Below are positions 1 through 43,115 of a stretch of DNA of 43,115 nucleotides, piece by piece (within the stretch, counting starts at the first letter, position 1; each line of letters starts with the position of its first letter). The DNA comes from Pelomyxa schiedti (taxonomy: Eukaryota; Protista; Evosea). The position numbers and the translations under genes were made by a program. Under the pieces are notes generated by a model. That model worked only from the letters and a program-made list of their open reading frames with translations, did no database searches and was not told where the DNA came from. The DNA lies in NCBI GenBank assembly GCA_020536535.1, contig JAHLWZ010000399.1, positions 1 through 43,115 on the forward strand. The letters run 5' to 3'.

Positions 1-587
1 GCAATGGTCTCAGCAAGCACTGTTAGAGAATGAGAATAGTCTTTGATTGTGCACTTTGCGACACAGGTGGACATTTCAAAGAGTCGAACTGGGCATCCAC
101 AAACTGGTGTCCATTGCTGATCGTGCTTGTTGTGTTTTCCCTCGACATACAAGAAATGAGGACCTGGCTGAGTTATACGGAATGAAACCTACACCCACAC
201 TCTGGCTCAGATTTCATTGACTTTCACTTACATACACTGTCTTCTTTGTGCAAGAACGGCATACCTCACCATCATCAAATCTGCCGTAAGAGACGGAGAT
301 GCTCCGCCGGTACTTTTTCGCCGGTCACAAATTTGGGCTGCGGCAGTCGTTATTGATCTGAATGTGATGTTGTTATTTGGTACCTTCAATTTCAATTGTT
401 GTGACTGTTCCAACATTGCAGCACTTTTGGAATTACAGATTTGCTAAAATCGACATCTTCATTTTCGTTAAAGCACCAAAAAGAATTTTTTTACCACGGC
501 CACTAACCTTGTACATTTACAGCTGTAATTGTAGATGAACCGAGGTTGATTGAGTATCGTCCAGTCGTCTGTGGTATCCAATTGGAT
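1..587. repeat. Near-identical duplicate of 2177-2450 carrying an extra 312 bp (122-433)
   Basis: 1-121 matches 2177-2297 and 434-587 matches 2298-2450 (one T-run length difference). The junction shows 2-bp AT microhomology. Confidence 0.95.
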
Positions 588-687
588 NNNNNNNNNNNNN
601 NNNNNNNNNNNNNNNNNNNNNNNNNNNNNNNNNNNNNNNNNNNNNNNNNNNNNNNNNNNNNNNNNNNNNNNNNNNNNNNNNNNNNNN
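588..687. other. Scaffold gap (100 N)
   Basis: Run of N. Confidence 1.
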
Positions 688-809
<122 letters not shown>

Positions 810-2199
810 GGCGACTTGCGAAGAAAAGACACGGCACGTGAACGTCAAGTAAACAACCTGTCCCAGGAGGAAATATTACAGTATCACAAGTGCAGTATTG
901 CACTGCTTGTTGGGGGGGGACTGCAAGTCAGACGCCAATGCAACGAATTGAACGAGAACCTACCAGTAACCTCAGTAAATTAAGTCGTAATGTTAAAGGG
1001 GACTACTTGACTTTGAGTGGGAGTTATCCCCTTGGTGCTCCTCGCCAGGGTTTTTTCTATTCCTTCGGTTTCGTAGACTAAGATCCTTGGATAGATTGGA
1101 TCCCAAAAGTGATTCACAAATCTTCAAGTGTTTTATTTCTATCCAGGCAAGGCTATCAACAAACCTGACGTGTTTGGCTCTACGCCATTCCATTTATGAA
1201 TTTTGTTCGCATCAACTGTGTAGACAACGGCAGGTATATTTGGTGCTTAAAAGATGTGGGTGGATTTTCACTTACAACCATCCATACAGTTTTTGGCCGG
1301 AGGGATCTAATGCGGCGGAAATTGTCCCATACTCCCTTTTGCAAGCATATGTGAGGGCGCAAAGCAGAAAGATGACCTTACAGTACATCAAATGTGATGT
1401 ACGTCTCTTCTTTCCATGTGAATTGGATGTTGTGGCCTAGAGAAAGTAAAAAGGAAAGGTTTATCAGATTGAACATACCACTGCAAGGAAATTTCCACAC
1501 AGATCAAGCTAATAGAACCTCCCCCTCACTTAAGCTGAGTCGAAGGGTCTGCTTTGGCACTCCTTTTTAGACTGTAGAAGTGTACATTGGGATTGTTCAC
1601 ACCAAATTAAGGATTTATTGTCATGTGCAGCTGCGGCTCTCCACTATTACACCGAGTGTTTCCACTTTTAAAAGTAGTTTTTAAGCACATTGTTGAGTGT
1701 TATATTTGTGGCTCACCGTTGGCATCAACCAATACTTGGCAAACAGCAACTTGTTGCCCATTCATTCCACACGCAGACAGTTTGCTCAAATACTTTGGCA
1801 CACTTGATACTCATATCTAATGCCATTACAGAAGACTTCTGCTTGCTTTGCTGTTTGGCACTTTACAAAAAATCAAAAAAACATGCAGGACATACTTGGT
1901 GGCTCGTGCTTCTCAGTTTTGAGCTCTTTTGGGGAGAGTTGGAACAATCCAATTCTCGTGGAAGCACACATGCTCCACTCCACTGAAGTTGCAACTAGTG
2001 CCTCTACGTGATCATGAAGTGTTCGCTACAAGTGCACTATCAGATTCTGCACAACATTTTAATAAAAATATGCCTGTATGTTATGTACAAACCCCAATGC
2101 TATATCCTGAGTTTTCCCCTCAAGGGAAAAAATCCGATGCAACCTCCACCAATGGCCTCCGTTCTTGCCATCCCAGGCAATGGTCTCAGCAAGCACTGT

Positions 2200-2750
2200 T
2201 AGAGAATGAGAATAGTCTTTGATTGTGCACTTTGCGACACAGGTGGACATTTCAAAGAGTCGAACTGGGCATCCACAAACTGGTGTCCATTGCTGATTAC
2301 AGATTTGCTAAAATCGACATCTTCATTTTCGTTAAAGCACCAAAAAGAATTTTTTACCACGGCCACTAACCTTGTACATTTACAGCTGTAATTGTAGATG
2401 AACCGAGGTTGATTGAGTATCGTCCAGTCGTCTGTGGTATCCAATTGGATCTGTGCTTTGGCTGAAGTTGAAGAAGAATCTTTTGGAATGTTTTGCCACT
2501 TGACCTGAAGGGACTCAGCTGCATAAAGGCAGGGGTGGTGAATTGTGTGGGGGATGTAAAATTACTTGCAAACCAGTGTCGCGATGGTCAGAATCAAAAA
2601 CAAACAGCGAAATTCAGCCGTTCGAGTGAAGGAATGATAAGAAAATCCGGAATTGGTGATCCGCTCAAGTTGGGGAGATGCAGAACAGTTACTGTATCCT
2701 TCATTGGAGTCCAACAAGTGGGACCGAGGGTAGAACAACTGATGACCATC
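2200..2750 (-). pseudogene. 3' fragment of a B-box/coiled-coil gene family member with an FN3-like segment
   Basis: Minus strand reads ESLQVKWQNIPKDSSSTSAKAQIQLDTTDDWTILNQPRFIYNY (FN3-like W/Y pattern). 2615-2750 is 135/136 identical to 29802-29937, which lies at the 3' end of the B-box gene. In-frame stops are present. Confidence 0.4.
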
Positions 2751-2927
2751 TACACGGTACGCTGTCCAGATCCACGACTCGACTCGTATCGTAAGTGCAT
2801 TTCTAGATCGCGCACGCACCGGGGCGGATGCTGCCACCGCCGCCCCGACCACTACTGCGTCCGTGTCCACATTCCCAGCAACAGACCACGCCACCACGAC
2901 ACCGAGTTCAATCTCCGTCGCCCGCAG

Positions 2928-3041
2928 TGGGCCGTCGCTCGCCTGCATTGTGTGCGGCGAGGAGTTCGCTACTTTGAGGTTGCTCCTGTCCCACCCCAGC
3001 GCGGTGCACGAGCGCAGGCAGTCACCCTTGCCCGAACACAT
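2928..3041 (+). repeat. 114-bp repeat encoding a C2H2 zinc finger, shared with 33694-33807
   Basis: 2 mismatches between the copies. Encodes CIVCGEEFATLRLLLSHPSAVH. Confidence 0.9.
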
Positions 3042-3067
3042 TATTAATTGGTACGCCAATTGTGGCG

Positions 3068-4165
3068 CAGGGGATCACACCTCGCCACACCAATGCTTTT
3101 CGGAGTTTCCGCTTCGGAACCAACTTAGTTTACTCCGCAATAAGTTGGGGTGCGGCAAACTTGGGGTAAAAAACGAACTAGTGCTTTTCCAGTGGTGGTT
3201 GTGCTTCTGGGTGGTTTCTGTGCCAGGAACGTGTGTGATGCTGTTTAGGGGGTGGTGTTTTGTGAAATTGTGGGGAGTGTCTTTGTGTGAATTAAGCACC
3301 ACCTTGTGGAACCTCTTTTTGATTTTTTAGGAGCAGGAGCCACAGTGGTGGTCATCTCCTAATGCAGTTACAGCTTGGGGAAAGCTTGTCCACTGGTGGA
3401 AGTATGCTCCCAGTTGCTTGCACAGTGGTCATTAATATACTTTAGAAATCCTTTGCTCAACCCATACAACAGCATTTAGCACAGTCAACCAATGAGTGGC
3501 CAGAGGAAGGGGAATGGTGGTTTCATCAGGGGGATCTAACTTATGGTTGTGACACCAACGCAAAAATTGAGAGATGGCCTCTGAGGAGTTCATTCCTTTA
3601 TGAAAAATCCACCAAATGTGAAACATTCCCACTACATTGACATTAGGGCTTTTTATTGAGTGCTTGAATGACCCCTTTTCATTGACCCCACATGCTGTTG
3701 CAATCCCATGATTCAAGCTCACTCTGCACACTGTAGTATTCTCCACAGCAGAGTGGTATGCAATGAACACAGGAGTGAAGCTCCGACAGCGTCTCTTGTA
3801 CTCATCCATAAGTAAATGATAGGTAGTAACCCCTTTCAAATTGGCTGCAAGGTGCTGGAAATCCAATTCAGCCAGGGCAACATTGATATTAGTCATCACA
3901 CATGAGAAATGGCAAGAATTTCAGGTACCTTTCTGGCTGGCACTCACATAGGTTGACAGCCAGCGAATGCACCTTGCTTCCAACAGTTTGTCACAAGTCG
4001 AGTCATTGTGTGCCCACAGTAAAAAAAAACCTCACAATCTTAGAAAACAACACCTCAAGTGAAAAAACTTGCACCCACCACCTTCGATAGCAATAGGATC
4101 GTTTTCGGAGTAAACTCCTAAAAAACCCTGTTTTTTGCCGATTTCCACACTTCTGACATCACCTG
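3068..4165 (-). mobile_element. Decayed, internally deleted hAT-like DNA transposon
   Basis: ORF 3432-3899 has YHLLMDE (first catalytic D region) and PLATHWLTVLNAV (TRW-like motif). Imperfect termini CAGGGGAT (3068) and ATCACCTG (ending 4165). Subterminal inverted AGTTTACTCCG (~3127) / CGGAGTAAACT (~4106). No TSD seen. Confidence 0.45.
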
Positions 4166-4520
4166 ATCACCATGTCTTCCCAACAATATTTGCATATTTA
4201 TGACCTTGTTTTGGTTGAGAGACAGCCCTGCAAAGAAAGCAATTTTTTATATTTTCGAGTAAGCTCCATCTTTGAGTTAATATTTGATACACAGAAGTCT
4301 CGTTCATCTTCTTCCTGACAGATACTCACTACTATCTCTACTAGGCAAGCCTTCAACCTCAATTACATCCTCTTGAAACCCCACATTTCAAGTCCCGTCG
4401 AATTTTGTGTGGAGCCAGGTGAAGTGGAACAAATCAAAGGGGTTGGCTTTGAGAGGGAGTTTGCTGTCAAATCATCCTGACACCAACACCGGAAGAGGAA
4501 AAAGAATTTCATTTTTTGAA

Positions 4521-7500
4521 TCACCCCAAAGACTCAACAAATTTTGTGGCACTTGATAGAAATGCTCCATGATCCAGAGATAGTCTCCTGGCTTCCTTAT
4601 TGGCCCAGCTCATTGCTTTTTGGTAGAGCAGCTGCCATTCCTCTTCTAGTGCTGCTAGAGCTACTTTCAAGTACGCTATGGGTGTGGATATTAGTAGTGA
4701 CTACAAGAAATAGAGAGACGGGGATTCTTTTGGTACCAAGTACAATGTGAGAAACCCATAGGCAATCAAGCTCCTCCTTTGTAACTGGGCGAGTTGTTGA
4801 TGTAGGGAGTATCACAGGTGGGGGAGTGGCACTTTCCCACTGGAAGCCCATCAGTTCCGCAACCTGGTCAATGCAGGTGTGCGGCCACGAGCCATCAGCC
4901 CGTTGGAACATGATAAGCTTGGATAGAAGTTGGTGTTGATCCAGAGTTTTGCCAGATGGAGGCGAGGTTGTGGCATTATTAGTACTACAAGGAGTAGTGG
5001 CAGTAGGGTCGATAGGTGTTGCCGATGAGCTTGTGGTACATGTTTCTGGAGTGTGTTGTGTGTCACATGGGGCAGCGGGAGTTGATGTGTTAGGTAGGGT
5101 GCCTGTTGTTGGTTGTGGTGATTCTTTGGGGGCATCATCGGGAGAGGGTGCGGGTGTAGTTGAGGATATTGGGGTTCGTGTTGTGGTTTGTGTGAGTGCT
5201 GGTGGATTGTTGCTTGTTGGACTGGCAGGGCTTGAGAAATTGTTCACAGCAGAAACCACTGAAGCAAACAGACTTGTAATGGAGACTTTTGCTTGAGATA
5301 ATAATTCTGCTCCTTGGGTGAGGAGATCACTTGTTCCCGACTTTTGTCGCAACGGTGTCTGTCGGCGCCTGAAGGAGGAACCAGCTCCCAGAGATTCAGT
5401 GGTGGCAATGACTTGCTCGATTTTTTCCCCACGTTCGAGCACCTTCTCAATATTTTGGGTCACAATGCTCCTCGTTCCCTCGATCTCTGAGCGAACTCTA
5501 AATCAGGAACTCCATGTTAGCGCAAATGTGTGCATTACTGAGGAGGAAAAACCTAGTGACCCTGTCCTCCCATGTAGACTGAAAAGCATCAAAAGTGGGA
5601 CATCCAGTTGCAGCGGGAACTGGGGAAGAGGTTATAAGAGCGTGAGTCATAGAGCCCGATGCAGAATCTGTCCTCGCGCATTCTGCTACATAAGATGTCT
5701 CTGAACACAGGACACCGTATTTGCACGAAATGGTAATCATCTCGTTTTTTGCAGCTGTATTTCCAGCATTCTCCAGCTCCAGTATGCGAGTTCTATTTGT
5801 TTGAGTAATTAAAGAAACTTAAGCGCATTTTTGGAACCGTGCCCCATGACAGTGGAGTGAATCCCCTTCAACAACCTCAAACTCGGAATGTGGAAGTGAG
5901 ACTTCGATGGGATTGTTCCCTCCTCTCCCAGTTACAATTATTTGCCCATCCTTGTGACTCAGAATCCTTTTTGAGAGGCTTCATTGGTAACTGGGCGCAA
6001 AGTATAGTGAGTACCTTCCGTTGGAATAGGCGAACACAAATTTGGAACTATGATTGAAGGTACTAAGATTTGAAGGGTAGTAAACCGAAGTGGGATATCC
6101 CCAGTTCACACTAACATCCTCGATTTTACATTCTAGGGCGTATGAAAGCAATCTCATAACCTTGCAACATGTTATGTACAGTGTATTTTAAAGTGGTATA
6201 CTGAAGGTTCAATCCGTTCATCTTGCAACACAAAATCTGCAAAGCCGTTGCCTCGCTCAGCCAAACCAGTCACCAACTCTCTGCAGCAATCTCCGATCCC
6301 CAGTGCGAAAACTGTGCAATCATCACGGTGATGTCTTAGCGAGACTGCCTCGAATACAGATGAAGTATCCTCCACTGCGCCATCAGTGATCACAATCACC
6401 TTCCTGCAAAGAATATTCAACAATTATACTTTATTTCTTGAACAAGTACCTTGAGAAATTAGGAGGGACAGGTTGTTGTAGAACATCTCTGAGTGGAGCC
6501 AAAAGATTAGTGCCACCCAAGTCAGCCTGGATAGCAGAAACCGCAGCACTGGCAATTTCAAGCTGCTGTTGGGTATAAGGAACGGAAGTAGGGAACATTT
6601 TCACAAAAGTGCTTCCGAATCTTTGGGGAAAGTTCATAGCATTAAGGAAAAGATAAAACAAAGATGCAAAAATGGTACCCCACAACGTTAATTCTGTTAC
6701 CAACCTTGAATGATGGAGTTAATGTAGAGTTTCGCACATGTAAGTATTTCAGGGTGAATTTGATACAGGTATTGAGCGCAAGAACAACTGCAGGGATAAA
6801 ACTGCTTGTTCAATTTGATGGCCTGCCATAGAACCACTCCTATCCACAAGAAAAACCTTCATAGGTAGTAAGGAAAAAAGTCATGCAAAGAAGAGGGAAT
6901 TATAACTAGCTCTGTATTTATAGTCTCTTCAATGGAAATGCTGGGAGTGAAAAGAAGAGCAAGACATGTTGTATCACTGGCAGAGTTGTACTCGCCAATG
7001 CAAGATAAAGGCTTGATCCCTATCATATTCACATTGAGATTAAAGTCCCTCTCCATCGCTGCAAGAGAGAGGGAGACTGTGAAAAGCCTTGCATTGGCTG
7101 AGGCCGTTGTGGTGGTGGTAATAGTGTGGGAAGGTGATTCTAAAGTAACATTATCACAGGGTGGTAGCTCTGTTCATCAATCAGAAGAGAACCCCAGGAA
7201 AGAGGACATACTGATATCCATGTTGATGTCCAGGCTAATGCTCGAGCTCCTTGGCAGCAGCGGAACTGAAAAAATGGGTGTGAAAATGTGGAGAAGCGAT
7301 CTCATCAATATCCTGACCTGAACTAGCTGGAAGTACGAATTTCCATATTTGTCCATTGTGAGATGGTTGGACAAGCAATTGACAAATGCAGGTTATAGAG
7401 ACAATAGCCATCAAATGAGGAGCAAGGTTCCCAAGAGAAAGTTTAATAATTTCACCTTTACTCTCGACAAGGGTGGCTGAGTTTCCCCGAGAAATGGCGT

Positions 7501-8307
7501 CATCATATCTGCTTCAAGGTAGCATATAAAATAAATTTATTACCACTCACTTATCGGAAGCTGCATTGCTCTTCATGCACCTACCTACTATTGTCTTCTC
7601 ACCAATTGTTGTGATAAATCGCCGGATAGTTGCCTGTGGTGTTGAAGGGAACCAGAATTCAACCTCCAAGGAGTTGGCACTGTCATTAGTGAAAGTGTAT
7701 GTAATCGTGTATTCCCCCAGAAGGCCTTCCAAGAAGGGGAAATAAAATAACCACGACAAGAAGGAATTAGGAATTTCACAAAGCGGCCAAAAGAAAACAA
7801 AAGGAAATTTCAAAAGCACACACCATTCAGAGTTCCAGTAACAGCTACCTTCGTAAGTGGCACCTCAATCATCGGCCCATTCGTGACCCTCATCACGGCG
7901 TACTGCTTCCTCACCCCTCCCACAATTGCCCCGCCGGCGAACCTCGGCGGCGCCCCCGACACAGCCGGCGGCGGCCTCACAGGCAACCGGTCCAGCATCT
8001 CTTCGTTGAACGCCCAGCACTCACGGAACGACAGAGGCCTGCGAGCAGCGGAGGAGCCGCCGCCGCCGCTTACGTAGTCCGGGGCCCAGCTGCAGCACAC
8101 CATGACGGCGTCGGGTCGGCCCGCCACGTAGAACATGACGTTTTGGTGGATGTACGACTTGCGGATGGAGTTGCCGGGGTCACGCGACACCAAGGACCGG
8201 ACAAGGTAGTCGGACACGGTTGCGATGTTGTTCCCAGGGGTGTGCTCGTAGCGCAGCCGGGTAACCGCCCCATCACTGTCAACTTCGTAAAGGCCCCAGA
8301 ACAACAT
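4521..8307 (-). CDS. Multi-exon VWA5A-like protein: longin-like N-terminus + VIT + vWA + R-SNARE (synaptobrevin) motif + C-terminal helical domain
   Basis: Hand-spliced through GT-AG introns without frame breaks. VIT: FTNDSANSLEVEFWFP...IGEKTIVG...YDDAISRG...LSLGNLAP. vWA MIDAS: FLVDRSGSM, GGTNL, VITDG, VFALGIG. VWA5A tail: ISCKYGVLCSETSYVA, LIMFQRADGSW, EEWQLLYQKAMSW. SNARE: IVTQNIEKVLERGEKIEQV. Stop TGA at 4521-4523. Confidence 0.9.
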
Positions 8308-8437
8308 CGTTTCGTTTTTGAACCGTCAGGGGTTCCGCGAATGTCGCATCGGTTTTTTTGAACCTTCCAAAAACTGGGTTGTGAGAAAAAGAAGAACGAG
8401 AAGTACCCAAGTGCTTTAAAGACTGTACAAAGGGGGT

Positions 8438-10295
8438 TTAGGAATCATCGGGAGTGGGAGAGGCCGCTGATGTGGTGGTAGACGTTGTGGAAGCGGAGGC
8501 GGAAGCGGAGGCAGAAGCAGATGTAGAGGCAGCACCTTCCGAAGCACCCCATTCTTCGGCCCAGTCTTGGAGGAGTTCGTTTATCAGTGAAGACTGTGTG
8601 GCGTGCGTGTTAGCACTGGGATAGTAGTTACCATTTTTCTAACCTGTCGGGTTTTGAAGGCGAGGCGCTGCGGTAAACCTGTGGAAGCAACAAACTGGAG
8701 GGAAAAGTTCCTCCTATCTGATTCCCACCAGGTTATCCTTTCATGTGGGCAAGAGGCAATTTTCTAAGGTTGGGTCAGTGGATAATGGCGGAATAAAACA
8801 GCACACCATGTCCCTGGGTTCAATGACATGGACTCCAAAAAAATTGATTCCAATGATTACTTGACCTTGGTATGGCTTTGGTTTTTGGTGAGGTTGTAGT
8901 AATATCCCATGGAATTAAGAAACACACTTGTTTCCAAAAGCTTTGTTGGGTGGGGACATAAATTGCTGAGAAGAAGGTGCTTCCATAATACCGCCACCTT
9001 CTTGTGGCTTCCAAGTAGAGAAACTTTAGTGAGATTGAGAAAACTCAAAGGTGCTGGAGGAAGACCATAAGAGAGTTTTTGTCTTTCCCGGCATGTCGAG
9101 AGTGTTCGGCATAAATTGCTTGTTCCCATTCCAATTCCTTTCTGGTTTTACGCAAATGCTCAGGAACATACTTTTGCAGTTCAACTCTACAAAGCATGTT
9201 AGGTAAACAAATAAACTCAGAAGAAAAAAAGAGAGATCAGAGTGGCATAGTATTTACACTAAGAAGCCCGGCTTATGAACATCAGGATTATAATCACCAG
9301 AGGCAACGTGTAATTGAATTCCTGCAAGCTTTATTGCAAGAGCCGCGTCACAAGGGTAACAAGATGAGATAACGTTATGTACTGCCTAACCATGTTTAAA
9401 ATAGGATCGTAGTTATGTGAGCGGAAAAACCTGAAGGTAAAAGAGTCGAATTGCGGGCTGTGATTTTGCTTGCATTTCTCTAACCAGGGGAAGCACAGCT
9501 GTTGGTCTAAATACAAGCTTAAACATAGGTGGCTCATGGGAGGTCTCTGTATGTGAGGTCGGTGATATTCCAGAATAAAGAGCGATTACCGGAGCTGCCA
9601 TACTGTGGAATGACAGAGAGAGTGCTTTTTCGTCTCAGAGTGGGTGCTGGCTTACCAGGGAGCGTCTCGAATGTGCGGGCTGGTGTGGCAGTGTTAATTT
9701 TACTAGTGCTCCTCCTGATACAAGGTGAATGTGAGATTAAATAGGGAACACAACGTACACATCTTCCTTGGAAAACATCAACGTTGTTGTTCGCTTTAAG
9801 GTTGCCATGGGTTTAAATGATGGAGGTGGTGTCAATTCAGATTTGAGCGACGGCCACTCGTCAATGACGTCACTTCAGTGCAAGTTAAAGATTTCAGAAC
9901 AAATGAAATGAAAAACCTCAGTTTGGCGTCGGAGAACATGAGAACCTCTGTGAACAGAGTTATTTGCATTTAGGGAATGGCAAACGAAACGTACCCATTT
10001 CAGAAGAGATTCCCCACAGGAAAAAACATTCAGCATCAACTGGACTCAACCCCAGTTTATCAGACATGATAGCCCACAAGTCTTCAACTGTTGTATTGTC
10101 TGGATCTACGTACACCTGTAATGCGTTAAGTGATTTCGGCATAAGCAACTCCGCAAATAAACAACGATAAGAAGAAGGGATAGGTAACTGTCTTGTACGT
10201 GTCATCTACGAGGTAAACACGTAGCAAGATCTGACTCGAAGCCGCCTGATAAGTGATTGGTTTTCTGTTGTAGGAAAAAATAAGCAGTGTACCAT
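8438..10295 (-). CDS. FERM domain protein (FRMD8/KRIT-like), multi-exon
   Basis: Spliced: MAASSQILLRVYLVDDTYKT-VYVDPDNTTVEDLW...FFLWGIS; AIRLFYLQAVHNVISSCYPCD...LAGIQLHVASGDYNP; RWRYYGSTFF; VIIGINFFGVHVI. Stop TAA at 8438. Confidence 0.85.
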
Positions 10296-11043
10296 TTATG
10301 TCGCTTTTGCGTCACGTCGTCACCGCTTCGTCCGTTTATTTCGTTCGTTTATTGTTGTTTGTTTTTAAATGATTTTCTCTGAAAAACAACCAGTTTCAGT
10401 CGACTTAGGCTCGACATGCGAGGACCACATGTGCCTAAAACAAGGTGTAGGCATGAAGGGGCTGTCGTGCACCCTTCAGGACTGCGAACCGAAAGGGATT
10501 CTCGTTATTGTCTTTGTCTGATTTTGGCGTGATGGTGACGTCAGTGTTTGGGTGATAGGGATCCTAGTCCTGATACGGTTCCAGGTTGGGGTGACCTCAA
10601 CTGTGATTGGTCACTGGGTGGGACCCCACAAAGGTCCTTTGTGCAAGTACCACATAAAGAGCTATTGCTGGAACAAAGGAACATGACTGGGATTGCCTAG
10701 TAAAAGCCAGTCAAGTATCTGAGCCTCAGGGACTGGGACTATGACTGTCCCTTTTAACCTACAACATGTCAGTCTGGGAGATGTCTCACATTGAATGGAA
10801 GTGTTTCGGGGTTTTGTGATAAACTTAAGTCGTTATGTTGAAACATTGGAGAATGGCCAAAGAGCACTGCCACCATTTATTAGAAGTGCGAATCACGTGC
10901 CATTGGGTGATAATTATTTCCTTGAACCACTCCTCTCTGTTCTGCCACAGCTTGTTCCTTGTTTCAAACTCTTTCTGAATTCGGGCCAAACCCAAGGGCA
11001 CTGACCTTTTGATATTGATTCTGGCAACTCGTTCAACACCGGG

Positions 11044-12101
11044 TCACACGCCACAAGGGAGGGTCGGGCCCATAACGAACTTGTAGGCGGATGGGCGACA
11101 GCACATGCTGACAGCCGGGTACATTGGCATTGATGTGTCCACATTGTCATAGCTCACGAGTGGCTTCATGTTCCTGAACACATCAACGTGGCCGCGCTGC
11201 TTGTCTGGCGATTCAAAGGTGAGCAGGAATGAGAACTGGTCCGATGTGGTCACCGGTGTCACATCAGTGACCCTTAGGCCTGTCACTGCAGCACCTTGGA
11301 CTCTGGTCTCAACTGCCCTGGTGAGTGACAGGCCAAATGACTTGACACCCCGTTTGCTGAGTGATGGGTATGTAATTGGGTAGTAGTCGCCCCCGACGCT
11401 TGAGGCACAATCAAGGACCATACCCACAAGTGTGGTGCTGGCTCCAATTCCTTCCTGGAAGATATTCCATGTTACTGGAACAAAATGTCAAAGAGGGGCC
11501 GGGACAAACCTGGCATGCACCAGGTTGGAATTCGACAACATCAAAAGCCCAATAGACCTTGTCGCTTTGGCCTGACAATTCCTGCAAGGATGGTTCCAAC
11601 CAAGCCAACCTCCCTCCAACACTGTCACCGCAAGAGTAGTCATCCACAGTCCCCCACTGTGGTGTGTCATCAATCACTATTAGTCCATCTCCAATGGTCC
11701 TCCAGTTTCCTCTCCTGTACACACAGATACTTCCTACATTGACATGGTTAATCACCAGGTTGTTAATGACATAAAAGCAAAAACGGAATAGACCCAGAAG
11801 GAACTCCACAACTAGCCTGGCCACAGACATAGGAACTCCAAATGAGGCCAGTGTCATTACACTGTGTGCACCAGCCCTGTAGTGCCATCCCATAAGGAAC
11901 GCAACGGCCTGCTGTTTGGTCGGGCCGTACTGTTTCCCATAATCCTCGCCGCCGTGGCTCGCCGTTCTGCTTTTGGTTTCGGCAGTGTTTGCAGACGAAG
12001 AACTAGCTTCCTGATGACTGTTGGAATGACAAACAAAAGATGTTGTCTTGAAATGAACCTACGGTTTTCTTGTGTTTGTGTTTTTTCAGCCAGGACAGCA
12101 T
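11044..12101 (-). CDS. Hypothetical protein with an N-terminal F-box-like motif (QAVAFLMGWHYRAGAHS)
   Basis: ORFs 11411-11893 and 11044-11427 can be joined by a phase-1 GT-AG intron. Short first exon MLSWLKKHKHKKT. Gene ends are uncertain. Confidence 0.55.
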
Positions 12102-12192
12102 TTCGCTGCGCGACTCCGCACTATCTCTTTAAATTTTTTCCAAACAAGAGAACAAGAATCAAAAATTTTAAGAGACGTGTTGGAAGGGGTTC

Positions 12193-14717
12193 CTATGACC
12201 TTTTACGGGCTATGATTTTGCGAAGTGTGAGGAGGCACATTATCACGATGTGGGTGATGGCGGCAACAATCAACAGCAGGAGTGAGACTGACTGTAGTAC
12301 CAGGTTGACAACCACACGCTGGCACACCATCTGATAGTTCTTGGTGTTGGCCAAGGCTGTGTGGTATGTGTCACCAAGTGAACGAGCGGCTCTGTGAACA
12401 AGTGACTTGTTGTGTGCTGTGCTTGAACTAGTTGTGCTTGTGGCTGCGGTTGCGGTGGTTGTTGTAGTATTACTGGTGATTTGTGATTCTGGATCAGTAA
12501 TGGGTAGTTGTACATTTGCTAGGTCACGTTGAACAAGGTGGTGGGCTGAGAATCCGTTGGTAAAAGAAATGTAGTGAACGGGGGAAAAGGAGTACCTCTT
12601 TGAAGAAGACGGGAGAGTTGATTTGGAGTCCAGTCAGTAACCGGAAGTCTCTGCAAGGAATACAACAATTCTGGAGATATATTCAGCAGTAACGTGAAAA
12701 AAAGATACTTACCAGAAAAATCAACATTTGAAAGGCCGTTTCGTTTGAACTTCATTTTAAGTTAGAAAATAATCCCGGAATTGGAAGGGAAAGACAAGCC
12801 TTCAATTCCTTCATGCAGGTTATCAGTAGAGTGGCAGAAACGTAGACATTGAAATCCGGGAAGCCTGTCATTTGTGCCAAATACCTAATCCCCATTACGC
12901 GAAATACTGGGGAAAGTTTGGCATACGCATCCCAGATAAGCAAAGTTTGAGGTACCAGAAATTCTCTGGTCATTAGACAAACCTGTGGAATTCTTTACAC
13001 CCCGTTGAAACGAGATAAAATTTAACTGATAATAAAAAGAGAGGGAGCCTACTATCCATCTGAATGCATAGTGCCCAGGCCTGCATTCTAGCTTGTTCAA
13101 GTAGTCTGATATCTCCTCTTTTCTTGAATGAGCATAATAAAAACAGTCACGCGAAAAAAAATGGGTGTTTTTACTGTCAGCAAGGTCGATAAGATATGCC
13201 ATTTTATCCAACAAACAGGTCACTCCATTTTCAAAGTGGTCTTCCAAGAAATACTGTTCTCTTACTTGAGTTAAGCTGAAGGACAAGAGAAAAATATTCC
13301 AAAAAAATGTACCTTCATTTCGTCCATCATGTAAGACAGCAACCAAAACACATCCGCCTCCACATTTCTCAGAAAATCAGGGGAACTGTGCCTGGGAATG
13401 TTATAGGTATGCATATGACAAACAATGGATGTTATAACTGGAGGAGTTCGATGCACTTGTCACCAAGTAAGGCAATGGCAGAGACATCACCTACATGAAT
13501 AAGAGGAAATTCTACAGAGAAAATGATCAACCTTGAAACAAGGAATGTTCGGATATCATGCACAAAAGCAGCAGCAATACCCAGTCAGATAACCCTTGGA
13601 AGTAGCTCACACGCTTGTTGTGGAGGGACCACACAAGGTTGATTCTCCCCAAAATCTTTTCATTTAAGTTATTTAGTTTGCAAGGACAGTTATACGAAGA
13701 ACCTTTTGCACTTCAGGAATTCCGCAAAACACTTCAAACCCAGTTGCTAGCGTTCTTGGTAAATCAACAGAAATCTGAAAAAGGTTAGACTACAGGAAAA
13801 AGTAGTGGCTCCAACCTCCAGAAAAATTTTCTTTTTATCGGGGGGCAGAGAGTTGACACTAGAGGGAGGGCAGTCATGCACATCAACAAGATGAAAATAC
13901 AGCTCTCTTTTCCTTTGAAGACAGCTTTCTCTTTCAGATTTTTCAACCGGAATATATCCCTGACATTTTTTATTTACAGTTAGATTAAGAGTAGAATACA
14001 ACGGTTTTTGCCTACACATAGAAGCTTCCAAGCCATGGGTCTGAATTTACAAGGTACTCCACGCCAAGATAGTTGCCTGAGGTGACCTGTCATGTTCCAG
14101 AATAAGATTAAAGCTCAGGAGCCTGTTTCTAGGGGAGTAACAGCATCACCTAAGTCACAAACATCCGCTTCCAACGCACGCTGGAAGACACTATCTGAAG
14201 GTGGTCCATCAGGCAAATCAGCCTCTCCCTCGTCCTGCTCCCCATCATCTGCCATAACAATCCATCCCTCCTCAGCCCTATAATTAATACACTTATTAGC
14301 CGTATCCATGTAAAACCAAAAATTTACACAGCCAAAACCACCCATAATGCACAAACAAACACACACGCACGCACACACACCCAACAAGTACAAAAATACA
14401 AATCCACCAAACACCCACGTGTCCGCTTTCGGGGAGTCGTCGCCGTCGCCGTCGCCGTAGCCAAACGAGGGATTGCCCCCCCCACCAGGCGTCGCGAAGC
14501 CCTCGTGGGCGACGCCGCCGCGCTCCCCCCTCACGGGGACGTCCCCGCGCTGCGCGGGAGCCCCGGGGCCGTCGCCGCCGGGACGGCTGCTCCCTGCCGC
14601 CGCGGCGCCCCTCGTGCTCTCTCCTCCGCAGATAGACGCCAATGCATCCGCAACGACGTCGCACCGCACCACCACCGGCTTTGTTGCTGCGTCGCTCGTT
14701 GGCTCTGAACCCTTCAT
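12193..14717 (-). CDS. TBC-domain Rab GTPase-activating protein (TBC1D22/Gyp1-like) with C-terminal transmembrane helix
   Basis: LRQLSWRGVPCKFRPMAWKLL-GYIP, ISVDLPRT (R finger), SYFQG (Q finger), VEADVFWLLS, YAFRWI, LMTREF..LIWDAY, LQRLPVTDWT. The last exon encodes VVVNLVLQSVSLLLLIVAAITHIVIMCLLTLRKIIARKRS*. Confidence 0.88.
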
Positions 14718-15024
14718 TTCCAAAAGTTTCTGGTTGATGGGCCCACTACCTAGTTGGGTGATACACCCTACACACTACCTTAGGAAATTCCAAACTCTTT
14801 GGTTCCATTCCACTCAATCTTGAACTTCCCGTTGGGCATTTAATTGCTGGCTTGCTCAATGGGCACTACCCAGTCCTTGCAGCTCCGTTTCTAGAGTGTG
14901 ATTGTATGGCCAGGGACAGTTTTACTGGCCTCTGCCGTAGTTCTTGTAGTTGCTCCGCAATAGAGAAGAATCACACCACTGATAAGACTCTCGTTCCCAT
15001 TTGAGCTGTGTGTGATAGTGTCTA

Positions 15025-15830
15025 TCAGGAAGAATTATTTTTGTTATTATGACGAAGAACGATCTTTCTGTGGTACAACGGCGGGGGATTCAAGGAAAGG
15101 CCATTAGAATGAACGCTCCGGCCGTTCCTGTGAATGACAGAGCCGGCCATTACAACCTCACTCTCAAGAAGTTCCCTTGACTTCCCTGAAAAGGAGGCCC
15201 CAAGAAGTTCCCACCAGAGGACTACATCCACCAATAGCAAAGATACAGCCATTCCAACCTGAGAGCTGGCAATGAATAGAAGCAAATATCCCAGTTGAAG
15301 AGTCACTCCACCCAACAATGAAGCCAAGTGCACAGGAGGAGGTGTTTTCTCGTAGACATTCCAATTGAGCCTTTCCTCTTCTTTGCGGAAGTTCCAGTAA
15401 GGTTCCACAAGCAAATGACCCTTGTGAAAATGCCAATAAAAGACATTATTTGCAAACACAAACTGAAGAGTGCAGGGATCCGGCTTGTGGTTTTCATCAC
15501 GTAGAGCAAGGGAACACAGTGGCAACAACCAGCCGAAATATATGAGCCCAGTCATTATTGATACCCACTGCACCAGCAGTATGCAAGCCACTTCAGCCTC
15601 AATTACAGCAAGAAAACAGGAGTGAGGTTTTTCAAAAACTCAATCAAGGTGATACACGTCAGGCCTGTGCAACTGTGCCACCATTGGAACTTCGTTTTTA
15701 GAGACACAGTCCACGTGCCCCAGGAGGCTATTCCCCCAATAATAAATACAAGCATTCCCCCAGTAGTCCCATCCCACAAGTTGCATTTTGACAAACCTTC
15801 CAAAGGGACCGTAGGCCCCAGTCCACAACT
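15025..15830 (-). CDS. Hypothetical multi-pass membrane protein (5' end undefined)
   Basis: 188-aa ORF with several hydrophobic segments, plus upstream ORF pieces. No recognised domain. Confidence 0.4.
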
Positions 15831-16422
15831 ACGCTTGTTTAGAAATAGCTCGTTAGAGAGTCCCAAAACCAACTTGGAAAAATCAAATAATCAAAAAACG
15901 CCTGTTTTGTTACGATGGTCTCTTATCGTACCTCAGATCTCAACGACTATACGGCCTTATGGATCTCTGGATCTCTCCGCCATCGTGTTGTCGTGGTGCA
16001 TTGTTGTGGATCTGCGTTGTGGTTGGTGAACACAGTGTTCAGTCTCATCGTTGTGGACTTGTGGCAAAGTACTTGGCTTCTTGGGATGTCATCACAGTGA
16101 TTCATTTTGCACAGCAGTGCGGTATGTAATGTGTAAAATTTCTTCCTTCTTATACTTTTTGCAGAGCCCCATACCCCCCATTGACTGGTATTTGGTTGTA
16201 TCTTGACAACTCTGCTTGCTCTCTGAACTTTTTGTTGCGGACTTACTACATTGAGACTGAAGAAGAACTGAACTGGAACTACCTACCTACTTTTGGTATG
16301 TGCACCACTTGCCGTGTAAATTTAAAATTTCTTATACTCTTTGCAGCTCCCACTCCGTACCCGGCAATTGTAATGTATTATTACCTTTTGCGGCGGACTT
16401 GAGAAGAACTACCTATTTCGGT

Positions 16423-16460
16423 TGCAGTCATGCAGTCATGCAGTCATGCAGTCATGCAGT
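16423..16460. repeat. Tandem 8-bp repeat (TGCAGTCA) x ~4.7
   Basis: Direct inspection. Confidence 0.9.
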
Positions 16461-17096
16461 AACAGCACGAGGCAGGGCTGAGTTTGATTGCTCAAGAATG
16501 TGAATTTGATATATCATCTGTCTGATAATATCTCGTATAGTTCTTCTGCCCAGCTCGTTCAAGACTTTGGCACTCTATCCTTTGTTTGGACTTTTCCCCC
16601 GTGTAAACAAACAAAACACACAATGGGTGGTTCGATCTTGGTTTGTTGTTCGCACAAAAGGAAGGAACAGTTCTGAAAACTTCATCACAAAATCTTTTCT
16701 TTTTTCTTCGATTATGCTTGAGGGTTCTAACCCCGGAGGCGAAGAACGAGGTGGAGCTTGGAGCCATTGCGTATGTTGTATTCACTCAACCTTCTTCCAT
16801 CCTCCAATTCCTTACCGGCAAAGATGTACCCTTGGTTTTGAGTTTAGTTTTTTTTTTTGGTACAAGTGGAATCGTTACGTTGCTGATCAGGAGGAATTCC
16901 TTCTGTTGAAGCCACTGTCTCCTTGATCTCATATAGCAGTGAGTTCAACTTTTGTCAATTAGAATTGAGGGAAGCGTATGGTTTCATACAGAAACGGGAA
17001 GAAGTATTAGCTTGCCAGTCAAAGTTGCTATTTGGATCAACTCGGTTCGATTCTCACTTGCTGAGGTTATCCTTGGAGAACTAAAGAAGAAACACA

Positions 17097-18099
17097 CTAT
17101 GGTGACTCCTGCGGAAGGGGCATGATCATTCTTGCTATATGCAATAGCATTGGCACTGGTAAAGTAGCAAGACTGCTTGATTTTGCTAGTCGAGGAACTG
17201 TAGCACAAAGAAGTGCAAGGACTGTTTTCCTCCACGCACATGCTCTTAGATTCACAGGAAATGAAACCCGTGGAATGTTGATGTACTCTCGCAGTTGGTC
17301 GACCCCTGAAGCTCGTATTACAAGTTTGCGCAGTGCCACCTGGGAGCATGAAGTAATTTCAACCTGATGGCACAGAGTAACGAGGTCAAGAAAGTCTGTG
17401 ATCAAGAAAACCTTTAGTATTATTCTGTGTAGTTCTGAAGAATGACTTACGCGGTCTGAAGAATTCCATTTTCTCACCCTTTGTAATAGAGGAAGTAGGA
17501 GGGGGTTCACCCAGCGAGAATCCAGGAATCTCAATAGCAGAGCAAACATTCTTGACTGTTTTTGCCAATTCAATAAGCTCAGAATCCGAAAACCAAGTTC
17601 TGACATTGATGGAATCCTCAATCCTGTCAACAACGGCATCAGAACGGCCCCTGGTCCGCCGTCCCATAACTACGAGTGCGTCCAATACCCTGTCCAGTGA
17701 CTCCAGTTCCTCGCTCGTCATAAACCGAGGCAAGGAGCAATTGTTGGACTCGGCCCAGCGCCCCAGGTTCATCAGTCCCACAAGTACCTCCACGGCCTCG
17801 GCCAGCACCTCCCACGTGGCCCCGCTGGTCCCGCACCCCCTCAGTCTCTCCTCAATCCCCGCCAGATTCGGCACATCCAGCGGCAGCGGGGCCACCGGTG
17901 GGACGGCGGCAGGCTTCCCGCTCTTTGGGAAAGACTCCAAGTTGAAGTGGTACATGTAGTTGAGCGTCGTGTGCCCCGTGCTGATCCTCGCCACGAGCTC
18001 CGCCGTGCCCCCGTCCGACATCAGCGGCGCGCTGCGGATGTTGTCGGCAGCTCGCACCACCAACGACGCTGCGTCACACGTGAGGCTGGCCAAACTCAT
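17097..18099 (-). CDS. Hypothetical two-exon protein with a C-terminal F-box/SOCS-box-like motif
   Basis: ORF 17386-18099 joins the 17097 frame via a phase-1 GTAAGT...CAG intron. Ends LALLCATVPRLAKSSSLATLPVPMLLHIARMIMPLPQESP*. Confidence 0.65.
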
Positions 18100-18249
18100 G
18101 ATGTCCTTTCGCTTTGGTTTCGATGTTAATTAAATTTGATTTAGTTTCGGTGTGTATATTGTAGATGGATGAAAACTTTTTGGTTTATTAGTGGAAGGCT
18201 TGGTCAATTGATCGATCAATTAACATTCAGTTGAAGAGGGGGAATTGGC

Positions 18250-19509
18250 TTATGAATTGTGGGTACTTGGTGTTGTTTCTGTGGGTTGAGGAGTGTGTTG
18301 TGGGTGCCTCTGCCCAAATATTACGGATCCAACTCTGACATTTGTGCTTCCCATTTTGATCTTAGAACAATTTTAGTTGGAATAGAAAGTTCTGTAGCAC
18401 ATACCGCTTGGATAAAGTCAGCAGACATTCCCATGCTTAGTTCAAACTGGGCCATATCCAAATGGAGTGCTTCACATACTTTTTGCTTGCACTCGATGAG
18501 GCTCTAATAGGCAACAGTTAGCAGTGCAGCAAGCCTGCCCAAAAAACCCATACAGAGAAATCGCGTTCACTTTGGGCTTGCTCACCTATTGTCATTAGGC
18601 CTTGCAGTTTGATGTGCGGGCATGTGGTTATAATCTTCTCCGCGACACTTACGACGTTTTCCGGCATCACACCACTTTTATCTTGTGGATGTTAGAGTAA
18701 AACGATACAGGGACAGGCGAACTTGTCTCATGACTAGTGTTGACTTGGATGAAAATGTTTAGAGGGGATTTCCCTGGCCAACCTTTATCCAATCTCCTGC
18801 ATTTTCCAATACAGTCAACTACTAGTTTATGGAAAGCATACACACTGGGCAAGAGCTAAGCTATCAACAGTTTCTACCATATACAAATTTGGGGCACCTG
18901 ACAATCTAGATTGGCAAACAGATAGAAGAAAATACAATGCGAAAATTTAAACTTAAGAGAAGGGTGCGAACGAGGCGAAAATAGGGGAATGAGATGTACT
19001 TAGAAGTTGCTTCACTTTGTTAGATTGAAGGTGGCCAATAAAGTGCCACTGTATACCCTCTAAGGTTGCCAACTGTGGTAAACGTTAACAAGAGGAAAGA
19101 ACGTGTGAGGCTTAAAAAAAGTATAAAATAACAACCTCCTTTGCCTTTTCCACGAGCTCTTGCACCTAATCAAACGAGTTTAGGGTGTTAATTCCCTACA
19201 ATTTAGAAAAAAAGAAAAAACTGCAAACATAGTTCTCCCCGAAGTGGCGCTGCCCAACATCATAAGCACTTCTCACCAAATCACTCCCCTTGAACTTGGA
19301 TACTGCAACCAACCTTGGCTGCACAAGAAAAAAAGAAAAAAAAGGCAATGAATACAAAAACCGTGTTGTTCCACATACGACAGAAACGAAACTACCAAAG
19401 GCACGTGGGCTGCCTCCGCCGCAGTCCTTACTTCAGACATCACCCTCGTCATATTTTCTTTCACCATTGCGTGCTCATCATCACCGGTTGTTACCGTTGT
19501 CGCTGACAT
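18250..19509 (-). CDS. PLPBP: Pyridoxal phosphate homeostasis protein (YggS/PROSC family)
   Basis: [80 protein letters not shown]. All introns are GT-AG. Confidence 0.97.
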
Positions 19510-19829
19510 CTTCCGTTTGAGTTGTATTTATTGTGTAATGAGAACTTCAACAACCATCACACTTCTCTCATTACTGCTTTTCCAGAGTTCAGCGAACATT
19601 AAAAAAAACCGCTCCCCTAAAAGGGGGATCAGGGGATTTAGCCGGAGAGTCGCTGCGTTGATAGAGGGGCTCCAGAAGAAAAAACGATGTCAGGCCAAAA
19701 TTCCTTTGTCCCATCACTGTGTGCACACTAGGGAATAGTTTGTCATCCTTTATGACACAAACTGAACCGCGGGTTGGCAAAACTTTGTGTCTTTTATACA
19801 TTTTTCCGAATTGTGGGTGTTGAGTTTTG

Positions 19830-22800
19830 TTACACAACCGGGTCAAGAAGGTACCCAGAGGAGCTTTCATTCATTCTCCAAAACATTGTTGTACCTGGTT
19901 CAACAGTGAGTGGTGTATTGTTTTTGTTTTCTGTACCAGTAACAATTCCGTGCAGTTTTGATTTGTGTATCACTGTATAATCGGTTGCATTGACTACATA
20001 CCAATGACCCACGGAACTTCATTGACCGGGTAAGCATTTACATTAGTACTGGGGATATACCTGGCCATTAGCATTGGTGCTACAGTAGCAAGAGGCATTA
20101 GGAAGGCATTTGCTTTTCCACAGTCCGGCAAGCTTACTCTTCCTCTTTCCTCACCTTGCATATAGTTATTTGGCGAAAATAGTGCAGCAGAAAAGTACCG
20201 GAGTACATGTCAAGGCAAAACAAAATGCCTCCAGTGGCTACAAACAAGGATGTAGGCAAATGGGGACAAGTGGCCATTGTTACTAAGGGGGAGGTGGCTG
20301 TTGAGATGGAGTGAACCCAAATAGGCTCAAGTGTGGACTTGTTTACAGCTTTAACCTTGGAATTGGTTATTAGTATTTTGTTTTTATTGGAAAACGGTGA
20401 AAGATACCTTTGCACGCAAAGGTGAGTGGGAGTATGCAAAGAATACGATGTTTGGGTTTGAGGGGTGCGTGAGTTGTGTTATAGGACTCTGAGTTGTTAT
20501 GTTCTTCTCTCGTAGAAGTTTGATAGTACCTCCCAAAGACTGGAACAACGATATACGACTAATTGATGAATGTGAAAACAAAATTGAATTACAGGTTAAT
20601 GGTAAATTTCACTTGGGAGGGAAAAATCTAATACCCAACAGTTGAGGCTGTAAGAGTAGATAGCTCTCCATCATGGATCCCCACACAAACCCCCATAGAA
20701 AATTTAGTTTCAAGAGAGATAAGTTGCTTGTTACTGTGAGGACTTAAGTTAAAACTTGTCGGCGCACCTTAATGGAGCCAGTTCTAAGGTCCAGCAAGGA
20801 TACATGGCCCATTCCACAAACATACAATGCACTGTGGGCAACACAGAGAAGAAGGGAAGACGAAAATCTTGCTTTAATAGGTATTTGTGTGGCCCAGATC
20901 TTAGTGCCATTTGCCTTCCCAATATTAGTACAGAGAATTTGCTCGGGGAAACTACTTTTTGCAGGCACATTACATATCTATTCCCAGAGACAATTACACA
21001 ACTAGAGAAAGTTATTTGGGAACTCAATAAAGACTAAACTTGCCTTGCCAATAAAATCAAAGCCATGACATTTGCCTCGGCAAGTTCAGTGTAAGGAATG
21101 GACCAACACAACTTTCCAGTAATGCAATTGACTGTGTGCAATTCACCGTTTGTAGCAACAAATAAAGTCCATTGATCGACATCAAACGCCATAGAAATTA
21201 CAGATTTCTTGCATGAGGACGCCTGCGGGCTGTTAAATAAATCCTATACTCCCATGAGTATACTTTGTTCTTCAGAGAAACTTGCCACTGTTCTTCCACT
21301 GGTTGGGTCACCAATCCAGTCATGTCATAGGCTGTAACAGTGCCATTACTGCCCACAAATAGCATATTTGCAGGCGCTATCCAATAAATAAGAAAATAAA
21401 AGATGAAAATCTCAACTCACGGACTGTGCTGGGAGCTGTGACGAAAATTATTTTAAAGGCTAAAGAAGAAATTCCTTACGAGGAGGGCTGGGGGCTGTTG
21501 GAACAATACAAATCGAGGATAGAATTTAATATGAGAAAAAGAGTTTTGGCTTGTGCAAACCTGGAGGTATGCCAATCCTCGGGCTCTAGGGAAAATAAGA
21601 AAAAGAAAATGCCAGAGAAGTGTATACCACTACATCCTTATTCACAATATTTTCAAGATAGTAGCAAATTGCAGTAAATGGGGGTCTGTGAGAAGGTTCG
21701 TTATCCCAGCAGCTCCTGTGATAGAAGGTCAGTAGGCTTTATAACCATTTAGAAAGTACTCGACAAGATATCGCACACATATAGGTACTTCAGAAGGGAT
21801 ATCAGGGCGAGACCCCTTTGTCACCAAATCTGAAGGGCAAAGTCAAAAAGAACCAAAGGGAAGTTGACCTGCCTGGTATCGATGCCATATTAGTTACTGA
21901 TGCAAAAGCCTCTTGTTGAGTCAATAGCTCCCATAATACTATACGGTATAATGAGAATTTTTCTCTAACACAACGGAAAAATACAAATTCCAAAGGAGTA
22001 GACGTCAACTTTTTCTGTGTAGCGTTCATCTGAGAACATTTCAGGGGCCATATAAGATGCTGTTAAAGGATTTAGGGAAAATAAAGAAAGAATTAACAAT
22101 ACTCGTTCCAATAATTGACATGGCTCTCGTTCTACTGACAACTCTGCATGCTCCAAAATCTAGTGGAATAATTAATCACATGGTTGGACGCACAAATACA
22201 AACCAATTATTTTTGGTTGCATGTCTGCTGTGAGCTATGGATATTCAGCCAATATTAAATAAAGGTAAGAAATGTACCAAAACGTTTTGACTTGACAAAA
22301 ATAAGTATGAAAAGAGGTATGATAGAGGTACCTCTTTAAATCTCGATGGATCATTTCAAGGGAATGGAGGTAGCTCATTCCACGGGCTATACCTGTTGCT
22401 ATCGATATTGCAACAGTAGATGAAAGGCGATCTTTTAACCAGTTGAGAAAATTTTTTCCCCTCTAAAACCGAACCTCCTTTGAGAACATCAGTCAAACTA
22501 AAGCAAAGAAAGTGAATACAGAGGTGAGTGGGAGAAGGGCAACCTGTGGGGAATGAATTCAGTCACTATATACAGTGAATCTATATGTCTTGTACAAGCT
22601 CCAATGCATTTAATTACATTGGGGTGTTCCAATAAACTTGTAGATGTTATCCTTATTTACTCTAAAGCAGTAATACCTCATAATGGCAATTTCTTTACGA
22701 AATTCCTTTGGGTCCCAGCTTGGGCAATGTACAGAATATTTTTTCAAGGCCACCTCCTTGTCTTCAAAGGTACCTCTGATGAGTACTTGTTAGGAAAGGG

Positions 22801-25344
22801 AACAGTCCTTCCTGATACAGATCCCCAAAAGATACAGGCACAACAGTTGGAAGATAAACCAGGTGGCAGTATACAACTACCTGAAGACAGTGCCTGAAGC
22901 CCCCTTAGCTATCAACTTACCAGGGACTAAATCAGATGAAGGGATTTCACGGTGGCACACAAGCCGACCACTTGTCGAGAGTTCAACAAGTTCCTCCAAT
23001 TGCCTTCGGTTACGCACCTAACAGGAGTGTCAGCGTCAATATAACTTGATAAACTGGCAACAAACTAAAACTTTTATCTGTCTTCGTTCAGCTTGCCACT
23101 AAAAGAAATGTTAGGGGAGGAATGTTTCTGGAAACAACTAACAAGTAAGTGCTCAGCAGGAGTAGGTGATGCACTTGAAACTGGGGTGGTGGATGTGCTG
23201 GATTGTGTGGAAGGTGTACTTGGTATGGAACGGCAAGGACGTGGTGATTGAGGTGGTGGAGAAAGGGGAGGAGGAATGTACTCATCCAGAGGAGGGGGTG
23301 GTATATACATTTCATTTGTGATATGTGATGAAGGAGTGGGTGTTCTGATACGAGATAACAATGTGAGAGGAGGTGGGGGAATAGAACCCTCATTATTTAT
23401 ACAGGTGCTAGGTGGTGCAATATCTTGTAAAAATTCTTCAGCAAGATCTTGCAGGAATATCCCTTCGATGTCACTTGTTGGTGTGAAGAGAGCATGTGAG
23501 ACGACTTGAGTGATGGATGATCGCCTCTTAGATCGGAGAGCAAGGGGGGTTCGAGATCTAGGAGGAGGAATGTCAATCTCATGTGTTGCTAGTCTTGCTT
23601 GATCAGTATGTGGAATTACGGGTATAGGTTGGAATTGCGGTTCTTTCTCAGGGGAAGTGCGAGAGGGTAGTTGTGGTGATGTCTGGATGGTATTTTTTAC
23701 AGTTGAGGGTGAGTTGTGAGAATCCAGTGTGGGTGATGATGAAGGTTGAGTCTGTTTTTGTGGTGCAGGGGATGGGGAACGTGAAGGAGATAGAGAAGGT
23801 GAGGGTGACAGAGAGCTTGAAGAGGAGGATGAGGATGACGATGAGAATGATGCCACCGATGGCAAGGATGTTGACAGAAGAGATGCACAAGAAACAGATG
23901 CCGTGAGTGGCATGAAGGACGGAGGTTCCGCCGCAGCTTCAATAAGGCAAACATCACGGTTCGCACAACCATCGCGCTTGCCTGTGGCCAGACCCATAAC
24001 CTTCTCCCTGGTCAGAACACCCCCAAAGCCCCACAGGTGAGACGTGGATGCTGCCGAACCCATTGCCAGCGACACAGGCAAATTCCCAGTCATCTTGCCA
24101 GTCCCAATTTCCGGGCTGCCGCCACCCACAACGCCAGGCGTGTCCCCAGAGCCCGAACTCGAACAGGAGCCGGAACTCGACCCAGAGCTGCAGCTTCCGC
24201 CGTTCCCAGTGCCACTGCGAGGGCGGTACTGCCTCAGCTGAATCGGCATGGCCTCCGCAGCATCCCCGCCAGCGCCGGGCTTGCCACTGACGCCGCCACT
24301 CTCGTAAGCCCCTGCCCTGCTTCCTCCCGCGTTTCCGCGGTCACTGCTGTTGGTGCCACCACTCCCGCCGTCGTGTGGCGCGTTACTGCCAGAGTTCGGG
24401 ACACCGGCGGTCGACCGGCTTCCGCGCGCGTGGCCGTGGGCGTGCTCGCGTTGGTGCTCGTGCCCGCGCACGTGGCCGTGCGCGTGGCTGCGGCTGCGGC
24501 TGCGGCTGTGGCCGTGGTGCCGCGGGTGGGAAGTGGCGCCGGACGAGGAAGCCGCCGCCGAGGACGACGAAGTCGTGGAGTGGCGCGAGTGGGTGCGCCT
24601 GACCGGCTCACGCACGATGACGACGCCGCTGTCGGCACGGCTGCGTTGGTGGGGCAGCTTATGCGGCGGCTGCTGGGGTGATTGGTTCTGTGCATTGCTG
24701 CTGTCTACTGGTTGGGGTTCCGGTTCCTTTTCTGTGGCTGTAGTTGGTGGTTGTGGTGGTGGAGGTTGTGGAGGTTGTGGTGGTGGAGGTGGTTGTTCAG
24801 CTGTTGGTGTCTGTGCCGGTGTCTGCACAGGAGCTTCGGGTGGTGGTGGTGGTGGACAAACAGGCTCTGTTGGGGTGGGATTGTGGGAGTGGGTGGGGCT
24901 CGCGGTTGGGGTGAGGTGCCGGGACGAGGAGGAGCGGCGGGAGCGGGAGCCGCTGGCTGGGGAGGAGGAGGCCGAGGCCGAGGCGGAGGCGGAGGACGAC
25001 GAGGGGTGGCGGGGCCGCGTCGGGGACGGCATGGCCCCCAGCGGCGGCGGGCCCGGCGACGTGGCGGGCGAGATAGAGGACGGGGAGCACGGCGACGTCG
25101 CCCCGAACGACAAGGAGTCGGTGGACAAGGACAGGGCAAAGGGCAGCTGGGCCAGGGCCGCTTGCGCCTGGGCCTGCGTGGTCTGGGAGTGCTGCCTGCT
25201 GTGGTGGTGGTGCCGGGGCAGGTGGTGGTCCGCCGCCGGCTGGGCAGCTGCGTCGTCGCAGGACGAGGAAGAAGGGGGAACCCGAGCCGCCGTGCCCGGG
25301 GACGAGCTCGGCTCCCCCTCGGGGCGGCCGATTTCGTCCTTCAT
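19830..25344 (-). CDS. Tyrosine-kinase-like (TKL) Ser/Thr kinase with a ~740-aa S/P/G/H-rich N-terminus and a C-terminal PQQ-type beta-propeller
   Basis: Kinase: IAKGASGTVFRG, VALK, EIAIMS.LEHPNVI, HRDLKSQN, DFG, GTTSYMAPE, KVDVYSFG, CWDNEPSHRP. The frame continues through microexons into repeats such as LFVATNGELHTVNCITGKLCWS, NGTKIW, LLDLRTG and GILFCLDMYSG. Confidence 0.85.
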
Positions 25345-26278
25345 CCCTTTTCTTTCGCTGTCGGGTGCACTTTTTTCACTTGTTGTGAACAAACAACGCC
25401 GCCAGTGTCCAACACCCTTGATTTCAACCCAATTGCCCGAAATCGATGGCACAAATTTGGCCTTTGCCGAAAGGGCAAAGGCAACGAAAAATAATAAAAA
25501 AAAACCAAAGCGATGGGGTTCACCAAGGAGATTATCAAGGTGCGCGCTGTACCCGTCCACGTTTTGCTTTCTTTTTGTTAGGATCGTTGTGAGACGGCGT
25601 TCTAAATAAATTGTACATAGGCTGGAAACGGACCTAGGCCAACAACTGGTAAGACCGTGACAGTGCATTGCACCGGCTACGGCAAAAATGGGAACCTCTC
25701 TTTGAAGTTCTGGAGGTATTTAACCTTTTATTTATTTTCATTTTATTCCATTTTTTTTTTTTTTTTACCTTGTTGTTGTTACGGTAACAACATTCCGTTA
25801 GCACAAAGGATCCTGGACAGACACCGTTTACATTCCAAATCGGGCTCGGCAACGTGATTAAAGGTTTGTTTGTTCCCGAAGAGTGAGTTTAGTTACTGTT
25901 TACAGGCTGGGACGAGGGCGTTCTTACCATGAATCTCGGTGAAGTTGCCAGAATTACATGCACCCCTGATTATGCCTATGGTGCTGGAGGTTTTCCGGCC
26001 TGGGGATATCCTTGCAATTAATTCTAACAACATACATAGCTATAGTAATAATCACTCTCATATAAACTGGTGTTTAATCCCTAACCCCTTCCCACAATAA
26101 TGCCAAACTCTACCCTTCTCTTTGAAATTGAAGTACTGAAAATAGCTTGAGCCTCCAACCAAACAATCAAGCTACCATCCAACCCTTTTTCTTCCATTCT
26201 ACAAGAAAATTGAAGCCTCAATTTCTTTACTCAAGATTTCTTTTGTTGCTTTTCTGTTTTGAAATAGAATCAAACACT

Positions 26279-27668
26279 CTACTGCCTCCCAATTGTAACC
26301 AGCCTGCAATAGTGGCTTGTGGCCAACCCAAACAAGAGCTCTAAGTCCTCATGCCGGAAGTACTTTACAACTTGCAGTTTAAACTTTGACAGATACTCAT
26401 TGAGTCCATCTGGGGCATCTGGGAGACTTGATAGTGCTGGTTCGTTATGCTGTGCGAGTTTCTTGTGCATTTCTTGGGTCTCTCTAGATTGCTCCGCGCC
26501 TGTAGGAGTTAAAAGGTATTACAAACGTAAGTAAAGAACCTGATATGAGTATTTCTACAAAGGACAACGCATTCTCGAATGTGGAGATAACGCCCATGAT
26601 CTCATCCACAGTTTTAGGAGGAAGATATAGCAAAAGGCCTTCTAGAATGAAATAAGTTCTGCAGGTGCGAGAAATGTGGCACTCGTCTAGGGCTTCAGAT
26701 AACCCTTGGTTCAAGTTGAGAATGTGCATTTTCAGATGGGGCATATTTCCAACTCCATGGTTCCGTAGGACTTCCTTGTGAAAGTTATTTTCGGTGATGG
26801 ATTTACGGAAGTCACCATTTTTCCTATGTGTTTCTCCTCCAAATCAAATTCATGAACGGTGACGTTGTGCTTTTGGAACTCTTCAGAAAATCTGATTGCT
26901 CGGGAGTCAAATCCTGCACCCTATGGGGTTACAGTCAGCATTGGATATCAAGCAGAGTGCCCTTACAAGGATGATGACATTTTTTGGTTCATCGACACTC
27001 CTCTTGGTAATATCGTCCATTAATTGTTTATCACAAACCCAGAGTCTCGAACAAACATGTCCAATTAACCCACTGGTGGAACCCCTTTTGAAGAAAAAAT
27101 CAGTGTGAGAATATTCAGGCATTGGGAATGAAATGGATAATACTTTGTTATGCGCTTGACTAAATAACGTGCAAAACAACTTGAAAGTCCAGATGGCAGA
27201 ATTTTCATCAGATAGGAAAAAATGAACCTTGCATGGGGATCCAAGAACCAAGCAGCCACCTCGTCCTCACACAACCTTTCTTACTATTTTGTCAGTTCCT
27301 GAAAGCGCTCTATCTACCCATGCCCAATATTCCTTAATTATTACCTTATACAAATACAGTAGTACAGGTATATGCGCAGGAGACGGAATTACGAAATTCT
27401 CATCACGGTGGTTACAGAGCAAGGGGCGTTATTTATTACTTGGCCAAGGAGGCTGTATTCCACCACAAAAGTGAGGGTCGTCCTTCGGGAATGCAGCAGT
27501 GCGCTCAACGGGCAGCGGCACGAACGTTCCCACGGCGCGGATGGCCGCCACGCCCGCCGCCGTACCAGACTTATGGTAACGCTCCTTGCCAAATCTCGCA
27601 CGCGCCCAGCGGTAGCAGCCAAAGACCGCGGCCACAGTGCACCCAACTACAAACCACCAACTAGCCAT
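26279..27668 (-). CDS. Class I SAM-dependent methyltransferase, LCM/Omt (YktD/Rv0146-like) family
   Basis: TAAGVAAIRA, EDEVAAWFL, NVIIL-GAGFDSRAIR, VHEFD, TYFILEGLLLYLP. Hydrophobic N-terminus MASWWFVVGCTVAAVFGCY. Some 5' exon junctions are unresolved. Confidence 0.85.
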
Positions 27669-27767
27669 TTTTGGATAACAATGATGACCGATATGAAACA
27701 CGTTTTTATTTTTGTTTTACGTTCCGTGTGGGTTTTTGTTTGGTTTGCACTTCCATTCTGGAAGTCT

Positions 27768-29312
27768 CTAGACATACTGGCAGCCAGAATAAGGAAGCCC
27801 AGAGCCCTGGATGGCTTCTTTGAACTCTGTGCAAGCAATTTTCATGGTTCCACACCCAAATGCTTTGTTTGGGTCTCCACATAGGTTGTGGAAGTTTTCG
27901 GCGGTCATCTGGAGTGGGGAGTTTGTCAAAGGAAATGGGTGATGTATAGAGTTACCTCCCAGGGTTTGCCAATGCCCCCCATGGAATAATGGATCCATGA
28001 AACTTGGGCTGATGCTTCGCGGGGACTCACGTGGTTCCACCAACGAGAGAGCATCGGCTTTTTATCAGCCGTATCATAGCATAGAAACTCAAAAAGTGGT
28101 AGTTCTATATTAGGGATCCTGATGACTTTCATGTGCAAGTCTTCTATGGCTTGATTTACAACCTACAAATGGGTGGTCAGGACAACATACCCAGTCATTT
28201 TCGGTTCTCATTACCTCTCCATCATTCCACTTGGTTCGTTGAAAAACGACAAAAGCTTGTTTTTGCAATTTCAGGCTCGGCTTGAACACCATACGTGCTG
28301 TAAACCACTGGAAGTGGCTGTCTTCGTACCAATATCCCGCTGGCAGCTTGTTTAGATTAGTAAGTCTTGCAACGAAATAGACGTAGGAGTATTTACCGCA
28401 AAGGTGGTTACTTCATCAAGAGGAAAATCAAACAAGTAATCGGAGTTGTGAAGTTTCAGGCCATCAGTGTCGTGGTAGACAACACGGTCATACTGCTCCA
28501 GCCCCAAAGTGTAAAGTTTTATGCAGGATGTCTGCCATTCAGCCCAGTTTGTGCGACACTGCTCTCTCGTATACATGCAATGAATTCCTGCGTCTTCCAT
28601 AATTTTCATCGTTTTTGAATTAACTCCGTCCATCACAACAGCCACCACATCAATGCGGGGGTTCATCCCAAATGCATAGAGCCTATTAAAAAAATTTCCT
28701 TATTACAAATATCTCATTAACAAACATAAATATAAAAATAGCACAAGTTTCAACGAGAAAGGCAACCGAACAATCTCGCAACCTTCTAGCATTGACAGCA
28801 GCCATCACGCCATAGTAATCCGAGGCCACATAGAATACATAGGCCCACCTCCCAGTGTTGTTACCGCCTTCCGGAGGGCACTCCCTCGTCGGCGTGATCA
28901 CGCTGTATGGCACGTGTATGAGGTTGGCCTGTGGGTCGCTGGGCCGAGAAGCCCCATGCGCTGTATTCGCTGGGCTTCCGTTGGCGTCAATGGGACCCGC
29001 TGAGGGCAGAACCTCCGGCTCTGCACCCTTGGGTTCCGTGGTTTCCACGGCCGTTGGGGTTGTTGTTTGTTGCTCTTGTTCCTGGTCTTCTTGTGTGTGT
29101 TGTTGTTGTTGTTGTTTGCCACTCTGTGGCTCCTTGTGTCGTGGCTGTGGTTGTGCTGCTGTGTCTTTTTGTTGGTGTACGTGTTGCAGGGGAGCCGGTT
29201 TAGCGGGAGCGATGCGGGTGGCATCGGAGGACGAGAAGTACAACGAAGGGGCGAGGACCCCGAACACCACAACGAGAACCAGAATGACGACAACAAGCGG
29301 CCACCGGTTCAT
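27768..29312 (-). CDS. Glycosyltransferase family 8 (glycogenin-like), type II membrane protein
   Basis: N-terminal TM WPLVVVILVLVVVFGVLA, Q/T/P-rich stem, WAYVFYVASDYY, KLYTLGLEQYDRVVYHDTD (DXD motif), IHYSMGGIGKPW. Confidence 0.9.
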
Positions 29313-29701
29313 GTGTATGGCACAAAATTTTCCACAATTCCAACTGTAATTCCGCCCTCTTCCTCGAAAGCTGGTTTTTTGGGGTCCGCCGGAAGAATTG
29401 GGGCTACACCGGGCGCTGATCACCCAAATCATCATCCAAATCAACGAAGTTGAGTTGACTGATTTGCCGGGAACCTCCTGTGAACGAAAGGAAAGTATTG
29501 CACCTGGATCGGATATGTTTTTTGAGCTGTGAGAATCCGAAAGTGGCAAGTAATCGGTGTGAGAGGTCGCACTGACCCGTGGTTTCCATGCGGTGGATAT
29601 CACATTACCAAGTGCCAACACAGTGTTGAAATCCTCACTTTTTTAACATAACAGCACGAGCAACCCAAGCCAGGCCAAAAAAAGAAGACAAACACCTTCA
29701 C

Positions 29702-29801
29702 NNNNNNNNNNNNNNNNNNNNNNNNNNNNNNNNNNNNNNNNNNNNNNNNNNNNNNNNNNNNNNNNNNNNNNNNNNNNNNNNNNNNNNNNNNNNNNNNNNN
29801 N
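29702..29801. other. Scaffold gap (100 N)
   Basis: Run of N. Confidence 1.
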
Positions 29802-30960
29802 CAGCCGTTCGAGTGAAGGAATGATAAGAAAATCCGGAATTGGTGATCCGCTCAAGTTGGGGAGATGCAGAACAGTTACTGTATCCTTCATTGGAGTCCA
29901 ACAAGTGGGACCGAGGGTAGAATAACTGATGACCATCAGTATTCCCCAAATCAACACCTGACAGACTTAAGTCTCAAGGAGGGGATCTCAAGCAGAGCAC
30001 CAAAGATGATATTTCCAAAGGCATTCACTTCACCAGAGCACCGATCAAGATCAGAACTGAAATATACCTCAGGCGAGCAACAAGGATCCAATAGAACCTG
30101 ATGTGATTTATGGTGGTGCATACTGCCTAGAACAACTTGAAACTGCAACAGGGAATCAAGTTTAGAACTTGTGATTGACCCCAGCTTGTACATAATTGTG
30201 CAGGGTCAATCGAATTAGCTGCTTTTGTCGCTGCATCTGAAGTTTCCTCCAGTAACAGGCAACTTGCCCAGAGAAAAAGTCTTGCTGTGCTGGCAAGAAG
30301 AGCATCTTTTTTGTTCTTTAGTGATGAATCCCTATAGTCAGCAGAACAACCCATCCGTTGTTCAATTCGTTCTCCCGCTTCATCAAGTGAGCACTTTCCC
30401 CTCAGGTCAATCAATGAGTTTGCGTAGTTGGTTCAGCTCTTTCTTCAATGTTGCACAAGCCTAAAAAAAAAGGGTGTCACGAGGAGAGCTGTGAAACAGA
30501 ATAATGGTACCTTTTAAAGATTGAACCTTGTTTCACTTCAAGTCTTTTTACTTTAGTCAGCGCGGTTTCTTGCATCTCCTTTGTGGCAGTAGTCAAAAGA
30601 ACTGTCTTGTCGGGAACCCCAGTTTGGGAGTGCTGATGTGCCGGACTATGCAAGCATGGATAGCAAACAGGAACCCTGTATTCTGTGCAGAAAAAGTCAT
30701 AAGGCTTTCCATGCTCCAAGCAACACTGAATATGGGCTGCCCTTCACAAAACAGTTTGTTACATGGTGGAAAGTTTGAAAAGGAATTGACATACTTTACT
30801 TCAGCCAGAGGGAGCCAACTCCAACTTGATGAAGTGGGGAATTTTTTTCGTGATTGCTTTTGCTTTTGGTGCTGTTGCTCCAGTGTTTCAGGAGAAGGAA
30901 CCCTTCCAAGCAGAGTGTTGCACTCCGAAGTGAAGACGGTGAGGCTCTTCACTCACCTCT
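29802..30960 (-). pseudogene. TRIM-like B-box zinc finger/coiled-coil gene, probably disrupted, truncated by the gap
   Basis: CLEHGKPYDFFCTEYRVPVCYPCLHSPAHQH is a B-box2 pattern with one Cys replaced by Tyr. It is followed by coiled-coil exons (TLKKELNQLRKLID). The downstream frame is broken. Confidence 0.65.
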
Positions 30961-31633
30961 GTGGGATGTGCTGTTGCGCGTCTGTGTGATAGTACCGTGG
31001 CAGGGTTTGGGCTCCCGTTGTTGCTGACTTTGGGCTTTGGTAGAAATGTGGAGGTGGGGTGGTAGAAATGGTGCTTCAGGATAGGGCGGTATGCCGTGGG
31101 GAGGGTTGTACTTGAGAATGCGAGCAAGAGCAAAAGCAAGAGCAAGCAGCCCTGTGCTGGCCAACCTCACACACACGGGGGCCTCAAATATGAGGAAATC
31201 TGGTTTGTTCACTCGGCCTTGGATGTGCCGTGTGGTGCGGTGTTGCGGCGCTGCGGCCTGTTCTTTTCCGTTTGGCGGTCACCAAAAAAAAAAAAAAAAA
31301 CCGTTGGGAGCGGCGAATCCGTTGGGCATGGGCGTGGGTGGCCCAAAAAAAAGTTGAATGCCGGACCGGGAACTAGGCGGCGGAGTCCGTTGAGCAGGCA
31401 ACGCGGGAGGGTTTTTTTTTGTGACACGAAGGAGGGCGACAGACCGGGGGGGATCGTATCGGATCGCCTCGCCCGGCCTCGACTCGACGGCGGCGTTGCG
31501 GGAACGCCGCTATTCAGCGGTTGTGCTTCCCGGTTGGACCGGATTCTGGTTCTTAGTGGTCTGTCTCACAACAGGGGGGCCACTCAGGGTCGCTCTCAGG
31601 CCCTTTTGGAGTGATACGAGTTTTTTGGGAGGT

Positions 31634-33080
31634 TCACCACCTGGGGAGTGTTTGAAGGTTGGCAGTATTGTTCATTATAACCAAAAGAGAGTGCGAGTGG
31701 GTGGAGTGGGTCCACAGGCATTCCCAACTCATGCTCGATTTCATCCCTGTCACCTGGTGACTGTTATAATCTTGATGAAACTGGTTGTCAACGGAATCGA
31801 GCAGGAGCAAAATCCTCCGATTTTTGCCCTCCGGTCCCTGGATGACGTAATGCCAGGGCACTGTGGACCACAGAGGCACCGAGTCGAAATTCAAGTACCA
31901 CCGCAGTAACTACGCTTGATATGGACCTTCAGGAGGGTCTTCAAACCCAACAAAGCCGTGAGCAGGTGATTCCTCTTGGGAAGACACAGTGCTAGAAATA
32001 AACCTCCAAAACACGAAACGGCATTTGCAAGCACCAAATTGAGCTGCCACTGGCTTTCACTTGGGTGTTCTGTTTGCCACACACACGTCCACGGACCTAT
32101 TTTCGGCATGGTGAACAGTAAACTGGCGGCACGTGCTTTCTTTACCTTGAATTCCCCACCTACCTGGACTATTGTCGAAGTTCTGGAGATTCACCTCATT
32201 GTTGGAGTACCACTTTTTCTAATTGGTGGCATTATTGGAAAACGCACCGCTGGTTCGCTATAGCGCTCAAGCGATATTTTTCCCTTACATTCCAATCCAG
32301 GATCGTTTTATGCTCTTGCCGTACAGCGAATGCAGTTAGAGAAATTCCGCCAATACCATGGCACCGAACTCTCCCCTTTCAGCTGGCTGCTGCCAGATTT
32401 CTTCCTTTCAGGTGAAAATTTGGCTTATCACCCAAGGAATACTTTAGCTAGCAACATGTCTTCACCAGTGCCATCTACACAGATCAGAGATGTTGAACAT
32501 CTTTGAAGCTCTTTTGGGCCACGGCTATTCCAAGTGTATGCGGCATTTTGTTCCTCCGCGTTCATTATACTTATTGTTGTCACCGCCTCTATCAGACAAC
32601 CGCTGTTACCTACTTCCAGCTATCTCTCTGGAAGATCATCGCTGGTGGTGGAAGTCTTTCCTGTGTGGAGGGCATGTACCTTTTCAAAGTTGATTTTTCC
32701 TAAGAAATTGATTCCTAACAGTTCAGTTCGCTGACGATTCTTGATAGGGACCAAAGTGCCTCCTGCATTAACTGTAAAGTTATACAACTCAAGCAATTCT
32801 TTTAATGTGCCCACAGTTTGCTCCTCTTCTGGCAAACAATAGAGGAAAATCTGGAGGCCCCAAGGAAAGAAACACACTGTTGGACTATTGCCATCTGGCA
32901 TTTATCTACAACAGTGGGAAAGCACGAGATTAAGTCCAGGGCATTATTGTGCCTATGATCATGGTAACTCTTGCCGAAGCACCCGAGACAAAGCAAATAT
33001 AGTGTACTCATTTGTCTTCAGTGACTGCCTATTATATGGCTCTCTGGAGGTGATTCATTGTAGGTTTGTACTGTGAAAGT
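31634..33080 (-). mobile_element. Degenerate C-terminal part of a Plavaka/CACTA-like transposase
   Basis: Stop-riddled minus frames contain INFEKVHALH (resembles the FPKxHxLxH motif) and A*LLRWYLNFDSVP...RRILLLLDSV (resembles the Plavaka C-terminal domain). Confidence 0.4.
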
Positions 33081-33483
33081 TTTACATTTATCTCGGATTT
33101 CCATCCAGAATAGTCTTGTCACTCACAAGTGACTCTACTTCATGGGGCACAAAAAAAACAACCAACCAAGTCAAGCCTCACTTAAATTCGGGACTTGGGG
33201 CCACAGCCCAAAAATCCGTGTGTGCCACACCGCAACAATACTCTATTTTCCTTTTTTCTTTTTACGAACAGCTGTCTCTTCTCAGAACTCTATCTCTTCT
33301 CCGAAACCCACAATTATATGATTTCTTTGAAAAGTGTCACTATGTAGGCAGTCGAACCAGATTGATGCAACTGCAGAACTCCTCGCCACAAATAATGCAG
33401 GAGAGGCGTGTGGAGAATTCTTTTATTATGTTCGGTCTGTGGCCTTAAAAGGACCCACAATTAGTCACCATCACCTCAGCACA

Positions 33484-33593
33484 CGAGCGACGGCCCAAGA
33501 GATCTGCCAGTTGATGATGATGATGATGATGCAGCATTGGTGTTGCCCAACACCGACAAGGCAGTCAATGAGCTACCAGCAACACCAATGCTG

Positions 33594-33657
<64 letters not shown>

Positions 33658-33707
33658 GCCCACACAAGGAGATCTGCAGACTGGCAGATCTCTTGGGCCG
33701 TCGCTCG
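33484..33707. repeat. Nested fold-back inverted repeat containing (CAT)21
   Basis: 33484-33511 is the exact reverse complement of 33680-33707. 33512-33546 pairs with 33579-33613. Confidence 0.95.
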
Positions 33708-34417
33708 CCTGCATTGTGTGCGGCGAGGAGTTCGCTACTTTGAGGTTGCTCCTGTCCCACCCCAGCGCGGTGCACGAGCGCAGGCAGTCACCCTCGCCCG
33801 ATCACATCGCCGATGCAGGCGGCAGGGACTACGTCGCCACCGCGATCGATGTCGCAGCTCCCACCGCAACTTCCGCGACTTCGTCCTTTGTGGCATCTAC
33901 TGACGAACACCAACCTGATGTCTACGATGAACACCAGCCTCATGGCTACCCGTATGGTGAAGGTCACCCTGATGGCTATCCATATGCTGAAGACGACCCT
34001 GATGGCTACGGGCATGATGAATACCAGCATGATGGCTACCCGTATGCTCAACACCACCCTGATGGCTACCCGTATGACCAAGACGACCCTGATCAACGCC
34101 AGCATGATGTCTTGAACTCCGAGGTGCCCAACGATCCTTATGCCGATCCGTATGTGGATTCCCATCCTGAAGAACTTGTTGCCAACGGGGGCCAGACCCC
34201 AGCCACGCCGCCCCCTGTGCTCTTTCAGTATTACGATGTACCGGACCAAGGTTTCTACCACACACCAACCGACAACACAGTGCCAGACATTCGAGGCATG
34301 TGGGACTCAATTGTGTTCATGTGGGCTTTGACTGCTGAGCGATGCTGGACAAGTCTCGTATCACTGATGGAATGGCTTTGGGTGTTGTGCCAAAAAGTTT
34401 CGTTTTTTTCGACTTGA
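33694..34417 (+). CDS. C2H2 zinc finger + 10-aa PDGYPY repeat ORF, likely transposon-derived, no clear ATG
   Basis: Open frame with CxxC...H...H, six 30-bp repeat units at 33938-34110 and an acidic linker. Confidence 0.45.
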
Positions 34418-34696
34418 ATAATGTCTTTGGTTTCATGGTGGGTATTTGGTTGGGACTGACATACGAGTTTCCTTTGGTACCCAAAGGGATACCCATACAA
34501 AACCGCTTGCCCTTGCCCATGATTGTGTGACTTTGGTGTTCGGCAAGGACTTCATCAATGGGATCCCACCATTTGCTCCACCAGTGTACAAGCAGCAATC
34601 GTGGCCGTGAATAGCGTCAATGCCGCGGTGCACACGGAAAGAAACCACAAGTAACATGACTTGCTGGTACAACGGCAATGCAATCAACTAATCGAG

Positions 34697-34820
34697 GAAC
34701 CGGGGTTTATTGAATAGCGTCCAGCTGTCTGGGTTACCAGATTGTATTTGGGCTTCAGCCAAAGCTGAACCATCTTTTGGAATGTTTTTTTTGCCATTTG
34801 AATTGAAGGGAATCAGCACC
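34697..34820 (-). pseudogene. Diverged paralogous fragment of the 2400-2520 FN3-like segment
   Basis: NIPKDGSALAEAQIQSGNPDSWTLFNKPRF aligns with NIPKDSSSTSAKAQIQLDTTDDWTILNQPRF. Confidence 0.7.
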
Positions 34821-35139
34821 TGGAAAATGTCGTGAATTGTTGGTGACAGAAATATTTTCATACCAGAGTATTTCACATTATAGGGTGGTCAACAACTTGA
34901 CTCGGTGTTCTGACGAGTCACCTTAGGAACAACCATCACCATCGTTGGCACTGCGATAAGAGAGACATATCCATCAGTGTCCACTTTCTGGGAGCAGAGA
35001 CTACAAAAGTAAGAAGGAACAGTGTACCAGCAGTACATACAATGGAGGTGTTTGGGACGGCCAGCAACAGTAAAGTAGGTTCCGGTAATGACAGAGAAGG
35101 TTCCGGCAATGGTAAAGAAGTTGCTGGAAATTGTAGAGC

Positions 35140-35930
35140 CAGTTACCATGTGTATATCTACATCCGTGGCAGCCAGTTTGGCACGGACATCCTGGTCCAA
35201 GTGAGACCAATGGTGGTCCCATTTCATGACAGCTCTTGTTCCTTTAGGATAAACTTGAAGAGGAGCTTTTGCGCGCTCAGAAGTCAGATAGGGGGCCACG
35301 ATTGTGTACAAGTACAAGTTCAAGGTGGGCCGATTCTGCCACTTGTTTGTTTTTGGCCGTTGTTTGCCAAAGCTATTAGAACGTGTTCCAGTGGCCCCAG
35401 CAAAGCAGGTCAGAAAGCCAGCTGGCCAATGGGCTCTGGGTATGTTGGAATTTGTCAGACCTGAGTAAATTACTTGCAGTGGAAGAAGGGTTCCACTTTT
35501 TGGTGACAGTGAATGTAGCTGTCACCCCTCGTTTCTCTGTGCTCCCTGGAACTTCAACCCTTGTGGAGCCCACTGTGGCATATATTCCATGCTGGACAAT
35601 CTGGAAGGGCAACATTGTCTCATCCATCTCGAGAATGAGAGCAGGATTGTAAGCTTCCTCCAAAATTTCCTGTTGTTTCATTTTGGTACCTCCTGCTAGA
35701 AGTTCCTCAGCAGACAACTTACGATCTGTAGTGGCTTGTCTGTAGGTGTAGTCCATCCATTATGATAGAAAGTGACGAGCCCAATCAGTGGTTAGTTGCA
35801 ATGTCCCTCTACGAGCATACAACTGAGTTCCTTCACCATTCACTTTCATCACAGCTTGAGCAACAGAAATGACAATTGAGGGTAAAATTTGTGCACCAAA
35901 GGCACGGATCGCTTTCAGCAAGGTTAGTGT
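35140..35930 (-). mobile_element. Pogo/Tc5-type (CENP-B HTH + DDE_1) transposase pseudogene
   Basis: LQLTTDWARHFLS*WMDYTYRQATT, ILEMDETMLP, EKRGVTATFTVT/SGTLLPLQVIYSG (frameshift in an A-run near 35500), KWQNRPTLNLYLYTIVAPY, MKWDHHWSH. Truncated before the LQPLD motif. Confidence 0.85.
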
Positions 35931-36362
35931 CTGAAGTTTGGATTGAAAAGAGAGTTAATGAGAGCCGGAAGATGGGATCCAGGAGAGCTATTGGGGCAGG
36001 AGGGAACTGGGAGGGGGTAAGTACAAGCCAGGAGAGGCAATGAAGGATCTAAAAGAGTCGGAAGGGGAAGAATAGGAACTGGAAGGGGCAGCAGAGCCGG
36101 AAGGGGAATAAGAGATGGGAGAGGCTGGAAAAGAGCTGGGAGGTGCCAGGAAGGAGCGAGGAGAGGCTGGGATGTAGCTTGATGACAAGGGGAACCAACA
36201 GAAGTAGATGACGTTGGAGGAGTCATATTCTGCTCTGCTTGTGACCTGGGAGGCACAAACTGGGAGGAGCTTGTTGTATGGGTAACATAGACACTTGTCG
36301 AGGGGGAAGTGGAAGACACAAAACGGGAGCCAAGAGAGGATGCATTCTGCACTTACTAAAGT

Positions 36363-37213
36363 TTACAACCACCGGGACTTGAAGGGCTCGCTAGGAAATC
36401 TGGAGACACCCACTGGAGTCTCAATTTGTGGAGAAGACACCATGGAAGAAGCAGGAGGCAACAATTGTGATGAAGGAGGAAACAGTGCCTGCATTTGCGG
36501 ATTCTGTTCCTGTGCAGCAACCCACTCACGAACCAACCAAGAAACATGGCGGACATTCAATCTTTGCTGAAGCTCACCAAAACGTAAGTCACCATCCTTG
36601 AGTTTGGTTAGGTGATCCCGTTGTGTAGTGGATTCGGTAGCACGTCTCGCTTTTTCTTGGAATGGTTTTGTTGGCAGATCAGCCACAACTGTGTTAGATT
36701 GCGCTTTTTCTTCAGCAGCAGTGTTCAGCATAGCTCTCAACTGTGGAATTTCTGCCATTTGTGGTTCAGCTACCTTCAAACATAGTTCAAGAGATGCATT
36801 TGTGTTCGCTAATCCCCTTGCGACGACTTCAAGTTTGTGAAGGTCGTTTTGTGCCTGGGTAAGTGCTTTTAGGCCCTCTTGGTGTTTGCTGAAGAGGGTA
36901 GAGCATCGGTTTTCTGCCTCCTCACTCACTTACAGGTTGCAAAGTCAAGTAGTTGCTTTACCCTTTGAACCTCCATGGGACTTTGTTTGTACTTGCATTC
37001 TCCGAGTTCTTTTGTTAATTCAGAGATTTGCTTTTCATGCTGAAATTTCTCCTGTCTCGCTCTTCCCATTTCTTGCTGGGTTTGTTCAGCGATTGCTTTA
37101 CTACGTTGGGCATATTGTTTTGCCTCAGCAAGTGTGAGTTGGGTCAACAACTGTCCAATTGGTTCCGATGGCTGGGTCTCCACAGACAAAATTTCTTCTC
37201 TGAACGTGAGCAA
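36363..37213 (-). CDS. Coiled-coil hypothetical protein or pseudogene fragment
   Basis: Two abutting E/Q/K-rich heptad ORFs in different frames. Boundaries are unclear. Confidence 0.35.
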
Positions 37214-38626
37214 GTTCAGTGTCCCAAGTCTCTTCTAGGTGGGAAATAGTTTCCTCGAGCTCTGCGATTTTTTTCTTGTTGTTTACTGTCGCGAAGAGAA
37301 ACTAGAAGAGAATCAAAGGAGGGCTGGAAATTGGTCTTACAAACTCAAACTCATTTCCATTGCAGTGTACAATGAGTCAAGGCACCCCATAATAAGTTCG
37401 TGCCTGCAAAAAAAAATACTTTGACAACCTACATAAAAATGAAACATTGGGTTCATTGCCGGAACCTTCTACTGAAGCTTGCTCTTGCAATGCAGCCTAC
37501 ACCAAAGTAAAAATGAGAGTAAAAACGCTTGAGGATTTCCATACTTGGCATGGAGTCCAATTTTGGGAGAATGCCACTACAAACTGGTTTGCTAGCTATT
37601 GCCTCTCAGACATATCATATCACGCAACAATGACACGCTTAGTGTGGCTGATAGTTACCTTCCATACCTACAGGCATTAAGGGAGATTGTGCAAGGAGTT
37701 TGAGCTTACAGGCAAACAATAGACAGATTCTCTAGGATGGCAATGGGCCAGAGAGTAGAAAATGGGTGAAAACTATCCAGCAAAGAGAGCACAAATCCGC
37801 AGCCAGATGGCAAAGAGTCGGATAAGTTCTTGGTGGTTCTGGAGTAGAAAATAAATACACGCAACCCGAAGATAGTGACTGACCACTTGATTGATGTAGT
37901 GGTGGCGGACAGGGCGCATAAGAATCTGTCTACCATTTCACACACCAAAGCTGGAAACTATTGGAGCCTTACATTCTAAAATGCATAGAAATCCTACTTA
38001 ATTCACAATTAGTTTATTCAATTCGTTTGCATTGCGAGAGTGTTCTTATCCCAACACTAAATCCCTATATCCATCAAAATCACGCAATGTGTTATATTGG
38101 TGGATACAATAGATTCTAACCATAAGAGTACTCACAGCTCGTCTCACCAGTGAATGCCCCATGCGCCTCACAGTAGAGAGCAAATCACATCCCATTTCCT
38201 CTAGGTCAATAAGAACCTCAATGGGCAGGCCAGAAATCCTAGAACCAATGAGGGGAGCCTGGAGAGATATTTAGAAGGTTCTCTTACCCTGGGAGACTAT
38301 TGAAGATTGTGAGAGAACCATGCTCGTCCGGCTGCTTCATTTCTCCCCAATTATTTTGCCTACAGTAAAACGAAGGACAAACCCAAGCTTCTTTGTTGCC
38401 CTACTAATCTGCCAAACACTGCAGAGAAGCTAGTGAGCGAAAATGCAAATCTTTTACTTACTTCACATCCTTTCCCGTCACAATCCTGAGAAACTGACAC
38501 GCGTAAGCTCTGCCCTCAATCCAATTTGTATGTGTTCTTTGTGGTTCTTGGAATTGACGCACTGAGAATACTGAGGAACTGAGCTCAGTGGACTTGACTA
38601 AAAGAAGTGTCCAGGAACTAGTTCTA

Positions 38627-39200
38627 CTAGTAGAAAAAGGCTTCAAATTGCGCAGGGTGCAAGAGAACTTGGCGGAGATATCCAAAGTAATTGAATAGTT
38701 TCCAAAACTCACTCATACATTCTCCCAGCACTGGGCGCCCCTCCTCCACAAATAAATGATAGAAGGCATCCATGGCTGAAAAGGTGTACAACAGCTTCGT
38801 GGGAGGAATCACTTCTTTAAAGGTCTCTTTTGCGTGCTCCACAACTTCATGCGTGGAATACATGGTGAAACTCACAGTTCGATGTGCAGCTGAGGTACAG
38901 TCTTCTTTTTCTAGGAAATAATCCAATGTATAGTCTCGGAGTAGCTTCTCTATGTGAGGAATATCATAGGCAAGTTGCATATCACTCTCTATTCCTCTGA
39001 GTGGTTCTTCAAAACCTCTTAGCATTCCCTTATTAAAGCCATCACTTATCAACCGCAACGTGGGAATGCCAGCCGATTCAAAGCGCCAAACGTAATATGT
39101 TCCTCACAATCGCATCACTCATGCCTTTGATAGGAAACTCTTCTACACTGGCCGAATTGCTTCTGGCCCTATGTAGAAGTTTGAAAGGGGTGTCATTTTC
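38627..39200 (-). pseudogene. Degenerate coding fragment of unknown family, abutting the Gypsy remnant
   Basis: 143-aa protein-like ORF extendable upstream only through a frameshift. Ends in a premature stop. Confidence 0.3.
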
Positions 39201-39213
39201 TGCAGTGTTCTGA

Positions 39214-40916
39214 TTGGTGGCACATCACAACGCTCTGAACGGTGGCGGTCACAGAGGTGAAACTAAGATGATTCATCCGCTATCACAGAAGTACTGGTGG
39301 CCGAATCTTTGGAAAGACGTTGAAAACTGGTACAGAGAATGCACTGTATGCCAGCAATTCCGGAACTACAAGCCATCTTTCGAGCCAAAGAATCTCATTG
39401 CCCATTTTTAAGGGGATACGTAACTATGGACTTCTTCTTCCCGCCAGTGCCTTCAGCAGAGGACACACCTCTGTACTTCTGATGGTCGATCTACACTCTA
39501 GGTTGGTTAGGTTAAAAGCATTGAAGAATCGAGACGTACCGACCGTGTTGAGAGCAATAGAAAAGACATGGATTCGTACTCAAAGGATGCCCATTGAACC
39601 TCCTTAGCGATGAAGACAAGTCATTCATCAGTGAACTGAATGCAGAATTCTACCACGCTTGGGGAATATAGAAGATAACCATCACTGCTTATGAACCACA
39701 AAGCAATGGTGCCGCTGAAATCAGTTCGTGCAGTAAAACGGATCATGAGTAAGTATTTCGCCAAGAATCCTAGAAATTGGGAGAGAACGTTGCATTGAGT
39801 TGAGTTTGACTTCAATACTAGTATGTCCGAACTTACAGGAGAAGCACCATTCTTCATAGAACATCTTCGAGATCCTATTCTTCCCATCGATACTAACATT
39901 GAGCAAATCATTCCAACCACTGTGGAAGCCGGACCCTATGTTCAAGAGACATTGCGGAGCCGAGCCGAGATCAGAGACCTAGTTAGTGGTCAACAGAGGA
40001 AGGAAAAAGAGAAAGAATTACGGACTATGCGCAAGAGTGCGTTCCGAACGAGAGGCTTACGAGATTGGAACCAGACTATGGCTAAAAGTTCCAGAAACTC
40101 ACCAGAGACCCATGGAACCCAAGTGGTCAGGACCGTACAGAGTACTCCAAGTGAAATCAGAACTGATCAGAGAGATCAATCTAGACGATTCATCAGGCCA
40201 TCGTGTTGTTCATGTCAACAGATTGAAACCTTTCTATGGGAATGAAGAGCTGGTCCGTGAAGCTCGTCCGCCTAAACATCATCGTAAACATGCACAGCCG
40301 ACGATATCAGCTGCAAGACGTGAGAGAATTATCGAGGAAAGAACCAAAGATGAAATGTTGCACTACCGCGTAAATCTACAAGATCGACCAAAGAAAGATG
40401 CGCTGCATGGAGCAAAAAGGTGATCTTCCCGCTGCACTAGTACAGGTGAGGGAGACTGAAAAGCAATTTAGACCAGCTGGTACGAAACGCAACACCGCAG
40501 CACAAAACAAGTCACAACAGGGAAAGTACGAACTACCGAGAAGAGAATACTACATTTTCAATTTGGAGGCGCCACCGCCTCAGATCTCAACCCCGCAGCA
40601 CAACTAGCCCGGGATCTGAACCGGTGACTACAACAACCCAACCGCACCGACCACCGCTCTCACCAATAGGAGAAACGAGTCTATTGTTGCTACGTGCAGG
40701 TCGTCGTAGCAACGCTTCGAGCCTTGGGGAGCTGTGGCGAAGGGGAATTGATGAAAATTCCCAGCTTTTTCTTGAGTCTCACTTAAGACTCTGTCTGATC
40801 AAGCCAGCGCTTCTTCCCGTCATAGTGGGTGCGCACCTACACCCGCCATAAAATCGAGTCGTTGTGTGGGACTCTGAGAGTCGCATAGAAACTTTTCCCC
40901 AATAAAAACAATTTCA
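39214..40916 (+). mobile_element. 5'-truncated Ty3/Gypsy LTR retrotransposon remnant (integrase + chromodomain-like tail + candidate 3' LTR)
   Basis: HHCC finger HN...GHRG..KYWWPNLWKDV...CTVCQ, LMVDLHSR, NGAAE, PKWSGPYRV, VVHVNRLKPF, ERIIEER...HYRV. Many frameshifts and stops. Confidence 0.9.
40733..40916 (+). repeat. Candidate 184-bp 3' LTR
   Basis: Begins TG after a short purine tract GGGGAG. Has AATAAA at 40901 and ends CA. No second copy in the window. Confidence 0.4.
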
Positions 40917-41056
40917 AGACTTTATTTCCATTCTAGAGCTCGAATTTATATTCGAGGGGTCGGTGGTCTAGAAGTGAGCTGCCCCCATCGGATACTGGTG
41001 CCGTTGTTGTTTAAAGAGCTGGCTGGGTCGGTGTGATGAAGCTGAAGTTGCATTTG

Positions 41057-42444
41057 TTATTTGTTCCAATGCATTTCGAGGTCAAAACCCCCACGTTTCA
41101 CACAGATCTTTCAGATAGGAATCCGGCTGCATGGAGAGTAACTTAAGAAGAAGGCTTTGAGACTACGTACATCATTGGTTTTAGCAATGAGGCACTCCTT
41201 AACACATTCTGAGTAAAGGGCACACTTTTTTTCCTTCCAGTGAACCAATGATGATAGGACTGCGGCTGTTTATTTCAATGATTAATGTTCTTTAGCTTAC
41301 TTTGATTTAATATAAAGTCTATTTGTTCTTTCAAGAATTCCTCAGTCACTCCAATATCCTGGGCTGCTAGTTCTACGGATGCAGTCTGATTCTCTATTAG
41401 ATATGCTATCAGTATTTGCGCTGAGAGGGAGATAGTGAGTCATTGGGGGGGAAAAAAAAAGAATGGGGTATCAACATGCTCTCTGATGGTTGTCAAAGGT
41501 GTTCCATATTGCACTGTATATGTGGTTTGGACTCCCAAGTTTGATACGGAAATCACCTAGCTTGACAGTATAGGGAGTGCGGGGACTCCATGACTTTTCC
41601 CACATTTCATAGTGAATCTTAATGTCGTTATTGTGGAAGACAACTAAATTTTATTTACTTTAGCGGGCTCCCTTCTCAGGCTACCCTTTCGTGGAGTGTG
41701 CTTTAGAAAACACTTTCTACCAGGGCTAAATTTTCCAATGATATGATGTGGTTACAGTCAGCCTCGGAACAGTAGAACACGAAGTCATCTAAACTGAAAT
41801 CTTTCAAGCTGTGCAGCTGAGATGCCGTCAATCAAAGTAAAATGTAATGTTTCACGCACCTTTGTGCCATACTTGTTTATTATGTCCTGTTCCGTAAGTG
41901 CACCAGAGACACCCTTTTGGCACAGATGTTAGTGAGGAGACACCTGCACCCATATGCTGGGAAAAACCATGAAAGTCTCAGTTGATTTGGACTGGCCACA
42001 GAGTGAGCACACTGCTACAGGGGCATCAGCAAGGCGCTCAGCCGTCCCCAATTCAGGCTCCAAGCGTCCCCTTTTGTTGAGAGGTTCTTGTGGGTCAGAC
42101 TCACTTGTGGTGTCTTTGACCTCCGAGGCACTCAAGCTCGAAACGGCGCCGGAACATGCTGCTGTGCGCACAGTGCAAGTCGTAGTAGCTGTGGTCGTTG
42201 CTGCCCCTGTTGTGATAGTGCACATTCCCGTCTCCGTCTTCTTGTCAAGGGGTGCCTCACGGCGCCGTGAACTTAGCGGCAATCGTTTGATGGGGGCTGT
42301 GTGCCGAAGTGGTGACAACGACGGCGACATTGAAGAAGAAGGCGATTCGGGCACGAGTCCTGAGGGCGGTACCCGCAGCCTTGACATCAGTGTTTGTTCG
42401 TGAAATGGCGGAATAAAATAATCAACGGACCGGAACGCTGTCAT
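41057..42444 (-). CDS. Hypothetical multi-exon protein (CxxC motif, helical/wHTH-like C-terminus)
   Basis: First exon ORF 41929-42444 (CSLC). Downstream exons QILIAYLIENQTASVELAAQDIGVTEEFLKEQIDFILNQ and SYLKDLCETWGFDLEMHWNK* are flanked by GT-AG introns. Confidence 0.55.
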
Positions 42445-43115
42445 TTTCGTTATCGTCGCTCAGGATCGGTGGTCTGGTGTTTTTTTTATTCAGCCAAATG
42501 GTGGTTCGCTTGAACTTCATTTCCACACGTCTGTCAAAAACAATCAGAAAAAGTGTACCTGAAGTCAAAGAAGCGCTACCCCAGCTAAAACTGCTAGCTT
42601 TTAGCTAGAGGTTCAGCTAGGACTAGATCTCTTAGCTGCTAGCTGCCCTCTCCAACACCAGCTAAAGATTAGATCCTGTGATCAATCCAGTTCCATAGTT
42701 GTGTCTGGTTTGGTGACTAAATCTGAAGACAGTCTTAACAGTGAACACCCTGCCACACACTGTTGTGGTTGCAGTGGTTAGGGGTTGGCTTTTCAAGCAC
42801 AGAGCCCTGAACCAGATTTCCCTTCTAAAAAAGGAAACTCTTGCCTTATCTGGATTCCAAATTATTCATCCACAAACCCAATCTACAGCACAAAAAGTAA
42901 CTTTCTGTTTTTCAAACGATGGGATGACAAATACCTGTCACACCTTTGAGGCCCCAAAAAGGGGAGACGATTAGAAAAAATGAGTGGAGGTGAGAAACGA
43001 CAAAGGATGAAGTGTTGCTGGGAGGGTGAGGGCAAGTTGGTCGGGATGAGGGTGCAGGACCAAGTTGGGGCACTGCTGATGGCGGGGCATGCTCGGTGCG
43101 GGAGGCTGAGCCCGG

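What the first reader, a model, noticed from the sequence alone, without database searches (positions are those of the whole stretch)
4521..8307. Longin-VIT-vWA-R-SNARE fusion: a soluble longin SNARE interleaved with a VWA5A-type module
Seen: one continuous spliced frame starts with a ~108-aa N-terminal domain (MLFWGLYEV...EHTPGNNIATVSDYLVRSLVSRDPGNSIRKSYIHQNVMFYV..PDAVMVCC...RECWAFNEEMLDRL, ~7985-8307). It is followed by VIT, vWA with an intact DRSGS MIDAS, the VWA5A helical region, DRVTRVRSEIEGTRSIVTQNIEKVLERGEKIEQVIATTESL (~5355-5567), a T/P/S linker and the VWA5A C-terminal domain. Known: VAMP7/Ykt6/Sec22 consist of a longin domain followed by an R-SNARE motif with the (E/Q)RGE zero-layer arginine, and VWA5A/PARP4-type proteins consist of VIT-vWA. 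The N-terminus matches the VAMP7-type longin pattern (SYxHxNxxF, D..C, FxxE). Inference: both halves of a longin SNARE are interleaved with a metal-binding VIT-vWA protein, and there is no TM or CAAX anchor. It could act as a tomosyn-like decoy or regulatory SNARE whose longin-SNARE closed state is gated by the vWA module. I know of no described protein with this architecture.
Basis: partly seen in the sequence, partly recalled or inferred. Interest (0 to 1): 0.88.

Follow-up and report, generated by a model that had tools for sequence, protein, structure and literature searches.

The report
Amoeba scaffold displaying unanchored VAMP7 parts
An amoeba gene builds a soluble VWA5A-type scaffold protein that carries, in its floppy loop, a copy of the helix that vesicle-fusion proteins use to pair, plus a worn copy of their front domain; sister genes put other core cell proteins in the same loop, which hints at an undescribed bait or targeting system.

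Summary
The gene is real: 14 exons, 1028 aa, identical to Pelomyxa schiedti KAH3763253.1. VIT, vWA (intact MIDAS) and a VAMP7/8-type R-SNARE motif (Pfam E 1e-9, R746) are confirmed, with no TM or CAAX. One spliced RNA contig joins vWA exons to the SNARE exon. Caveats: exons 1-5 have no RNA cover, and intron 11 was seen only retained or mis-spliced, which truncates the protein before the SNARE. Residues 1-108 are probably a degenerate longin lacking its last helix (ESM 0.92; Foldseek top 50 mostly longin/roadblock, none significant). The vWA-SNARE fusion also occurs in a Pelomyxa paralog, a PARP4-like Pelomyxa gene and Acanthamoeba (UBA instead of longin; intron-free full-length contigs). It is better read as a VWA5A scaffold with a variable loop slot than as an interleaved VAMP7: paralogs with the same longin-like N-terminus carry FERM there, others a broken kinase. 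Best mechanism (0.4): bait display, as in ITIH4; rival (0.3): tomosyn-like regulator. No paper found. The scan noted sister genes earlier in this genome.

The parts
4521..8307 (-). Whole gene, 14 exons (8307-7824, 7725-7551, 7508-7318, 7265-7212, 7169-6907, 6856-6767, 6704-6679, 6620-6450, 6403-6202, 6160-6015, 5966-5838, 5792-5553, 5497-4737, 4675-4521), 1028 aa = KAH3763253.1
   Evidence: RNA joints; 11 of 13 intron positions shared in phase with paralog P0018
7984..8307 (-). Longin-like N-terminal domain, aa 1-108 (strand-strand-helix-strand-strand-strand-helix; last longin helix missing; Y52 lines up with VAMP7 Y45). In the same exon as the first VIT strand
   Evidence: shared by three other Pelomyxa genes
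7391..7857 (-). VIT domain, aa 151-259
   Evidence: Pfam PF08487 E 1.4e-20; exon by exon
6232..6912 (-). vWA domain, aa 388-542, MIDAS DRSGS at 6844-6830 plus T465 and D492
5793..5837 (-). Intron 11 of the model (45 nt, weak donor); seen only retained or as a frame-shifting 50-nt GC-AG intron (5842-5793) in the two RNA contigs that cover it
5630..6231 (-). Hybrid-1b, three-helix bundle and closing VIT strand (aa 543-698) of the VWA5A/ITIH core
   Evidence: alignment to homologues; layout from PMC10539598
5341..5569 (-). R-SNARE motif aa 719-776, zero-layer R746 (5433-5431); layers -7 to +4 canonical, one residue missing between +4 and +6, proline near +8; split by intron 12 near its start
5230..5283 (-). 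Ser-rich, uncharged amphipathic helix aa 796-813 just after the SNARE, also in P0018 and Acanthamoeba
   Evidence: hydrophobic moment 0.48, 0.53, 0.46
4945..5229 (-). T/P/S-rich linker (61% T, P, S over aa 806-905)
4521..4944 (-). VWA5A C-terminal helical domain aa 909-1028 and stop codon
   Evidence: RNA
4494..4520 (-). Short 3' UTR ending in a poly(A) tail at 4494
   Evidence: loose end of 24 T in run X1

Best explanation
A cytosolic VWA5A/Vwa1-type scaffold that displays a VAMP7 look-alike as bait. Shown: the SNARE sits in the roughly 216-aa loop between the closing VIT strand and the C-terminal helical domain; the metal site is intact; there is no anchor; in sister genes the same loop holds unrelated core-cell modules. 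From literature: in Vwa1/VWA5A models the C-terminal domain docks back on the vWA domain, so the loop is tethered at both ends (PMC10539598); in the relative ITIH4 a cleavable bait region triggers a MIDAS-dependent, non-covalent trap (PMC7793589). Inferred: the exposed N-terminal two thirds of the R-SNARE, and the longin-like domain, attract proteins that attack or bind VAMP7 (effectors or proteases of bacteria and viruses living in amoebae); engagement or cleavage of the loop frees the C-terminal domain and lets the Mg-bound vWA clamp the binder, perhaps passing it to ubiquitin machinery (Vwa1 binds an SCF ligase; the Acanthamoeba form has a UBA-like domain). It cannot drive fusion itself.
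For: Loop content varies within one genome: R-SNARE in P0001, P0018 and PARP4-like L031; FERM in L033 and L035, bracketed by core and C-terminal domain; an AGC-like kinase without the catalytic-loop and DFG motifs in L060; WH2 plus Ras-family pieces in L050; calmodulin-like EF hands in P0035 from another organism. Both Pelomyxa SNARE copies have lost register in the C-terminal half. The VIT family is expanded (43 matches on about 34 contigs). SNARE-bearing cores do not group: 0 of 200 bootstrap trees, and a PARP4-like scaffold has the SNARE too. Core is homologous to ITIH4 (E 7e-8), a proven bait-and-trap protein.
Against: No binding or infection data. The Acanthamoeba SNARE is canonical from -7 to +8 and is followed by the same amphipathic helix, which fits an old trafficking role. 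One origin is not rejected (AU p 0.052). ITIH4 is extracellular and in another clade. No signalling domain in this protein. In-frame joining of the modules in L031, L033, L035, L050, L060 is inferred from order, not from RNA. The two RNA contigs over intron 11 do not encode the SNARE in frame.
Confidence: 0.4

Rival explanations
1. Tomosyn/amisyn-like regulator or targeting module: the unanchored R-SNARE takes VAMP7's place in endosomal or lysosomal Qabc acceptor complexes, half-zips and blocks or holds them; the amphipathic helix gives loose membrane binding; the scaffold may hand captured SNAREs to ubiquitin ligases. Other loop modules would aim sister scaffolds at other machines.
For: Motif closest to VAMP8/Nyv1/VAMP7-type R-SNAREs (E 4e-9); layers -7 to +4 intact and the C-terminal layers broken, as a fusion-dead competitor needs; Acanthamoeba copy intact and present as intron-free full-length contigs in at least 13 runs; shared amphipathic helix; Vwa1 binds SCF (PMC10539598).
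Against: Does not explain why the loop repeatedly holds damaged copies of unrelated proteins; no WD40 platform as in tomosyn; no complex formation tested.
Confidence: 0.3
2. Tolerated passenger: exon shuffling drops domains into a disordered loop that accepts anything; the Pelomyxa SNARE and longin are decaying and much of the mRNA is truncated at intron 11.
For: One-residue deletions in both Pelomyxa motifs; highly diverged longin; aberrant intron 11 in both RNA contigs; allele differences include several replacements, one (A755T) in the motif.
Against: Motif still scores above the Pfam cut-off in paralogs that are only about 39% identical in the core, and in Acanthamoeba; hydrophobic layers are kept while the rest of the loop is unalignable.
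Confidence: 0.15
3. One reading: longin and SNARE of one VAMP7 ancestor fold into the closed state across the vWA module, and metal or ligand binding at the MIDAS opens it.
For: The alpha1-beta3 region and Y52 (VAMP7 Y45) and the N-terminal SNARE half, which make the closed state (PMC10743575), are the best-kept parts; in the ITIH-type fold the closing VIT strand returns next to the N-terminal VIT part, so longin and SNARE may lie close (inference); both P0001 and P0018 keep the pair.
Confidence: 0.1
4. Gene-model artefact: exon 1 or the SNARE exon belongs to another gene.
For: No RNA over exons 1-4; in-frame intron 11 not seen; exon 1 is GC-rich (GC3 0.79 vs 0.42).
Against: The longin-like part and the first VIT strand share one exon; the upstream gene's mRNA ends at 8396-8422; one RNA contig joins vWA and SNARE exons; paralog P0018 has the same order and 11 shared introns; Acanthamoeba has the fusion as one intron-free ORF.
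Confidence: 0.05

Closest known systems
VWA5A (BCSC-1) / Dictyostelium Vwa1, intracellular VIT-vWA proteins (PMC10539598)
   Same: VIT, hybrid, vWA with MIDAS, three-helix bundle, closing VIT strand, long disordered loop, C-terminal helical domain; no signal peptide.
   Different: Extra longin-like N-terminus, and an R-SNARE plus amphipathic helix in the loop; that paper mentions no SNARE.
VAMP7 / longin R-SNAREs
   Same: R-SNARE motif of VAMP7/8 type with zero-layer arginine; longin-like N-terminal domain with the Y45-equivalent tyrosine.
   Different: 610 residues between the two parts, last longin helix missing, broken C-terminal layers, no TM or lipid anchor.
Tomosyn / Lgl / amisyn soluble R-SNAREs (own knowledge)
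   Same: R-SNARE motif without a membrane anchor on a larger soluble protein.
   Different: No WD40 propellers or PH domain; motif is internal, in a loop, and VAMP7/8-like rather than C-terminal and synaptobrevin-like.
ITIH4 bait-and-trap inhibitor (PMC7793589)
   Same: Homologous VIT-hybrid-vWA core (E 7e-8), intact MIDAS, exposed region between core and C-terminal domain.
   Different: ITIH4 is secreted, has another C-terminal domain and an unstructured protease bait; trapping is not shown for this protein.
PARP4 (vault PARP)
   Same: Closest solved VIT-vWA core (E 4e-20); a Pelomyxa PARP4-like gene also carries an R-SNARE (L031).
   Different: This gene has no BRCT or PARP catalytic domain.
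Acanthamoeba castellanii XP_004367670 / ELR22414 (uncharacterised)
   Same: VIT-vWA-R-SNARE-amphipathic helix-C-terminal domain, 30% identity, no TM.
   Different: UBA-like instead of longin-like N-terminus; canonical SNARE layers; core groups with SNARE-less Pelomyxa UBA paralogs (support 88/96).

Membership tests
VWA5A/Vwa1 intracellular VIT-vWA proteins | VIT domain followed by vWA domain | tested here: met
   Pfam E 1.4e-20 and 2e-30
VWA5A/Vwa1 intracellular VIT-vWA proteins | Complete MIDAS (DxSxS, T, D) | tested here: met
   D394 S396 S398 T465 D492, invariant columns
VWA5A/Vwa1 intracellular VIT-vWA proteins | C-terminal helical domain after a disordered loop; no signal peptide | tested here: met
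   aligns with homologues; no hydrophobic N-terminus
VAMP7-type longin R-SNARE | R-SNARE motif with zero-layer arginine | tested here: met
   PF00957 38 bits over cut-off 26.4; R746
VAMP7-type longin R-SNARE | All 16 layers in register | tested here: not met
   one residue missing between +4 and +6, proline near +8
VAMP7-type longin R-SNARE | N-terminal longin fold (five strands, three helices) | tested here: inconclusive
   ESM 0.92 Longin; five strands and two helices in longin order; Foldseek VAMP7 longin E 7.7e-3, rmsd about 11 on a pLDDT-61 model; no Pfam hit; HMM score no better than the reversed sequence
VAMP7-type longin R-SNARE | C-terminal TM helix (or CAAX, as in Ykt6) right after the motif | tested here: not met
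VAMP7-type longin R-SNARE | Longin folds back on the SNARE (closed state) | not testable with these tools
Tomosyn/amisyn soluble R-SNAREs | WD40 propellers (tomosyn) or PH domain (amisyn) before a C-terminal motif | tested here: not met
   no such Pfam hit
Tomosyn/amisyn soluble R-SNAREs | Forms a non-fusogenic complex with Q-SNAREs | not testable with these tools
   needs multimer modelling or biochemistry
ITIH4-type bait-and-trap inhibitor | MIDAS-dependent capture after engagement of the exposed region | not testable with these tools
   only the intact MIDAS and the loop position were checked
PARP4 | PARP catalytic and BRCT domains | tested here: not met

The most novel reading that the evidence does not exclude
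Amoebae run an intracellular bait-and-trap system on VWA5A/PARP4-type scaffolds: a tethered loop shows disabled copies of core host proteins (here VAMP7 parts; elsewhere FERM, kinase, Rab) to catch symbiont, bacterial or viral effectors through the vWA metal site, a protist counterpart of plant NLR integrated decoys and ITIH4. It would also give the orphan VWA5A family a mechanism.
Probability: 0.3. Interest if true: 0.9.

Novelty: new variant of a known kind. Interest (0 to 1): 0.62.

Why it matters
VWA5A-type proteins occur across eukaryotes (human VWA5A is a tumour-suppressor candidate) and have no known mechanism. Amoebae that load the VWA5A loop with recognisable modules make the loop's role testable: Acanthamoeba can be cultured, knocked down and infected, and it expresses a clean VIT-vWA-R-SNARE protein. 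Either main reading is new: a third kind of soluble regulatory R-SNARE, or a decoy-display defence system in protists.

Tried and rejected
Operators' rule on spliced models: my joined model was built only inside a local script and never sent to a search; I searched exon by exon by reference, and for full-length searches used the public protein P0001 that a tool returned (identical to the model). Exon 1 alone found no homologue (length-limited, so it says nothing on full-length kin). Exon 13 against 1.84 billion representatives found only itself and ordinary R-SNAREs. Pfam Longin over the own genome does not hit this locus. A profile of the four Pelomyxa N-termini found no further copies and no PDB sequence. 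hhalign against six VAMP7 longins was weak (E 0.026, 0.013, 0.003; probability 2-11%). Both AlphaFold models of aa 1-110 were low confidence (pLDDT 56, 61); VIA-align gave no clear hit (best Z about 5) and the atlas shape search only weak ones. Alignments mixing VAMP7 longins with the full protein misaligned, so no full-length fold was run. The SNARE-motif tree was unresolved (AU p 0.18; it held one wrong-frame row, L001). No hidden SNARE in 72 other VIT-vWA homologues. No phage match. Ten paper searches, including accession numbers, found no description of the architecture; subscription papers are not covered. The promoter scan is irrelevant to a eukaryote.
Full report
Source. The window's genome has 52.37 Mb in 5337 contigs, the figures published for Pelomyxa schiedti (PMC8887013), and the database names the encoded protein as P. 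schiedti KAH3763253.1, 'von Willebrand factor type A domain'.

Gene model. Reading the minus strand gave 14 exons and 13 GT-AG introns of 41-98 nt from 8307 to 4521, 1028 aa. The public protein P0001 is identical. As the operators asked, the joined model was not sent to any search: exons were searched by reference, and P0001, which a tool returned, served for full-length searches. Pfam finds VIT (151-259), vWA (388-542) and Synaptobrevin (719-776, E 1.2e-9). The MIDAS is complete, and there is no TM helix or CAAX box.

Transcript evidence. Contigs of three single-cell RNA runs (one study, one sample) show introns 5, 6, 8, 9, 10, 12 and 13 and a poly(A) at 4494; one 1306-nt contig runs from vWA exon 9 into the SNARE exon. 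Nothing covers 7026-8281. Intron 11 is a real caveat: it is retained in X1 and cut as a 50-nt GC-AG intron in X2, giving 649- and 709-aa products without the SNARE. Contigs drop minor forms, the exon-12 frame of the model is the one homologous to VWA5A, and paralog P0018 has an intron at the same position and phase (11 of 13 shared), so the model's splice is most likely the ancestral one. But how much SNARE-containing mRNA is made is unknown. Exon 1 is not a separate gene: it holds both the N-terminal domain and the first VIT strand, and the upstream FERM gene's mRNA ends at 8396-8422.

SNARE. The motif is closest to VAMP8, Nyv1, Ykt6 and VAMP7 among solved structures (E 4e-9 to 6e-3) and to VAMP7-like proteins in the large library. 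Layers -7 to +4 are canonical around R746; one residue is missing before +6 and a proline lies near +8. Paralog P0018 lacks one residue between +2 and +3; the Acanthamoeba motif is in register throughout. A Ser-rich, nearly uncharged amphipathic helix follows the motif in all three, though SNARE-less P0046 has one too.

Longin. Residues 1-108 have no Pfam hit. The ESM feature search gives Longin clusters at 0.92, ten of ten. Two AlphaFold runs, the second with only the family's own N-termini as alignment, give strand-strand-helix-strand-strand-strand-helix, the longin order without its last helix. About nine in ten of the top 50 Foldseek rows are longin or roadblock domains, VAMP7 longin at E 7.7e-3, but none is significant and rmsd is about 11 on a pLDDT-61 model. 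Sequence tests are weak. Y52 lines up with VAMP7 Y45 (role in PMC10743575). I put a degenerate longin at about 75%.

Relatives. The VIT-vWA-Synaptobrevin order recurs in Pelomyxa KAH3756410.1 (P0018, also longin-like), in Acanthamoeba castellanii XP_004367670 (P0020, UBA-like N-terminus) and in near-identical 1053-aa ORFs on intron-free 3.3-kb contigs from at least 13 runs, which look like mRNAs. A PARP4-like Pelomyxa gene (L031) has an R-SNARE after its core. So the vWA-SNARE fusion is real and spans distant amoebozoans; the three-part longin form is so far limited to two Pelomyxa genes. In the core tree the Pelomyxa pair is one clade (100/99) and Acanthamoeba groups with SNARE-less Pelomyxa UBA paralogs (88/96); a single SNARE clade appears in 0 of 200 bootstrap trees but is not formally rejected (AU p 0.052). 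The tree used 20 rows and left out L031.

The loop is a slot. In Vwa1/VWA5A the core ends with a closing VIT strand, then a disordered loop, then a helical domain that docks on the vWA domain (PMC10539598). The SNARE lies in that loop (aa 699-914). The longin-like N-terminus occurs on four Pelomyxa genes; in two (L033, L035) the loop holds FERM, after the same short Cys-Pro lead-in that precedes the SNARE here and calmodulin-like EF hands in P0035. L060 holds an AGC-like kinase without its catalytic-loop and DFG motifs, L050 WH2 and Ras-family pieces. These joins are inferred from gene order. Earlier scan notes report ubiquitin-E2, actin, eIF5A and Qa/Qc SNAREs in related scaffolds (not checked by me). 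Longin and SNARE therefore vary independently, against the picture of one VAMP7 split by an insertion.

Mechanism. Shown: an unanchored R-SNARE with a broken C-terminal end in a tethered loop of a MIDAS-intact scaffold; it cannot be a fusogen. Inferred, 0.4: bait display. ITIH4, homologous in the core, traps proteases through its MIDAS after they cleave an exposed region (PMC7793589), and the repeated, damaged housekeeping modules fit decoys. Rival, 0.3: a tomosyn-like competitor or targeting module for endosomal Q-SNAREs, favoured by the intact, expressed Acanthamoeba form.

Verdict. A real and undescribed domain combination: a member of the VWA5A/Vwa1 family, not of VAMP7 (anchor and register tests fail) or tomosyn. 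No paper in the library describes it, although the VIT-vWA-Synaptobrevin part is visible in automatic domain tables. New variant of a known kind; interest 0.62.

Noticed in passing
L031 (G000:C4:423000-430500): PARP4-like gene: PARP catalytic-like exons, VIT, vWA, then an R-SNARE (Pfam E 3e-12) and a possible hydrophobic tail.
   Followed up: partly
L033 (G000:C869) and L035 (G000:C1088): Longin-like N-terminus, VIT-vWA, FERM in the loop, C-terminal domain. L033 keeps only the second half of the longin-like domain, behind a talin-like helical bundle (Talin_IBS2B E 3e-4); L035 has a changed MIDAS (DQSVS).
   Followed up: partly
L060:1562-3382 minus (G000:C222): VIT-vWA gene whose loop holds an AGC-like kinase lacking the catalytic-loop and DFG motifs, followed by the C-terminal domain.
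   Followed up: partly
L050:4058-5875 plus (G000:C184): VIT-vWA gene followed by a WH2 motif and Ras/Rab-family pieces, with a P-loop-like stretch after them (possible permutation).
   Followed up: partly
L052:1646-2270 and L058:4046-4805: VIT-vWA genes ending in a CFI-box-CTERM-like motif and a hydrophobic tail.
   Followed up: no
L034 (G000:C242:47753-48535): A partial, recent copy of this gene's vWA exons (77-88% identical), without detected VIT, SNARE or C-terminal domain, beside further vWA fragments.
   Followed up: no
L048 (G000:C841:29953-32355): Intron-less 1308-aa frame with vWA placed before a VIT domain, an unusual order.
   Followed up: no
window 8439-10205 minus: Upstream neighbour is an expressed FERM-domain gene (FERM_M at 8970-9185) ending about 90 nt before this gene's start; FERM is also what fills the loop of two paralogs.
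   Followed up: partly
window 6382-6554: One DNA contig (run X4) skips 171 nt inside the vWA region; allele, paralog or amplification chimera.
   Followed up: no
window 23074-25668 minus: 864-aa intron-less ORF with strongly skewed composition (GC 0.68) and no Pfam hit.
   Followed up: partly
P0035 (Logan contig, organism unknown): VIT-vWA protein with a calmodulin-like EF-hand module in the same loop.
   Followed up: partly
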